NCBI GenBank assembly: GCA_041658255.1
Contig: JBBAAQ010000005.1
Coordinates: 1,544-65,543, forward strand
Length of the DNA: 64,000 nt
Direction of reading: 5' to 3'
DNA from: Candidatus Woesearchaeota archaeon
Lineage (GTDB): Archaea > Nanobdellota > Nanobdellia > Woesearchaeales > UBA9642
The position numbers and the translations under genes are program-made. Under the pieces are notes generated by a model. It was not told where the DNA came from, searched no databases, and saw only the letters and a list, made by a program, of their open reading frames with translations. Of this stretch, positions 1 through 64,000 are shown in pieces; the first letter of the stretch is position 1, and the number at the start of each line of letters is the position of its first letter.

Positions 1-826
1 CGCCTTTACCTTCACGTCCAGGAACAGCGATAACCTTATCGTTAACTTTTAAGATGCCACTTTCAATACGCCCGACAGGAACTACACCAATACCGGTGAT
101 GTTATACACATCTTGAATTGGCATTCTGAATGGAAGTTCTGTAGGTTTCACTGGAACTTTCAAGTTATTGATTGCTTCAAGAAGTGTTGGACCGTTATAC
201 CATGGCATCTTGTCTGATTTCTTTATAATATTCTCTCCAAGTAATGATGCGAGTGGAACAAATGCAACATCTTCAACTTTCCAACCCGAAGCTTTGAGAA
301 GTGCAGAAACTGCTTTCTTGATACCTTCATAACGTTCTTGAGAGTATGCCTGCATATCCATCTTGTTGATTGCAACAATAAGTTGGCCGACACCAAGAAT
401 CTTAGTCAATCGTGCGTGTTCAATGGTTTGTGGTGGAAGTTCAGTAATACCTTCAGTACCTTTAATTTCGTTTGCTCCACAGACGAGAACTGCAGCATCT
501 GCTTGAGAAGCTCCCGTAATCATGTTCTTGACAAAATCCTTGTGTCCTGGTGCATCGATGATGGTGAAGTAGTATTTATCTGTCTCGAATTTCTTGTGTG
601 CAAGATCGATTGTAACGCCACGCTCTTGCTCTTCTTTCAAATTGTCCATGACAAATGCGAATTCGAACCCGCCTTTACCTAATTCAGCAGCCTTATCTTT
701 GAGCTTACGCATTGCTTGCTCATCAACATTTCCTGAATCGTAGAGTAATCGTCCGACTGTAGTTGATTTTCCGTGATCAACATGACCGACGAAAACAAGG
801 TTAATATGTTCTTTGTTTTTTGCCAT
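1..826 (-). CDS. tuf: translation elongation factor 1-alpha (aEF-1A), N-terminal part; the gene runs off the left edge
   Basis: Reverse translation from ATG (826-824) reads [28 protein letters not shown]...DAPGHKDF...NKMD, giving the GTPase G1/G3/G4 motifs. A GGAGGT Shine-Dalgarno (SD) sequence lies just upstream. It is absent from the ORF track because no stop falls inside the window. Confidence 0.95.
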
Positions 827-1034
827 TTTAAAGACCTCCTCTCCTAAACATCAGTATGATCTATACTGTATACACTTTTAGTATCTTAATATTCAACCCC
901 CACGGGATTTATAGTAGGAATTATAGACTATTTATAAATATTTTGATTTGGTGGACGGGCGGATGGGTGAGACAATAGAAGGGTGTTGTTATGGAGGGAT
1001 GGTGAGGAATGATAGAGTTTCTCGCCATATTTTA

Positions 1035-1670
1035 CTAATTCTCTAATCGTTTTTTACTCTCTGGTTCTGTAAGATAGTTGTTTTTAGTTATGACTTTTCT
1101 TTTTGTCTTCTTTTCTAGTGCAATTTTTGCATCTTTTGCTATTGTTCCACCCTCTTTAGATATTTCTTTATGTTCAGGAAATGTTTTAGGATTGGTTGTT
1201 TTCTCAATTTCTGTAGTTGATGCTTCTCCAAGCATTGAAAATATGAGTTCGAGATCAGTCATGTGATCTCTAAGATTCTCCCTTTTTAGTCCTTTATACT
1301 CTTTATATTCATTTGGCGTCATATCAAGAGCTGCCTTACTAATTTCTGCAGTAAGTATCGCAAAATCGCTCTGAGCAGCCACCCCGCGTTTTTTCCATTC
1401 ATCAGTCAAATCCTGTCTTACTGCAATCCCTCTTATCCGCTTGTCAATCCATGACTTAGAATATCCCTTCTTTTCATAGAGTTCTTTCATACGTTCCTGT
1501 GCAAGTTCAGGATTCTCAATTTCTTGAACACGTTCATAACCTATTTTTGCAAGCCATAATTTGAATGGTTCAACTTTTGGTGAAGAAATGGATTGAATGA
1601 TACGAAATGCACCTTCAGTATTAGTACAATCAGTTTCACGTAACTTTCCATCTTCCGCAATCAATTTCAA
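1035..1670 (-). pseudogene. Bro-N/DinD-like (phage antirepressor-related) protein lacking its N-terminal domain; 5'-truncated copy
   Basis: RIIQSISSPKVEPFKLWLAKIGYERV...LTDEWKKRGV...NLRDHMTDLELIF matches the middle and C-terminal parts of Bro/DinD-like proteins. The track start is a TTG, and the frame stays open upstream into the inverted-repeat junction with no ATG. Confidence 0.55.
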
Positions 1671-1705
1671 CTGTCCGATTTTATCGGACAGTTCAAGTTG
1701 TTGGC
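1657..1705. repeat. head-to-head inverted-repeat junction between two Bro/DinD-like gene fragments
   Basis: AACTGTCCGAT (1669-1679) and ATCGGACAGTT (1683-1693) form a perfect 11-bp inverted repeat (IR) with a 3-nt spacer, extendable imperfectly to ~23 bp. Both arms encode IGQ(L/F)KL(I/L)A on opposite strands. Confidence 0.85.
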
Positions 1706-1847
1706 TGTCGAAGGCGCAGCTAAACGCGGCGGTAAAGTTGCAGGTAATGCACGTAAAGAGACTGAGAAAGAAATCGGTCGCCCAATCACATCGACTGAAA
1801 ATTATATTTCTGAACCTGAGAAAAAGAAGAAATTAGAGAAAAAATAA
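1683..1847 (+). pseudogene. remnant of a second Bro/DinD-like gene (internally deleted, C-terminal tail)
   Basis: The frame reads IGQFKLLAVEGAAKRGGKVAGNARKETEKEIGRPITSTENYISEPEKKKKLEKK*. This parallels the tail GGTIAKDAKIALEKKTKRKVITKNNYLTEPESKKRLEN of the minus-strand copy. Confidence 0.5.
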
Positions 1848-1909
1848 TTTTTCGATTTGAAATTAGTATTTCGATACCTTTTTATATTTCTTGTTGTAGG
1901 ATAGATTGT

Positions 1910-3511
1910 ATGATTGATCAATATGATTCTGCAGCGCTTAATTTGTATAGTTTGGGCATGTCTATGGCTTTACATGGTAAAGATGTTCAAGGCAAAGTCG
2001 GAAAATTGTCTGTTTTTCTTGAAGAATTCAAATCAGGAAAATTTGAACATGTACAAGATTTCGAGAAAATATCTGGTGAAGTTCTTGGAGATCTAGAATC
2101 AATTAAATCATCAGCAGATAGACTCATACATCAAGGAATCACTGACTTAAATCAGGTAATTCCTATTTTAAGCGCGGTTCAATTAACTAAAGAAGATTAT
2201 ATCTTAGTAAAGGATGCCATTAAAGATATCACTAACTATATCCATAAAGTCTTAAGAGTCCATTACAGAAATGAATCGCGAACAATGTCAGGATTTCCTC
2301 CAACTGCAAGTTTTCTAGAACGCGTATTCAACAAAAACATTGAAAAAAGAGAAATATTAGAAGGAAGAACACTGCAATACCTAGACACAAGAACGAAACA
2401 GGCCAGAGATGAACTTATAACCTTTACACAACATCATTCGCAAGATTCGGCTTTAATCACAAAAAAAGCAATAGAATATATTCTACTCTTAAAAAAAGAG
2501 TTTGAACAAGAATTTAATATAGAAAAAGACACAGAGATACAAGAAGCATCACTAGAGAAAAACGAAGAAGAAATAAAGAAATATCCCCAACTTGAGCAAA
2601 CATTCAAAAAAATACATGAAACGTATGCAGAATTTCTCGCGAGAGATATAAGAGAAGCAAAAGAGGACAAAAATTTAGAAACATTTGGATTAGACTCTAA
2701 AAGCAATATTAAGAATACACAATTTATAAATCGTAATTTGCCGGGAAAGGAATTTCACGAACTATCTACACTTTTCAAAAGAAAAATTACATCAACTCAG
2801 CCGATTAGTACTGTGCTTGCAATACTTCAAATATATTTAGATATAAGACAATATTTAAAAAATAATGGAAAAACGATAGATGAGGAAGCGTATTTTAGAG
2901 ATGTTAAGAAAGTATTGGAAAGAAAAAGAGTTTTAGAAATAGGCCCCGGGGCTAATGGAGGAAATATTTTAATTTTAAAAAATTTTTGCAACAGTATAGA
3001 CGCTACAATAATAGATACCGGGCGCAACATGGATCCTTACAAGTTGGGAAATCACGGTGTTGAAAAAAAAGAAATGAACGCTGTTTTTCACCCGGCCGGG
3101 ATTAACACAATATATATAAATGATTTTAAAGATGAAGATTACGAAAAACAAATAATCAGGTTGTATAATGCTTTAAACAAAATAGGGCCGTTTGATATAA
3201 TAATAAGTGAAAGAGTTTTTTATGATGGGGATTGTGGTTCCATTGCAATGGAAATCGACGACAGAAGAAGAGACTGGAGAGATACGTATAAATATAATAC
3301 AGAAATGATATTTTGGTTTCAGTTTTATAATATATTTTTAAAAAGAGGAGGCATAAGCGCACATAACTTCGCCGGTCGTAGTGAAACTCTTTTTAATGAG
3401 TTATTATCTGGATTGGATAATAAGATACTTAACAAGATAAATTCGGAACATGTAAGCAAACTTAAATATATTGGTAATAATTATATTTTTACTTTATTCA
3501 CAAAAGAGTAA
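1910..3511 (+). CDS. hypothetical protein with a C-terminal class I SAM-methyltransferase-like region
   Basis: 533-aa ORF. VLEIGPGANGG resembles motif I (E/DxGxGxG), and FDIIISERVF resembles a post-motif typical of class I methyltransferases. The N-terminal two-thirds is helical and charged with no recognisable family. Confidence 0.55.
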   Translation: MIDQYDSAALNLYSLGMSMALHGKDVQGKVGKLSVFLEEFKSGKFEHVQDFEKISGEVLGDLESIKSSADRLIHQGITDLNQVIPILSAVQLTKEDYILVKDAIKDITNYIHKVLRVHYRNESRTMSGFPPTASFLERVFNKNIEKREILEGRTLQYLDTRTKQARDELITFTQHHSQDSALITKKAIEYILLLKKEFEQEFNIEKDTEIQEASLEKNEEEIKKYPQLEQTFKKIHETYAEFLARDIREAKEDKNLETFGLDSKSNIKNTQFINRNLPGKEFHELSTLFKRKITSTQPISTVLAILQIYLDIRQYLKNNGKTIDEEAYFRDVKKVLERKRVLEIGPGANGGNILILKNFCNSIDATIIDTGRNMDPYKLGNHGVEKKEMNAVFHPAGINTIYINDFKDEDYEKQIIRLYNALNKIGPFDIIISERVFYDGDCGSIAMEIDDRRRDWRDTYKYNTEMIFWFQFYNIFLKRGGISAHNFAGRSETLFNELLSGLDNKILNKINSEHVSKLKYIGNNYIFTLFTKE

Positions 3512-3513
3512 TT

Positions 3514-3522
3514 CTTTTTTTT
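3514..3522 (+). terminator. oligo-T tract after the 1910..3511 CDS
   Basis: The T-run starts 3 nt after the stop codon. Archaeal termination commonly uses oligo-T. Confidence 0.35.
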
Positions 3523-3651
3523 ATCCTCCCCGAATTTTTTTGACTTTATAATCCTCGAACTGTTTTCACTTAGTAGAACAAAGTAATTGGCATAACTTTA
3601 ATAAACTATAGCACTATATCCGTTTACTAGAAAGAGAAAAAATAAAAAAAT

Positions 3652-5832
3652 TTATTCAGACTGTTCGTCTTCGCTGCCCTTCAGTCCTTTACGGGTCCTT
3701 ATTTGGCCGATGATTTTCCCTTGGAGTTCTTCGGGGAGTTTTTCGAAGTTCTGGTCGATGACAAAGAAGTTTCCGCGTCCTTCAGTTGCAGACCGAAGAT
3801 CTGAACTTAATCCGAACATTTCACCGACAGGTAATTTACCCTTCACAACGATTTGTACACCTTCTTGCTGCATATCGAGGAGTTGTCCACGCTTCGAGGA
3901 AATCAATTTAGAGATCTCTCCCATGAAGTCAATTGGAGCTTCGAATTGAAGTACTTGGACTGGTTCAAACATTAATGGACCAGCAGTCATCATTGCACCA
4001 CGGATACTGTCACGAACAGCAGGATATACCTGCGCTGGTCCGCGATGGATTGCATCCTCATGCAATTTAACATCATCCAAAGTGACTTTGACGCCAATAC
4101 AAGGATCTTTTGCGAGTGGACCTTTAGTCATAACATCTTCAAACATGTCACAGACCATTTCCATGATTTCACCAATGTGAACGATACCGCGGGTTCCGTC
4201 AATGAGCATATTCCCTTTATAGACATCTTTGACTTTTCTCGACTCCTTAGTTTCCATGTTTGCTTCTTCAAGTACGCCCCAGAGGTCCTGTAAGTTCTTC
4301 TTCGGCCTACCTTCAGGAAGTGCTCCGGATTTTATTGCAGCACGTAATTCGTCGCTGAGTGGTTCTACACGGAAGTAAAATTTGTTGTGTTTGTTTGGAG
4401 ATTTACCTTCATAGACATCAGGACTTTTCTTTGTTATAGTTTCACGATAGACAACAATGGGCGGTGATGATTGGATTTCTACACCTTTCTCGCTCTTAAT
4501 CCTGTTTTCGATAATTTCTAAGTGAAGTTCACCCATTCCTGCCATCAAATGTTCGCCTGTTTCCTTATTAATTTCAATACGGATACTGGGGTCTTCTTTA
4601 GATATTTGGATGAGTACTTCTACAAGTTTTGGAAGATCGCTTGGGCGTTTTGCTTCAATGGCTTTAGTCATGACTGGTTCGAAAATGTGGGTGATTGCTT
4701 CGAATGGATCGATTTCACCAACAGAAACTGTCTCTCCCGGGTATGCGCCGCGAAGTCCAGAGACACCAATAATATTTCCTACAGGAATATTATCGACAAT
4801 TTCACGTTTAGCACCATTATAGATAAAGAGTTGTTGTACGCGAACATCAGTTTTTGCTCTATTCAATCGGACAGTTTCTCCTTTACGCATGGTTCCACTA
4901 AAGATTCGTCCAGCGCAGATTTCTCCTGCCTGCGGATCAATAGTCATTTTTGTAACAACAAAAACTGCAGGGCCTTTTGGGTCTGCATGCATAAGTGATT
5001 TTCCTTCTGGACTTTCAACATCTCCATGCCAAATTTTTGGAATGCGATATACTTGCGCTTGCCTTGGGTCAGGATGGTGTTTGATGACTGCGTCTAGGAT
5101 AACTTCGTGGAGCGGAGCTTTCTGTTTGAGTTCCTTCCATTTATCATTTTCATAGGCATCAATAATATCCTTAAAACTAATACTCTTCTTTTTCATGTAG
5201 GGAACAGAGAGTGCCCAATTATGGAATGCAGAGCCAAAACAAACACTACCATCAAGAACATTTACTTGCCATTTAGCGCCCATGTCTGGCGAGAGATCCA
5301 TGATAAGTTTATTCACATGATTAATGATTTTCATGAATCGTTCCTGCATTGCTTCAGGAGTAAGTTTGACTTCTTTGATAAGTCGGTCCACTTTGTTGAT
5401 AAAAAGTATTGGTTTAACACGTTCACGAAGTGCTTGTTTAAGTACTGTTTCTGTCTGCGGCATGATGCCTTCAACAGCGCAGCATAATACGATTGCACCA
5501 TCAACTGCGCGCATTGCACGGGTAACGTCACCACCAAAATCCACATGTCCTGGTGTATCGATTAAGTTAATCAAATATTCAGTATGTTCGATCATGTGTA
5601 CCATGGATACGTTTGCAGCGTCAATTGTAATACCACGTGTTTGTTCATCTTCGTGAAAATCCAGAGCGCATGCTTTACCGGCAAGATCCTGCGACATCAT
5701 TCCTGCACCCCATAAGAGATTATCTGAAAATGTTGTTTTTCCGTGATCAATATGCGCGCAGGTAGCAATATTTCTAATGTTTTCTACAACACCAGCAATT
5801 CTCATAACCTTATCAACAGTTTTTTCTCCCAT
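3652..5832 (-). CDS. fusA: translation elongation factor 2 (aEF-2)
   Basis: 726 aa. AHIDHGKTT, DTPGHVDF and NKVD GTPase motifs are present, and HEDAIHRGPAQ is the diphthamide-histidine loop typical of archaeal and eukaryotic EF-2. Confidence 0.97.
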   Translation of the reverse strand: MGEKTVDKVMRIAGVVENIRNIATCAHIDHGKTTFSDNLLWGAGMMSQDLAGKACALDFHEDEQTRGITIDAANVSMVHMIEHTEYLINLIDTPGHVDFGGDVTRAMRAVDGAIVLCCAVEGIMPQTETVLKQALRERVKPILFINKVDRLIKEVKLTPEAMQERFMKIINHVNKLIMDLSPDMGAKWQVNVLDGSVCFGSAFHNWALSVPYMKKKSISFKDIIDAYENDKWKELKQKAPLHEVILDAVIKHHPDPRQAQVYRIPKIWHGDVESPEGKSLMHADPKGPAVFVVTKMTIDPQAGEICAGRIFSGTMRKGETVRLNRAKTDVRVQQLFIYNGAKREIVDNIPVGNIIGVSGLRGAYPGETVSVGEIDPFEAITHIFEPVMTKAIEAKRPSDLPKLVEVLIQISKEDPSIRIEINKETGEHLMAGMGELHLEIIENRIKSEKGVEIQSSPPIVVYRETITKKSPDVYEGKSPNKHNKFYFRVEPLSDELRAAIKSGALPEGRPKKNLQDLWGVLEEANMETKESRKVKDVYKGNMLIDGTRGIVHIGEIMEMVCDMFEDVMTKGPLAKDPCIGVKVTLDDVKLHEDAIHRGPAQVYPAVRDSIRGAMMTAGPLMFEPVQVLQFEAPIDFMGEISKLISSKRGQLLDMQQEGVQIVVKGKLPVGEMFGLSSDLRSATEGRGNFFVIDQNFEKLPEELQGKIIGQIRTRKGLKGSEDEQSE

Positions 5833-5919
5833 AATTTTTTAGGAAACAGTGTTTGCCTGTTCCTACCTCCGTGTTTTTTAATAATTGTTAGTCTATATTG
5901 ATTATAATAAATAAAAAAA

Positions 5920-6453
5920 TTAAAAGACAAAAACTTCATGCACTGTTTTGTAACTGTGCAATTCTTCAGGTGTGAACCAGAGATTAATCTCATAGGTTGC
6001 TTCTTCGGGTTTTCCTGATGCATGAATGAGATTTATAACTGAAGTGTTTTTCTTATCTGCAAATCCGTAGGAATGTTGCGCGAAATCACCGCGGATAGTT
6101 CCGGGTAATGCAGATTTTGGTTCTGTTGGTCCAACCATCTTCCTTACAAGTTCAACAGCATCAACACCTTCAAGCACTAATGCAACGACTGGTCCTGAAG
6201 TAAGATACTTGAGGAGGTCGCGAAATACGCGTGGTCCTTTACGTTCTTCAACATCAAAATAATGTTTTTTTGCAAACGCTTCATCAACCCACTGCATTTT
6301 CATACCAACGATTTTAAGACCACAATCTTCAAACCGTTGGATAATACGTCCAATTACTTGGCGTTGGACACCATCAGCTTTGATGAGTACGAGTGTTCTT
6401 TCGATTTTTGATTTCATTGCTTGTTCATTGACATCAGGATTTGCTTTTACCAT
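5920..6453 (-). CDS. ndk: nucleoside diphosphate kinase
   Basis: ERTLVLIKADGVQR...GPVVALVLEG...GTIRGDF...NLIHASG (active-site His). I prefer the ATG at 6453-6451, preceded by AAGGTGGA, over the GTG at 6471 used by the track. Confidence 0.92.
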   Translation of the reverse strand: MVKANPDVNEQAMKSKIERTLVLIKADGVQRQVIGRIIQRFEDCGLKIVGMKMQWVDEAFAKKHYFDVEERKGPRVFRDLLKYLTSGPVVALVLEGVDAVELVRKMVGPTEPKSALPGTIRGDFAQHSYGFADKKNTSVINLIHASGKPEEATYEINLWFTPEELHSYKTVHEVFVF

Positions 6454-6463
6454 AGTATCCACC

Positions 6464-6661
6464 TTATTCACTAGCTACGTTTTCTACCTTCTTTATTTTC
6501 GGTACATCAGTCCATTTTATTTCACGGGGGATGCGGCCAAGTTTTAAGAGGTTCTTTTCGCATTTGTTTGAACAAAAATAAAGGATTTGACCTGATACTT
6601 TAACAAACATCTTTCCAGTTCCTTTATGAAGTTCATTGTTACAAAATGAGCATTTAACCAT
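6464..6661 (-). CDS. rpl24e: 50S ribosomal protein L24e
   Basis: MVKCSFCNNELHKGTGKMFV...FCSNKCEKN zinc-ribbon L24e signature. The ATG at 6661-6659 is preceded by AAGGTGGA. Confidence 0.9.
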   Translation of the reverse strand: MVKCSFCNNELHKGTGKMFVKVSGQILYFCSNKCEKNLLKLGRIPREIKWTDVPKIKKVENVASE

Positions 6662-6696
6662 TGATTCCACCTTGTGTGTGCTGCTGACGTATCAGT

Positions 6697-7008
6697 TTAT
6701 TGATTTCCTCGACCCATCTTATTAAGTGGCCTGGCTTCAATTTCAGTTTCTCTGAGCATTAAAATATCGCCGAGTTGTACGGGTCCGCGAACATTTCTGC
6801 GCATGGTCTTGTTCTTGTCTCGTCCATCAAGGATTTTGACGCGAACTTGTGTTGCTTCTCCTCTTGTTCCTGTTCTGCCAACAATCTCTTCGACACGTCC
6901 GGGGACTGCGTAAGTAAAATTGACTGAACCTTTAATCTCAGCTGGAGCAGCGGGTGCTGCGTCTTGACCTTTTACTGGTCTTTGTTGTTGTGGTTTTGGT
7001 GCTGCCAT
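6697..7008 (-). CDS. rps28e: 30S ribosomal protein S28e with an N-terminal Pro/Gln/Ala-rich extension
   Basis: [26 protein letters not shown]...[22 protein letters not shown] is the S28e core. About 30 extra N-terminal residues are present. Confidence 0.9.
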
Positions 7009-7016
7009 GGTACACC

Positions 7017-7319
7017 TTAATCTTTAAGGAGATTCTTTGCGTCTCCAAGATCAGTAATGGCAACTGCGGCAGTAGGTTTCGTAAGTCCTGCTGCTGCGCC
7101 AAGTTCTTCTTTACTGGGAACTTCAAAGCACGGTATTCCTTTTTCTTTTGCAAGAAGCGGAAGATGCATGATGATCTCTTTAGGGTTAACATCTGTTGCA
7201 TAGACAATTGCTTTTGCAAATCCACGTTCAAGAAGTTTTGTCACTTCATTCGTTCCCTTCTTAATCTTTCCGCTCTTCCGAGCGATTTCAACAATATCAT
7301 ATCCTTTATGGTCTGCCAT
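7017..7319 (-). CDS. rpl7ae: 50S ribosomal protein L7Ae (K-turn binding protein)
   Basis: [27 protein letters not shown]...[15 protein letters not shown]...ELGAAAG. The ATG at 7319 is preceded by GGAGGAAC; the track start at 7355 adds an implausible leader. Confidence 0.92.
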
Positions 7320-7360
7320 TTTAGTGTTCCTCCGAGGTGATATTAGAATAAACATCCCTC

Positions 7361-7386
7361 ATTCAGCCCATGTGGGCTTCATTAAT
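7361..7386 (-). promoter_or_regulatory. box C/D-like (K-turn-like) hairpin in the rpl7ae leader
   Basis: The minus-strand RNA reads AAUGAAGCCC-ACAU-GGGCUGAAU. A 5' GA and a 3' CUGA could form tandem G.A pairs stacked on a GCCC/GGGC stem. The flanking canonical stem is weak. Confidence 0.25.
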
Positions 7387-7394
7387 CACAGGTA

Positions 7395-7436
7395 TAGCAA
7401 ATAACATTATCGACTTTAAATTGAAGTTATTTGCTA
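7395..7436. repeat. perfect 11-bp inverted repeat TAGCAAATAAC / GTTATTTGCTA
   Basis: Arms at 7395-7405 and 7426-7436 with a 20-nt spacer, in the divergent rpl7ae / 7669 intergenic region. Confidence 0.85.
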
Positions 7437-7437
7437 G

Positions 7438-7483
7438 ATAGTAAATTACTTTCAAATGTATATAGCCAAAAGTAATTTACTAT
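7438..7483. repeat. perfect 15-bp inverted repeat ATAGTAAATTACTTT / AAAGTAATTTACTAT
   Basis: Arms at 7438-7452 and 7469-7483 with a 16-nt loop, immediately following the previous hairpin. Confidence 0.85.
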
Positions 7484-7635
7484 AAACCCAAGAAATAGGG
7501 ATTGTTTTATAAATATTGTTGTTGAGGTGACGTGCAACATTGCAAAGCAAAAAATTTCGAAGAGTTGGAGAATGAGCATTAAAATAAAACTAGATAGATA
7601 TTATTTTTAATTTTTAAGTAGTAACGATAGAAAAA

Positions 7636-7643
7636 TTTATAAA
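7636..7643 (+). promoter_or_regulatory. TATA box TTTATAAA
   Basis: It ends 25 nt before the ATG at 7669. The same octamer lies 21-26 nt before several other first-gene ATGs in the window. Confidence 0.5.
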
Positions 7644-7668
7644 GGAAATATTCTTTCTAATTAGCATT

Positions 7669-8064
7669 ATGGCAGAAACAATAGCAGATGCGTGTGCTCC
7701 TGGAGAAAAGAAATGGCACTGGTATAATGTTCAAGCAGATTTAGTTAAACAAGGCGGATTAGAAAACAGGGAAGTAATGATTAATCCTCTTTCTGTTCAT
7801 GAGCACGGATGTGGGGGCGAACATAAAGGAAATCCATTTTACATAACATGGATTCCTGATACATTCCTTCTTGTAACTGCTAAAGAATATGATCAAGCAT
7901 TAGTTGATGCCTTTGCAAAAGTTGTAGAGTATAAACCATTCGCAAAATATAAGGAACCAGATAATGGAATGATAACAACCGAATGGGATAGAATTAATCC
8001 AAATGACAGATATCAAGAGCTTCAGAAAGAAGGTAGATTAGAATTAACTAAACTTTTAGAGTAA
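7669..8064 (+). CDS. hypothetical protein
   Basis: 131-aa ORF with a TATA box at the expected distance. No family was recognised. Confidence 0.55.
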   Translation: MAETIADACAPGEKKWHWYNVQADLVKQGGLENREVMINPLSVHEHGCGGEHKGNPFYITWIPDTFLLVTAKEYDQALVDAFAKVVEYKPFAKYKEPDNGMITTEWDRINPNDRYQELQKEGRLELTKLLE

Positions 8065-8256
8065 ATGTTTTGAACGCATATTTTTCAAATTAATTCTTTT
8101 ATAAGTCATTGTCCAATTAGTCTATCAATTGTGACTAATATCTATTAAACATAAAACAGTATCTCATTTATTGTCAGTTACTCCCGAAACTATTTTTTCC
8201 GCAACCTTTTTATACTCCTTTATTCAAGGAACATCTATTATCCATTTCGAGGTGGT

Positions 8257-8670
8257 ATGATGGCAGTGATTGATATGTTGACCGGCGGCCTTATCGGCGC
8301 GATGATTGGAGCAGCAGTTGCAACAATGGTTTTTGGCGCGATTGCGTTATACATCTATTTTGCATTTGTATTCTCTACACTTGCAAATAAAATGAAACAT
8401 AAAGATATTGCATGGCTTGCATGGGTGCCAATCGCAAATCTTGCATTAATCCCAATCCTTGCAAAAAAGAAGTGGCCTTGGGTTTTTATCTTCCTTGTTC
8501 CATTTGCAAATATCGTATTCTTTATTATCTGGACGTGGAAGATTTATGAATTCAGAAAATATCCTGGCTGGCTTGCATTACTCCCTGTCTTGTTCTTCTT
8601 CCCTGTGCTTGGATTTATTGCAGGTATTGGCGAACTTGTGATGTGGGGGATTGTTGCCTGGAGAGATTAA
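8257..8670 (+). CDS. small multi-pass membrane protein (DUF5684-like)
   Basis: AWLAWVPIANLALIPILAKKKWPWVFIFLVPFANIVFFIIWTWKI resembles the widespread small membrane-protein family with a repeated (I/V)P(I/F)xN motif. GAGGTGGT SD upstream. Confidence 0.65.
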   Translation: MMAVIDMLTGGLIGAMIGAAVATMVFGAIALYIYFAFVFSTLANKMKHKDIAWLAWVPIANLALIPILAKKKWPWVFIFLVPFANIVFFIIWTWKIYEFRKYPGWLALLPVLFFFPVLGFIAGIGELVMWGIVAWRD

Positions 8671-8674
8671 AGAA

Positions 8675-8695
8675 TTTTATTTTTTTTTATTTTTC
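8675..8695 (+). terminator. oligo-T tracts after 8257..8670
   Basis: TTTTATTTTTTTTTATTTTT starts 5 nt after the stop codon. Confidence 0.4.
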
Positions 8696-8809
8696 TTAAA
8701 CATGCAGCAAGAATAATATTACACAATATAAAAAATATTTTTAGAAGACTTTTTCACTGGAGCCGTTCGAATCACAACCTTCATAAACCCTAAACACCCT
8801 ATATATCCT

Positions 8810-9004
8810 ATGCCTGATAAGCGTTACTGGTATGTGGAACGAGTCTATGGCAAACATCATGAAGATGTAGAAATCACTTCTAATGGTGAGACTAAACACG
8901 TCAAAAATATTCTTGAACGAGAGATACATCCCGGAAACTTCTTAGTATTAGAAGGTGATTTGATCATGGACGTCCTGCATGAAGCGCAAGTGCCGAAGAA
9001 ATAA
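8810..9004 (+). CDS. small hypothetical protein
   Basis: The 64-aa ORF has a protein-like composition. It competes with an antisense 62-aa ORF. Confidence 0.35.
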   Translation: MPDKRYWYVERVYGKHHEDVEITSNGETKHVKNILEREIHPGNFLVLEGDLIMDVLHEAQVPKK

Positions 9005-9023
9005 ATTCTCCGGAAAAAGTCTT

Positions 9024-9731
9024 CTATTGTTTAAAGTATTCAAAGAAATCGCTCTTCATTCCGAAACGTGCTCTGAAGAAAAATTTATCTCTATCATCAA
9101 AAGGAAAAGAAATGTCTCTTCCATACACTTCCTTCAACAACGTCAGTGTTGCTGGAGTATCATGAGGATGATTATTATTCAATACATGTGTAGCGTCTGC
9201 AACAAATATCAAAACATCCGTCGTCAGTTGATTTGGAGATTTTCTTTGATATTCAAAATCGCACGTATATACACTTCCACGATTTTGATATTGTTTATTT
9301 AACTTGAAGAAATTTTTAAGATAAGGATCTCCGTGACTTTCTCCTAAGCTATGAATTCCATACAATTGCTGTAGACCTTGTTTAAAATAATTTAATTTAT
9401 CATCCTTATGTATTCTTGGATCTTGGAATACTTCAACAAAATCAGTTAATTCAAGCGTTTTCATATTTAATGTCAATGTTTGATCGTCCATATTTATCAG
9501 TTCTGGTGTATTAAGTCCTGCAGCAAAAAATTTAGGAATTAGACGTTTTTCTCGAGCGTATCTTTGCGCAGCAGACATATAGGGTTTTCTTTCTAAGAAT
9601 CCCCAAAGCATAGTCAGGGAGAAGCCACGATAAGTTTTTTCAACTTTTTCTGGCGTAATCTTGACTTTATTCGTTCTCAGCCATTTTCCGATATTGTCAA
9701 GCTTCATATGTATGTTGGGAAGTAAGGTCAT
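9024..9731 (-). CDS. protein-kinase-like fold protein (Kdo/RIO/Bud32-like, degenerate)
   Basis: LYGIHSLGESHGDPYLKNFF resembles the HGDxxxxN catalytic loop of small atypical kinases, followed by CDFEY, which is DFG-like. Confidence 0.5.
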   Translation of the reverse strand: MTLLPNIHMKLDNIGKWLRTNKVKITPEKVEKTYRGFSLTMLWGFLERKPYMSAAQRYAREKRLIPKFFAAGLNTPELINMDDQTLTLNMKTLELTDFVEVFQDPRIHKDDKLNYFKQGLQQLYGIHSLGESHGDPYLKNFFKLNKQYQNRGSVYTCDFEYQRKSPNQLTTDVLIFVADATHVLNNNHPHDTPATLTLLKEVYGRDISFPFDDRDKFFFRARFGMKSDFFEYFKQ

Positions 9732-9838
9732 ATTTTAAAACTTTTGTTCATTCTTACAAAAATCACGTATTATATAAAGCATACAAAACAACTACAAATA
9801 TCTTACACAAAGCATACCTTCCTTTTCTTCAATTCATT

Positions 9839-9869
9839 TTAAGCACAAAATATTGAGATTTGTGCTTAA
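9839..9869. promoter_or_regulatory. perfect 11-bp dyad TTAAGCACAAA-N9-TTTGTGCTTAA upstream of the RHH genes
   Basis: Arms at 9839-9849 and 9859-9869. It lies 9 nt upstream of the TATA box at 9878-9885. Confidence 0.55.
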
Positions 9870-9877
9870 CCAAAACC

Positions 9878-9885
9878 TTTATAAA
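9878..9885 (+). promoter_or_regulatory. TATA box TTTATAAA for the 9963.. operon
   Basis: Same octamer as the other promoters. It lies ~78 nt before the ATG at 9963, so a leader is implied here. Confidence 0.4.
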
Positions 9886-9962
9886 TCTCTATTCCGATTA
9901 CGAGAAACATACAAATAGCTAACATAAAAAATACGTTTGTTTTCCTTTATTTTGAGATTAAA

Positions 9963-10118
9963 ATGGATAACATTGAAATTATCAATATCCGGCTTTCTTC
10001 TGAATTATTAAAAAAAGTAGATGAACTTATCCGAGAAGGATCCTATTCTTCACGCAGTGAAGTCATCCGTGAACTCTGCCGCAACTATGTATTGGAGGAA
10101 CGCTACAAAGATGAATAA
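9963..10118 (+). CDS. ribbon-helix-helix (CopG/NikR-type) DNA-binding protein, 51 aa
   Basis: MDNIEIINIRLSSELLKKVDELIREGSYSSRSEVIRELCRNYVLEERYKDE shows the classic RHH pattern (beta strand, LxxxD, SRSEhIR). It is below the size cutoff of the ORF track. Confidence 0.7.
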   Translation: MDNIEIINIRLSSELLKKVDELIREGSYSSRSEVIRELCRNYVLEERYKDE

Positions 10119-10464
10119 TACTCCTGCAGCAAAAAACTCTGTACGGCAAAAAAAAGATGCAGTAGTATCTGTTCGCATGCCGAAAGGATTAGTGCAAGAA
10201 TTAAGGGATCTCCAAAAGATAAATCACTTCATGGACATTTCTGATGAAATACGATTCGTGATCCGAAAATATTGCTTACCGAAAAATCTCACCCAAGAAC
10301 GATCACAGAAATCACTCGAAGAAAAACAAAAACTCATCACCGATCTTGACAAAATCTTGCGTGAACTCAAAACCGATGCATCATCCTACGAAGAAAGATT
10401 GCACGAACTTAAAAATATGGATACAAAGAGTGGAGATACTAATCATCGCGATAACGCGCAGTAA
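10111..10464 (+). CDS. second RHH-like protein with a coiled-coil tail
   Basis: VSVRMPKGLVQELRDLQKINHFMDISDEIRFVIRKY is RHH-like. Its start overlaps the upstream stop (ATGAATAA). The track start at 10021 overlaps the first RHH gene in another frame. Confidence 0.6.
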   Translation: MNNTPAAKNSVRQKKDAVVSVRMPKGLVQELRDLQKINHFMDISDEIRFVIRKYCLPKNLTQERSQKSLEEKQKLITDLDKILRELKTDASSYEERLHELKNMDTKSGDTNHRDNAQ

Positions 10465-10467
10465 CCT

Positions 10468-13400
10468 ATGAATACCATTAATACATCTGGACAAAGGATA
10501 GTCTCCTCGAGAGTTATTATACTCGTTGCGCTAGTTATTTTCATTGCGATTATGCCTATTGCATCTGCGCAGTATCTTACGATCACCACTCCTGATTCTC
10601 CAATAGATCTTAATGCAATTAATTATACGATTGCAACAAGTGAACTTAATATCTCAAATACACATTCGGAGTCTCTCGATGCGTCTGCCAATACGACGAC
10701 ATTACTAGACATCAATGATACATTGTTCATTGATTGTATGCTTACTATTAATGCAACCTTATTGTCAAATAATACCGACGCATTAAATATCTCGAACATC
10801 ACTACCCATTATTCCACTACATTCAATGTGACTGATGCGACACCATCGCTTCAGTATTCACAACAAATCTCGCCATCACTCGCTGACGGCTTACATCGCA
10901 TGATATTGAACTGTACGACGACGCTTTTCGAATTGAATACCACTACACTCATCATCACAAATTATATCATGGTGCCTTCCAATTTGAGTGATACTAATTC
11001 AAGTAGTAATAATAGTGGAAATTTCTCTATCATTGAAACAAATACGACAACAATCACTCAAACCAACACCACACAAGTCATCAATTCCGGAACACAAAAA
11101 AATGTTATTGTAGATACTGCAATGCCGATCATCACCATTATTACTCCACTAACGCAATCAATTAATTCCTCGTCGCTGCAAAATGTAACTCAAAATACAA
11201 ATTCCTCTTTGTATCTCTTGCCCTTTAATTTTACACTCACGGAAGGATCAGATAGTATTTGTCAACTTACGTTAAGCCCAATCCCTCCGGTAAATGGCTC
11301 TTTGCAGATTGTTAGTTTTTCAATACCACTCGATGCATCATCTCCCGAATTGAGTTCAGGACTCAAAACCACGACGATATCAACTTCATTCAATGTTACT
11401 GCAATAAATTACTCTTACATTCTTACGTGTACTGACCTGTTCAATCGAACACAATCAGCAAATAATACATTCAGTGTTACCCCTCTATTCTCCCCCACCT
11501 CCCCCGAGGTCCAACCATTCCTTTCTATCACTATGACAAAATCTGCGTATAATCTGGGAGAACTTGCGTATTATGATATTTTTGCCATAAATAATAGTAA
11601 TGTTTCAATAACGATTTGTCCGGTTGCTCAAGGATGGGTGCAATGCTATGCGACGCCAGAATTCAAAAATGATACCTTTCCCAAACATTATGCGATGCCG
11701 TATACGAATAAGACCGGGCAATACCTCGTCGAAACTGTGATGCGTTATAAAAATACTACGTTACATGCAAATACGACTTTTGAAGTAGTTAATAGTATCA
11801 GTGCAACTATTACTCCGCATAATACACATGCTGTTGCAGGAAATCTTGTGACGTTTAATGCAACCGCAAACGGGGGTATTGCGCCATACACGTATAAGTG
11901 GACGTTGTATGATGGGCAAACATTTAGTGGTTCTGGGGCATACAAAAACTTCACGAGCAGTGGAACATATCAAATCAATCTTACGGTTAATGATAGCGCA
12001 GGAAACAGTTATACTACCATAACATCAATAAAAATTCGTGAACTCTACCAACTCAAAATTATTACTTATGATAAAAAAACAGGGAGCAGAGCCCGTGATG
12101 TTCTCGTGCGCATTGATGATGCAGTGAATAAGACAACAAATCCTGATGGTGAAGTTGTTTTTAGTCTTGTTCAAGGAAAATATGATATCTATGCTTCAAA
12201 AGGTGATTATGGCGGGTTTCTGAGTAATGTTCTTGTTGATAAAAATATCACGGTTTCCATGAATCTTTCAATCGAAGACTATTTCCCGCCGAAGATTACG
12301 CTTCTCACGAGTACTGGCGCAACATTTACGAAAGACACAATCAAACTCAAATTTAAAGCCGAGGATATGAGTGAGATGTATTGCGCGCTCTATACTGCAA
12401 AACTCGAAGATCATTGGTTCACACTCAAAGATGCAGGACCGAATTTAAAGTCGAATATTGAGTATACGTTTGATATTACTAATCTTGATTATGGATCCTA
12501 TAAATGGAAAATCGAATGTCGTGATGAAAGTAATAATAGCGCATATAGTGATGATTATAATTTTACTATTTCAAGTATTGATCTGCAGGCCGTAGCACAA
12601 AAAACTGCAACATCTTCTGATGATTTGAATGCTGCACTTGATCGGATAGATGCATTATCCGTGCAGGAAGCCGAGGTTGCGCAGATTTTAGGTATTAAAA
12701 ACGAATTGAAAGATATCCTTGAAAAAGTCAATAATCTCGATCGGGATATTCATAATCTTGCATTCCGCAGAGACCTTAATGAAAATGGGAAACTGTTATT
12801 ACAAAAGAATTATACTGATACGATCGAATACCTGAAATACCACACACCCATAAATGTCGAAGTCAAAGAGACTAAAACCTTTGTGAAATATGTTCGTGAT
12901 CCTGAACTTAAAATAATCCTTGATGAATATCGTTCCCTTAAAAATCTTAATATTAAAGAAAATCTCTTTTTTGAATCAACAAAAACTACGCAATCAAAAG
13001 CAATCATCTCAACTAAGGCGCGTGTCGTTGTTCTCTCCTATTTGAATGGTGAAAAAAAAGAGATTACACTTATCACGAAAGATATTCGTGTTGCAAAAAT
13101 TGAAGACCAGCAACTCTTCGCAAAATCGACGAGCATTACCTTTGTTGAACATATCCCTAAAACCGTTATCCCGACAATCAAATCAGTAACTGTTCTCAAT
13201 AAAGAATATACTGTTTTAAAAGAAGACCCGCTCCTCGAGTTTCCCGGATCAACAACAACAATATCGTACAGTATCGCCAGTGCAATAAATCTTGATACTA
13301 TCCAACAAATCGATACTGTGATCATTGATAAAAATGTTCAATCCACAAATCGCTTTACCGGCCTTGCAATTACTGATTTTAAGTTAATTCAAGAATCACT

Positions 13401-13911
13401 AAATGGAAAAGTACTCCTCGCTATTGTCATTTTTATTCTCATCCTCGTCTATGTTATCATTAGTTTTGATATTGCGAGTCGTATTAAGAATTTCTTTGGT
13501 ATGTTCTTTTATAAAAAGAAGACAAGTTATATCCGTGTGTTGATTAATGATTCTTCAGATTATTTACATGAAGGGGATAGTGCAAAAGCAGCGCTCATCT
13601 ATCACGAGATTAAACTAACGTATGAGAGTTCTCCTCCCCCAATTCAACGTAAAGTCTATGAAGAATGCTACGAACTCTGCAATAAGATTGATATTTCATA
13701 CTTTTATGAACTTTCAGCAACTATCCAAGCGCTTGCAAAAACAAATCATATTCAAGAATCTATTGATCAGTATGAAACATTAGAAAAAACATATGTAAAA
13801 ATTGATGATCGGTATAAGAAGGATCTTACTGAGAGACTTCGTTCCATATCGGCTCAAGTGAGTGCTCTGCAACAATTTACCACGGGTCCATGCAAAATAG
13901 ATGACGTGTAA
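10468..13911 (+). CDS. large bitopic surface protein, N-glycosylation-sequon rich, with a PKD domain and a cytoplasmic tail
   Basis: 1147 aa with an N-terminal signal/TM segment and dozens of NxS/T sequons. A PKD-like segment (VAGNLVTFNATANGGIAPYTYKWTLYDGQ...YQINLTVNDSAGN) lies at ~nt 11790-12040. A TM segment (VLLAIVIFILILVYVIISF) is followed by ~140 cytoplasmic residues. Confidence 0.85.
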   Translation: MNTINTSGQRIVSSRVIILVALVIFIAIMPIASAQYLTITTPDSPIDLNAINYTIATSELNISNTHSESLDASANTTTLLDINDTLFIDCMLTINATLLSNNTDALNISNITTHYSTTFNVTDATPSLQYSQQISPSLADGLHRMILNCTTTLFELNTTTLIITNYIMVPSNLSDTNSSSNNSGNFSIIETNTTTITQTNTTQVINSGTQKNVIVDTAMPIITIITPLTQSINSSSLQNVTQNTNSSLYLLPFNFTLTEGSDSICQLTLSPIPPVNGSLQIVSFSIPLDASSPELSSGLKTTTISTSFNVTAINYSYILTCTDLFNRTQSANNTFSVTPLFSPTSPEVQPFLSITMTKSAYNLGELAYYDIFAINNSNVSITICPVAQGWVQCYATPEFKNDTFPKHYAMPYTNKTGQYLVETVMRYKNTTLHANTTFEVVNSISATITPHNTHAVAGNLVTFNATANGGIAPYTYKWTLYDGQTFSGSGAYKNFTSSGTYQINLTVNDSAGNSYTTITSIKIRELYQLKIITYDKKTGSRARDVLVRIDDAVNKTTNPDGEVVFSLVQGKYDIYASKGDYGGFLSNVLVDKNITVSMNLSIEDYFPPKITLLTSTGATFTKDTIKLKFKAEDMSEMYCALYTAKLEDHWFTLKDAGPNLKSNIEYTFDITNLDYGSYKWKIECRDESNNSAYSDDYNFTISSIDLQAVAQKTATSSDDLNAALDRIDALSVQEAEVAQILGIKNELKDILEKVNNLDRDIHNLAFRRDLNENGKLLLQKNYTDTIEYLKYHTPINVEVKETKTFVKYVRDPELKIILDEYRSLKNLNIKENLFFESTKTTQSKAIISTKARVVVLSYLNGEKKEITLITKDIRVAKIEDQQLFAKSTSITFVEHIPKTVIPTIKSVTVLNKEYTVLKEDPLLEFPGSTTTISYSIASAINLDTIQQIDTVIIDKNVQSTNRFTGLAITDFKLIQESLNGKVLLAIVIFILILVYVIISFDIASRIKNFFGMFFYKKKTSYIRVLINDSSDYLHEGDSAKAALIYHEIKLTYESSPPPIQRKVYEECYELCNKIDISYFYELSATIQALAKTNHIQESIDQYETLEKTYVKIDDRYKKDLTERLRSISAQVSALQQFTTGPCKIDDV

Positions 13912-13938
13912 ACTAAATAATATAAAGGACGTACGGAT

Positions 13939-16900
13939 ATGAATAGAAAAATAGATGATATTATCGCAGGAAAAAAAGATCGAAAGAATATACTTATCAT
14001 AGTTCTTATGCTCTTTTTTCTCTCAGGGTCAATACTTGGGCTTATGCTAGTCACCAATTTTGTAGGGTTTGTGTATCAGAATTATCTTTCAGGGCAGGCA
14101 GGATATGTATATGAAACTATTTTGGATTACCGTGAATGTGCATATATGTGGTCGGGAGTTTATGGGTTCGCCGAGATGATAAAAGGTGAAAACGGTTGGA
14201 GTGAACAAATATCGTCTTGTAGTTTATCTGCTATTAATATTTCTTTTAATTGTTTAGCTCCGGGCATTGATCATGAGATCATGGCTTCACAGGTTCCTTC
14301 AAGTACAATTTCATGGGATACATTAAGACCTGCAACAACACTCGAAGTAGATCAGTATATGGGTGTAGATCCAACGAATAGCATGTCCGCAACAAAAACA
14401 TTCACACAACAACATGTCTATCAGATAGGGCAAAACACGTACACAGTCTTTGGAACTTCGACAAAAAAAACAGGTAATGCTACAGACATTAATTTTGATA
14501 TGGGCGTCTTAAGAGACGGGAATGGAAATCTTATTTTTATTTCTCACATTTTAAAAAATAGCACTTACGGGTTCGATAATCAGATCTATAATTACCAGAT
14601 GATCCTTCCTTTGCGTAATGGAACAAATCCCGTGTATTACTTCTTTTCTGATCCTTTTGATCAATGTTCTGAAGAAGGTAGTGGTGATGATTCAATCTAT
14701 GTTCCTCCAGTAACTGAAACTTTGACGCCAGAAACAATCGCTAGTGGTTCTACTGGTTCATTTGATTTTGCAAAATCCGAAACCCTGGGTGTAACTACGA
14801 TTGATGTTACAGTCAAAGACGGCACTACAGGAACATTTACAGTTGCTGATTCTGACAAACCAACAGGATCCCCACTTGCGATAGCATCAACAACAGGCGC
14901 AGTATACAATTACATTCAAATCACTTCAACGATTCCTAATAGTAATATTGCTACTGCAACAATAAAATTCAAGGTTCCCAAAACATGGTTTACTACAGAA
15001 AATATTGATTATACTACTATTGCCTTGAAAAAATTAGTGAATAATGTGTGGGTTGAATATGCGACAACATCTGCGAGTGAAGGTTCATCATACTATTATT
15101 ATGAAACAGTTGTATCCTCGTTTTCATCGTATGTGATTGTAGGAAAGTATACTAATGCAACAACACTGCCCGCAACACCCATTCTGGAGCAGCCAAAACG
15201 TATTGAAGGTATTGATTATGGTATCTCACTCTCAAAAATTGACCGCAAGATTGTCGTTGGAAACTTCTTACAGGAAATTGTTGCATTCTATAATTATAGG
15301 TCCGCTCCTGCAAATCTTAATTTTTCAATTGAGGGAGAAAATCTCAGTAAACTTATCAAACTCGATAAGAGTAGCATGATTATCTCTCCAAATACCAATG
15401 ATCAACTTACATTGACAATCTTTGGTGAAGGAACACCCGGTATCTATAATGGGTCGCTTGTTGTTGATGGTACATTACAGCAAAAAATTCCTATCCATAT
15501 TGAACTCCTCTCAAAAGATCGATTACCCGTCGAATCGATCCTTATCTTTACAGATATCTATAATCGGAAAATCTTTTCTTTTGATAAGTTAAAATTTAAG
15601 ACAGATCTTCGTAATATGCTCTCTGATCAATCATACCCTGTAACACTCCAATTTACCATTCAAGATATTACGGGTTCTACAGTCTGGTCTGATCAATCAA
15701 ATGTATTTGTGCAAACATCATTTTCATTATTAAAAACCGCAGAACTTCCAAAGAATCTTTCGAATGGTAATTATGTCTTGGGTATACGCGCGAATTATCT
15801 TGGAGTTTCAAGCAGTACAAGCGCAGTGTTTAGTGTCGTTTCACCATTCTATGATCAATATTTGTTCGGAATGAGTGTATGGATTTGGATTATCCTTTTA
15901 GTATTTTTCCTCCCAGTAATTCTTGTATCGTTTTTTATGCGAAAACATATCAAGAGTAAGAAACATTATGCGGCAAAAGTATCTTACACTGAATTACCGA
16001 AAGTCGGTCTAAAATCTATGTTTGTGGGAAAAATTGCAGAGACAGATCATAAGACATATTTTGACCTTGAACAATTCAAAATGCACACTATTGTTGCAGG
16101 AGCAACAGGTGGTGGTAAGTCGGTTGCTGCGCAAGTTATCGTCGAAGAAGCATTGATGAAGGGCATTGCAGTTATTGTTTTTGATCCCATCGCAGAATGG
16201 TCGGGAATGCTGCGCAAAGGAATTGATAAGAACATGTTGAAATTATATCCGCAATTCGGGCTTAAAGCAACAGATGCAAGATCGTTTAATGGTAATGTAC
16301 GGCAGATTACGAATGCACTCGAAGTGATTGATATTAAAAAATATATTAACCCCGGAGAAGTCCAAATTTTTACACTCAATAAACTTGATCCGGAAGATAT
16401 CGACATTTTTGTTGCCAATTCGATTCGTGAAATATTTCACGCTAATTTTCCTGAGAATCCTGAGATAAAACTTCTCATTGTTTACGATGAAGTACATCGT
16501 TTACTGCCAAAATTCAGTGGTTCTGGAGAAGGATTTTTACAAATTGAGCGCGGATGTCGTGAGTTTCGTAAGTGGGGTATCGGTATGTTATTGATTTCGC
16601 AGGTCCTTGCAGATTTTGTCGGACAAATCAAAGCAAACATCAATACGGAAATTCAGATGCGTACGCGTGATGAAGGAGACATTGATCGCATTAAGGCAAA
16701 ATATGGTACTGATGTCCTTCAAGGTCTTGTCGAGGCAAGTGTGGGTTTTGGGATGGTTGAAAATCCGGCATATAATAATGGTCGACCCTATTTTGTATCG
16801 TTTCGTCCGCTACTGCACAATACGCAACGTCTCTCAGATGAAGAACTCGAGAAATATGATAACTGTAATGAAATCATTGACGATCTCCACTATCAACTCG

Positions 16901-17622
16901 AACAATTAGATGCAGAAAAACAGGATGTCTTCGGTCTCAAACTCGAATTGAAGATTGCACTTGATAAAGTGAAATCTGGAAATTTTAATATGGTCGAAAT
17001 TTATTTACAAGAACTCGTTCCCCGTATTGAAAAGATATGGAAACATCTGAATAAGGCGCCAAAAAAATGTGAACTCAAACTCGTCGATATTGCAAGTTTA
17101 AAATCCGAATTGAAAAAAGCCGAGGAATCACGTAATGAATTCGAAAAAGAACAACACACAATGCAAGCGAAAGCAACTGATGATTTTGTGAAAATACTCG
17201 ATGAGGATAAATCAAAAAATACTATGTTGTTCACGCCACAAACTTCACTTGCTCCACAGACGTTATCTGTTTCATCAACATTACCGGTTTCACCAACACC
17301 TATCCGGCCTGAACAGTACTTTTATACTGTTGATCATCTCATACTGCAATCACTTCGTGAACTTTCAACATATCTTACGACCGGTAGTCCTGATGCATTC
17401 GCGTATCATGTGAACTCGACAAGAAATGATTTTGCAAATTGGATTAGGGGGGTGTTTTTATTCAATTCGCTTGCAGATACGATTCAAAACATTACCGATA
17501 AAAACGAGATGCATCAGCACTTAGAAGAATTTTTGCAAAAAATTCCTGCGCAAATTGATCCTGTAGTGGGATCTTCAACACATACGCCAGCGAATCCTTC
17601 TCTTCAAGAGTCTCTCGTCTAG
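13939..17622 (+). CDS. two-pass membrane protein: extracellular PGF-pre-PGF-like domain fused to a cytoplasmic HerA/FtsK/VirB4-class P-loop ATPase and a C-terminal NDFANW domain
   Basis: 1227 aa. TM1 is at ~aa 17-40. The extracellular part contains YNYIQI...ATIKFKVPKTWF...YYYYETVVSSFSSYVIVGK, which is PGF-pre-PGF-like. TM2 is at ~aa 645-668. Walker A GATGGGKS is at nt 16099-16122, Walker B is LLIVYDEVHRLL, and LLISQVLADF...NTEIQMR is HerA/DUF87-like. Confidence 0.85.
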   Translation: MNRKIDDIIAGKKDRKNILIIVLMLFFLSGSILGLMLVTNFVGFVYQNYLSGQAGYVYETILDYRECAYMWSGVYGFAEMIKGENGWSEQISSCSLSAINISFNCLAPGIDHEIMASQVPSSTISWDTLRPATTLEVDQYMGVDPTNSMSATKTFTQQHVYQIGQNTYTVFGTSTKKTGNATDINFDMGVLRDGNGNLIFISHILKNSTYGFDNQIYNYQMILPLRNGTNPVYYFFSDPFDQCSEEGSGDDSIYVPPVTETLTPETIASGSTGSFDFAKSETLGVTTIDVTVKDGTTGTFTVADSDKPTGSPLAIASTTGAVYNYIQITSTIPNSNIATATIKFKVPKTWFTTENIDYTTIALKKLVNNVWVEYATTSASEGSSYYYYETVVSSFSSYVIVGKYTNATTLPATPILEQPKRIEGIDYGISLSKIDRKIVVGNFLQEIVAFYNYRSAPANLNFSIEGENLSKLIKLDKSSMIISPNTNDQLTLTIFGEGTPGIYNGSLVVDGTLQQKIPIHIELLSKDRLPVESILIFTDIYNRKIFSFDKLKFKTDLRNMLSDQSYPVTLQFTIQDITGSTVWSDQSNVFVQTSFSLLKTAELPKNLSNGNYVLGIRANYLGVSSSTSAVFSVVSPFYDQYLFGMSVWIWIILLVFFLPVILVSFFMRKHIKSKKHYAAKVSYTELPKVGLKSMFVGKIAETDHKTYFDLEQFKMHTIVAGATGGGKSVAAQVIVEEALMKGIAVIVFDPIAEWSGMLRKGIDKNMLKLYPQFGLKATDARSFNGNVRQITNALEVIDIKKYINPGEVQIFTLNKLDPEDIDIFVANSIREIFHANFPENPEIKLLIVYDEVHRLLPKFSGSGEGFLQIERGCREFRKWGIGMLLISQVLADFVGQIKANINTEIQMRTRDEGDIDRIKAKYGTDVLQGLVEASVGFGMVENPAYNNGRPYFVSFRPLLHNTQRLSDEELEKYDNCNEIIDDLHYQLEQLDAEKQDVFGLKLELKIALDKVKSGNFNMVEIYLQELVPRIEKIWKHLNKAPKKCELKLVDIASLKSELKKAEESRNEFEKEQHTMQAKATDDFVKILDEDKSKNTMLFTPQTSLAPQTLSVSSTLPVSPTPIRPEQYFYTVDHLILQSLRELSTYLTTGSPDAFAYHVNSTRNDFANWIRGVFLFNSLADTIQNITDKNEMHQHLEEFLQKIPAQIDPVVGSSTHTPANPSLQESLV

Positions 17623-17702
17623 AAATTTATTGTCTGAGAATCGTAATCGCAACACGCTCCAGAACAAACGCAGAATGCAGCTGATTGAGAAAAAAATTAA
17701 AA

Positions 17703-19460
17703 ATGGTTCAAGGAAATCCAGTACAAAAGAGGGCGAGTAACACGCGTAATCAGGATAGTTATACGAATCATGCAATTTCAAATCATAATATCTCTGATCG
17801 TGTTATTTCTGATCGTGTTATTTCTGATCGTGTTATTTCTGATCGTGTTATCTCTGATCGTGTTATCTCTGATCGTGTTATCTCTGATCGTGTTATCTCT
17901 GATCGTGTTATCTCTGATCGTATCATCTCTCATCATGAGATTATTATTGTGACAAGAGTTATGATCATGTTTTTATGTTATATCTTAATCTCTAGCATCA
18001 GTATCCCACAATCCTCTGCGTTAAGTATGCAAACTGTGCAAAATTCTGCAGGGCTCTCTTCCAATAATCCTCTTCTTCCCATCACTGTTGCGACTGATGC
18101 AGAAGTTTTTTCAGTCGGAGATGTGGTTCATATTTATCTTTTTCCGAATGATCTCTTGTCGCAGAATAAGTCCCGCGAATCCCGGGATTCCTTGTTTGCA
18201 TCATTGTCCCTTGAGGTAACATTACAGGAGGACACGAGTTATTTATTAAAATATCTTGGAGCGCTCGATAATGATATTTCGTTTATTCCGCAGAAACCCG
18301 GAACCTATTATATTAAGGTATATTTGCCGAAGAGCTATTTAGACTATCAAAATATCGTGAATTCAAATATCGTGGATTCAAATACATTAGGTTCAATCAT
18401 AGTAGATTCTTCGCCTCCGGATTTAGGTTCCTCGATTGAAAAGACTTTTGTTGTGTACGCAGAGAGCGCTTTTGGCTGCAAGGAATATGCTGCCGGAGAG
18501 AATGTGGATATCTCCTTGAGGGACTATGCACCCTATCACGATAATGCAAGTTTGCCTGCGAGTGTTATGCTCATCTACAGCAACATAAATTATTCAGAAA
18601 AATTGCTTTACTCCCAGGAAATACGCGATGTCATATCCTATTCCTCTGCACGATTAGGAAAATATTCATTATATGCCGACGGGGATTATCTGGATTGCTT
18701 TGTTATTACGGACAAACCTGTTATCTCTCAATCAAATTCAGACGCTGCTGATGCAGGCACTCTCATTGTTGATGCTGGTGCTCTGAGTGTTGATTCAAGT
18801 ATTCCGGATTTAGATGCGCTGATCCAAAAAAGAGAAAAAAGGAATATGCCTGTTCTTGGGATATCACAAGCGCTCAATATTTCGAAAGATACAATCGCCG
18901 ATATGAACGCATTGAATAATGGACTCATCGCGGTAAGGATCTTGAAAAATAATTCGAATCTTACAGTCTTATCGGAGTTATTGGTTATCGATCTGAACAG
19001 ATCAATCGCTATACTGATTGGATTCAATGAGAGTGCTCCTGCTGATGATTTTACAATTGGCGTCAAGGATCAAGGTATTGTCTGGATATCTAAAAATCAT
19101 GAGACGCTCTATCTTTTTGATACGCAAACTGCAACACATATTTCTCGACGAGTTTTACCCTATAATGTCTCCAAAGGAGAATTAGGGACAGTACTATTTT
19201 TGAATACTTCTCTCACCAATGAAACTGGTAGGACTGAACTGCCGATAGATTTTGCATGGGATGTAGAGTTTGACAATCAACAATTTTATTTTTATAATCC
19301 ACAATTCGGTCAAACTTTTTCAGATGACGATATGAAAGTCAAGGAAGCATTCAGAAAACTCATGGATATGGACCAGATTCTCAGACCGCAGGATATTGCA
19401 CACCTCGATCTTGAAATCGACAGGGATTTTGTTAATGCTGATGAGATGAGCACCACATGA
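17703..19460 (+). CDS. bitopic surface protein with an N-terminal cytoplasmic ISDRV pentapeptide repeat array
   Basis: The ATG at 17703 is in frame with the track's TTG at 17685. It has 8 ISDRV units plus 2 degenerate units, then a TM segment (VMIMFLCYILISSISI), then ~480 extracellular residues with no recognised family. Confidence 0.75.
   Translation: MVQGNPVQKRASNTRNQDSYTNHAISNHNISDRVISDRVISDRVISDRVISDRVISDRVISDRVISDRVISDRIISHHEIIIVTRVMIMFLCYILISSISIPQSSALSMQTVQNSAGLSSNNPLLPITVATDAEVFSVGDVVHIYLFPNDLLSQNKSRESRDSLFASLSLEVTLQEDTSYLLKYLGALDNDISFIPQKPGTYYIKVYLPKSYLDYQNIVNSNIVDSNTLGSIIVDSSPPDLGSSIEKTFVVYAESAFGCKEYAAGENVDISLRDYAPYHDNASLPASVMLIYSNINYSEKLLYSQEIRDVISYSSARLGKYSLYADGDYLDCFVITDKPVISQSNSDAADAGTLIVDAGALSVDSSIPDLDALIQKREKRNMPVLGISQALNISKDTIADMNALNNGLIAVRILKNNSNLTVLSELLVIDLNRSIAILIGFNESAPADDFTIGVKDQGIVWISKNHETLYLFDTQTATHISRRVLPYNVSKGELGTVLFLNTSLTNETGRTELPIDFAWDVEFDNQQFYFYNPQFGQTFSDDDMKVKEAFRKLMDMDQILRPQDIAHLDLEIDRDFVNADEMSTT
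17790..17924 (+). repeat. 15-bp in-frame tandem repeat, 9 units (ATYTCTGATCGTGTT)
   Basis: Read directly. Units 2-4 carry ATT and units 1 and 5-9 carry ATC. A tenth degenerate unit extends to 17939. Confidence 0.95.
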
Positions 19461-19503
19461 TGATTAAGATAAATGATGATTAAATAAATGATGATTAAGA
19501 TAA
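19457..19503 (+). repeat. three tandem copies of ATGATGATTAA(G)ATAA spanning the stop of one gene and the start of the next
   Basis: Copies at 19457-19472, 19473-19487 and 19488-19503. Only the third opens the 2513-aa frame; the first two are 8- and 4-codon mini-ORFs. Confidence 0.9.
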
Positions 19504-22500
19504 ATGGATTATGGAATGTGAAACAGTTCGTGCGTCTTGGATTCCTATTCTTAGTACTGGGCTTGTTCTGTATCTATTCTTCACCGGATGCTGCAGCCTC
19601 GATCAATGCAAGCGATTCACAATATCTTATCGCCATCGGGCCAGTTACTGGTTCAACTTCTGCGAATTACGTGTATCTCTCAATATTTAATCCTGCAACA
19701 TCCAACAATTCAGTCGTAATCAATTATTTATTTCTCCGGAACACCGCAGTCAATACTGCTACGTATCAGAAATTGACCCTGCGTCGTATCAATGCATCGT
19801 CAACAGGAACATTGATTGCACAATCAGATATCCCGAAAAAGAATACTAATTCAGCTAACGCTACAGTCGAGATACGCTATGCAGGACCCGCAGTGACTTA
19901 TCCCAATGGGGTCAATGCGCGGATCATCTCTGTTGTGGGTTCAGGAGCAGCAGGTTCATTAAATGGCTTTAAAGAATTAGTATTTAATGAGACAAATCCA
20001 CTTGTTCTCAGACCAGGCGAAGGAGTCGCACTTTATCAGGAAGCTGCCGGAAGTGCCAACCAGCGTGTCAATCTTCTTGTTGATTGGGAAGAAACAAACA
20101 CCACACCCCAACTCAAGAATGAATATATCATTGCCACACCCAAGGTCGCAATCGCTGCAACAGTCAATTATACTTATCACTCGTTCTTTAATCCTGCAGC
20201 ATCAGGAAAGACTTATCTTGTCAAGAGAATCGATATTAATGTTGATTGTAATGGCGCTGCAGTCTATACTAATACTATGGCGCTGCGCCGAATTACTGCG
20301 GCAAGCGTAGGAACACTCATTACACAATCAGATATTCCGAAAAAAGATACTGCAACAAATGTCAGCACTGCTGAATTGCGCAACACTAACCCGACAGTCA
20401 CACATGTCGGGACTGCAAACGCGCGATTACGCCAAGTAACTCCCTGCGGCGCAGCAAACCAGCATGGTGCATATAAAGAAACACTTTTTGAGTCCAGCGA
20501 GGAGCCACTCATTATTAAGCAGGGCGAAGGACTCGCATTAATATCAGAAACTGCAGGGGATGTCAGTCAACTTGTCGGTACGCAAATGGAATGGGAAGAG
20601 ATATCAAACACCACTACACCCCTGACAGAAAACGAATTGATGTATGCATCCCCTCCAGTCACGACCACTGCAACAATCAATTATACTTATCATTCGATAT
20701 TCAATCCTGTCGGCAGCGGCAAGGTAGCAATTATTAAGCGTATTGAAATACGTATGGACGCGGGAACTGCCAACAAAGTCTATCAGCCTGTCAATCTCCA
20801 GCGCATTAATGCCGCAAGTGCAGGAACACTTATTACACAATCAGATATCATGAAAAAAAATTCTGCGACAAATACGACAGTCATGGAATTACGGTATAAT
20901 GGTCCGACAGTAACATTAAATGGATCGACGGATGCAGCTATTCTTACCATAACTGGACCGGGAGCTGTCGGCCAATTGCGCTCGCGTAAAGAATTAATAT
21001 TCAATAATGAGAAGATTGTCCTGCGACCTGGAGAGGGGCTTGCAATGTATTCTGAAACAGCAGGTGGTGCGAGCCAGTATGCAAAACTTTATGTTGACTG
21101 GGAAGAAGAGCCACTTGCAGCAGTACCTGCAGCGCAAAACGAGTATGCGCTTAATGTTGGGTCGTTCAATGGTGTGACAACTTCAGGATATAATTATACT
21201 TCATTCTTTAATCCTGCACTGAGTAATGTGACTGCGATTGTAACTAAGATATTTATGGATATTGATACTGCGGGAACAGCAGTCTATATCCCGTTCACCA
21301 TTAGGCGCATAACAAGCGCATCAGGTGGAACATCCATTGCACAATCAGATATTCCAAAAAAGAATACTGGTTCAAATGTAAGTATTATGGAATGGCGTTA
21401 TGCTAATCCTACAGTGGCATATGTCGGATCAAGTAATGCGCGTATTGAAAGTGTGCAAAGTCCAGGCGCTTTAGGGACGGCTGTTGCACCACAATTGACC
21501 GGATGGCAAGACGATATATTCACAAAGGAACCCTATGTGATAAAACCCGGCGAAGGATTGACACTCTATCAGGAAGCAGCAGGAGATGTGGATTTTCGGG
21601 TGAAGTTCATGCTCGTATGGAAAGAAATATCTTACGCACTCACTCCGGCAACAGAAGGAAACTACATGACATCCATTGGGCCAGTGAGTGGATCGCTCAC
21701 TAATAATTATGTCTATGCAACAATCTATAATCCCCTGAATTCAAGCCGCGATTATATTATGAGGCGAATTGATGTTCGATCAGACAGGGTCGGCGCCTTG
21801 ACTGCTCCTGGTTACATTCCTGTTTCATTGCAACGGATTAATTCATCGAGCGGCGGGACACTTATGTCGTTGTCAGATATCCTGCCAAAGAATACTGCGA
21901 CAAATACTTCAACTGCTGAACTGCGCTCTGCAGGACCGACGGTAAATTTTGTCGGTACCACTGCTTCTGATATGATTGGTGTGATGGCGCCTGGCGCAGT
22001 TGGGCAGGAATATGGAAAGATAGAAATCATATCTGGTAAAGGTGATGAAATTATTCTCCATCCTGGTGAGGGACTCGCAATGTACCAGCAAGGCACTGCA
22101 GGAGACGCCAACATGCGTTACCGCATGGATCTTGTATGGAATGAATCAATCATCGTAACAAATACTGCTCCTACTTTTACGCAGTCTATTGGTGATCAAA
22201 GTATTTCTCATTCTGTGAATTTATCATTACAAGTAAATTGTACTGATTTAGATTTCGATACTATTCTTTATTTTGATAATACTTCTTTATTTGATATTAA
22301 TTCTTCTGGATATATTTTTGATAATCCGACTCAGGCAGAAGCCGGAGTATACAACATTTCCATAACTTGCGGCGATGGTGTGGCAAATACTTCAAGTAGT
22401 TTCTTATATACGATAACAAATAGTGCTCCAACAACTCCTACAACACCTTCTATTACTTCTGGTACGTATCGTAGTGACTCTTTTGTTTCATCGTCGGGTA

Positions 22501-25500
22501 CTGGTTCTTCTGATTCTGATGGTGATTCTTTATCTTACTCTTACCAATTTACTTCCTCGAGTAGTGGTACTATTCTTCAAAGTTTTGGTGTTTCAACTTC
22601 TTACACGACGTGTTCTTCTAATTCTGCTTGTAATAAGACTGGTGATATTAAGGTTCAGGTGAGGGTTTCTGATGGTTCTGCTAATACGGATTCTGCTTTA
22701 AGTTCAGCGAAGGATATTTTGAATACTGCTCCGACACAGCCTTCAGCAGATACCTTAACCCCGACTACTCCTATTATTGGTAATCAGTTTACTATGGGTT
22801 GTTCTGGCAGTACTGATGTTGATCCTGAAGATTCTTTGACATATTTTTATGGTTTGTATGATTTGAATGATTCTGTGTATCGTCAAGCATTTTCTACATT
22901 GGCTACTTATACACTTGTTGCTCCTGTTGATAGTCATGATACTTTCAGGACTGATTGTTATGCGAATGATTCTAGCAATGTGAGTTCTACGAGGACTGGG
23001 ACGACTTTAAGAACAGTATCTAATTCTGCTCCTGTTATGAGTTCTTCTCGTATTTCTCCGTCTACTGCGTATACTAATGATACACTTTTAGGTTATTGTA
23101 ATGCAACAGATGCAGATAATAATAATTTAACATATCATTGGAAGTGGTATTTGAATACTGTGCAGAATACTTCTGGAACGACGTCGAATAATTATTCGCA
23201 AGGGTTAGAGATTAATGTTGCGAATGTTTCAAGCGGTAATCTTTCTGACGGGCAGAATTGGACTCTTTCATGTCAGGCAAACGACAGTTCGTTGACGAGT
23301 AGCTGGTTGAATAGTAGTGTGTTAATGATTAGTCCATATTACGGTTCTTTGAATGTTACAATCACTTCTCCTGCAACAGATATTTCTGTAAATCAGAATT
23401 CTACATTTCAGATTAATGCAACAGTAACCTGCACGGGTGAGACAGGTGCAATCTGTGGAACAGTCTATGCAAATGCGCGATATAATGCGAGTAGTGCAAC
23501 GCCGGATACATTGATTAATACGACGAGTGGAGGAACACCATTATACATGACGGGTAACGGAGGTATGTGTTATCAGGAAAGTGCGAATGAGAGTACGGCA
23601 TGTGGGGGATTAAATACCGGAACATATGCAAATGAATCAACAGCTGGTTGGAATAATCTTAATTATACTATTGATGGAAATTGGAGTACAACAGGAGATA
23701 CTGGTGGACTGGCGGGAGATTCTGCGACACTTTATATAAATTATACAAAACCTTCAAATAGTTTGGATACCAGTGTATGGCGAGTTTCAAATGGTAATTC
23801 AACAGGAGGTGTTTTTATAGTAAATATTTCTTTGCCAATACTCTGCTGGAATTATAGTTCCACAATAATACGGTTGAAAGTAACATCACAACATGGAGCA
23901 TCGACACTTTTTAATGATGTAAAATGGGATTGTTATAATGGCACCGATTATTTAAATCTAAGTAGGACGACTGGTTCAGATCTTGTTTATGAAGAAGCAA
24001 TCTGGTGGAATATTTCTGGAACATCTAATCCACAAACATCTTCTTCAACACTTTCTCAAGGACAATCTTGGAGTATGAATTGGACGGTTAATACGACAGG
24101 AACTACCGGATCGAGTTATTATGTTGATGTACTCTTTAATTCGAGTTATGGTTCGGGTAGTGTTCCAAATAATGATACGGCGAATAGGAAGATGACTGTT
24201 AATAGTGCTCCTGTCTTGAATTCTTCTCGTGTTTCTCCGACGATTGCGTATACGAATGATACACTTCTAGGTTATTGTAATGCAACTGATAGTAATTTAG
24301 ATAATCTCACGTATAATTGGAAGTGGTATTTGAATGCTGTGCAGAATACTACGGGAACAACATCGAGTAATTATACTCAGGGTTTGGAGATTAATGTTGC
24401 TAATGTTTCTAGCGGTAATTTGTCTGTTGGTCAGAATTGGACTCTTTCATGTCAGGCAAACGACAGTTCGTTGACGAGCAGTTGGATGAACAGTTCAGTT
24501 GTTGCTATTCGAGCGGTTCCTGCGGTGTTGTTTGTTTATCCTACTCCTAACAGTGGTACCTCTGCTACCAATACCTCTATTATTGTTAATGCGAGTATTA
24601 ATATTTCTGTGTTAACTAACCTTTCGACTGTTACATGGAATTGGAATGGGACAAATTATACGATGTATAATAATTCTTTAGTGTTGTTGTATAATTTCAA
24701 TAATGTGTCTGTATTCGGCGAGAATGTATCAAGCAATAAGACTTTTGATTCGAGTACGTATGGTAATAATGGTACGTGTCAAGGTATGGGTGCGGGTTGT
24801 AATTATACTCTTGGTAAGTATGGTTCTGGAATAACTTTTGATGGTGTAAATGATTTAGTCAATGTAAGTAATCCCACTTCTTTGAATAATCTTGGTCCTG
24901 CGACGTGGTCGATGTGGGTTAATCGTAATAGTCTTACGAATTATGGTGCATTAATGTATAAGAGCGATAGTAATGTTAATGCGGGTTGGTGGATTGATTT
25001 TAGATCTGATAATGGTGGAGAATTAGGAATTAATATCGTACATTCCACGACTAATATTAGAAGATATACTAACGCGAGCATTCTTGGTGTCGGACAATGG
25101 TTTAATCTAGTTATTACCTGGACTAATGTCTCGAGTTATACTGCAGTAAATATGTACATTAATGGTGTTGAAACCGCATACAGTTGGAATACCACGCCTG
25201 CAGGGAATCATCTTTCTGATGCTGCTGAACCATTAACTATTGGTTATGGAAAAGCAATTACTGGTGGATATTTCAATGGTTCTATTGATGAAGTGATGAT
25301 TTGGAATAGGAATCTTAGTGCGTCAGAGATTAGTCAACTTTACAAATCCAATCTGTATAAGTATAATACAAGTAATTGGCAGTTTACATCCAATCAATCT
25401 AATTTAACGTTAGGCGGTTATACATACTTTGCGTGTGCAGATGATACTTCAGGTGTAAGTAATTGTACAGAGACGAGAACTCTTACAATAACTAATGTTT

Positions 25501-27029
25501 CTAATTTTGCTCCTGTGATGAATTTTTCTCGTATTTCTCCGTCGACTGCGTATACGAATGATACGCTTTTGGGTTATTGTAATGCAACAGATGCAGATAA
25601 TAATAATTTAACATATAATTGGAAGTGGTTCTTGAATGCCGTACAGAATACTACTGGAACGACGACAAATAATTATACTCAAAGTTTAGAGATTAATGTT
25701 GCGAATATTGCTTCTGGAAATCTTTCCATCGGACAGAATTGGACATTCTCGTGTCAGGCAAATGATTCTATAAATATGAGTAGTTGGATGAATAGTTCAG
25801 TTGTTACAATCATCGATACAACGCCACCCAGTGTTCAATTAGATGCGCCGGCACCAAATGATGCTCGCGATCAAGGGCAAATAACATTCACGTACACTCC
25901 TTCTGACCCTCAGTTACAAAATTGCACACTCTATACTAATCGTACGGGTGTATGGATGGCAAATGCAACCAATTCATCACCTATTAATATGTCACAAAAT
26001 AATTTCTTATTGAATTTGAGTTATGGCACCTATCTGTGGAACGTACAATGTTGCGACTCTTTTGCGAATTGTGGATTTGCGCCTGCAAACAGGACTTTGC
26101 AGATCGTAGGAGACTTTGCAATTAGTGATCAGGGTCTCTTATTGAGTTCGCCTAATCCCGTCGAGAATCAAAATATTACGCTATCATCAATTGTCCTTAA
26201 TCTTGGAAATAAATCAGAATCTAATATTCTCGTACGATTCTATGAAGGAGATCCTGATACGACGGGCATTCAGATAGGGAGCGACCAATATTTTAATTTT
26301 TCTGCACTCCAGAATATCACGGTGAATATGACATGGACAACAAAAGTCGGGGGTTATAATCTCTTCGTGAAAGCTGATCCCGCAAATGCAATTGTCGAAT
26401 TCAATGAATCGAATAATAAGGCAAATAAGAGTGTGTATACTGCTGCATGGCAGATCTATTATGGAAATATTACAGGACTTTTTGTATTAGGGACGAACAC
26501 GAATAATACTATTATCGATTGGTTGCCTACAAATCTGTCTGCAAATATTTATATCGCAGATTCTGATTCATCAATCTCTTGGCAATCCCTTAAAGCAATC
26601 ACGAGAAATATAACAGGGAATAGTACGAGTAATACGACGAATGATTTTGAAGAGATAGATACTTGCCTTGCTATTGAGAACCTCACAGATTCAGTTAATG
26701 CAACATATTCGAGTGGCGGTTCACCTATCCAAACAAATAATTATACTATCTATCAGAATAACTTGTCAAATGTTCCGGTCGTGAAGAGCACGAATACGAC
26801 AAATTTTTATTCAGGGATACTCTGGGATAGCGCTGATTCAGGAGATACGTATTATACGTGTAACCCTAATCCACTCTTACGAAAGGACATTATATTTGTG
26901 ACTACGCTTAATGCGCATCAAGCAGGCGCATACGGTACTTATGATTATGAAATACGAATTCCTGCAAAGCTTCGATCATATCGTGGATCGGACGAAACAG
27001 TCAGTTTATATTATGAGACAACAGGCTAA
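19488..27029 (+). CDS. giant secreted adhesin-like protein (2513 aa): 5 novel ~170-aa repeats, Ig/cadherin-like modules, 3 near-identical 100-aa cassettes, a LamG domain and a CARDB-like domain
   Basis: Signal peptide FLFLVLGLFCIYSSPDAAAS. Five repeats each end in PGEG(L/V)A(L/M)Y..(A)G...W(E/K)E. The LamG/ConA-like segment lies at ~nt 24680-25350 (GSGITFDGVNDLV...GYFNGSIDEVMIWNRNLSASEISQLY). The CARDB-like segment lies at ~26110-26440 (NITLSSIVLNLGN...YNLFVKADPANAIVEFNESNN). The protein is extremely rich in sequons. Confidence 0.9.
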   Translation: MMIKINGLWNVKQFVRLGFLFLVLGLFCIYSSPDAAASINASDSQYLIAIGPVTGSTSANYVYLSIFNPATSNNSVVINYLFLRNTAVNTATYQKLTLRRINASSTGTLIAQSDIPKKNTNSANATVEIRYAGPAVTYPNGVNARIISVVGSGAAGSLNGFKELVFNETNPLVLRPGEGVALYQEAAGSANQRVNLLVDWEETNTTPQLKNEYIIATPKVAIAATVNYTYHSFFNPAASGKTYLVKRIDINVDCNGAAVYTNTMALRRITAASVGTLITQSDIPKKDTATNVSTAELRNTNPTVTHVGTANARLRQVTPCGAANQHGAYKETLFESSEEPLIIKQGEGLALISETAGDVSQLVGTQMEWEEISNTTTPLTENELMYASPPVTTTATINYTYHSIFNPVGSGKVAIIKRIEIRMDAGTANKVYQPVNLQRINAASAGTLITQSDIMKKNSATNTTVMELRYNGPTVTLNGSTDAAILTITGPGAVGQLRSRKELIFNNEKIVLRPGEGLAMYSETAGGASQYAKLYVDWEEEPLAAVPAAQNEYALNVGSFNGVTTSGYNYTSFFNPALSNVTAIVTKIFMDIDTAGTAVYIPFTIRRITSASGGTSIAQSDIPKKNTGSNVSIMEWRYANPTVAYVGSSNARIESVQSPGALGTAVAPQLTGWQDDIFTKEPYVIKPGEGLTLYQEAAGDVDFRVKFMLVWKEISYALTPATEGNYMTSIGPVSGSLTNNYVYATIYNPLNSSRDYIMRRIDVRSDRVGALTAPGYIPVSLQRINSSSGGTLMSLSDILPKNTATNTSTAELRSAGPTVNFVGTTASDMIGVMAPGAVGQEYGKIEIISGKGDEIILHPGEGLAMYQQGTAGDANMRYRMDLVWNESIIVTNTAPTFTQSIGDQSISHSVNLSLQVNCTDLDFDTILYFDNTSLFDINSSGYIFDNPTQAEAGVYNISITCGDGVANTSSSFLYTITNSAPTTPTTPSITSGTYRSDSFVSSSGTGSSDSDGDSLSYSYQFTSSSSGTILQSFGVSTSYTTCSSNSACNKTGDIKVQVRVSDGSANTDSALSSAKDILNTAPTQPSADTLTPTTPIIGNQFTMGCSGSTDVDPEDSLTYFYGLYDLNDSVYRQAFSTLATYTLVAPVDSHDTFRTDCYANDSSNVSSTRTGTTLRTVSNSAPVMSSSRISPSTAYTNDTLLGYCNATDADNNNLTYHWKWYLNTVQNTSGTTSNNYSQGLEINVANVSSGNLSDGQNWTLSCQANDSSLTSSWLNSSVLMISPYYGSLNVTITSPATDISVNQNSTFQINATVTCTGETGAICGTVYANARYNASSATPDTLINTTSGGTPLYMTGNGGMCYQESANESTACGGLNTGTYANESTAGWNNLNYTIDGNWSTTGDTGGLAGDSATLYINYTKPSNSLDTSVWRVSNGNSTGGVFIVNISLPILCWNYSSTIIRLKVTSQHGASTLFNDVKWDCYNGTDYLNLSRTTGSDLVYEEAIWWNISGTSNPQTSSSTLSQGQSWSMNWTVNTTGTTGSSYYVDVLFNSSYGSGSVPNNDTANRKMTVNSAPVLNSSRVSPTIAYTNDTLLGYCNATDSNLDNLTYNWKWYLNAVQNTTGTTSSNYTQGLEINVANVSSGNLSVGQNWTLSCQANDSSLTSSWMNSSVVAIRAVPAVLFVYPTPNSGTSATNTSIIVNASINISVLTNLSTVTWNWNGTNYTMYNNSLVLLYNFNNVSVFGENVSSNKTFDSSTYGNNGTCQGMGAGCNYTLGKYGSGITFDGVNDLVNVSNPTSLNNLGPATWSMWVNRNSLTNYGALMYKSDSNVNAGWWIDFRSDNGGELGINIVHSTTNIRRYTNASILGVGQWFNLVITWTNVSSYTAVNMYINGVETAYSWNTTPAGNHLSDAAEPLTIGYGKAITGGYFNGSIDEVMIWNRNLSASEISQLYKSNLYKYNTSNWQFTSNQSNLTLGGYTYFACADDTSGVSNCTETRTLTITNVSNFAPVMNFSRISPSTAYTNDTLLGYCNATDADNNNLTYNWKWFLNAVQNTTGTTTNNYTQSLEINVANIASGNLSIGQNWTFSCQANDSINMSSWMNSSVVTIIDTTPPSVQLDAPAPNDARDQGQITFTYTPSDPQLQNCTLYTNRTGVWMANATNSSPINMSQNNFLLNLSYGTYLWNVQCCDSFANCGFAPANRTLQIVGDFAISDQGLLLSSPNPVENQNITLSSIVLNLGNKSESNILVRFYEGDPDTTGIQIGSDQYFNFSALQNITVNMTWTTKVGGYNLFVKADPANAIVEFNESNNKANKSVYTAAWQIYYGNITGLFVLGTNTNNTIIDWLPTNLSANIYIADSDSSISWQSLKAITRNITGNSTSNTTNDFEEIDTCLAIENLTDSVNATYSSGGSPIQTNNYTIYQNNLSNVPVVKSTNTTNFYSGILWDSADSGDTYYTCNPNPLLRKDIIFVTTLNAHQAGAYGTYDYEIRIPAKLRSYRGSDETVSLYYETTG
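23022..23321 (+). repeat. cassette copy 1 of a ~300-nt intragenic repeat
   Basis: Encodes NSAPVMSSSRISPSTAYTNDTLLGYCNATDADNNNLTYHWKWYLN...NWTLSCQANDSSLTSSWLNSSV. Most nucleotides are identical to the copies at 24201 and 25503. Confidence 0.9.
24201..24500 (+). repeat. cassette copy 2
   Basis: NSAPVLNSSRVSPTIAYTNDTLLGYCNATDSNLDNLTYNWKWYLN...NWTLSCQANDSSLTSSWMNSSV. Confidence 0.9.
25503..25802 (+). repeat. cassette copy 3
   Basis: NFAPVMNFSRISPSTAYTNDTLLGYCNATDADNNNLTYNWKWFLN...NWTFSCQANDSINMSSWMNSSV. Confidence 0.9.
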
Positions 27030-27039
27030 TATGAAATCC

Positions 27040-27420
27040 TATGCAAGCATCTTTACCGCAGCTCGTCGATAAAAACATCGAGCTCGTCGCGAGGGGTTGC
27101 TCCATACGGGAACGCAGAGCTAAGAGGATAATACATCTGTTAGCGAGGACGGATGCTTGCAAAAATTAAGAGGGTTTCGTATTAGCCGAGACAACATAAA
27201 ACTTTTTAAACAACAGAATTCCACTTATCTATGATGGGTGGTCGAAGTGGAATCTGCTGTGCTCAGGAATCACCGGTCGTGGAATTCTGAGCGCAACAAA
27301 ATCAATGATTTTGTGCGCAAGAAAAGCTGTGCTTTTCTTTGCGTCAAGAACCACATAATATTTCATTAACTAAGCAGTCATGCCACCAGTCTGTGACCGG
27401 TGGTTCTTGACATGAGAATG
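27040..27420. other. GC-enriched, multi-hairpin intergenic region; candidate structured ncRNA or regulatory array of unknown family
   Basis: There are five long perfect or near-perfect helices, several mutually exclusive (coordinates in the findings). No ORF of 60 aa or more occurs on either strand. The promoter-like TATATATAGTATATT for the next gene lies downstream of the region. Confidence 0.3.
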
Positions 27421-27488
27421 GGGTGTACTATATATAGTATATTGGACTAGGGGTGGAGAAGAGGTGAAACTATTACTTCTCAAAAAAT

Positions 27489-28427
27489 ATGACTGATCAT
27501 GCGCTACAATCAAAGAAGGATGATGATGTTGCATATGATAAAGATATAAAATCAGGTGCGATCCCTAATCCTCCACGAACACTTCCAGAACTCGCAAAAA
27601 ATCTTTATGATACAAAAAATCTTTATGATACCTCGAATAATTCGTATAATTCTTCAGGAACAGCACCCCTAAATTCTTCTGCGCAAACCATGCAAAAACC
27701 TTTAAGCGCGCCAATGTCGGCCCCGTTACAACCAGTCGATATGTCTTTTATTCGCCAATCGAATACTGCACCGTCGGTCTCGCCCGCAGTATCATCTATG
27801 GCAACACAAGAACAACTGATCGTGCCGCAAGGAGCTATACGATCTTCATCGATGAATGCAGGAAATGCAATGATTTATTCTCAGCAATATCCTTCTCAAA
27901 ATCATCCTCAAAATCCTCTTCAACCCATTATTATTCAGATGCCGTCACCATCTGCGCCACAAATATATATAGTGCCGTATCCCGTGTCCAGTAGTTCAAC
28001 AGGAAATCCGATAGGGGCTAATGAGAGTACACTTCAATTAATCCAGCTTATTGCGCAGATATTAAAATTATCTCTTCCGGGTGATATTTCTATGATCACT
28101 TCCGCTCCTAATTTTTTTTCAAATCCTGTGGCGTCGACAAATCCCGCACCTCTCGTAGATAAAGCCGCAGTGCAAACAATATTTCTTGATGATCTCTCAA
28201 AATTCTTTTATTTGCGCGACGGTGTTGTGTTACGTTCACTTCCTCAACTTGCGTATCATCTTCGTGCAATGTCTGATGAGGAATTTTCATATCACGTTAC
28301 AAACGAAAAAAATGATTTTGCGAATTGGGTAAGAGACGTTTTTGCACTTCCCGAATTTGCAGAAGAAATTTCTCGTATACAAAGTAAGAATAAACTTGCA
28401 GATTTCTTGATGAGAACAATTTTTTAG
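27489..28427 (+). CDS. low-complexity (S/P/Q-rich) protein with a C-terminal NDFANW domain
   Basis: 312 aa. The C-terminus FFYLRDGVVLRSLPQLAYHLRAMSDEEFSYHVTNEKNDFANWVRDVF is homologous to the C-terminus of the 13939..17622 ATPase. Confidence 0.7.
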   Translation: MTDHALQSKKDDDVAYDKDIKSGAIPNPPRTLPELAKNLYDTKNLYDTSNNSYNSSGTAPLNSSAQTMQKPLSAPMSAPLQPVDMSFIRQSNTAPSVSPAVSSMATQEQLIVPQGAIRSSSMNAGNAMIYSQQYPSQNHPQNPLQPIIIQMPSPSAPQIYIVPYPVSSSSTGNPIGANESTLQLIQLIAQILKLSLPGDISMITSAPNFFSNPVASTNPAPLVDKAAVQTIFLDDLSKFFYLRDGVVLRSLPQLAYHLRAMSDEEFSYHVTNEKNDFANWVRDVFALPEFAEEISRIQSKNKLADFLMRTIF

Positions 28428-28888
28428 TAAACACATATTTTTTTCAGTCGCTGTGAATCATTACTTATTTATTTGAATGACGAGTGATTTGAATTAATTC
28501 ATTATTACTTTTAACGCTGTTTTCTTTGTTGTATATAAAGTATAGAATACTTTTATACAGAGAAAATCCTGAGGATTTTCGAGTGTTCAAAAACTGAACG
28601 CTACAAACTTCAGTTTGCAGTTTTTGACACAACTTAAAAATTTTTGATTTGCGATAGCAAATTTTTCTTGTTTTCGAACTATTTTTAAGCCAATTTATGC
28701 TATTTTTCGCGAATTTGCCATTTTTAAGCCTTTAAAACAGTATATTCCCTAAAAGATACTAAAACGAAATATTTATATATAAGTATACATATTAGTATAT
28801 TAATGTAGGTTTGTTTGACAAAACGACCTTTTATTAAAAACAAAAAATGAAGACGACTATTTTTGGAATAAGTAACAAAGGTGAAAAA

Positions 28889-29602
28889 ATGGAGAAAAAA
28901 CTGATATTAATTGGCTTGTTGACATTGCTAAGCATTTCTTTTGTCTTCGCATTACCCTCAGGACCAAATAGTGCAATAACACCAGTAAGTAGCAGCAGAT
29001 ATACAGCAGCTACAGGAAAAACAACATCCGCAATTGCCGGTAATGTGACAGAGATTAATTTCAATGCGACAACAATAACACAAACATGGCAGGGGTATTT
29101 TGGAAGTGTGACCGGTACAATCGTACTTGGTAATAGCAATAATAAAACCCTTTATGATTGGAATCTTGCAAGTCCGCAAGGAGAGATCTATGCAACACGA
29201 TATGCTTCAACTCCTAGTTGGGCAGGAATTCGATGTGCAAATGCCACAGAAATAGGAGCAGAACACACATTTTCTGGCGCTACTGCTACTGCTGTTGATC
29301 GTTTGGCTAATACATTTATTGCTTCAACTGCATTCACTACATTCTATGTCGGAGCAACATCAATCGCTTCAGGTGCATCATGTTATGCAGCGAACATGTA
29401 TAATAATACTGGTGCGCAGACAGCAAAATTCTCAGAAGTCATCTTATCAGATACCACAAATATTATCTATACTGCACTCCTTGAACAGAATGCAATGGGT
29501 TTTGATGGTAGCACATACGATTTCGAGATGATTGTTGCAGAAAATGGTCACCTTACTGACACGAGTACAACAACCTACTACTTTTACTTAGAACTTGAAT
29601 AA
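28889..29602 (+). CDS. secreted hypothetical protein
   Basis: MEKKLILIGLLTLLSISFVFALPSG signal peptide. The mature part is Thr/Ala/Asn-rich. The track start at 28847 adds 14 residues. Confidence 0.7.
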   Translation: MEKKLILIGLLTLLSISFVFALPSGPNSAITPVSSSRYTAATGKTTSAIAGNVTEINFNATTITQTWQGYFGSVTGTIVLGNSNNKTLYDWNLASPQGEIYATRYASTPSWAGIRCANATEIGAEHTFSGATATAVDRLANTFIASTAFTTFYVGATSIASGASCYAANMYNNTGAQTAKFSEVILSDTTNIIYTALLEQNAMGFDGSTYDFEMIVAENGHLTDTSTTTYYFYLELE

Positions 29603-29632
29603 AGATTGAGTAAATGTAAGTGTAAACGGTTA

Positions 29633-29653
29633 TTTTTTTTTATTTTTTTTTTT
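29633..29653 (+). terminator. long oligo-T tracts after 28889..29602
   Basis: T8-A-T11 lies 30 nt after the stop codon. Confidence 0.45.
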
Positions 29654-29740
29654 AATTATAGAATACCCTGCTGTTTACGGCAGGTCGTAGTCTGTAATTC
29701 ACTTTTTCTATGAGAAATAATCAAATGTGTGAACAAATTT

Positions 29741-31585
29741 TTACTCTTTCTTCTCTTCAGTTACAGGTGCGGTTTGCGTTTCTTCTTTGACTGTGTGATG
29801 TTCATTGTGGTGATGATGATTAAATCGTTCTTTTCGAGTTTTGCCGTACAAGGATTCGTTGCATTTAGTGCATTTTTTCTTCCAGCGCAAATTTTTTCTT
29901 CCACAATGTTTACACTTCTTTTTATTAAAGATGAGGAAGAGTAGGAGGATGATGACTATGATAAGGATATAATAGATAAGATCAAGACCTTTTAATTGGA
30001 ATGCATATTCTCCAAAGATTGTCTTAATAAGCGAATTTTCACGTTCACCATAATATCCTTTAACTTTGATGATAGGATTATTCTGAATATCCGCGTCGCT
30101 GAGTTTTGCATCAATGAAGAGTTCTCCTTCTTTACCCGGTTTGAGGAGTATTGTTTTTTCAGATGCGACTGTCTTATATTCACCATTCATATAGAGATCG
30201 ATGAGTTCAATACCGACATAACTGTCGACTGTCCCGATATTTCTAACCGTGATGATGAATCGGCTATTTGATTGATCATAAACAATATTTGTCATATTGA
30301 CGATTGCATCGTCGAGAATATCGACTCCTTCTACAGTCATCGATTTTTCAAGAACATTTTCAAGCGATTTTTTCCCTTCACCAAAGAGTGTATAAGCTGC
30401 GGCAGTAATATTATCTCCTTCAATTGCGAGATCGTATGAGATGGTCTTATATTGATTCTTGTCAATAAATATAGGTTCTTGGTCTCCGATAACAACTTTA
30501 TTGTTGTTTGCATTGAGTGTGATTGTTCCTTTGAGATATGTCCCAATCGCTGCGTTATTACGATATGTAATCCATAATGCGTTTGTTGCCTTATTATACA
30601 TCATGGAATAAATTTCAAGATTGATTGTATAGCTTGGCATCGGAAATTTATCGAGATCTTCAACAGTTGCAATAGTGCCTGTCGGTGTTCGTGCGCCTTG
30701 CGCGAATTTTACGAATACACTGATGCCGAGCTGCCTGCGAATAGCTGTTGCAGAATTGATAAGTTCGTTTCCGACAAGAACTGCAACCTGGAATCCACTT
30801 GATTTAATATATTCTTGAACTTGTGTCGGAACAGTGTTTTTTCCGATAAAGAGCACCGGGTCGTCTCCGGACATAATACTTGATTCGATGAATTCTCCAT
30901 TACTCATTACGGTCTGTTTTGACTCTTTGATCTTTTGGTAACGTTTTACCATTTCGATATTGTTTTCGAATCGATCACCGGTATTAATTGTTTCAGGATT
31001 ATATTTTGCAAGACGCGTCTTAACAACTTCACTTACTTGCCCGAAAATAATGACTTTTTCAGGACTTACATCCCCTAAGAATGTATCAATCTGCCCAATA
31101 TTTCGTTCGTTAGCGAATACGACAAAATACTTGTCAATGACTGCGTATGAGGCAGCCGACAATGCATTATATCCGTATGCGTCGTCTACGATAATAAATT
31201 TTTTGATATTTTTCTCTTTGTTGATACGTTTTGCAAGTTCGAGATTGATTGTATTTGAGATAACCTCTTCAACATTTTTATATCCTTGTGCATCCATGAC
31301 TGCCTTATAATTGACAACATAGGGTTGCGATCGTGACGACATGACAAGTGTACCATTAGAATCTTTAGGTATTGAATAGAGAAGGACAGTCCCATGCCGC
31401 GCGCTTGTCAGGAACAATCCGGGTTTTTTATCGATAAGACTCGCATAGAGCATCACTGAATAGACATCTTTCCAGTCTGCAGAATTTGAGATGACTTTAT
31501 CTACTGCAAAAACAGACGTACTCAGTACGAGTACAGTAATAATGAATCCCACTACAAATAATAGCGCGCGCTGTTGTGTACACAC
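29741..31585 (-). CDS. bitopic surface protein with a cytoplasmic zinc-ribbon and His-rich tail
   Basis: 614 aa with an N-terminal TM/signal segment and a large ectodomain. The N-terminal modules resemble cell-wall-binding-repeat-2-type Rossmann-like units, but only weakly. A C-terminal TM segment is followed by CKHCGRKNLRWKKKCTKCN and HHHHNEHH. Confidence 0.75.
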   Translation of the reverse strand: MCTQQRALLFVVGFIITVLVLSTSVFAVDKVISNSADWKDVYSVMLYASLIDKKPGLFLTSARHGTVLLYSIPKDSNGTLVMSSRSQPYVVNYKAVMDAQGYKNVEEVISNTINLELAKRINKEKNIKKFIIVDDAYGYNALSAASYAVIDKYFVVFANERNIGQIDTFLGDVSPEKVIIFGQVSEVVKTRLAKYNPETINTGDRFENNIEMVKRYQKIKESKQTVMSNGEFIESSIMSGDDPVLFIGKNTVPTQVQEYIKSSGFQVAVLVGNELINSATAIRRQLGISVFVKFAQGARTPTGTIATVEDLDKFPMPSYTINLEIYSMMYNKATNALWITYRNNAAIGTYLKGTITLNANNNKVVIGDQEPIFIDKNQYKTISYDLAIEGDNITAAAYTLFGEGKKSLENVLEKSMTVEGVDILDDAIVNMTNIVYDQSNSRFIITVRNIGTVDSYVGIELIDLYMNGEYKTVASEKTILLKPGKEGELFIDAKLSDADIQNNPIIKVKGYYGERENSLIKTIFGEYAFQLKGLDLIYYILIIVIILLLFLIFNKKKCKHCGRKNLRWKKKCTKCNESLYGKTRKERFNHHHHNEHHTVKEETQTAPVTEEKKE

Positions 31586-31747
31586 GATTTAATCACCCAC
31601 CGATACGTCAATAGGAAATTTCTGTATATATAAATGTTGTGTCGTTTTTGGCTCTGGTAAAAATGTTTTGAACGACACGTGTGAGAATCACTGATAAAAG
31701 TTCTCCATACGCTAAAAAATAATTTGTGATTTAGGTATATATTCTTC

Positions 31748-33199
31748 TTATTTAATCATTTCAACTTTCATCATATTGATTGATCCTTGCGAATTGAAAG
31801 GGATACTGGCGGTGATGACGACGACATCGAATGATTCGACAAGTCCTTTCTCTTTAATAACATTTAATGCGGTGCTAATGAGTTCATCAGTATTTTCCGG
31901 CATGGTAATACGGACAGGCCGGACGCCCCAACTTAAAATTAATTTTCGATATTCTTTTTCACTAGGAGTTACTGCAAAAATGGGTGTGAGCGGCCGATGA
32001 CTTGAAATCTGGCGTGCAGTATTACCGGTGACTGTACAGGTAACGATTGCTGCAGCTTGCAGATCGCGGGCAGTTCTGCATACAGATCTACTCATTGAAT
32101 CGACGATTGTGGGTTGGTGATCTTTTTCAGTGTCTGCCCACGGATAGAGTTTCATGAAATGCAGTGTTCGCTCGGTTCTTCGCGCTATTTTATCCATAAT
32201 ATCAATAGCACGTAATGGATGCTTGCCGCTTGCGGTTTCTCCGGAAAGCATAATCGCATCTGTTCCGTCGAGTATTGCATTTGCAACGTCAGTTGCTTCT
32301 GCGCGTGTCGGACGGGGATTCTTCGTCATGGATTCAAGCATTTGTGTTGCAGTAATGACAGGTTTTCCTGCAATATTACATTTACGAATAATCCGTTTTT
32401 GTACTTCAGGAATATCTTCAATAGGAATCTGTACTCCAAGGTCTCCTCTTGCAACCATAATGCCATCAGATACTTTGATGATTTCATCAAGACATTGGAG
32501 TGCCTGGAATGATTCGATTTTGGCGATGATATGGATGTGTTCTGCATCATGTTTTTTGAGTAGTTCGCGCACTTCTAATACGTCTTCTGGGGTTTTTACA
32601 AATGACTGTGCAATAAAATCAATATTGTTCTTGATGCCAAATTCAATGTCGCTAATATCCTGTTCAGAGACTCCCGGAAGATCGACAATACTTCCAGGGA
32701 CATTCACATTTTTTCTTGTTCCGATATCTCCACCAATATTTACTTTACAGATAATTTCTGTTCCGCGTACTTCTTCAACGCGAAGTTCAACAGTTCCATC
32801 CGCAATATAAATAAATGATCCCTTCTCGACGATTTTCGGAAGATTCTTATAACTTACTTCAATAATTTTTTCTGTCGAGAACTCTAATTTTTCTGTTGTC
32901 AAGACCACTTCTTCGTTATCTTTAAGTGTGATGGGTGATTCAAAAACGCCGATACGAATCTCCGGGCCCTTGGTGTCAAGCATGAGTCCGATGGGAATTT
33001 CGAGTTCTTCATTAATTGCGTGAATGTGGTCAATAAATTTTTGATGATCCTCGTGCGTACTGTGTGAAAAATTGAGTCTTGCGATATCCATACCTTTTTC
33101 GTGCAGTTTTTTAATCATCTCCCGGGTATTAGAACTCGGGCCGAGTGTGCATACAATTTTTGTTTTTCGTGCTGTAAAATGTTTTTCCATGAAAGTCAC
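31748..33199 (-). CDS. pyk: pyruvate kinase
   Basis: KTKIVCTLGPSS, ARLNFSHS, LDTKGPEIR and MVARGDLGVQIP motifs. Confidence 0.95.
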   Translation of the reverse strand: MTFMEKHFTARKTKIVCTLGPSSNTREMIKKLHEKGMDIARLNFSHSTHEDHQKFIDHIHAINEELEIPIGLMLDTKGPEIRIGVFESPITLKDNEEVVLTTEKLEFSTEKIIEVSYKNLPKIVEKGSFIYIADGTVELRVEEVRGTEIICKVNIGGDIGTRKNVNVPGSIVDLPGVSEQDISDIEFGIKNNIDFIAQSFVKTPEDVLEVRELLKKHDAEHIHIIAKIESFQALQCLDEIIKVSDGIMVARGDLGVQIPIEDIPEVQKRIIRKCNIAGKPVITATQMLESMTKNPRPTRAEATDVANAILDGTDAIMLSGETASGKHPLRAIDIMDKIARRTERTLHFMKLYPWADTEKDHQPTIVDSMSRSVCRTARDLQAAAIVTCTVTGNTARQISSHRPLTPIFAVTPSEKEYRKLILSWGVRPVRITMPENTDELISTALNVIKEKGLVESFDVVVITASIPFNSQGSINMMKVEMIK

Positions 33200-33268
33200 C
33201 TTTACGCGCTATTTTCTCTTATTACTTCTATTCTTGGAGTAGATGTTTATATGCTTTATGGATTTGGA

Positions 33269-33423
33269 GGGGTTGTCGGAAAATAGTTTTAGCATCTTAA
33301 GGTGAGTGTTCTCTGAAGACTATCAAGAAAATAGTGTAGAATTGCAAATGACACCATTTTCCTTTAATATCACATCTCGACACGAGCGATGCTAAAAACG
33401 TAAGTTTATTTTCCGACAACCCC
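33269..33423. repeat. 155-bp element bounded by long inverted repeats (17-bp perfect plus ~10-bp second block)
   Basis: GGGGTTGTCGGAAAATA (33269-33285) pairs with TATTTTCCGACAACCCC (33407-33423). GTTTTAGCATC (33286-33296) pairs with GATGCTAAAAAC (33388-33399). Confidence 0.85.
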
Positions 33424-33486
33424 AGTTGCGGTTAACACTGGTTGTGGATATATTGCGCCCCTATTTTCGTTAAATATTTAAGTGAT

Positions 33487-34191
33487 ATGTCTTTAATAAT
33501 GAATATGTGGATATTAAGAGCAAAGGCATATACACCCGATAGCAAACTCACTCAGGCTGTGAAAAGGAATAACGTCAGATTGCATTATTATCCTATAAAT
33601 AATTATTCCGAAAAAGGACGACAGCATTTTATTATGACTGCGGTAATTCAAGGAAAACAAAACAGCATTGAAAGATTTTTCAGAGATATCAAAAAGTTGA
33701 AGAATGTAAAGACTGGAAGAAAACTCGATTTTCTTGAGCGTGAAGGAACTTTCTTTACAATGATAACTTCACATTCTTTAGATGTAGAGGATAAGATAGA
33801 TATAAAACTTGCATACAATCCTTCGTTGATACATTATAAACCTGTAATTTGGTGGGAAGATGGATGGGAAGAGGTCAGCATCGCATCGCCTGAAAGAAAG
33901 GTTCTGGAAAAAATGATTTTGGCATGCAGAGAAGTATGTGCGCTTAAAATTTTGGAATTCAAACAGAAAAAACTTTCAAATTTCGGTTTTCTTTCTATTC
34001 TCCCAGAAATCACAAGTAAACAAAAGAAGGCAATTGAACTTGCTATGGAACAGGGATATTATGAGCATCCAAGAAGAATTGGACTTCAAAAACTTGCAGA
34101 AATGTCAAAACTTGCATTATCCACCTATCAAGTCCATCTTAGAAAAGCAGAAATAAAACTGTTGCCATATATCATTTCTAAGTATAAATAA
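33487..34191 (+). CDS. HTH_10 (Bat/bacterio-opsin-activator-type) transcriptional regulator
   Basis: The C-terminus LTSKQKKAIELAMEQGYYEHPRRIGLQKLAEMSKLALSTYQVHLRKAEIKLL is the HTH_10 signature. The ATG at 33487 is preferred over the TTG at 33442. Confidence 0.75.
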   Translation: MSLIMNMWILRAKAYTPDSKLTQAVKRNNVRLHYYPINNYSEKGRQHFIMTAVIQGKQNSIERFFRDIKKLKNVKTGRKLDFLEREGTFFTMITSHSLDVEDKIDIKLAYNPSLIHYKPVIWWEDGWEEVSIASPERKVLEKMILACREVCALKILEFKQKKLSNFGFLSILPEITSKQKKAIELAMEQGYYEHPRRIGLQKLAEMSKLALSTYQVHLRKAEIKLLPYIISKYK

Positions 34192-34205
34192 TTGTCGATT
34201 CTCAT

Positions 34206-34299
34206 TCTATACTCACAGACAATAATATCCATACAAAATGTTGTCTTTTCGTAATAAGCAAATGACATATTCGTATAAAAAATTGTGTCATTTGCTATA
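34206..34299. repeat. intergenic repeat element, copy 1 (module I plus module II)
   Basis: Module I (34206-34256) matches 37115-37165 at 48 of 51 positions. Module II (34257-34299) is identical to 37220-37262 and contains the IR AGCAAATGACA-N18-TGTCATTTGCT. Confidence 0.9.
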
Positions 34300-34404
34300 T
34301 ATTCTTCAAAAATACGCTAAAAGACGAAATATTTCGCTATAAAACATATATACCGGGACAGTATTACTTTTTAGTAAAGACTGATTAGAGAGGAGAAAAT
34401 TAAA

Positions 34405-34770
34405 ATGAATAAAAACATATCTCTTGAAGAGGCAATTAAACTGATTGATCGAGTTAAAACATGGGATTATCATTCGGAAATCGATCCTGTGGGCCATGCA
34501 TATATTGGAATAGTGGGACCTATAGGAAAAGATGAGGATCTTCTATCAGTATCTATAGGAACAAGTCTACTCTTGTCTAGGCCATATATCTGTATACGGA
34601 GTAATCTAGAAATTTATACCATTAAATTGTTTTTTCAAAGAACGCGATTTGGGAGACCAAAGATAATATCTCAAAAATACAAAGAAGTAGATGCGAAATA
34701 TAAACAAATAAGAGAAGCTGAAGAGTCTGCGAAGGTAAAACGCGCATTTGATAATTATGAAGGGGTTTAA
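34405..34770 (+). CDS. hypothetical protein
   Basis: 121-aa ORF with GAGAGGAG SD upstream. No family recognised. Confidence 0.5.
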   Translation: MNKNISLEEAIKLIDRVKTWDYHSEIDPVGHAYIGIVGPIGKDEDLLSVSIGTSLLLSRPYICIRSNLEIYTIKLFFQRTRFGRPKIISQKYKEVDAKYKQIREAEESAKVKRAFDNYEGV

Positions 34771-34865
34771 CAAATATATTTCTGATATGTTGCAAATGCA
34801 ATTTTTACCAAAGCTGTTCATCGCATTCCAATACATTTAAATAACCGTAATATCAAGACAGGCTA

Positions 34866-35837
34866 ATGAAGATTGGTATCATCGGTGCAGGAAATTTGGG
34901 GACTGCATTCGCAAAGATATTTTCTGAAAAGCACACCATCGTTCTCTACGACAACAATGCGCAAACCATTACCACCATCGGTACGCGTAAAGAGAACACG
35001 CGTTATTTGCCCGGTGTTATATTAGGAAAGAATATTTTTCCGACAACAAACTTTTCATTGATAAAGGATTGTGAAAGTATTATTTTTGCAATTCCCTCGG
35101 CTGCTGTTATCGCAGTTTCACGAAAACTCAGATCTTATTATACGAATCAATACATCATTTCTGCGAGTAAAGGATTGTCTATTGATGGATTGGTATTGAC
35201 TGATGTCATTGAACATGAATTACAGTGCAAGCCACATAAAGTCGTTGCATTATCCGGCCCCTGTATTGCGCACGAACTCGCACGTCATAAACCGACTGTC
35301 GTGATGCTTGGTGGCAGTATACGGACATTACAAAAGATAAAACATGAATTAGAGACAAATAATCTCTTCTTCAATTTGACAACAGATAAGCAGGGCATTC
35401 AACTGCTCGGCTTCTACAAGAATATCATTGCACTACTCGTCGGGATCTGTGAAGGCCTGGGACTCGGACACAATTTTGAATCATCACTAGTATCAAAGGC
35501 CTATAGTAGATTTTATTATCTTAATACAGGGAAGAATATCCGAAGACACACCTTTATCGGCCCTGCAGGAATAGGGGACTTATATGTGACTGCAGTCTCA
35601 CCCCATTCACGGAATCGGACATTCGGATACTTGCTTGGCAAGGGAATAAGTGTTGAGAAAGCTCTTAAGAAGATTGGTCAGACTGTTGAAGGATATGATA
35701 ATCTACGATTATTACGTGCACTTAAGAATAAATCGCATATTGACTGCGAACTTACAACACTATTACTGCAGATCATTGATGGCAAAGTGACACGCATGCA
35801 GATACGAGTATTATTGCGTAATTATCTGAATTCCTGA
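34866..35837 (+). CDS. gpsA: NAD(P)H-dependent glycerol-3-phosphate dehydrogenase (GpsA family)
   Basis: MKIGIIGAGNLGTA Rossmann motif. GPCIAHELARHKPT and GPAGIGDLYVTAVSPHSRNRTFGYLLGKGISVEKALKKIGQTVEGY align with E. coli GpsA GPTFAKELAAGLPT and [29 protein letters not shown]...IGQVVEGY. Confidence 0.85.
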   Translation: MKIGIIGAGNLGTAFAKIFSEKHTIVLYDNNAQTITTIGTRKENTRYLPGVILGKNIFPTTNFSLIKDCESIIFAIPSAAVIAVSRKLRSYYTNQYIISASKGLSIDGLVLTDVIEHELQCKPHKVVALSGPCIAHELARHKPTVVMLGGSIRTLQKIKHELETNNLFFNLTTDKQGIQLLGFYKNIIALLVGICEGLGLGHNFESSLVSKAYSRFYYLNTGKNIRRHTFIGPAGIGDLYVTAVSPHSRNRTFGYLLGKGISVEKALKKIGQTVEGYDNLRLLRALKNKSHIDCELTTLLLQIIDGKVTRMQIRVLLRNYLNS

Positions 35838-35876
35838 ATACGTTCATCCTTTTTGGGCCGCGTGGTTAGGTTTGTC

Positions 35877-36746
35877 TTAATTCTTTTTTACGACAATGAC
35901 GCTGATATCGTCGTCGATATTACCTGTTCTTGCGCGATCCTCAACAATGCATTCTACAATGGTTTTTGCGGGGAGATTCTTGGTTTTACGTAGTACTTCT
36001 TGCAATTGCGTCAGGGTATACTGTGATGATTGTGCAGGATCTATTAAACCATCAGAGTAGATGATAAATAAGTCTCCATTGTTTAAAAATTCCCACTCAT
36101 TAATCTGATATGTTGGTTCGTATCCAATGACTCCTTTAGGATATATACGGATGCTACTATTAGGGGGCCGGACGCCGAGCATCATGTTATTCGTATAAAT
36201 ATTTTTGCTGCTGATATCCTCAAGCGCATTATTCTCTTTTGAGAAAATGTAGGGAGATGCGTGTCCTGCAGACATGAACCTGAATATTCCACGAGAAGTT
36301 ATTTCACCAAAAATCATGGTGCCGTGAATGTTGCGGTGATGAAAATAATCGCTAATATTATCAATGAATTCCTGTCGGATTTCGCCGTGTTCCCGGAGCT
36401 GCTGATTGATTGTACCATCCAATATTGCGTCAAATTGCGCAGCATAAATCGCTGCTTGCGTACCATGCCCTTCAAAATCTGCAATAATCAATGCAGTACG
36501 GTTTTTTGTTTCCGCAACGGCTTTTGTTATCCGTTGCACATGATTGGGGCTGTGATTTGCGTAGGAGTATTCAAGGATTTTTTTAAAGTCGTACTCTTTG
36601 GTGTATTTGATGATGCGTGCATAATCTCCGCCGACAGCTTCGCACGGGATCATGGTTCCTGCAATATCTATCCCCCGAAGATTCGGGATCTCTCCAATAG
36701 GAGGGGTCATGCGCTTCAATAATTTTTCGATAGGGTCATGAGTCAT
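35877..36746 (-). CDS. PP2C/SpoIIE-family serine/threonine phosphatase
   Basis: GGDYARII, IADFEGHGTQAAIYAA, FMSAGHASPYIF, IIYSDGLIDP and DDDISVIVVKK are SpoIIE-type motifs. The ATG at 36746 (MTHDPIEKLL) is preferred over the track start at 36851. Confidence 0.8.
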   Translation of the reverse strand: MTHDPIEKLLKRMTPPIGEIPNLRGIDIAGTMIPCEAVGGDYARIIKYTKEYDFKKILEYSYANHSPNHVQRITKAVAETKNRTALIIADFEGHGTQAAIYAAQFDAILDGTINQQLREHGEIRQEFIDNISDYFHHRNIHGTMIFGEITSRGIFRFMSAGHASPYIFSKENNALEDISSKNIYTNNMMLGVRPPNSSIRIYPKGVIGYEPTYQINEWEFLNNGDLFIIYSDGLIDPAQSSQYTLTQLQEVLRKTKNLPAKTIVECIVEDRARTGNIDDDISVIVVKKN

Positions 36747-36883
36747 AGTATGTACTTTAGGATGTTGATGGTATGATACTCTAAAAATCGCCCGATAACG
36801 ATAAAAATAAAAAATCAGTCTATTCTTCTTGCGCAAACTGCTTAATCGCACTCAAAACGTTGTTTTGGTGCCCTGAAAAATTT

Positions 36884-37033
36884 TTATTCTTCCTCGGCAA
36901 AATTTTTTATGGCGTCGTAGTTCTCGACAATCATCTTAGCCTTGTTCTTGCCAAATTGGAAGGGGAACGGATCATCTTCCTTCTTTTTAATAATAATCAT
37001 CTTATTACCTTTGAATTCACCATATTCAATCAT
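36884..37033 (-). CDS. small hypothetical protein (49 aa), not in the ORF track
   Basis: MIEYGEFKGNKMIIIKKKEDDPFPFQFGKNKAKMIVENYDAIKNFAEEE has a protein-like composition. The 67-aa plus-strand ORF at 36860..37063 looks like its antisense shadow. Confidence 0.4.
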   Translation of the reverse strand: MIEYGEFKGNKMIIIKKKEDDPFPFQFGKNKAKMIVENYDAIKNFAEEE

Positions 37034-37114
37034 AGTATCACCTGCAGCAGTGGGTTGCCTTGAGTTTTAAAAAGTTAATGGATTATGAATGTGGAGCATG
37101 AGTTATTTTTCGAG

Positions 37115-37262
37115 TCTATACTCACAGACAATAATATTCATACAACATGTTGTCTGTTCGTAATACATAAAAATTGCAACACAATTTTTAGTACAAGAAA
37201 TGCGATGCATTTCTTTGTAAGCAAATGACATATTCGTATAAAAAATTGTGTCATTTGCTATA
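37115..37262. repeat. intergenic repeat element, copy 2, with a 54-nt insertion carrying two extra perfect hairpins
   Basis: The insert (37166-37219) contains AAAAATTG-CAACA-CAATTTTT and AGAAATGC-GAT-GCATTTCT. Module I carries the IR ACAGACAA (37124-37131) / TTGTCTGT (37150-37157). Confidence 0.9.
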
Positions 37263-37328
37263 GTTTCATAATATTTATATATGATGATTATTAACTATCG
37301 TTAATCATCGTGTTGTTTGAGGTGTATC

Positions 37329-37787
37329 ATGAAAAAATTACCTGTTGTCATCATGCTGTTATTTATTGGTGTTGTGCTCTTTGTTGCAGGATGCACGCAA
37401 AAGACTACGACCTCAATATCGCAGCCATCCTCTCCGCAAGTTCAACAAGGTGGCGCCGGGCAGATTCCGCAATCTGCGCCCAGCCAACCATCATCCTCTT
37501 CGACTACGCCACGTGTCATAAAACTTGAAGCATACAGTTGGGGGTTTAATCCGTCGACAATAACGGTAAAGAAAGGTGAAACAATCAAACTCGAGATCTC
37601 TGCAACATCCGAAACACACAGCCTCACAATCCAAGGATATAATGTGAATAGCGACACCGTAAGTCCTGGGCATGATGCCTCTGTAACATTCACCGCCGAT
37701 AAAGTCGGAACATTTGAATTCTTTTGCAGCACCTATTGTGGTGAAGGACATAACAGTATGACTGGAAAACTTGTAGTGACTGAATAA
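37329..37787 (+). CDS. cupredoxin-fold lipoprotein with a CuA-type (cytochrome oxidase subunit II-like) copper motif
   Basis: Lipobox LFVAGC. The HSL...FFCSTYCGEGHNSM pattern H...CxxxCxxxHxxM matches binuclear CuA ligand spacing. Confidence 0.75.
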   Translation: MKKLPVVIMLLFIGVVLFVAGCTQKTTTSISQPSSPQVQQGGAGQIPQSAPSQPSSSSTTPRVIKLEAYSWGFNPSTITVKKGETIKLEISATSETHSLTIQGYNVNSDTVSPGHDASVTFTADKVGTFEFFCSTYCGEGHNSMTGKLVVTE

Positions 37788-37839
37788 ATTATTATCCGAA
37801 AAAGGCAATATTTAAAAATAGTTTCCTTCTCCTATTTCT

Positions 37840-38130
37840 ATGGAATCACAAGTGCATATTGAAAAAATACTTTTCGACGAGAAATCCCTCGCGTTTCGCG
37901 ATAGTTTAGGAAACCGCATTATGCATGGAGCACTTTACGGAATTTCTGTTGCACCATTTTTATATGATTCTACTGAGTTGCCCTTTGTAATTGCAGAAAA
38001 ATTTTTTTTGCGGTACTCTGAAGAGTTAATTGTTGAAAAACAATACGGATTTTTTCGTGTACGTTCTGCTTATAAAAATGCTGCAGAAACAATCCATCTT
38101 CTTACCGAAATACTTCATAGAGAAAAATAA
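37840..38130 (+). CDS. hypothetical protein
   Basis: 96-aa ORF. No family recognised. Confidence 0.45.
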   Translation: MESQVHIEKILFDEKSLAFRDSLGNRIMHGALYGISVAPFLYDSTELPFVIAEKFFLRYSEELIVEKQYGFFRVRSAYKNAAETIHLLTEILHREK

Positions 38131-38252
38131 TAAAAAATTTATTGTATCCCCCATTTATCTTCTTGCGCTGTCAGAAATCAATAGAGGTATATGAGTTCTA
38201 ATCATGCTCAGAAATTTTCAATTTCTGACATGTGATTGCGTGTTTCATGTGT

Positions 38253-38552
38253 TTACCCCAATCCAAATCGTTTACAATATACGCAATCCGTCTGTTTCCA
38301 TGAGAATTTACGGTTCTGCCATTCTTCATCGCTTAAATCACAAATTGTTTTATCGCTTCGCATCATCACTAAAAATGCGCGATGTGTCATTTTTATGTCA
38401 GCAAGTTTTTTCGCAAGTTCCTGAAGTTTTGGCAGATGTTTATCTCTGCGCTCTTCATCATCATAACATTTCCTTGCGCAATAATTGCCTTCGTACCAAC
38501 TGATTAAATGCTTAACGAGAATGGCTATTTTTTCGTCTTTCTTATACACCAT
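38253..38552 (-). CDS. hypothetical Cys-containing small protein
   Basis: 99-aa ORF. It competes with overlapping plus-strand ORFs that have poorer composition. Confidence 0.45.
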   Translation of the reverse strand: MVYKKDEKIAILVKHLISWYEGNYCARKCYDDEERRDKHLPKLQELAKKLADIKMTHRAFLVMMRSDKTICDLSDEEWQNRKFSWKQTDCVYCKRFGLG

Positions 38553-38710
38553 AGTGTACTTATACCGGTGATTTTTATATACTTTTCCACTTTAGTGGAT
38601 TAACAGATACACTTAAGTGTTTTTTTGTATTTTCTGCATCATAGTTATACTAAGAATTTATTCAGTGTTTATATACCCTACGCGTACATGTCCAGTGAGA
38701 AATAAATAAG

Positions 38711-41134
38711 TTAGTCTGGCTTAATACCTAGCTTCTGTTCCATTTCTGCTATTGCAAGCGTCGTCTTAATTACCGTATCCGAATTTAGAGAAATGCTATC
38801 GATGCCGCATTCAACCAAAAACTGTGCAAAATCAGCCCACTGACTTGGTGCCTGTCCGCAAATCCCGATCTTTCGATGATACAATTTACAATCTGCAATG
38901 ACTTTTTTAATCATGCGCTTCACTGCATCATTACGTTCATCATAGATGTGTGCGACAATTTCTGAATCTCTATCGAGTCCAAGTATTAATTGTGTCAGAT
39001 CATTACTTCCAATCGAGAATCCGTCGAAGACTTCTGAGAATTGGTCGCAAAGTATAATATTTGCAGGAATTTCGCACATGACATAGACTTGTAATCCGTT
39101 TTCTCCTTTACGTAATCCGTTCTTTTCCATCTCTGCAAGTACTTGTTTTCCTTCTTTTACTGTCCGACAGAATGGAACCATGACTTTCAAATTTGTAAGT
39201 CCATATTCATTGAGTACTTTAAGGATTGCCTGACATTCGAGTGCAAATCCCTCTTTATACCCTGGACTATAATATCGTGACGCGCCACGCCATCCAATCA
39301 TAGGGTTTTCTTCTTTAGGTTCGTAGGCTTTACCACCGATAAGATTTGCATATTCATTTGTCTTAAAATCTGAAAACCGTAAGATAACATCTTTCGGATA
39401 GAATGCCGCTGCAATCATCCCTACACCCTGCGCGAGTTTATCGACGAAGAATTGTGTCTTATTTTCATATCCGATACTTATCTCATCGATTTGCGCTTTC
39501 ACTTCAGGTGTCTGCTCATGATAATGCAGTAATGCCAATGGATGCGCTTTGATATAACTCATGATAATAAATTCTTCACGTGCAAGACCAACACCATCAT
39601 TCGGGATATAACTGAGATCAAATACTTCTTCGGGATTTCCACAATTCATCATGATCTTAGTTTTTGTACGTGGAATGTTCTCTAAATTAGTTTGTTTTAT
39701 TTCGAATGGGAGTATTCCATCGTAGACAAATCCTAAATCTCCTTCTGCGCAACTGACAGTAATTTTTTGTCCTGTCTTTATCTTTTCTGTACCATCAATT
39801 GTTCCGACAACACACGGGATTCCGAGTTCACGGGAGATGATTGCGGCATGGCATGTTCTGCCGCCCCTATTTGTTACAATTGCAGATGCAATTTTCATGA
39901 TGGGTTCCCAATCAGGATCAGTCATTTCTGTGACCAGTACCTGCCCTTTTCTGAATAATCCAATCTCGTGCGCATTTTTGATGACATTTGCCTCGCCGCT
40001 TCCGATACGTTCACCGACTGATTTTCCCTTGACGACGATCGTACCTTTCTCTTTTAAGAGATAATTTTCAAGAATATTCCTGTTCTTCTGGCTCATGACT
40101 GTTTCTGGACGCGCTTGTACAATAAATAACTCTCCTGATGCTCCATCTTTTGCCCATTCCATATCCATGGGTTTGAAATGTCCCGCTTTTGCTGAGTAAT
40201 GATCTTCAATAGCGCACGCCCACTTTGCAAGTTGTAATATTTCAGGCTCTGTAAGGACAAATTTATTTCTGTCCACAGTTGATACGGGAACATTTTTTGT
40301 GGTCTTTGTCCCTTCATGTGTATAAATCATTTTTTGTTCTTTAGTCCCGATTTTTTTAGAAATAATAGGTTTGAATCCTGTTTTTAATGTGGGTTTAAAG
40401 ACATAATATTCGTCAGGGTTTACGGTTCCTAAAACAATATTTTCTCCAAGACCATAAGATCCGGTGATGAATGCAACATCCTTGAATCCTGATTCAGTAT
40501 CAATAGAGAACATGACTCCTGAACATGCTAAGTCTGAGCGGACCATTTTCTGTACGCCAATACTGAGTGCGATTGAGAAATGATCAAAGTGTTTATCTTC
40601 GCGATAAGAGATTGCGCGGTTCGTGAATAATGATGCAAAACATTTCTTACAGGCCTCTAAAATTTGGAAGTCTCCCTTAATATTAAGATAGGTTTCTTGT
40701 TGTCCTGCAAAACTTGCATCAGGCAAATCTTCAGCAGTCGCTGAACTACGCACCGCAACATCAGTATCGCTGCGATCTTTGTTATATGCACCACATAAAT
40801 CACGATACGCAGAGAGGATTGCGATTTTTAATTCTTGTGGGAATTCAGCTTTCATGATTATGTCACGAACACGTTGTCCATGATCTGCAAGATTAGTCAT
40901 ATCACTAGTGTTTAAATCTTTGAGAATGTCTTTAATCTTATCTTTAATTCCTGCCTTTTCAAGAAAATAGCGATAGGCATAGGCGGTCACTGCAAATCCA
41001 TTCGGGACGCGGATACCTTGCGGTGTAAGATTGATATACATCTCGCCGAGTGATGCATTTTTTCCACCGACCTGCGGTACATCCTCGATTCCGAGTTGAT
41101 CAAACCAGAGAATAAACATCGTATTTTTATCCAC
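38711..41134 (-). CDS. ppsA: phosphoenolpyruvate synthase (pyruvate, water dikinase)
   Basis: 807 aa. VGGKNASLGEM, the phosphohistidine region GGRTCHAAIISRELGIPCVVG and the C-terminal PEP-utilising TIM-barrel motifs (GSNDLTQ) are present. Confidence 0.95.
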   Translation of the reverse strand: MDKNTMFILWFDQLGIEDVPQVGGKNASLGEMYINLTPQGIRVPNGFAVTAYAYRYFLEKAGIKDKIKDILKDLNTSDMTNLADHGQRVRDIIMKAEFPQELKIAILSAYRDLCGAYNKDRSDTDVAVRSSATAEDLPDASFAGQQETYLNIKGDFQILEACKKCFASLFTNRAISYREDKHFDHFSIALSIGVQKMVRSDLACSGVMFSIDTESGFKDVAFITGSYGLGENIVLGTVNPDEYYVFKPTLKTGFKPIISKKIGTKEQKMIYTHEGTKTTKNVPVSTVDRNKFVLTEPEILQLAKWACAIEDHYSAKAGHFKPMDMEWAKDGASGELFIVQARPETVMSQKNRNILENYLLKEKGTIVVKGKSVGERIGSGEANVIKNAHEIGLFRKGQVLVTEMTDPDWEPIMKIASAIVTNRGGRTCHAAIISRELGIPCVVGTIDGTEKIKTGQKITVSCAEGDLGFVYDGILPFEIKQTNLENIPRTKTKIMMNCGNPEEVFDLSYIPNDGVGLAREEFIIMSYIKAHPLALLHYHEQTPEVKAQIDEISIGYENKTQFFVDKLAQGVGMIAAAFYPKDVILRFSDFKTNEYANLIGGKAYEPKEENPMIGWRGASRYYSPGYKEGFALECQAILKVLNEYGLTNLKVMVPFCRTVKEGKQVLAEMEKNGLRKGENGLQVYVMCEIPANIILCDQFSEVFDGFSIGSNDLTQLILGLDRDSEIVAHIYDERNDAVKRMIKKVIADCKLYHRKIGICGQAPSQWADFAQFLVECGIDSISLNSDTVIKTTLAIAEMEQKLGIKPD

Positions 41135-41424
41135 GAAAAATCACCCTTACTTTTTAATTGATGAATACTGATGGAATTTTCGAAAAGAAAAGTCTCACCT
41201 CTTTTTCCCGAAAATTCCAGTATCGTAATGATATATGATACTCCCACCACAAAAATCTATTCTTAAATATATAAAGGTTTGTTATTATTAGAAAGTTAAG
41301 AGAAGAGAAAGTATTGACGCGCATGATTTTTGTTGATTGGAGAGCATCTTCTTTGTTGTTGTTTTGAGTATTCTTGTGTATGGGTGTTTCTGTTATCTTT
41401 TTTAAGTGGTTAATCAACGTTAAC

Positions 41425-41432
41425 TTTATAAA
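41425..41432 (+). promoter_or_regulatory. TATA box TTTATAAA
   Basis: It ends 21 nt before the ATG at 41454. Confidence 0.5.
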
Positions 41433-41453
41433 TTAGTATACATTCTTTCCTAT

Positions 41454-41975
41454 ATGATTAACACTGAAATTCAAGAACTCAAAAGGAAGGTTCTGGAAAC
41501 AGATATTTCGATTAACAATCCTGGGATGCAGTACATTATTGAATTAGAAATTACGAGATGGGTAAAGAGTTACGAAGAGAAAAAAACGAGAAATATCAGC
41601 GACTGTTATGGTGCACCCGGAGAAATACCTGATATCATAGCATTTCAAAATGTCATTTATACTCCACAAGAAATTCTAGCACAGGTAAAAGCACGTACTG
41701 AAATGGGCATGAGCATTCTAAGAAAGATTGAAGAAAATCATGAGTACATCCCAAAAAGGTTCATAAAAAGGGTGCTTGATCCTCGGCAAGCGATAGTAGA
41801 TTCAGTACCTGATAATGTTTGTCTCGATGAGATTGTAATAACATGCGCTTGCGGAGAGCATAATCAATCGTATCGCGACCTCCTTAATGGCATCATTTCT
41901 ACAAGTCCGGAATCAGCTGCATTAACTATTGGTTGGTCAGAAGGGATACAATCATTATACAAACGCGCCGATTAA
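41454..41975 (+). CDS. hypothetical protein
   Basis: 173-aa ORF with a TATA box at leaderless distance. Confidence 0.55.
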   Translation: MINTEIQELKRKVLETDISINNPGMQYIIELEITRWVKSYEEKKTRNISDCYGAPGEIPDIIAFQNVIYTPQEILAQVKARTEMGMSILRKIEENHEYIPKRFIKRVLDPRQAIVDSVPDNVCLDEIVITCACGEHNQSYRDLLNGIISTSPESAALTIGWSEGIQSLYKRAD

Positions 41976-42045
41976 TTGTATTATGTTCTTTTTATTCTCT
42001 ATGTTAAACACTAGAAAAAATTTGTTAAAAAGAAATTTTGTTTTA

Positions 42046-43107
42046 TTAATTCTTTACATAAACCGTCTGCGTCGGATATGCAAATTCTATTCCTGCATCT
42101 TCAAATCGTTTCTTGATTTCGAGATTTATTTGCGTACGTATGAGCGATGTTTTTTCTGGCGGATGCGAATATCCTACAGTAACATTTAATGAAGAATCTT
42201 TAAACATGTTGAAGCCGACATAATAGGAAGAATTCGGATCATTCTTGATGACGTCAGGATTTTTTTCAAGAATTTCCTTGACGATTACAACTGCCTCTTC
42301 AATCTTTGCATTTGAAGTGTTGTACACTAATCCAAGATCGAATGTTGCACGGATAGCATGATCCTTTGTTGTACTGATATTCTCGACAACACTGGATGCG
42401 ATGACTGCATTCGGTACATGTAGGATTGTGCCCTTGCCGGTCTTTACCGTTGTTGAACGCATTCCAATTTGAATAATATACCCTTCAAATTTGTCATCGA
42501 TCCTTACGCGATCCCCTATCGCAAATGGTTTGTCTGCAATGATTGCAATACCGCCAAAAAGATTTGTCAGGAGTGGTTGCGCGGCAAGTGCGAATGCGAG
42601 TCCACCGATACCGAGACCTGCAATAAGTGAAGTGATATCATATCCGAAATTATGGATTAAGAATAATATTCCGATAATGACAATGATTACTTTAACAAAT
42701 GTTTTTGCAAAGGGGAGGAGCTGGTCATCAAGGTCTGATTCGGATTTCTTAACCAGCGGGTGCAAATAATGTTCGATAATTGCGTCAGTGAGCCGTATCA
42801 AAATCCAGATAATATCGATGATGATGAGTATGGTAATGATTCTTGACCATACTTGTATTCCTCGCGGAGTGAGCGTCAATTGTTGTTCGATGATGGTAAA
42901 ACCGATAATAAAGAGTGTGAATATGAGCGGTTTTTCCAAGATATTGATGAGGATATCATCAAGCAAGGTATCTGTCTTTGCAGCAAGCTTTTTAAGAAAT
43001 TTAACGACAAGTAATGAAAATATCTGTCCGATTCCTATAAAGAGGAGAATAATTGCAAGTGAAATGATGTATTGATGGAGACCATTACCCCAGAGTATGA
43101 ATGTCAT
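42046..43107 (-). CDS. small-conductance mechanosensitive channel (MscS family)
   Basis: Several N-terminal TM segments, then AAQPLLTNLFGGIAIIADKPFAIGDRVRI, the MscS pore-helix/beta-domain signature. Confidence 0.9.
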   Translation of the reverse strand: MTFILWGNGLHQYIISLAIILLFIGIGQIFSLLVVKFLKKLAAKTDTLLDDILINILEKPLIFTLFIIGFTIIEQQLTLTPRGIQVWSRIITILIIIDIIWILIRLTDAIIEHYLHPLVKKSESDLDDQLLPFAKTFVKVIIVIIGILFLIHNFGYDITSLIAGLGIGGLAFALAAQPLLTNLFGGIAIIADKPFAIGDRVRIDDKFEGYIIQIGMRSTTVKTGKGTILHVPNAVIASSVVENISTTKDHAIRATFDLGLVYNTSNAKIEEAVVIVKEILEKNPDVIKNDPNSSYYVGFNMFKDSSLNVTVGYSHPPEKTSLIRTQINLEIKKRFEDAGIEFAYPTQTVYVKN

Positions 43108-43147
43108 AGCAAATAGAATGAACAGTTTTTTTATAAATTTTTTGTTA

Positions 43148-43651
43148 CTACTCTTCTTCTGTTTCGTTCTCTTTGTCAGAATTCCCTTCAGAACTCATCT
43201 TGAGCGTGTGCGTCTTGAGATATTCTTTGAGTTCATTACGTGTCACAAATTGTTGTGGGGACCAGAGGAGTAAATATTTCTCGATGACTTTAACATCCTG
43301 TTTTTTTGCGCTCTTGTTGAGTTCGTCATGAAAGATGAGAATCTTCTCTGAGAAATCATTCATGGTGCGTTTCAAGTCCATGAGTTCATCATTCACGGTG
43401 CGGATCTCCTTGATAAATGAGCGTTCGCTCTCGATAAGATTCTGGTCACTGAGCTGTACTTTTTTACGCAGATTCCCGTAGCGTTCTTCAAGTGTACGCA
43501 ACCGACGATCAAGATCGCTGATGACGCTCGATAAACTCACTTGTTCATGCGGTTCTTTATTCTCTTCATGGCCTGCTTGTGGTAGTCCCTGCGGGAATGA
43601 CGGCGTGTATCCTGCATTTGCAGATATTTCTTGATTGGGAAGATCGCTCAT
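43148..43651 (-). CDS. coiled-coil hypothetical protein
   Basis: 167 aa, charged and heptad-like. No family recognised. Confidence 0.5.
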   Translation of the reverse strand: MSDLPNQEISANAGYTPSFPQGLPQAGHEENKEPHEQVSLSSVISDLDRRLRTLEERYGNLRKKVQLSDQNLIESERSFIKEIRTVNDELMDLKRTMNDFSEKILIFHDELNKSAKKQDVKVIEKYLLLWSPQQFVTRNELKEYLKTHTLKMSSEGNSDKENETEEE

Positions 43652-44048
43652 GGGTGCTCGTAATAATTTTTATAGGTATATCTTTGTATACAATATGATT
43701 CTTACTCTCTGGTATTCTTATATTTAAATGTACTGGTTGAATTGATGTATTCGGATTTTTGAAGTTACGCGCAGTACCGTCGCTCACATTTCCATCGTTG
43801 TATGGAAGGAAAAATCCGCCACTTGCAATCCTGCGGATTTTTCAGCAGTGTTTTATGAATGATGTTCGCGCATTGACGGTACTGCTTCTTTGTGTCGTGC
43901 CCGTATTTTTTATAGTAAAATTTAAATAGGGCGTTCGTGAAGTAAGGGGTATTGTGTTTATTATGCGTGTATGGCGCATGTGTGGTGAGTAGATTGCAGT
44001 ATAGTAATCAGAGAACTGCAAAGCGTAGTAAACGATAAAAGAGGATTC

Positions 44049-46364
44049 ATGTTATTTTCGAATAGTGCGTCTGTTGAAATCTATCGGGAAGGAGAAGAGG
44101 TTGTGATGCGCCTCAATTATGAGTCTGCACTTGAAGTCCCGTCACTTGAAGATTCTGAGAATTGTATGGCAGACACCATTGAAAAACTGATGCAGAATAA
44201 GAATGTGACAAAAATCGTGTTTGTGCAAAAACGTGAGTATGAATATGAATATGCGCAGACCCGTTTACTCGTCGACATTGCAAAAGTCTATTCTACACTA
44301 CTCAAGCAAAAAGAACTTTTTACGTTTGCAGGAATCATCGGGCCCGGGCTTGATGTGATGATGATGCGTGAAGCGTCACAAAAATATACTGAACTCCAAC
44401 ACGTCATTTTTACCCTGTTCAAAAAAGATCCCATCGGCGCATATGTCGAACTCAAACGTCTTATCCGTCGGGAAAAAATCGATTTGGATAAATCCATCGA
44501 TGAACAATACACCGGGATGCTTGATCGCTATCTCCAAATTCTTTCGTATGTGATTAAACTTTTGGAGAGCACAAAACTTATCGAACTCTCGAAAAATATT
44601 GTTTCAGGAATGGCAGTCGGTGATCGCAGTATCTACAGGCGGATTTTTACGCCGAATATCAAGCCCGATTTCATGTTTACCAAGATGATGGCCGCGTATC
44701 CGAAGAATGCTGAAGAAGTTGATAGTTATTCCATGAAAGATTCTGAAGTGATTATTTTCCGGCTTGCGCATAATGTACAAAATCTGTATCATATCACGCC
44801 GCCAGAATTCAAATTCCCTGAAGAGAAATATGAAATTTTGGATCTTGCGCGAAAAATCATGTCTGAACATAAACCTGAAAAACAGGAATTTGTCGACCCT
44901 GCACGGATGCGCGAAGTTTTTATGAATGTCGGTCGCGATCTTGTCGAGGAAATTGCGGCATATAAGAATGTGCGGCTCACGCATAAGGATGTAAATGAAC
45001 TTGCGAGGGTTCTTGTGCGGTATACCGTCGGGTTTGGTGTTATTGAAGCGCTACTCGAAGATGAAAAAATTCAGGATATTACTATTAACAGTCCACTCGG
45101 CCAACAACCTATTTTTATTGTACATGCAGAATTTGATAATTGCCGGACAAATTTAATCCCTACGATCCGTGATGCAGAATCGTGGGCATCAAAATTGCGT
45201 ATGCTCTCTGGTCGGCCGCTCGATGAGGCAAATCCTATCCTTGACACTGAAATATTTATTCCCGGAACTGCAAATGCAAGAGTAGGCGTCATTAGCCCGC
45301 CACTCAATCCCACAGGCATCGCGTATGCATTCCGCAGGCATCGTGATAAGCCATGGACACTTGCACTCTTTGCAAAAGCCGGAATGATTAATCCACAGGC
45401 AGCAGGGCTCATGAGTTTTCTTATTGATGGATCGCGGACCATGCTCATTGCAGGAACACGCAGTGCAGGTAAATCATCGCTCCTTGGCGCAGTCATGGTC
45501 GAAGTGATGCGCAAATATCGTATGATTACTATTGAAGATACACTGGAATTGCCAGGCGAGAGTTTGCGAAAATTAGGATTCAATATCCAGCAGATGAAAG
45601 TAAGTAGCGCATTATCCAAAGGGTCAAGTGAAGTCAGTGCCGAGGAAGGTATCCGGACAACGCTTCGTTTAGGCGATTCAAGCCTTTTTGTTGGAGAAGT
45701 ACGAAGTACTGAAGCAAAATCACTCTATGAAGCAATGCGTGTCGGTGCGCTTGCAAATGTTGTTGCAGGAACAATTCACGGCGATAGTCCATATGGTGTG
45801 TATGATCGTGTGGTCAATGATTTGGGTGTTCCCAAGACGAGTTTTAAAGCAACAGATATTATTATTGTCGCAAATCCTATCAAGTCAGCAGATGGTCTTC
45901 ATAAATGGCGACGAGTCACCCAGATCACTGAAGTGCGCAAAAAGTGGGAAGATGATCCCTTGCGTGAGAAAGGATTTGTCGATTTGATGAAATATAATTC
46001 GAAGAGCGATCAACTTGAAGTCAGCGATGATCTGATGAATCAGGATAGCGAGATCTTGAAAGCAATTGCAGAGAATGTGAAAGAGTGGAGTGGAAATTGG
46101 GATGCCGTGTGGGACAGTATCATGCTTCGTACAAAAAATGTCGAGCAGCTTCTTGCGATATCGAAAAAATTGAACAATCCTGAACTCCTTGAAGCACGTT
46201 TTGTCGTCGAAGCAAATGATCATTTTCATAAAATCGCCGATAAAGTAAAAGATGAAGTGGGTGCTATGGACAGTAAGCGCATCAGTTTTGAATGGAATGA
46301 ATGGCTCAAGAAATCCGCTAAAGATTTTGATACGCGAATGAAAAAATTAGCACCGTCATCATAG
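44049..46364 (+). CDS. type II/IV secretion-family ATPase (archaeal FlaI/ArlI/PilB-like) with a long N-terminal extension
   Basis: Walker A AGTRSAGKSS, EDTLEL, VGEVRSTEAKSLYEAMRVG and GTIHGDSP are motifs typical of archaeal type IV filament assembly ATPases. Confidence 0.88.
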   Translation: MLFSNSASVEIYREGEEVVMRLNYESALEVPSLEDSENCMADTIEKLMQNKNVTKIVFVQKREYEYEYAQTRLLVDIAKVYSTLLKQKELFTFAGIIGPGLDVMMMREASQKYTELQHVIFTLFKKDPIGAYVELKRLIRREKIDLDKSIDEQYTGMLDRYLQILSYVIKLLESTKLIELSKNIVSGMAVGDRSIYRRIFTPNIKPDFMFTKMMAAYPKNAEEVDSYSMKDSEVIIFRLAHNVQNLYHITPPEFKFPEEKYEILDLARKIMSEHKPEKQEFVDPARMREVFMNVGRDLVEEIAAYKNVRLTHKDVNELARVLVRYTVGFGVIEALLEDEKIQDITINSPLGQQPIFIVHAEFDNCRTNLIPTIRDAESWASKLRMLSGRPLDEANPILDTEIFIPGTANARVGVISPPLNPTGIAYAFRRHRDKPWTLALFAKAGMINPQAAGLMSFLIDGSRTMLIAGTRSAGKSSLLGAVMVEVMRKYRMITIEDTLELPGESLRKLGFNIQQMKVSSALSKGSSEVSAEEGIRTTLRLGDSSLFVGEVRSTEAKSLYEAMRVGALANVVAGTIHGDSPYGVYDRVVNDLGVPKTSFKATDIIIVANPIKSADGLHKWRRVTQITEVRKKWEDDPLREKGFVDLMKYNSKSDQLEVSDDLMNQDSEILKAIAENVKEWSGNWDAVWDSIMLRTKNVEQLLAISKKLNNPELLEARFVVEANDHFHKIADKVKDEVGAMDSKRISFEWNEWLKKSAKDFDTRMKKLAPSS

Positions 46365-46409
46365 TAGTATGATCGTTGTTCAGTAAAGAGGATAAAGAGG
46401 TGAGTTGTT

Positions 46410-48677
46410 GTGCCCGTAGGCAAATCTGAAGAATTTAAAAGATTTGAAGAGAAGTATAAGGAAAAGATTAGACGGGAGTTTGAAGACTATAAGGGTACAG
46501 AATCTGTACGTACTGAATCTCGGGAATATCAGGAATTCAAGAGACAGTGGATGCCAAAACATTTAACACTGTATGAAAAGGCGTGTCAGTTTTCTGAATC
46601 TGTCTTCAAAATGAAGCCCGACCCTAAAGAGGCGGCATTACTTCAGGAAAGTATTGATATCTGTCATTTGAATGTAACGCCTGCGGGCGTGAAAAGTTTA
46701 TCCTATGTTGCGCCCATTGCACTTATTCTTATCGTCACTTTTTTCAGTCTTGTCATCCCTATGCTGTTCAGCAGTAATCCTGAGGCAGGCGGAGAAACAT
46801 TCTTTATCGTATTCTCGATTATCATCGGAATCATCCTCATTATCCCCCTCGGGAAATTGCCGCATTTTTTCGCGAATAGTTGGCGTATGCGTGCCAGTAA
46901 TCAGATGGTACTTTGTGTATTCTATCTGGTGACGTATATGCGCCATACGAGTAATTTAGAGAATGCAATTGATTTTGCTGCTGAACATTTGCCTGCGCCA
47001 CTCTCCCTTGATCTAAAAAAAATATTATGGAATGTGGAAACACAAAAATATAGTGGTGTCAAAGAATCACTCGATACCTATCTTGATTCCTGGAAGAAAT
47101 GGAATATGGAATTCATCGAGAGTGTCCACCTTATTGAATCCTCACTGTATGAAAATTCTGAATCACGTCGTCTTGATTCACTCGATAAATCCCTGAGTGT
47201 GATTCTTGAAGAGACCTATGAAAAAATGCTCCACTATGCGCATAATCTGCAAAGTCCACTGACCATGCTGAATATGCTCGGTATTGTTCTCCCTATTCTC
47301 GGACTTGTCATTTTACCCTTAGTGGTGAGTTTTATGGAGGAAGTCAAATGGTATCATCTTTTTGCACTCTATAATATCACGCTTCCCATCGCAGTATTTT
47401 ATTTAACAAAAACTGTTCTGAGTACGCGCCCATCAGGATATGGTTCGGGTGATATCTCTGAGGATAATCCTGAATTAAAAAAATATACCTATATCCGTTT
47501 TAACATCGGGAGTTCTGAATTTAAGCTCCATCCATTCTATATTGCAGTATGCATCTTTCTCGTACTCTTCTTTATTGGGATGAGCCCGATGATTATTCAT
47601 GCAGTTGCGCCAGAATTTGATGTGGTGGTCTTACGTGAAACATTCCAAACACAACTGGTGACTGTCAGGACGACCTGTCCCATCCCTCTAAATCCCAATG
47701 TGATATTCTCTTTTATTGGATACAAATGTAATAGGTCAAATCAACTCGTGGGGCCGTTTGGTTTAGGCGCAGCCATCCTTAGTTTAGCTATCCCCCTCAG
47801 TTTTGGTCTCAGTTTAGGAATCTATTATCGATTACGATCGAATAATGTCAAAAAAATCCGTGACGAGACAAAACGTTTAGAACAAGAATTTGCGTCTGCA
47901 CTCTTCCAATTAGGGAATAGATTAGGTGATGGCCTGCCTCTTGAGATCGCATTTACCAAAGTTGCTGATGCCATGGAGGGGACGACTTCAGGAAAATTTT
48001 TCGAACTCGTAAGTGTGAATATTACGAAACTCAGTATGAGTGTGGAATCTGCAATTTTTGATAGGCATCAAGGAGCGCTCGTGTATTATCCGAGTCCATT
48101 AATCGAGAGTTCAATGAAGGTTCTTGTCGAATCCAGTAAAAAGGGTCCACTTGTTGCCTCGCAGGCACTCATCAATGTTTCTGAATATATCAAACAGATC
48201 CATCGGGTTGATGAACGCTTAAAAGATCTCATGGCTGATACGATCAGTAGTTTGCAATCACAAATATCGTTTTTAACACCGGCAATTGCAGGAATTGTCA
48301 TCGGAATAACATCGATGATCACAACGATTTTGGGAAGTTTAACAGATCAATTGTCTACTATCTCAAAAGGTGTTGATAGTGGAGGAGCAAGTGCAGTGGG
48401 GGGCGCAGGCGTGGGTAGTTTAGGTGACATGTTCGGTCTTGGTATTCCTGCATTCTATTTTCAATTCATTGTAGGACTTTATGTCGTGCAAATCATTTTT
48501 ATTATGACCATACTTGTCAATGGCATCGAGAATGGTGAAGATTCATTGAGCGAACGGTTCCTACTGGGAAATAATATGATAACGAGTACTCTACTCTATG
48601 TAGTCATCGCATTCATTGTTATGATGGTCTTCAATATGGTGGCGGCGTTTGTCTTGCCATCGACGGGAGTTGTGTAG
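46410..48677 (+). CDS. polytopic membrane protein, probable FlaJ/TadC-like platform protein
   Basis: 755 aa with many TM segments in two blocks separated by a soluble domain. It lies immediately downstream of the ATPase. GTG start with AAAGAGGTGA SD upstream. Confidence 0.65.
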   Translation: MPVGKSEEFKRFEEKYKEKIRREFEDYKGTESVRTESREYQEFKRQWMPKHLTLYEKACQFSESVFKMKPDPKEAALLQESIDICHLNVTPAGVKSLSYVAPIALILIVTFFSLVIPMLFSSNPEAGGETFFIVFSIIIGIILIIPLGKLPHFFANSWRMRASNQMVLCVFYLVTYMRHTSNLENAIDFAAEHLPAPLSLDLKKILWNVETQKYSGVKESLDTYLDSWKKWNMEFIESVHLIESSLYENSESRRLDSLDKSLSVILEETYEKMLHYAHNLQSPLTMLNMLGIVLPILGLVILPLVVSFMEEVKWYHLFALYNITLPIAVFYLTKTVLSTRPSGYGSGDISEDNPELKKYTYIRFNIGSSEFKLHPFYIAVCIFLVLFFIGMSPMIIHAVAPEFDVVVLRETFQTQLVTVRTTCPIPLNPNVIFSFIGYKCNRSNQLVGPFGLGAAILSLAIPLSFGLSLGIYYRLRSNNVKKIRDETKRLEQEFASALFQLGNRLGDGLPLEIAFTKVADAMEGTTSGKFFELVSVNITKLSMSVESAIFDRHQGALVYYPSPLIESSMKVLVESSKKGPLVASQALINVSEYIKQIHRVDERLKDLMADTISSLQSQISFLTPAIAGIVIGITSMITTILGSLTDQLSTISKGVDSGGASAVGGAGVGSLGDMFGLGIPAFYFQFIVGLYVVQIIFIMTILVNGIENGEDSLSERFLLGNNMITSTLLYVVIAFIVMMVFNMVAAFVLPSTGVV

Positions 48678-48683
48678 ATACGG

Positions 48684-48690
48684 TTTTTTT
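48684..48690 (+). terminator. oligo-T after 46410..48677
   Basis: T7 lies 7 nt after the stop codon. Confidence 0.35.
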
Positions 48691-48721
48691 AGTATTATTC
48701 TCTAGTTAGAAATAAAATAAT

Positions 48722-48839
48722 TGGGTCGGATGGAATTTGAATCCATGACATCTACGGTTCGAAGAATGCGCGGCATTCTTTGCTGTTTGCCGCGACAAAC
48801 ACTTCAGCGTAGCGCTCTCCCAGGCTGAGCTACCGACCC
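48722..48839 (-). tRNA. tRNA-Phe (GAA) with a 44-nt intron at the canonical 37/38 position
   Basis: GGGUCGG/CCGACCC acceptor stem, GCUC-AGCCUGGGA-GAGC D arm, CUACG/CGUAG anticodon stem, anticodon GAA (complement of 48803-48805), AUGGA-UUCAAAU-UCCAU T arm and discriminator A. The intron spans 48758-48801, with anticodon GAAG pairing to intron CUUC. CCA is not encoded. Confidence 0.9.
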
Positions 48840-48971
48840 ATAAGAGATATTTGCCTGGATATATTGAATTTATTCTTCATTTAAATAGGTTGTGATTTGG
48901 TCCTTTTTTGAAGATGTCTTATACCCTTTTTTTATGGAAAACTATAAAAACGTAAACGTGTATCTTGTGCT

Positions 48972-49934
48972 ATGGAGTCTCTTTTCCGACAACGGATAGG
49001 TTTTAACGGAGATTTAAAAGAACTCTCGAAAATTATCTGCAGGGATTTTGATCTAGGCAGGTTTATCGCTTGTTCTGTTGTTCTCGTGGGTTATGAAGAT
49101 TTTAATTTTTCTTTAGAGACCACCAAACGTAAGTTTTTTGTAAAAGTATTTTCGAACACCCGGACACTCGATGATTGCAAAAGAAATGTTGCTGTAGTAG
49201 TTAAGTTAATAGACGCCGGAGTCTTTGTTCCTAAATTATATCCCTCAGAACAGGGATATCTTCATATATTGAAAATTGATCAATCAGCATTAAGACTTTG
49301 TGTTATGGATTTTACTGAGGGTAAAGATTTTTTTACTTCTCGAACAACAATCACTCATGAAGATATGCGCACGTTGGCACGTCAGGCAGCTGTAATAAAT
49401 TCTCTTAACATCAAACCATCTCATATCTATGATTCATGGGCGATAGTTAATTTCCCTCGGGAATTTGAAAAGAAAAGTGAATATCTAGAACAAGAAGATT
49501 TAGAATTGATTCAGCCTCTTATTGAAGGATTTCAAAGTCTTACTATCGAAACATTGCCTCATTGCTTTGTTCATGGAGATATACTCCGCACCAATGTGAT
49601 TAAGGATAATAACGCTAAGATTTGGATTGTGGATTTTTCAGTTTCAAATTACTGTCCGCGTATTCAAGAATTGGCAGTCCTTGCTTGCGATATTTTATTT
49701 AATAAAGATAATAAGATTGCAAGTGAACAAAATTTGAACGATGCGTTAGAAGAATATCAAAAAACGATAACATTAACTTCGAGGGAATTGGAATCTTTGC
49801 CTCTTTACATTAAACTTGCCCACGCGATGCATGCATTATGTGCGAACTATGAGAAAAAAGTTAATAAGAACAATTCTAAAGAAAACGAATATTTTCTTAC
49901 TATCGGAAGGTCAGGATTAAGACAGATGGATTAA
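48972..49934 (+). CDS. aminoglycoside/choline/homoserine-kinase-type phosphotransferase (APH family)
   Basis: CFVHGDILRTNVIKDNNAKIWIVDFSVS gives the HGDxxxxN catalytic loop plus a DF(S/G) motif. Confidence 0.75.
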   Translation: MESLFRQRIGFNGDLKELSKIICRDFDLGRFIACSVVLVGYEDFNFSLETTKRKFFVKVFSNTRTLDDCKRNVAVVVKLIDAGVFVPKLYPSEQGYLHILKIDQSALRLCVMDFTEGKDFFTSRTTITHEDMRTLARQAAVINSLNIKPSHIYDSWAIVNFPREFEKKSEYLEQEDLELIQPLIEGFQSLTIETLPHCFVHGDILRTNVIKDNNAKIWIVDFSVSNYCPRIQELAVLACDILFNKDNKIASEQNLNDALEEYQKTITLTSRELESLPLYIKLAHAMHALCANYEKKVNKNNSKENEYFLTIGRSGLRQMD

Positions 49935-49954
49935 AAACGTCGCTTTATCTCCCG

Positions 49955-51166
49955 TTATTTTTTCAGCCATTCAATTTCTTCTTTCTCTAATTTCAATTCT
50001 TCAGTCATCCGGTCGAGGTATTTCTTATCTTTGGATCTCTTATAGATTGCGCGAAGATAGAGCACATCATGAAATGCTCGTTTTGTCGACGTGTGTGTTT
50101 TTATTGCAACCTTTTTTGCAATCGCTTTACGCCGCAATTTTTTTTGGTTTGCAATCCAGATCTGTAAGATACGTCCACTCTGTTTATATTCAACTGCATG
50201 GGTGTAGCGTTCTTTTTTTGAAAGCGCAATACCTGCAGAAAGTAAATTATAGATATAGACATAGTAACGATAATATTGCCATCTGCGGATGCGGCCGAAG
50301 TAGACGTCGGCGAGTGAGAGGTTTTCATAAGCTGCAGCAAGGTCTTGCGGTTTGAGATATTCTTTAGGGATATTTTCGTCAAGCCATAAAAATATCTGAT
50401 CAATATCTTCATCAATATGTTCATACGCACCGAGTGCAATATCCGGATTTGTTGTTTTTAACACTTTGAGGAGAGCATTTGCAATGGTCTCTTCGCGCTC
50501 GCGATCGCCGGTTTCGAGGACATCCTCTTTCGAGAGTTGTTTTTTTCCTGACATTGCATTCTGAAAATCATTCAATGCTGCACGCAAATCGCCTTTGCTT
50601 ATTCTCGCAAGATGACTTACGGCATCTTCATCAACTATTGTTTTTTCTTGCAGAGCAATTTTTTTGAGAAATGCAATGGTTTCAAGAATAGATACTGCTT
50701 TGTATTCAATCATGATACACTGTTTTCGCAAGGGTGAAAATTTTTGGTCCCAGGGATCATTTGCCGTGAGAATAATAGGGTATGGGCTTTGTTCAATAAA
50801 TTTACTGATTGCAAGAAGTCCACCCCGATCGCTCGTCCCAGAAATACCGTCTATCTCGTCAATAAGAATGATTTTTCCTTTAGAGAATAATGATTGCTGT
50901 TTGATTGCCGGCAGCACTTTTTGCTCGAGCCCCTCAGTATTACGGCTATCTGATGCATTCACTTCAATGAGTTCGAGATCTAACTCTTTTGCAAGCGCAA
51001 TAATAGAAGATGTTTTACCTGTTCCTGTAGGTCCATAAATAAGGAGTGCCTTTTTTATCTTCTTTGAAGAATACTCGTGAACACCCTTCTTTAATGCTTT
51101 AAGTGCATCATCCTGTCCAACAACATCTTTAGTTGTCTTTGGAATATACGTGTGCGTAAGCGACAT
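49955..51166 (-). CDS. rfcL: replication factor C large subunit
   Basis: VVGQDDALKALKKGV, LLIYGPTGTGKTS (Walker A), IILIDEIDGI (Walker B), SDRGG and PIILTANDPW. Confidence 0.9.
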   Translation of the reverse strand: MSLTHTYIPKTTKDVVGQDDALKALKKGVHEYSSKKIKKALLIYGPTGTGKTSSIIALAKELDLELIEVNASDSRNTEGLEQKVLPAIKQQSLFSKGKIILIDEIDGISGTSDRGGLLAISKFIEQSPYPIILTANDPWDQKFSPLRKQCIMIEYKAVSILETIAFLKKIALQEKTIVDEDAVSHLARISKGDLRAALNDFQNAMSGKKQLSKEDVLETGDREREETIANALLKVLKTTNPDIALGAYEHIDEDIDQIFLWLDENIPKEYLKPQDLAAAYENLSLADVYFGRIRRWQYYRYYVYIYNLLSAGIALSKKERYTHAVEYKQSGRILQIWIANQKKLRRKAIAKKVAIKTHTSTKRAFHDVLYLRAIYKRSKDKKYLDRMTEELKLEKEEIEWLKK

Positions 51167-51245
51167 GATTGATGGAGAGGAGAGGTTTTTATAAAGGTTA
51201 TTGCAGATTAAAAAAATTTATAATAAGCATTCGTGTGTTATATTT

Positions 51246-51764
51246 ATGGTCAACAAACCAGTTTTCGAAATCTGGAACTATCGTGGAGACCGGATTAAGT
51301 CTATGTGGTGTACTGCTCGTTCTTATAAAAAATTACGACCTATCACACAGATCTACGGTGTTTGTTTTACGCCTGAAGGCAAAGTAATGGTTATTCGTGC
51401 AACAAGCTATGATGGATGGAGTATTGGCGGCGGAAAACCAGAAGCAGGAGAAACCCCTCTTCAAGCACTTCGACGAGAGATGGATGAAGAGGCATCAGTG
51501 GATTTAGCAAAAGCAAAAATGATTGGTTATTGTAAAACAAGAAATCTTGATAAGGATAGGAAATGGATTTACCAATTGCGATATGTTGCTTTAATCGATC
51601 GGATAAAAGTACTCAAACCCGATCCGGATAAAGGCGTCTTGCATAAGCGAAAATTTATCAGACCAGAAGAATTTAATAACTATGTTTCGTGGGGATTAGT
51701 GAGTAAAGCGATGTTTAACGTAGCGTATCTCGAATTCAATAAGTGGAAGAAAAAGAATTTATAA
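51246..51764 (+). CDS. Nudix hydrolase
   Basis: GGGKPEAGETPLQALRREMDEEASV is the Nudix box GX5EX7REUXEEXGU. The ATG at 51246 is preferred over the TTG at 51201. Confidence 0.85.
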   Translation: MVNKPVFEIWNYRGDRIKSMWCTARSYKKLRPITQIYGVCFTPEGKVMVIRATSYDGWSIGGGKPEAGETPLQALRREMDEEASVDLAKAKMIGYCKTRNLDKDRKWIYQLRYVALIDRIKVLKPDPDKGVLHKRKFIRPEEFNNYVSWGLVSKAMFNVAYLEFNKWKKKNL

Positions 51765-51793
51765 TATTATTCTCCAGTAATCTTGATCAGAAT

Positions 51794-52012
51794 CTATTTG
51801 AGCGGTGTTCGAGTGCCGTCAGGATGAACAATGAATTTTTCCATGCCTTCTTGTGGCGCCTGATCGCTATATACAGCAATAGGGTTGCCTACAGCATCAT
51901 TTGCATTTGTTTGTTTCTCGTCTGCTACAGTAATGGCGAATGTTGTAAAAGAGACGATAAAGACAATTGCAACAATTGCAAGAATGTAATTTGTCGATGG
52001 ATTATTCTTCAT
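51794..52012 (-). CDS. small membrane-anchored hypothetical protein
   Basis: 72 aa with an N-terminal TM segment (YILAIVAIVFIVSFTTFAI). Confidence 0.4.
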   Translation of the reverse strand: MKNNPSTNYILAIVAIVFIVSFTTFAITVADEKQTNANDAVGNPIAVYSDQAPQEGMEKFIVHPDGTRTPLK

Positions 52013-52034
52013 GATTACGCTGAGTCATTTTTAT

Positions 52035-52970
52035 TTATAAATTTTGCTGAATGACCTTCTGGATATAGGCATTCTTGTGTTCGAGTTTATGGATTTTTGC
52101 AAGTTTTAATAATGCGCGATCAAAACTCGAACCATACTGCGCTGCACGTTTAGGTCTTTGCGCGTGCAATCCGAGGAGCGATTCCGCAGCTTTGCGTAAA
52201 ATCATCTTACTCCCGGTATTATTAATCTTGTATTGAATGGGGATTTTGAGTGAATAACATGCGAGTTCCTCGTCAAGAAATGGAGTAGTAAACGAAAATT
52301 TGAGCGCTTTTGGAATTGCAGTATCTCGCAAAAGATCACGTTCATACATCTTCAAAAGTCCGTCAAAACATTCTTCGTTTGTTGGGTTCAATTTATGCCG
52401 TTCATATCCTGCGTAGAGTTCTTCAGATCCAAGGCCTGAAAAGAATATTTTTTCATTCTTCGAGATTGAGTGTGCTGCGACTTCAACAGCACCGACACCG
52501 ACAGTCACGACATTGACGATGTTCGTGTTATAGGTTTGTGAACCTTGCTGAAGAATTTTAATAGTCTTAATCATCACGGGTTCAATCTCCTTTATAGAGA
52601 ACACTTTTTCTTTGAATTCATCATTATGTAATTTAAGGTGTTTTGCAACTGCACGTGCTTGGATGATGTCTTCGGGATCCTTAAATTGTCCGTCTTGGAA
52701 ACCGACAGTATAACACGTGAAGTTTGCTTTGAATTTTTTGCAGAGGCCGGCAATGTATGAACTATCGAGTCCCCCGGAAAAGAAGATGCCAACCTCATCT
52801 AATCCTTCAAGTCGTTCTTTCACTGCAGATTCCACAAGCTGTTTTATTTGAAGCACAATTTTATCCTCAGAATCAGAGAGTTCATGATCTACCCGAAACG
52901 AATTAATTTTCTCTTCCCATTTGGGTTTACTGATGAGTTTTCCGTCATGCACAAAAAATTCTTGCTTCAT
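52035..52970 (-). CDS. asparagine-synthase-like PP-loop ATP pyrophosphatase (synthetase domain only)
   Basis: VGIFFSGGLDSSYIAGL is the SGGxDS PP-loop, followed by an AsnB C-terminal-like region. No glutaminase domain is present. Confidence 0.7.
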   Translation of the reverse strand: MKQEFFVHDGKLISKPKWEEKINSFRVDHELSDSEDKIVLQIKQLVESAVKERLEGLDEVGIFFSGGLDSSYIAGLCKKFKANFTCYTVGFQDGQFKDPEDIIQARAVAKHLKLHNDEFKEKVFSIKEIEPVMIKTIKILQQGSQTYNTNIVNVVTVGVGAVEVAAHSISKNEKIFFSGLGSEELYAGYERHKLNPTNEECFDGLLKMYERDLLRDTAIPKALKFSFTTPFLDEELACYSLKIPIQYKINNTGSKMILRKAAESLLGLHAQRPKRAAQYGSSFDRALLKLAKIHKLEHKNAYIQKVIQQNL

Positions 52971-53011
52971 CGGATGATATGAATACGGGAGGTTTTTTAA
53001 AGCTTCTTTAA

Positions 53012-53284
53012 TTATCGCTCTTCATCTTCTCTGTGTTCTCTAAAATATTTTTCGGCATATGAACACGTCGGAATCGCCTTAAGTTTATGTTTTTTCAGAT
53101 ATTGAGAGATTTCATCATAGATCATGCGTGCGATGCCTTTGCCGCGCAATGCTTCAGGAACGAACGTATGTGTGAATTCCAATGCACCAGGATGGATAAC
53201 ATATTTAACGAAGCATTTTTGTTCGTCCATTGTACAATAGAATTTATGGTTTTTCTTGTCATGTACGATTTTTACGATCTTCAT
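53012..53284 (-). CDS. small GNAT-like acetyltransferase (YjdJ type)
   Basis: FTHTFVPEALRGKGIARMIYDEISQYLKKHKLKAIPTCSY. Confidence 0.65.
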   Translation of the reverse strand: MKIVKIVHDKKNHKFYCTMDEQKCFVKYVIHPGALEFTHTFVPEALRGKGIARMIYDEISQYLKKHKLKAIPTCSYAEKYFREHREDEER

Positions 53285-53363
53285 GGCATATGGATGTTTT
53301 CTTTCTTTTTTAATTTATTGAAACCTAAAAAGTACTCACCAATCAGTGATAACTATAGAAATC

Positions 53364-53371
53364 TTTATAAA
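53364..53371 (+). promoter_or_regulatory. TATA box TTTATAAA
   Basis: It ends 21 nt before the ATG at 53393. Confidence 0.5.
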
Positions 53372-53392
53372 TGGCTACTTTCTCCTTAAACT

Positions 53393-54199
53393 ATGCTCAA
53401 TACTCAATCTAATGCATTCAAAGAAAAATTTGGTGAAAAACCTATCTTTGCAGGTGTATATACTGACAAGTCCATGGATGAAATGATCGATGAGATCCAA
53501 TTACTTTCTGATGAAGGCATTAACGCCGTGTATCTAGAAAATATTAATTCCCTAAAAGATATCGGACAGTATTCTGGCGAATTATCCAAGATTGGACGTG
53601 TGCTTGATATTGTTCAAAGAAAAGATCTTCCCATTAAAATAGGTGTGAATCTTCTGCCTGATCGTAAGGGAACTGAGTCCATTGTTGCATTGAATCTTGC
53701 AAAAGAATTCAACCTTGATTTTATTGTGGATGATATGATTGCCGGAACATATACTCTTAGTCCTAAATATGCAGATGATACTATCCTTAATCCAATATCT
53801 TTACATAAGGATTATCTTGCTATTCGAAAGACTGCTCCTGATTGTGCAGTATTTGGCGGGATTCTCCCACCTTATGTAAATTTGGTCAGTAATGAATCAG
53901 TGGCTGAACTTGTTACTCTTGCATCCGAACGGTCCGATGCGATACTTGTAAAAGCAAAAGATGGTGAATCAGAAGTTCCGTTAAGTCGCATTGAAGAATA
54001 TCGTCGTTATACTCAAAAACCATTAATTCTTGCCTCAAAAGTGACTCCAAAAAATATGTATGGATATGTGCCTTATGTTGATGCATTTATTATCGGATCA
54101 GCATTATATAAGAATGGTTCGCTTAATCCTGATGCTATACGCCAAGTCCAGTATGCGGTAAATAGGGCTCTGCAGAAAATGTTAGTCGCCTTAAGATGA
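53393..54199 (+). CDS. hypothetical TIM-barrel-like protein (possibly BtpA/SgcQ family)
   Basis: 268 aa. MIDEIQLLSDEGINAVYLENINS loosely resembles the BtpA motif (AG.DAI.VEN). The assignment is weak. Confidence 0.4.
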   Translation: MLNTQSNAFKEKFGEKPIFAGVYTDKSMDEMIDEIQLLSDEGINAVYLENINSLKDIGQYSGELSKIGRVLDIVQRKDLPIKIGVNLLPDRKGTESIVALNLAKEFNLDFIVDDMIAGTYTLSPKYADDTILNPISLHKDYLAIRKTAPDCAVFGGILPPYVNLVSNESVAELVTLASERSDAILVKAKDGESEVPLSRIEEYRRYTQKPLILASKVTPKNMYGYVPYVDAFIIGSALYKNGSLNPDAIRQVQYAVNRALQKMLVALR

Positions 54200-54290
54200 G
54201 CATCTTCAAAATATCTTTCTAAAAATGTTTATAGAATTCCAAATGGTAAACATTTTCTTCAAAAAACATTAAGAATGCGAATGGCGACTA
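54199..54290. repeat. palindromic intergenic element, family copy A
   Basis: It starts with AGCATC overlapping the TGA stop. The inner IR is AAAATGTTTA (54222-54231) / TAAACATTTT (54247-54256). The core AAATGTTTATAGAATTCCAAATGGTAAACATTT is close to 61981-62013. Confidence 0.8.
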
Positions 54291-54336
54291 CGAACGAAGT
54301 GAGAATTTCTACAGAGCCGGTAAATAGATAATCTTC

Positions 54337-54864
54337 TTATATTGCGTAATATTCCTTAATTTTCTGGTGAATAGGGCCCACGGGTGTGAGTATACTCTGA
54401 TAGAGGATGAACCGATCAATCATGAACTCAATCTCGGGGATATCGATTGCAGATAATTTCTTTGCAAGTTCTTCTTTGTTATCGAGCATAATCTGCCGTG
54501 CACGCGCAATCGTTACATGGGGCATGAATTTATCCTTATATGCAGATAATGAACGGATATTTTTTTGCAATTGCATGAATGCGTCATTCATCTCAAGACC
54601 AATCCACACGATCCGGATACGGTTGTTCGCAGGGAAGAATCCTGGCTTTTGAGTCTTAAGTGTTATTGGTTTAAATGTGATGTGATCCAGTTTTGCAATT
54701 ATTACATTCATATCTTTCTCAGCGACCTCTCCAAGAAATGAGAGTGTCAAATGGATATGTTCATCCCTAACCTTGCGTAGTCGTGAGTCATCTAATTTTT
54801 CAAGAATCCTTCTCCCCATATCCTTTGCTTCTTGCGGGATTTCAATAGCGATAAAGAGTCGCAT
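54337..54864 (-). CDS. thpR: RNA 2',3'-cyclic phosphodiesterase (2H phosphoesterase, ThpR/LigT)
   Basis: MRLFIAIEIP, with two HxT motifs (HLTLSF and HVTIAR). Confidence 0.85.
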   Translation of the reverse strand: MRLFIAIEIPQEAKDMGRRILEKLDDSRLRKVRDEHIHLTLSFLGEVAEKDMNVIIAKLDHITFKPITLKTQKPGFFPANNRIRIVWIGLEMNDAFMQLQKNIRSLSAYKDKFMPHVTIARARQIMLDNKEELAKKLSAIDIPEIEFMIDRFILYQSILTPVGPIHQKIKEYYAI

Positions 54865-55037
54865 ATCTTCATTAGGATGATAGATTTTATAAATTTAAAG
54901 ATAAATTCATAAAACTTTATAAAACCGTGTTGTATCCTCGTCAGTATGCAAGTCGGTGTCGTTGGGAACGTGAATTACAAAAATTGTCCTTCAGCAAACG
55001 GGAAAAAGTATTTGCGCTCTCAATAGAACTCATCGTT

Positions 55038-55472
55038 TTACATCATGTTTTCATACTCATCTCGTAACACCCCAAAAGGATTCGAAAGTTTTCTGCAATT
55101 GTCTGTTTTCATATCTGATTTATGGGTCGGAAAATTTTGATCTCTCGTTGTTCTCTTAGTGTACGCTGTTATTTCTTCATCAATTAACTTTAGCAGTTTT
55201 TCTTGGACATATGGTCTGTCTTCGTTATTGAAAGATGCCCCGATGTTGTAAGCTTCTCTAAAAATAATTCTTACGGGAGGAGAATATTCACTTATTGTCT
55301 CTAAGGCTTTATCAATCCCATTCAATCCGCATTGAAGCATAAATCTCATAGAATCCAAGCATTGGATTCTTTCAGATCCTTCGAACTTACTTGTTAATCT
55401 CATTATTTCTTGTTTTTTTGCTTCGATTGTATCGTCGATATTTTCCATTGTTCTCATCCTCCTATTAATCAA
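55038..55472 (-). CDS. hypothetical protein
   Basis: 144-aa ORF. No family recognised. Confidence 0.45.
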   Translation of the reverse strand: MINRRMRTMENIDDTIEAKKQEIMRLTSKFEGSERIQCLDSMRFMLQCGLNGIDKALETISEYSPPVRIIFREAYNIGASFNNEDRPYVQEKLLKLIDEEITAYTKRTTRDQNFPTHKSDMKTDNCRKLSNPFGVLRDEYENMM

Positions 55473-55573
55473 ATAATATACTACTTAAGTATAGCATTGT
55501 GTCTGTTTTTACTATAAAATGGTTAAAAGATAACAGTATATTAATCTTTGTTGTCAGGTTATCTGACGAAAGA

Positions 55574-55581
55574 TTTATAAA
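55574..55581 (+). promoter_or_regulatory. TATA box TTTATAAA
   Basis: It ends 21 nt before the ATG at 55603. Confidence 0.5.
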
Positions 55582-55602
55582 AATGAAAGTCTTCCCGAAA
55601 GT

Positions 55603-56331
55603 ATGAACAAAGATGCATTGAAATCAGTGGGAATGACTAATTCAGAAGTAGAGGTTTATCTCGATTTGATAATGAACGATCAGTCTTCGGCATCTGAGAT
55701 AGCAGAAAGGGTGCAGATTGCGAGGACTTATGTCTATGATGCATTAGCGCATTTAATACAGAAAGGGATAATAAGCTATGTTTTAAAAAACAACAGGAAA
55801 GTGTTCCAAGCAAAAGACCCTGAAAAATTAGTTGAATATATTGAATATAAGGAAAAACAGTTAGAAATTCAAAAGAATGAGATAAAAAATTTAATCCCTG
55901 AATTAAAAAAATGCAAAGTTCTTAAATCTACCAAGCCAAAAGTTGAGATATTGGAAGGACCAGAAGGACTAAAGACTGCATTTAATGATATTGTGAAAGA
56001 AGGCCACGACATTCTTGCATGGGGCGGAACAAGAGAAAGTTATAAGCATGTTCCTGAATTTGTAATAAAAAAATATGTGAGAGAGAAAGCAGAAAAAAAT
56101 ATTAAAACAACTCAACTGTATACTAAAGGATCAGGAACATTTTCAGGGCCAGGATATAAAAACATAAAAATATCAAGAGAATTTTCGGCACCAGCAACAG
56201 TAGCAACGTACGGAAAGAAAACAGCAGTATTTATTTGGGCAGAAACTCCTGTCACAATTCTTATAGAGAGCAAAGAAGTTGCTGAATCATTCAAGAAACA
56301 CATAACTTTTCTCATAAATAAATTAGCATAA
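55603..56331 (+). CDS. TrmB-family transcriptional regulator
   Basis: LKSVGMTNSEVEVYLDLIMNDQSSASEIAERVQIARTYVYDALAHLIQKGIISYV is the TrmB winged-helix N-terminal domain. Confidence 0.8.
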   Translation: MNKDALKSVGMTNSEVEVYLDLIMNDQSSASEIAERVQIARTYVYDALAHLIQKGIISYVLKNNRKVFQAKDPEKLVEYIEYKEKQLEIQKNEIKNLIPELKKCKVLKSTKPKVEILEGPEGLKTAFNDIVKEGHDILAWGGTRESYKHVPEFVIKKYVREKAEKNIKTTQLYTKGSGTFSGPGYKNIKISREFSAPATVATYGKKTAVFIWAETPVTILIESKEVAESFKKHITFLINKLA

Positions 56332-56496
56332 AAATTTCTAAAGTTTTCACTGGACATCCTCGCGTAGGATATTTAAATCCTTCTTAATTTCCTCATACTG
56401 CTCTGTTCGATGTTCTCGGGTTTGGTGGAGAATATTTTTCTAATAGTATATGGAACTATGGATGTAATCTTTTGTAGTGGTTGATTTTTCGTTAAC

Positions 56497-56504
56497 TTTA
56501 TAAA
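56497..56504 (+). promoter_or_regulatory. TATA box TTTATAAA
   Basis: It ends 23 nt before the ATG at 56528. Confidence 0.5.
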
Positions 56505-56527
56505 CAAATGACTGTTATTATAGTCAT

Positions 56528-57079
56528 ATGACCATTAAATTATTCAGTATGGATTATGAAATAATGTTGTTATTGATCGGCGAGGAGCTTCACGGCAGAA
56601 TCATATCTAAGAAACTAAAAGCAAATCTCTCATCTGTGCAAAATCATCTCGAATTATTGAGAAATTTAAACGTCATCGATTATAAAACTGTCGGAAAAAA
56701 TAACATATATTATATCAAGAAATCATTGTCTGCACAAAAATATGTCTATAACGCTGAGAACTATAAGCTACTACGAATTATTGAGAAATATCCCTTCCTC
56801 GAGCCGCTTATCATGGATATTATCGGGCAAGATGTTAAGTTGATTATCTTGTTTGGAAGTTTTGCCAAATTAATTGCAAAAGATGACAGCGATATCGATG
56901 TGTACGTTGAAACGCAAAGGAAAGATTTAAAAAACTCTATGGAATCCATTAATTCAAGATTGAGTGTAAAGATCGGAGCGTTTGATATGCGCTCTTTACT
57001 TATAAAAGAGATTGTGAAAAATCACATCATACTCAAAGGTGTTGAGGATTATTATGACAGAATTGGATTTTTTAAATAA
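56528..57079 (+). CDS. winged-HTH plus minimal nucleotidyltransferase (MNT) protein
   Basis: LIILFGSFAKLIAKDDSDIDVYV gives the GS...DxD nucleotidyltransferase motif. The N-terminus is wHTH-like. Confidence 0.8.
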   Translation: MTIKLFSMDYEIMLLLIGEELHGRIISKKLKANLSSVQNHLELLRNLNVIDYKTVGKNNIYYIKKSLSAQKYVYNAENYKLLRIIEKYPFLEPLIMDIIGQDVKLIILFGSFAKLIAKDDSDIDVYVETQRKDLKNSMESINSRLSVKIGAFDMRSLLIKEIVKNHIILKGVEDYYDRIGFFK

Positions 57080-57539
57080 ATTAAAGAAAGAAGGAAAATT
57101 GGAATTAGTAGATCCATCACAAGAAATAAGCAAAGCATATCTTATTAAATCCGATAATTGCATAAGATCGTCTAAGTATTTATTTGAAAAAAATATTTAC
57201 GAAAATGCCGTGGCTGAAGCATACTTCGGGATATATAACTCCCTATTGTCTCTCTTATTTAAATGCGGTATCAAGTCAGAAACTCACGCCGGTTCCATAA
57301 TTTTGTTGAGAAGAATTTTTGGATTAGATGCCATAGCAAAAATAGTTTTTGATGCCAAAAAAGAAAGGATTGATAACCAGTATTATGTCACAGATAATAT
57401 TAATACAGCGATTAGTAGGGATTATTGTAAAAGATTTATCTCTTCTGCAGAAAAAATAGTTTTAGAGCTTCGATCATACGCGGCTCGTTTGACAGAAGAG
57501 AAAATTAATGTTTTAAGGAACAGATTTAAGAGAATATAG
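57054..57539 (+). CDS. HEPN-domain protein (partner of the MNT)
   Basis: The helical domain AYLIKSDNCIRSSKYLFEKNIYENAVAEAYFGIYNSLLSLL is typical of the HEPN family. It overlaps the MNT gene by 26 nt. Confidence 0.7.
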   Translation: MTELDFLNKLKKEGKLELVDPSQEISKAYLIKSDNCIRSSKYLFEKNIYENAVAEAYFGIYNSLLSLLFKCGIKSETHAGSIILLRRIFGLDAIAKIVFDAKKERIDNQYYVTDNINTAISRDYCKRFISSAEKIVLELRSYAARLTEEKINVLRNRFKRI

Positions 57540-57555
57540 TGCGGAGTAAAATAAA

Positions 57556-58758
57556 ATGCAGCTAGGTATTTGTGGCAAGCCAAATACAGGTAAGTCAACG
57601 TTTTTCAAAGCAGCTACGCTTATGGACGTTCTCATCGCAAATTATCCCTTCGCAACAATCAAACCGAATCATGGCGCGGGGTTTGTGAAGGTTCCGTGTG
57701 TGGACACATTCTTTAATACGCAGTGTAATCCTCGTGAAGGATTCTGTATCAATCATGTGCGATTTGTACCAGTAGACGTCATTGATGTCGCAGGATTAGT
57801 CCCCGGGGCACATGAAGGTAAAGGTTTAGGAAATCAATTACTTGATGATCTTCGACAGGCTGATGCGTTAATTCATGTCGTAGATTTTGCAGGAACAACT
57901 AATGAACGTGGAGAACCTGTCTCTGCCGGATCGCGCGATCCTTATGAAGACATTGTCTTTTTAGAGGAAGAAATCGATTACTGGTATCTTGGAATTCTTA
58001 ATAAGGGTTGGGAACGATTTGCCCGTCAGATACAACAGGAACATGCGGATGTCACGAAAGCGTTAGCAAAACAATTATCAGGACTCAAAGTGACTGACGA
58101 AATTATGGAAGACTCCATACGCAAACTTAAGCTCGACAAAGGACAGCTCACGAGATGGACTGATACTGATTTATTTAATCTTGCGCAAGCATTACGTAAA
58201 GTGACTAAGCCAATGATTATTGCAGCAAACAAAATGGATATTTCTGTTGCGCAGGAGAATTATCGTAAAATTCGTGCAGAACATCCCGAACTTACCATCA
58301 TTCCTTGTTCAGCTGAATCCGAACTTGCATTGCGGGAAGCAGCAAAACATCAATTAATCAATTATATCCCGGGAGAGACTGCGTTTACATTTGTTGATGA
58401 ATCAAAACTTAACGATAAACAAAAATTTGCACTTAATTTTATTAAAGAAAATGTTTTGCAGAAAAATGTTGAGGGAACAGGCGTACAAACCGCACTCAAT
58501 GCTGCAGTATTTGGCCTTCTTAACTATATGACGATTTTTCCTGGCGGCGTCAATAAACTGACTGATCAATACGGTAGAGTTCTTCCGGATTGTTTTTTAA
58601 TGCCACCGGGAACAACAGCACTTGACTTCGCATACCGATTACATACTGATTTCGGTAAGAACTTCATCAAAGCAATCGATGTTAAGAAACGACTTCCTGT
58701 CGGTAAAGATCATAAATTACAGAATGGTGATGTGATTGAAATCCATAGCGGGAAATAA
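57556..58758 (+). CDS. Obg/YchF/DRG-family GTPase with a C-terminal TGS-like domain
   Basis: GICGKPNTGKSTFF (G1), DVAGLVPGAHEG (G3), ANKMD (G4) and the C-terminal LQNGDVIEI. Confidence 0.88.
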   Translation: MQLGICGKPNTGKSTFFKAATLMDVLIANYPFATIKPNHGAGFVKVPCVDTFFNTQCNPREGFCINHVRFVPVDVIDVAGLVPGAHEGKGLGNQLLDDLRQADALIHVVDFAGTTNERGEPVSAGSRDPYEDIVFLEEEIDYWYLGILNKGWERFARQIQQEHADVTKALAKQLSGLKVTDEIMEDSIRKLKLDKGQLTRWTDTDLFNLAQALRKVTKPMIIAANKMDISVAQENYRKIRAEHPELTIIPCSAESELALREAAKHQLINYIPGETAFTFVDESKLNDKQKFALNFIKENVLQKNVEGTGVQTALNAAVFGLLNYMTIFPGGVNKLTDQYGRVLPDCFLMPPGTTALDFAYRLHTDFGKNFIKAIDVKKRLPVGKDHKLQNGDVIEIHSGK

Positions 58759-58774
58759 TACTTCAAAAATATGC

Positions 58775-59212
58775 ATGACTTGTACGCAGGTAAATCCTGA
58801 TGATTTAGTGTATGAATCAATGTATTGGCGTGTTATTCTTTGCGATGATCAAGCATATCTTGGGCGATCAATCATCGCACTCAAACGGCATGCACGACAT
58901 CTCTCTGTTTTAAGTGCTGCAGAATGGCAAGATTTTTCTCTACTTGCAAAGAAATTAGAGCATGCATTCATGGCCGCATTTGATGCGCGTATGTTTAATT
59001 GGACTGCACTCATGAATAGCGGATATAAGGCCAATCCCTATGATGCGCATGTGCACTGGCATATCCGTCCACGATATGATCACACCATTGCTATTGCAGG
59101 GCATACGTTTATTGACCCAAATTTTTCGCATCATTATGAACGAAAAACAGACCTCCATGTCTCTTTAACGGTTCGCAAGAATATTATCGATATGCTACGA
59201 AAAGAATTGTAG
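58775..59212 (+). CDS. HIT-family hydrolase
   Basis: AHVHWHIRPRY is the histidine triad. The ATG at 58775 is preferred over the TTG at 58736, which overlaps the GTPase gene. Confidence 0.8.
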   Translation: MTCTQVNPDDLVYESMYWRVILCDDQAYLGRSIIALKRHARHLSVLSAAEWQDFSLLAKKLEHAFMAAFDARMFNWTALMNSGYKANPYDAHVHWHIRPRYDHTIAIAGHTFIDPNFSHHYERKTDLHVSLTVRKNIIDMLRKEL

Positions 59213-59227
59213 ATACGTTATTACTCG

Positions 59228-59255
59228 TTATTTCCCATACGCTTCTCTAAGAATC
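59228..59255. repeat. duplicated copy of the tyrS 3' coding end (direct repeat of 59975-60002)
   Basis: TTATTTCCCATACGCTTCTCTAAGAATC versus TTATTCCCCATACGCTTCTTCAAGAATC match at 25 of 28 positions. The reverse strand would read LILREAYGK* versus the genuine KILEEAYGE*. Confidence 0.85.
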
Positions 59256-59282
59256 AGGATTTATTCTATTATCTGTCTATTA

Positions 59283-59876
59283 TTACTTTTTATACTTCAA
59301 GAATTCTGCATCGACAACTTCAGTTAATGTGTCTTTTACTGAAGAGTTTTTTATTTCTGCAAAGTCTGCAATACAGCTCCTGCGCAAATATCGATAAAGC
59401 TTATCATCTTTATAGCGTCCTTTCACAAATTCTGCCATTTTATAGTAGACCGTTATTTTTTCTAATGTGTCTATACGGTTATATGCGTGAGCTGTTGCAG
59501 AGAGAAATTTCAAAAACTTTTTTGTGCTTTCAAAAAATTCATCAATGCCCATATCAACACCATAGATGATGCCTATTATAAATTTTTCTGAATACCATTT
59601 ATCAATAAAAGCAATATCTGTTGCAAGCGTTTTTTTGCTAATATGTTTCCATCTTTTTTGTGCGTAGAGTCTGAAATCATTCTTCATATGACGCACCATG
59701 TAGTTATAGGTTTGAGTGTCATCATACGTTTCTAACGTGTAAGCTGCAAGTATGGCCTTATTGTAGAATGCATTATATTGGCTCCCGTGAGGTGTCGTTA
59801 TCTTCTTTTTGAATTGTAAGCATAGCCTCTTTTCACTATTAAGTTCATGAATGATGTCCTGAAGTGCGGTGTTCAT
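59283..59876 (-). CDS. hypothetical protein inside the segment bracketed by the tyrS-end repeats
   Basis: 197-aa ORF. No family recognised. Confidence 0.55.
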   Translation of the reverse strand: MNTALQDIIHELNSEKRLCLQFKKKITTPHGSQYNAFYNKAILAAYTLETYDDTQTYNYMVRHMKNDFRLYAQKRWKHISKKTLATDIAFIDKWYSEKFIIGIIYGVDMGIDEFFESTKKFLKFLSATAHAYNRIDTLEKITVYYKMAEFVKGRYKDDKLYRYLRRSCIADFAEIKNSSVKDTLTEVVDAEFLKYKK

Positions 59877-59974
59877 GCTTTAAGAATAACGGGATTCTTT
59901 ATTAACCTATCGTCTAAAAAATTGAAAATTATTCGAATGTTACCGAAAGATTTTCGGGAATATGTTCTTTTATA

Positions 59975-61012
59975 TTATTCCCCATACGCTTCTTCAAGAA
60001 TCTTCTTCGCGTGCGCGTGTTCAAATTTCTTGCGGATGGGTTCGAGTAATGTATCTATTTCGACTGCGACCCCGTTCTTTAAATCTGTAGGATGGAGTTG
60101 TTTAGTCGTATATGCGTCGAGAAGTCCTTCTTTCGTGCTGAACATGAGTGGTCCGCCCCACTTTTCCGGCCGATCAATGATGAATGATTCGCTTTTGTCC
60201 ATTTTCTGCGTCATGATGATTGTTAATGCAAAATCAAGCACCCCATTTTCCGGATTTCCTTCTTCACAGTATGCATTCTTCAGTTTTTCTTTTATGGTTT
60301 TCAAATCATCGAGTAAATCGATCTTGGAGTTCTTGACTGAACTTGACATCTTCCCGTCTGCAGTAAGCCCGCGGATAAAGGGGGTCATAAGTTCAATTCG
60401 ATGTCTATAGCCGATTTGCGGCAGGTATTCACGCGCAAACACAAAGATTTTACGTTGATCAATACCACCCATCTGGATATCGACACCAAGATATTCTTCA
60501 TCAAGCGCTTGCATGATAGGATAGATTAATCCTGAAAGTTTTGGGTTATCACCCATCTTGACAACGTCTGATGCAGCGCGGGTACAATCATTGACTGAAG
60601 TGAGCGTAGACATCTTTAAGACGTCAAGAATATATTCTTTTTTGAGCTGAAAATCTGATCCTTTAATCATTTCGAATTTTTCAAGGTCTCCGCCCATGGA
60701 TTCAATCATTGCAGGGATAACGATTTCATAATACTTGTAGCGTTTTTCAAGCAATTCCCATGGGCAATTATCAAGCGCTCCATGGATATCCGCAAGGAGT
60801 ACTTTGACTTTGAATCCTGCTTTTAAAAAATCTGCAAGTTTTTGTACCCATGAAAAGTAGCCGATATGGGGTCTACCCGTAACTGATGTCCCAAGATATA
60901 CTGAGGGATTTTTTTTTGTTTCTAATAATAGTTTCAATTCGTCAAGCGTTATGATCTCCTGGCAGTTTCGGGAAATGATTGCGATTTTTTCATCAGTATT
61001 CATCATCATCAC
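59975..61012 (-). CDS. tyrS: tyrosyl-tRNA synthetase (archaeal type)
   Basis: GRPHIGY (HIGH), LLADIHGALDN, GGIDQRKIFVFAREYLP and KMSSS (KMSKS). Confidence 0.9.
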   Translation of the reverse strand: MMMMNTDEKIAIISRNCQEIITLDELKLLLETKKNPSVYLGTSVTGRPHIGYFSWVQKLADFLKAGFKVKVLLADIHGALDNCPWELLEKRYKYYEIVIPAMIESMGGDLEKFEMIKGSDFQLKKEYILDVLKMSTLTSVNDCTRAASDVVKMGDNPKLSGLIYPIMQALDEEYLGVDIQMGGIDQRKIFVFAREYLPQIGYRHRIELMTPFIRGLTADGKMSSSVKNSKIDLLDDLKTIKEKLKNAYCEEGNPENGVLDFALTIIMTQKMDKSESFIIDRPEKWGGPLMFSTKEGLLDAYTTKQLHPTDLKNGVAVEIDTLLEPIRKKFEHAHAKKILEEAYGE

Positions 61013-61033
61013 ATCGCCTATTGCGCGTCCTTC

Positions 61034-61264
61034 TTATTCGTGCTTTTGCATATACAAATATGCAGCAAATCCGCCAACAACAAAAACAAAGAGTATCTGT
61101 CCAAATCCTGCGTAAGATACTGGCGCAGAATATGCAACAACATTTCCCGTCAATCCATTACCTGAAGACTCAGATGTTGCTCCGCCTGAAAGCATGATAA
61201 CCACTCCGACGAGTGCAACGATTCCGACAATCACTAAGATATAGAGTCCTGTTTTATCCTGCAT
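61034..61264 (-). CDS. small two-TM membrane protein
   Basis: 76 aa with two hydrophobic segments. Confidence 0.5.
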   Translation of the reverse strand: MQDKTGLYILVIVGIVALVGVVIMLSGGATSESSGNGLTGNVVAYSAPVSYAGFGQILFVFVVGGFAAYLYMQKHE

Positions 61265-61268
61265 AGTT

Positions 61269-61859
61269 TCACCTTATCAGTTTATGCTGCCGTAATACGC
61301 GGGTATATAATTTAAAGTCCTCGCTCCTCTTGAATTCCTGTAATTTTTCTGGAGGAAGTTGAATAATCCATTCATGCATATTTTTGAGCATGGCCTTCAT
61401 TTCTTCTTCAGAAACAGGCGTATCGTCCTGTTCCGCTTCCGATGAAGATGTTTCAGGACGGTTCTGGTATTCATCTGAATGATGATCTTTTTTATCTTCA
61501 GTGATATCATCACCACTATCTTCTTCATCTTGTTTTTCTCTTGTTTTTGATGATCGCAATTTTTTGAAGAATCGTTTGAGCACTCCCTCATGTTCTTCTT
61601 CAATCTTTTCTTCTACTTCGCGCTCGACTTTGTCGACTTCTTCAATTTTATGTTCCATCTCTTCAAGATCTTTCTTTTCTTCTGCGGGCATCTCTTCGAC
61701 TTTTGCTTTTTCTTCGAGTTCTTCTTTGATTTCTTCCTGAACCTCTGTTTTTGGTCTTGGGTTTGATCCGAACACTTTCCTCCAGAATGGCGTAGTTTTT
61801 TTACGCTCATGAATATATGATTTCAAGTCGTCATTGATCTCTTTTTGATTCATAATCAT
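61269..61859 (-). CDS. highly charged (Glu/Lys-rich) hypothetical protein
   Basis: 196-aa ORF ending 5 nt before the next gene. Confidence 0.55.
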   Translation of the reverse strand: MIMNQKEINDDLKSYIHERKKTTPFWRKVFGSNPRPKTEVQEEIKEELEEKAKVEEMPAEEKKDLEEMEHKIEEVDKVEREVEEKIEEEHEGVLKRFFKKLRSSKTREKQDEEDSGDDITEDKKDHHSDEYQNRPETSSSEAEQDDTPVSEEEMKAMLKNMHEWIIQLPPEKLQEFKRSEDFKLYTRVLRQHKLIR

Positions 61860-61936
61860 CTACCCCGTGATATCATACTCTCATTACTCCACCCACATTT
61901 TTAAAGTTAATGATTTTTGTAGTCCTTTTCTCATAA

Positions 61937-62052
61937 ATGTTCAGCATCAATGTGCGAGCATTAGTGTACGTACTATCAAGAAATGTTTATAGGATTGCAA
62001 GTGGTAAACATTTCCTGCGATTGCTTATAGAAATGCGAGCGATGCTGAACAT
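61937..62052. repeat. palindromic intergenic element, family copy B
   Basis: The outer IR ATGTTCAGCATC (61937-61948) / GATGCTGAACAT (62041-62052) is 12 bp and perfect. The inner IR GAAATGTTTA (61980-61989) / TAAACATTTC (62005-62014) is also perfect. Confidence 0.9.
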
Positions 62053-62093
62053 AGCAATGAATGAGTGGTTAGCAGTTATTTTTACTTTCTCCC

Positions 62094-62780
62094 CTAGAAG
62101 AATTTCATCTTCAAAAATTCGTAGATATTGAATGTGAGAATGTTAACGCCATAGGTTAAAAAAAATTTGATGAAGAGGACGAGGAGGAGTAATTCGATGA
62201 GTTTTCCGATGAGAAGCCAGAGGAGGAATTTCCAGAAATTAAATTTGACGCTTCCTAAAAATACGGTGAGTGCTTCAATAGGAAAGAAGGGAATAAAGTT
62301 TCCTACGACGAGTAATGAGGTTCCCCATTTGGAGAATTTCTTGTTGAATGTTTTCACATCTTCTTTCAAAATCTTTTTGCGGACAAAACGCGAAAAAAAG
62401 AAGCCAATACCATAATTGACTACGCGTCCGAGTGAGACGGAAATCACTGCGACGAGTGTTGTCATCCACGGGTCTGCGCCGTCAAGAATATAGTAGACAT
62501 AAAAGAAATGCGCGGGAAGGCTCACAAGAATCGTGCTTCCAATAAAACTAATCATAAAGAGCCAGAAGAATGATTTTTGTGCGAGTTGATCTTTTGCAGT
62601 CATATAGGATTGTGAAATCCATGAATCCTTGTCTGCGTGAGTAATGATATAGGGTTGGAATGCAGCCATGATGAGCGCGATGGCGAGGATTCCTCCTGCA
62701 AAGAGGATAAGGCGCGAATATTCCTGCCAGAAGGATTTAGGTGGTGTTACTATTCGTTTACGTGAAGATATCTTCGACAT
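62094..62780 (-). CDS. DedA/VTT-domain (TVP38-like) membrane protein
   Basis: VVNYGIGFFFSRFVRKKILKEDVKTFNKKFSKWGTSLLVVGNFIPFFPIEALTVFLGS. The ATG at 62780 (MSKISSRK) is used because the track's longer ORF runs through the tRNA-like gene. Confidence 0.75.
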   Translation of the reverse strand: MSKISSRKRIVTPPKSFWQEYSRLILFAGGILAIALIMAAFQPYIITHADKDSWISQSYMTAKDQLAQKSFFWLFMISFIGSTILVSLPAHFFYVYYILDGADPWMTTLVAVISVSLGRVVNYGIGFFFSRFVRKKILKEDVKTFNKKFSKWGTSLLVVGNFIPFFPIEALTVFLGSVKFNFWKFLLWLLIGKLIELLLLVLFIKFFLTYGVNILTFNIYEFLKMKFF

Positions 62781-62844
62781 ACATTTACAATACTCCTCGA
62801 CTTTAAAAAGGTTATTTGATGGAATAAATAATAAAAGAAAGTGA

Positions 62845-62961
62845 TGGGGATGCTGGGATTCGAATTTCTGAGACGCCACTTTCAAACGTCTTCCCAGATC
62901 AACCGGTATCTTCTGGCACGTCATCGGCTTTCGCCTCATCGCTCCATTATCTGGAGCCGGT
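62845..62961 (-). tRNA. tRNA-Trp(CCA)-like gene portion (positions 27-73) with two introns; no 5' acceptor or D arm found
   Basis: ACCGG-CUCCAGA...CCGGU anticodon arm (anticodon is the complement of 62952-62954), with a 43-nt insert at 62907-62949. The T arm CUGGG/UUCGAAU/CCCAG is interrupted by a 28-nt insert (62865-62892) that folds into a perfect hBHBh' motif. The 3' acceptor is CAUCCCC plus A. No GGGGAUG lies upstream. Confidence 0.5.
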
Positions 62962-63064
62962 TATTCTAGCCAGGTTAGTCTTTAATTTGGTATATTATAT
63001 TTAGTTTTATATGAAATAAACGTCAGGAATTTAAATACTCTTGCGCAAGCCTTTATTGAATAAG

Positions 63065-64000
63065 ATGAGAGCAATAAAAGACCCAAGAAACCCACAAAAC
63101 AGTGTAAAAAACACCAAAGACTATATCGCCCTAGCCGATATAAGTACCGAACAAAAAGAGCTATTAAGCGCGTACTTTAGGTCCTTAATGGCGTCGGAAG
63201 GCAACAAGACAAAAAGCGCTCATACAGAGAGGTGCCATATTCGCTGTAAAAGGCTTTGCAGAATATGTAAAAAAACCATTACGAGAGGTAATTAAGGACG
63301 ATATCATAAATTACACTATTCACCTAAGAGAACGAGGTCTAAAAGAGTCCACTAGAGAATTCTACAAGCTAAGAATAAAACTATTCTATAAATGGGTAGA
63401 TGGAGGATATACGTCTAGAGTTGATTGGATAAAAAAAACGGACATAAAAAAGGACTTATCAGAAACAGACCTGATACAACCAACAGAAATACGTAAAATG
63501 GTTGAAATCTGTGAGAATGCCAGAGATAAAGCACTAGTAAGCGGGCTATATGAAAGTGGGGTCAGAATCTCAGAATGGTTAGGTGTAAAAATCAAAGATA
63601 TAATATTTGATGATTACGGCGCAAAGATAAAGGTAACAGGAAAGACAGGAACAAGACAGATAAGACTAATCGACTCAGTACCTTACCTCATAGAATGAAT
63701 AAATCAGCATCCATACAAAACAGATAATGGTAGGTACTTATTCATTAATTTTGCATCAAACTATTATGGAAGAAACCTATTCCTAGGAACTGTAGGAACA
63801 ATGCTAAGAAAATACGCGAAAAGAACAGGAGTAAACAAAAAAATATATCCACACTTATTAAGACATAGTAGATTAACGTGGTTGGCCCAAAGAGAAAACT
63901 TTAATGAAAGAGATCTAAGAATATTCGCGGGGTGGTCAGCATCATCAGACATGCCCAACACATACCTGCACTATAGTGAGGAAGAAGTAGATAAAAAACT
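63065..64000 (+). pseudogene. tyrosine recombinase/integrase (XerC/D-phage integrase family), disrupted; runs off the right edge
   Basis: LVSGLYESGVRISE (catalytic Arg), HLLRHS and NTYLHY motifs. A frame change is needed within the A5 run at 63211-63215, and an in-frame TGA sits at 63696-63698 (PYLIE*INQHP). Confidence 0.8.

Follow-up and report, generated by a model that had tools for sequence, protein, structure and literature searches.

A truncated tRNA-Trp gene beside an integrase pseudogene in a Woesearchaeota genome: probable relic of a gene broken by a mobile element

Background

Why would an archaeal genome hold a tRNA gene with two well-formed introns but no 5' end? The window, a 64,000-nt stretch of DNA from Candidatus Woesearchaeota archaeon, carries such a tRNA-Trp(CCA) gene next to an integrase gene, and the original prediction allowed for two origins: it could be the 3' piece of a trans-spliced (split) tRNA, or a tRNA 3' portion displaced to the edge of the element that carries the integrase. 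Integrated plasmids and viruses with tyrosine integrases are bordered by tRNA fragments as att repeats, in archaea those of the pNOB8 type, as in the catalogue of Williams 2002 (PMC8371274), and the annotation problem posed by tRNA fragments at element borders has been discussed (PMC9897764). With archaeal tyrosine recombinases, integration restores an uninterrupted tRNA gene, the targets being the anticodon arm, the T arm, the 3' end and the 5' half (pTN3-like) (PMC8371274).

Results and discussion

Anatomy of the tRNA-Trp fragment

The TyrRS gene (59975-61012), 2 kb away, was used to recover 48 loci from Woesearchaeota and Nanoarchaeota MAGs. The closest relative, L001 (82% TyrRS identity), has a tRNA-Trp that reads GGGAATGTAGTATAACCTGGCTAGAATAACCGGCTCCAG, a 47-nt intron and ACCGGTTGATCTGGGTTCGAATCCCAGCATTCCCA, and an intron-less tRNA-Trp(CCA) sits at the syntenic position in five loci (L004-L008). 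Reading of the window sequence places nt 13-73 of tRNA-Trp(CCA) at 62977-62845 on the minus strand with both introns intact, and the exons and the 43-nt and 28-nt inserts lie where the original prediction had put them. The features of the region are as follows.

62094-62786, minus strand: VTT-domain membrane protein (Pfam VTT_dom), the native downstream neighbour
62845-62864, minus strand: exon with UUCGAAU (T loop), CCCAG (T stem 3' strand), CAUCCCC (acceptor 3' strand) and discriminator A
62865-62892, minus strand: 28-nt T-arm intron (53/54), canonical hBHBh'
62893-62907, minus strand: exon with A38, CCGGU (anticodon stem 3' strand), UGAU (variable region) and CUGGG (T stem 5' strand)
62908-62950, minus strand: 43-nt anticodon-loop intron (37/38), homologous to the L001 intron
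62951-62961, minus strand: exon ACCGG-CUCCAG to G37, anticodon stem 5' strand and loop with anticodon CCA, identical to L001
62962-62977, minus strand: tRNA nt 13-26 (UAACCUGGCUAGAAUA), comprising D-loop, D stem 3' strand and nt 26, collinear with the tRNA-Trp of the relatives
62968-62976, minus strand: att core AACCTGGCT in the D-loop, about nt 14-21, the crossover region of the integrase family as judged from two elements in other genomes (L085 and L087)
62978-63064, no strand: right end of the element, an AT-rich spacer from the fragment to the integrase start that includes the AAATATAATATA box
63065-64000 in the window and on to window-equivalent 64265, plus strand: tyrosine integrase pseudogene (Phage_integrase family)

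The homology of the fragment to intact tRNA-Trp begins at U13, and hence the missing part is nt 1-12 only. The original prediction had seen neither a 5' acceptor strand nor a proper D arm; nt 1-12 are indeed absent, but the D arm keeps its loop and its 3' stem strand. The sequence GACUAACCUGGCUAGAAUA, which had been taken for a leader of 19 nt, can be aligned nucleotide by nucleotide with positions 10-26 in the intact tRNA-Trp of the relatives (GUAUAACCUGGCUAGAAYA; L001 and L004-L008) and is therefore D-arm sequence. From U13 on the window matches the L001 tRNA-Trp, the homologous anticodon intron included, and its CCAAATTAAAGAC corresponds to GGGAATGTAGTA of L001. The upstream box AAATATAATATA was found as predicted, at 63002-62991; it is TATA-like and lies about 15-25 nt upstream of the fragment, and the AT-rich stretch containing it also precedes the divergent integrase gene.

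No decay is visible in the fragment: its stems, its T loop and both BHB motifs are whole. When it is spliced and supplied with a hypothetical 5' exon, GGGGATGTAGTA, ARAGORN calls a tRNA-Trp(cca), and no call is made without GGGGATGTAGTA. The ARAGORN run proposed as a check gave no tRNA at the fragment locus nor anywhere else in the window, and Rfam had no match at this locus even at E = 10, the only tRNA that Rfam reported in the window being at 48722-48839. This silence is expected because the gene is 5'-truncated and has two introns. A third intron or a permuted gene was considered and rejected, since the 300 nt to the left and to the right of the fragment contain no GGGGATG acceptor. A 5' exon for the missing half would read GGGGAUGUAGUA(U), or contain GGGGATGTAGTATAA, and would be joined to AACCUGGCUAGAAUAACCGG of the fragment.

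The VTT gene follows tRNA-Trp in L001, L004 and L007 as well, and follows a tRNA-Trp fragment in a further genome (L052). The 281-aa VTT ORF as called wrongly runs into the tRNA fragment.

Introns of the fragment

The 28-nt insert is the textbook hBHBh' motif at 53/54 that had been described for it. All four pairs form both in h (UUGA/UCGA) and in H (UCUG/CAGA), the bulges are GGA and AAU, h' has 7 bp, and the predicted cleavage after the second bulge nucleotide restores CUGGG-UUCGAAU, i.e. exactly the T stem and T loop. In RNA the spliced T-arm junction of the fragment would read CUGGG joined to UUCGAAUCCCAGCAUCCCC. Introns at 53/54 also occur in three complete metagenomic tRNA-Trp genes (L065, L067 and L076), whose h' is unrelated in sequence and still paired; the same position with a different but paired h' argues that the T-arm BHB is more than a chance fold. 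L065 has exactly the T arm of the fragment, L067 and L076 have it but for a single T-stem base, and all three genes have the acceptor strand CATCCCC. This common T arm and acceptor strand suggest that the fragment descends from a working gene of the same type. The L001 gene has no T-arm insert.

The 43-nt insert at 37/38 has the relaxed BHB expected from the original prediction, its H being CUCC/GAAG with 3 of 4 pairs, one C-A mismatch and an enlarged 5' bulge. The K-turn-like hairpin between two GAUGA motifs is present as well. The intron reads UGGAG-CG-AUGA-GGCGAAAGCC-GAUGA, with the guide UGGAG, a D'-like box AUGA, the hairpin GGC-GAAA-GCC and a C'-like box CGAUGA. The pattern CUCCAG-N2-5-UGGAG-NN-(N)NGA-hairpin-(C/U)RAUGA is common to 20 distinct related anticodon introns, and the guide-to-box spacing is conserved in these 20, with C34 at N+5, opposite the fifth guide nucleotide upstream of the D'-like box. 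Pairing at N+5 is the rule for box C/D methylation. The anticodon intron thus has the make-up of a predicted box C/D guide, with boxes capable of forming a K-turn or K-loop and its target at N+5.

MFE folding favours the mature T stem over the BHB and MFE z-scores were uninformative, so motif checks and covariation were used instead. Judged by these motifs, the introns of the fragment would be real BHB introns inherited from a once-functional gene.

A dead integrase of an otherwise intact family

The integrase starts 88 nt from the fragment on the opposite strand and has two lesions: its frame shifts at about 63224-63236, and at 63696-63698 a TGG codon has become the stop TGA. Both are also found in the Logan assembly of SRR8449812. 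When repaired the integrase has 400 aa and matches intact homologues of 394-427 aa over 97-100% of its own length. The TGA falls at a position that is W in five of the six homologues, and the catalytic HxxR and Y are present. Reading TGA as a Trp codon was rejected: TGA serves as a regular stop in this genome, closing 4 of the 37 long ORFs, and the tRNA has the anticodon CCA. The integrase therefore appears, from its reading frame, to be a dead member of an otherwise intact family.

A complete tRNA-Trp gene 4.4 kb past the fragment

The window is identical to contig k141_249351 (75.6 kb) of ENA ERZ27247322, without a single mismatch across 16,445 nt. Its extension, L051, runs as far as window-equivalent 73698, so that 73.7 kb of the contig were read, and the Logan assembly covers the same region. 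Beyond the end of the window and 4.4 kb past the fragment, the minus strand carries a complete tRNA-Trp(CCA), which we call Trp-2 (window-equivalent 67476-67335). It has three exons, GGGGACGTAGTATAA, CTTGGCTAGAATGGCTGGCTCCAG and ACCAGCGGATCCGCGTTCAAATCGCGGCGTCCCCA; the first two are parted by a D-loop intron of 22 nt at 15/16, the last two by an anticodon intron of 46 nt. ARAGORN, and Rfam with E-value thresholds, missed the gene, and ARAGORN calls it as a tRNA-Trp(cca) of 74 nt once the inserts are removed. Its predicted spliced junctions are GUAUAA joined to CUUGGCUAG and CUCCAG joined to ACCAGC.

Trp-2 and the fragment enclose an insertion. The order in the relatives is p436-p773-tRNATrp-VTT-p194-p76-TyrRS, and in the window genome it is p436-p773-amidase-Trp2-[p429, TPR364, p78, integrase]-fragment-VTT-p194-p76-TyrRS. 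The genes p429, TPR364 and p78 and the integrase have no tblastn match in the loci of five syntenic relatives, and the inserted stretch has 31.4% GC compared with 38.2% in both flanks. The exons of the fragment are 98% identical to the native tRNA-Trp of L001 and 78% identical to Trp-2, and Trp-2 is 90% identical to the element-borne tRNA-Trp of L085. The sequence upstream of Trp-2 resembles that upstream of the native L001 gene, with TTTTATAAATA followed by GATTCTGCA in both. The 5' acceptor strand of Trp-2 is GGGGACG, a mismatch to the GGGGAUG needed by the CAUCCCC of the fragment; given this misfit, Trp-2 may have its 5' exon from the element and not from the native gene. The empty-site form of the window locus would read GGGGATGTAGTATAACCTGGCTAGAATAACCGG.

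The D-loop intron of Trp-2 belongs to a family of its own. A metagenome scan for the 5' exon followed by a D-loop insert of 10-40 nt gave 22 loci, 16 of them distinct, in which the insert is always A-hairpin-GUACA(N) at 15/16. The motif is HBh' with an invariant GUAU/GUAC helix; across the 16 sequences all three h' pairs show double changes and 99% of the cells are paired, and the covariation score was reached by none of 500 shuffles. The integrase or its cargo was absent within about 5 kb of every one of the 16 distinct loci. One of the D-loop-intron loci, L079, is an element scar all the same. That the D-loop insert of Trp-2 is a by-product of a recombination junction was partly rejected, given this intron family in 16 distinct metagenomic tRNA-Trp genes. 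On its covariation, the insert would be a normal spliceable intron carried by the element.

The element family in other genomes

Homologous integrases with 41-62% identity to that of the window (tblastn) lie beside a truncated tRNA-Trp in four other Woesearchaeota genomes. These loci are:

L052 (GCA_014874255.1): integrase and truncated tRNA-Trp
L054/L055: integrase and truncated tRNA-Trp
L058: integrase and truncated tRNA-Trp
L059/L060: integrase and truncated tRNA-Trp

In L052, L054, L058 and L059 the truncated tRNA-Trp starts with (U)AACCUGGCUAGAA and diverges from the integrase start, and in these four as in the window the truncation is at the core or within 1-2 nt of it. The next gene past the fragment is VTT in L052, and in L054 it is the TyrRS neighbourhood that follows. 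Two further integrase homologues (L057 and L061) sit elsewhere.

By walking along two contigs, L085 and L087, we obtained both ends of an element in each. The native promoter and a 5' fragment (nt 1-22) come first; an inverted repeat, a complete tRNA-Trp, the cargo and the integrase follow, and a second inverted repeat leads to the 3' fragment. At its left end L085 has GGGGACGTAGTATAACCTGGCT (the 5' fragment), TATTTGGGGTTTCCCATATTATATT, a spacer of about 70 nt and then the complete tRNA-Trp, whose D-loop intron has 33 nt and whose anticodon intron has 80 nt. The 11 kb of cargo include an AAA_25 helicase and a Dcm methylase, followed by the integrase, and the right end runs through AATATAATATGGCGTTTCCCAAATA into the 3' fragment, AACCTGGCTAGAAC, and then VTT. 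L087 has the same layout with a decayed 5' fragment, arms that are imperfect inverted repeats and a cargo tRNA-Trp lacking the D-loop intron. Neither junction of L085 or L087 holds a complete gene; the complete tRNA-Trp is a separate one, 70-115 nt in from the left end. The 9-nt core AACCTGGCT is the sole sequence common to the 5' and 3' fragments of L085, and the core, or 8 nt of it, is likewise all that the two fragments share in both elements. Because the core is duplicated at both ends of L085 and L087, the crossover of this element family is placed in the D-loop. In the cargo tRNA of one of the two full elements (L085), as in Trp-2 of the window, the D-loop intron lies inside this core.

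The AATATAATAT motif lies in the window at a distance from the core similar to that in L052 and L085, where the arm containing it is one of a terminal inverted-repeat pair (20/25 identical). In the window contig a partner for the right-end inverted repeat was not found and no direct-repeat pair survives; the direct-repeat check gave only TAA/AA and scattered identities between the two junctions, the left end having seemingly been deleted. The 5' fragment and the left inverted repeat are absent from the 73.7 kb of the contig, and the other elements contain no homologue of its cargo genes p78, TPR364 and p429. The core with its arms at attP would read CCCAAATA-AACCTGGCT-TATTTGGG.

Another stage is seen in L079, where a 5' fragment, an arm-like sequence and a complete tRNA-Trp with D-loop intron are followed directly by the native p194, with no element left. 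L005 and L006 have comparable 5' scars.

Origin of the fragment

We consider it very probable that the fragment is an inert attR-side relic of the original tRNA-Trp of the host. The second explanation of the original prediction, a tRNA 3' portion displaced to the edge of an integrase element, is borne out by Trp-2 on the far side of a low-GC insertion, by the 98% match of the exons to L001 and by the recurrence in four genomes. A tyrosine-recombinase element would have recombined inside the D-loop of the host tRNA-Trp at AACCTGGCT, flanked by D-stem arms, and thereby have cut the 3' portion off from the promoter and the 5' end. The family would leave its target broken and bring its own complete tRNA-Trp just inside the other end, and Trp-2 would be the replacement in the window genome. 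The element in the window appears to have decayed to about 4.4 kb with a broken integrase, and its left end was probably lost. The likely cause is a deletion with its end points in the native 5' fragment and in GGGGACGTAGTATAA, the 5' exon of the cargo tRNA, which has the same sequence; Trp-2 would then have come to stand downstream of the native promoter. The anatomy of the fragment, the insertion, Trp-2, the recurrence and the two-ended layout of L085 and L087 are observed; the succession of steps, the loss of the left end and the non-expression of the fragment are what we infer from the locus, and the exact architecture of the window copy is modelled on its relatives together with the postulated deletion.

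One competing explanation makes the fragment the 3' half of a trans-spliced (split) tRNA-Trp, in which a separate 5' piece anneals to the leader and splicing endonuclease and ligase join the two. The intact exons and the two intact BHB introns look like those of a gene piece still in use, the TATA-like box upstream would make transcription possible, and the native fragments of L085 and L087 are flanked by inverted repeats which, if transcribed, would give a complementary trailer and leader as in known split tRNAs. But the supposed leader is D-arm sequence, and a complete tRNA-Trp(CCA) lies on the same contig 4.4 kb away; an independent complete gene is part of what the original prediction had named as speaking for a remnant. 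The search that it proposed for a GGGGAUG 5' half found none in 73.7 kb: a GGGGATG+GTAGTA piece or TAGTATAACCTGGCT (with up to 2 mismatches) is absent, Trp-2 apart, and so are the reverse complements of the 19-mer and of the 40 nt upstream. At the boundary (nt 12-16) there is no 3-nt bulge/4-bp helix, GACU and GUAU giving only 2 of 4 pairs with wobble, and the core of L085 and L087, judged by eye, self-pairs as an imperfect continuous helix and not as a BHB. With no partner and no complementary trailer in these 73.7 kb, and no boundary BHB, we regard a split gene as highly improbable. Trans-splicing of the native fragments of L085 and L087 through their inverted repeats was also considered and is unsupported, as no BHB could be drawn.

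The fragment might also be a tRNA pseudogene that lost its 5' end at random, or have arisen by a rearrangement or duplication in which the integrase had no part; this would fit with the commonness of tRNA fragments in prokaryotic genomes (PMC9897764), with the dead integrase and with the failure to find a direct-repeat pair in the contig. Such an origin is hard to reconcile with a cut point that lies within 1-2 nt of that in four genomes whose sole common feature is a homologous integrase, and that coincides with the core duplicated at both element ends in L085 and L087; hence an accidental origin seems very unlikely to us. In metagenome assemblies, from which this locus comes, assemblers can be led astray by repeated tRNA-like sequence, so the junction between tRNA and element might also be a chimeric artefact. 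The ENA ERZ27247322 and Logan SRR8449812 assemblies, which carry different source and sample accessions, are identical from the fragment to the 3' end of Trp-2, and the same junction type occurs in assemblies from four other genomes, each from another sample, which makes a chimera exceedingly improbable.

Beyond the relic itself, we lean slightly towards a wider picture of a Woesearchaeota element family that uses the D-arm of tRNA-Trp as attB, with the overlap in the D-loop and the D-stem arms as binding sites. Integration would split the host gene without rebuilding it and leave the cell dependent on the carried tRNA-Trp, which often has a BHB intron in the core. Later deletions (in the window, in L079 and perhaps in L005 and L006) would leave the host with the tRNA of the element and its intron, and the orphan fragments with inverted-repeat flanks could be raw material for split tRNA genes.

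Comparison with known systems

The closest precedent for this wider picture is the tRNA-Thr(GGU) locus of Caldiarchaeum subterraneum (Sugahara et al. 2012, PMC3293823). There too an insertion with a recombinase separates a tRNA fragment from a complete tRNA, the latter is one intron richer than the ancestral gene, and a mobile element is modelled as the intron source. The displaced piece in Caldiarchaeum is the 5' fragment and the gene is described as 'reconstituted' via an intron-containing attP (PMC3293823), whereas the window has a 3' fragment and L085 and L087 have both; moreover, the target here is tRNA-Trp in a DPANN archaeon and the replacement is a whole gene.

As in the pNOB8-type elements and the islands of Williams, the integrase adjoins a partial tRNA copy and is not partitioned by integration, and the insertion is missing in relatives and has a foreign base composition. 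Unlike those elements, whose crossovers lie in the anticodon loop, T loop, 3' end or 5' half (PMC8371274), the crossover here is in the D-loop, and L085 and L087 leave 5' and 3' fragments while the cargo tRNA-Trp supplies the function. The split tRNAs of Nanoarchaeum equitans, Caldivirga maquilingensis and Staphylothermus (PMC3218864, PMC4033280) resemble the fragment in that a lone piece with an AT-rich box is processed through BHB motifs, and Nanoarchaeum is, like our host, of the wider Nanoarchaeota/DPANN group. They differ in that no partner, complementary leader or trailer, or boundary BHB was found here and an intact gene for the same tRNA is present.

The box C/D guide in the pre-tRNA-Trp intron of Haloferax volcanii directs Cm34 and Um39 (PMC4090602). 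Our introns share its position at 37/38, a C'/D'-like pair and a predicted guide to the anticodon loop with C34 at N+5. Unlike it, they have only 43-47 nt, one recognisable box pair with a degenerate D' (AUGA/AGGA), and a U39 guide was not identified in them. Introns at the D-loop position 15/16 and the T-arm position 53/54, with strict or relaxed BHB, are known from the multi-intron tRNAs of Thermoproteales and ARMAN (PMC5829648, PMC3239211); the host here belongs instead to the Woesearchaeota, and one of the intron families falls precisely within the att core of a mobile-element family.

What is new is the use of the D-loop as target, a split that does not restore the gene while the cargo brings a complete tRNA, and the series of decay stages within one DPANN clade, from the full elements L085 and L087 through the decayed element in the window to the bare scars of L079, L005 and L006. 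These add the D-loop to the tRNA sublocations used by integrases. The annotation of the locus is corrected as well: a two-intron fragment that resembles half of a split gene is a probable relic, and the real tRNA-Trp lies 4.4 kb away. If our reading is true, a mobile element breaks an essential single-copy tRNA gene, swaps in its own copy and leaves an intron, which would show directly one route by which tRNAs are replaced and introns gained. Randau and Söll are said to have asked whether introns protect att sites, a question on which this locus bears. It also bears on the origin of archaeal tRNA introns and split tRNAs (Sugahara 2012). The tRNA-Trp genes described here can have up to four or five inserts, which helps to explain incomplete tRNA sets in MAGs (PMC5829648).

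Exact patterns of the 3' exon had no match in genome, metagenome or viral contig collections. Signatures by which an element or scar of this family could be recognised are TATAACCTGGCT without a following AGAA, and AACCTGGCTAGAA without a preceding GTAGTAT.

Scars and cargo of the tRNA-Trp elements

At three loci, the first two from relatives and the third metagenomic, a fragment of the tRNA-Trp 5' part precedes a complete tRNA-Trp gene by 70-100 nt:

L005, 3828-3930: tRNA-Trp 5' fragment ahead of a complete gene
L006, 6981-7067: tRNA-Trp 5' fragment ahead of a complete gene
L079, 1604-1708: tRNA-Trp 5' fragment ahead of a complete gene

No element remains at these three loci, and in L079 the complete gene has a D-loop intron and is directly followed by the native neighbour gene. 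These scars suggest that the tRNA brought by the element is retained by the host after the element is lost. In the closest relative (L001, 6623-6730) a 14-nt copy of the tRNA-Trp 3' end, TCCCAGCATTCCCA, follows the gene at a distance of ~95 nt, and GGGAATGCT occurs in inverted orientation between the two. The copy looks like the scar of another element, one targeting the tRNA 3' end.

The related element in L087, seen end to end, carries defence genes as passengers:

L087, 10001-16222: element cargo, including a DUF2779 protein, an ABC-three-component system (CTD6 and MC2 domains) and a HaeIII-type restriction enzyme accompanied by a Dcm methylase
L087, 5275-5409: element-borne tRNA-Trp, 3' acceptor strand CGTCCC-A

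This acceptor strand has one C fewer than the native 3' fragment at 18647 (CGTCCCCA); the cause is an error in the assembly or a minor defect of the cargo gene.

The integrase family (alignment A1; window 63065-64000, continued in the contig extension L051 to 10768) has a conserved C-terminal extension beyond the catalytic tyrosine, in which a zinc-ribbon motif (CxRC...YCNCG) and a charged tail are present.

Neighbouring genes in the window

62787-62939 (-): probably miscalled 5' part of the VTT-domain ORF in ENA and Logan gene calls
56528-57539 (+): adjacent Polbeta-type nucleotidyltransferase and HEPN genes, weak Pfam matches

The start called for the VTT-domain ORF (281 aa in both records) falls within the tRNA fragment, and the initial ~51 codons are a translation of the tRNA and its intron; the genuine start codon is probably the ATG at 62786. 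The nucleotidyltransferase/HEPN pair, immediately upstream of a YchF-like GTPase gene, is a probable toxin-antitoxin module.

Interrupted tRNA genes

Five metagenomic tRNA-Trp genes (L064, L071, L073, L075 and L077) bear four or five inserts each, at the D-loop, after the D arm, in the anticodon loop, in the variable region/T stem and in the T loop. They are among the most fragmented cis-spliced tRNA genes met in our analysis, and ARAGORN-type searches found none of the five. The window contains a tRNA-Phe that was not called by ARAGORN:

48722-48839 (-): tRNA-Phe(GAA), Rfam match, 52 bits

Its intron is 47 nt long and occupies the canonical position; among its orthologues in relatives, the intron is 12 nt in L003 and the L004 gene is intron-less.
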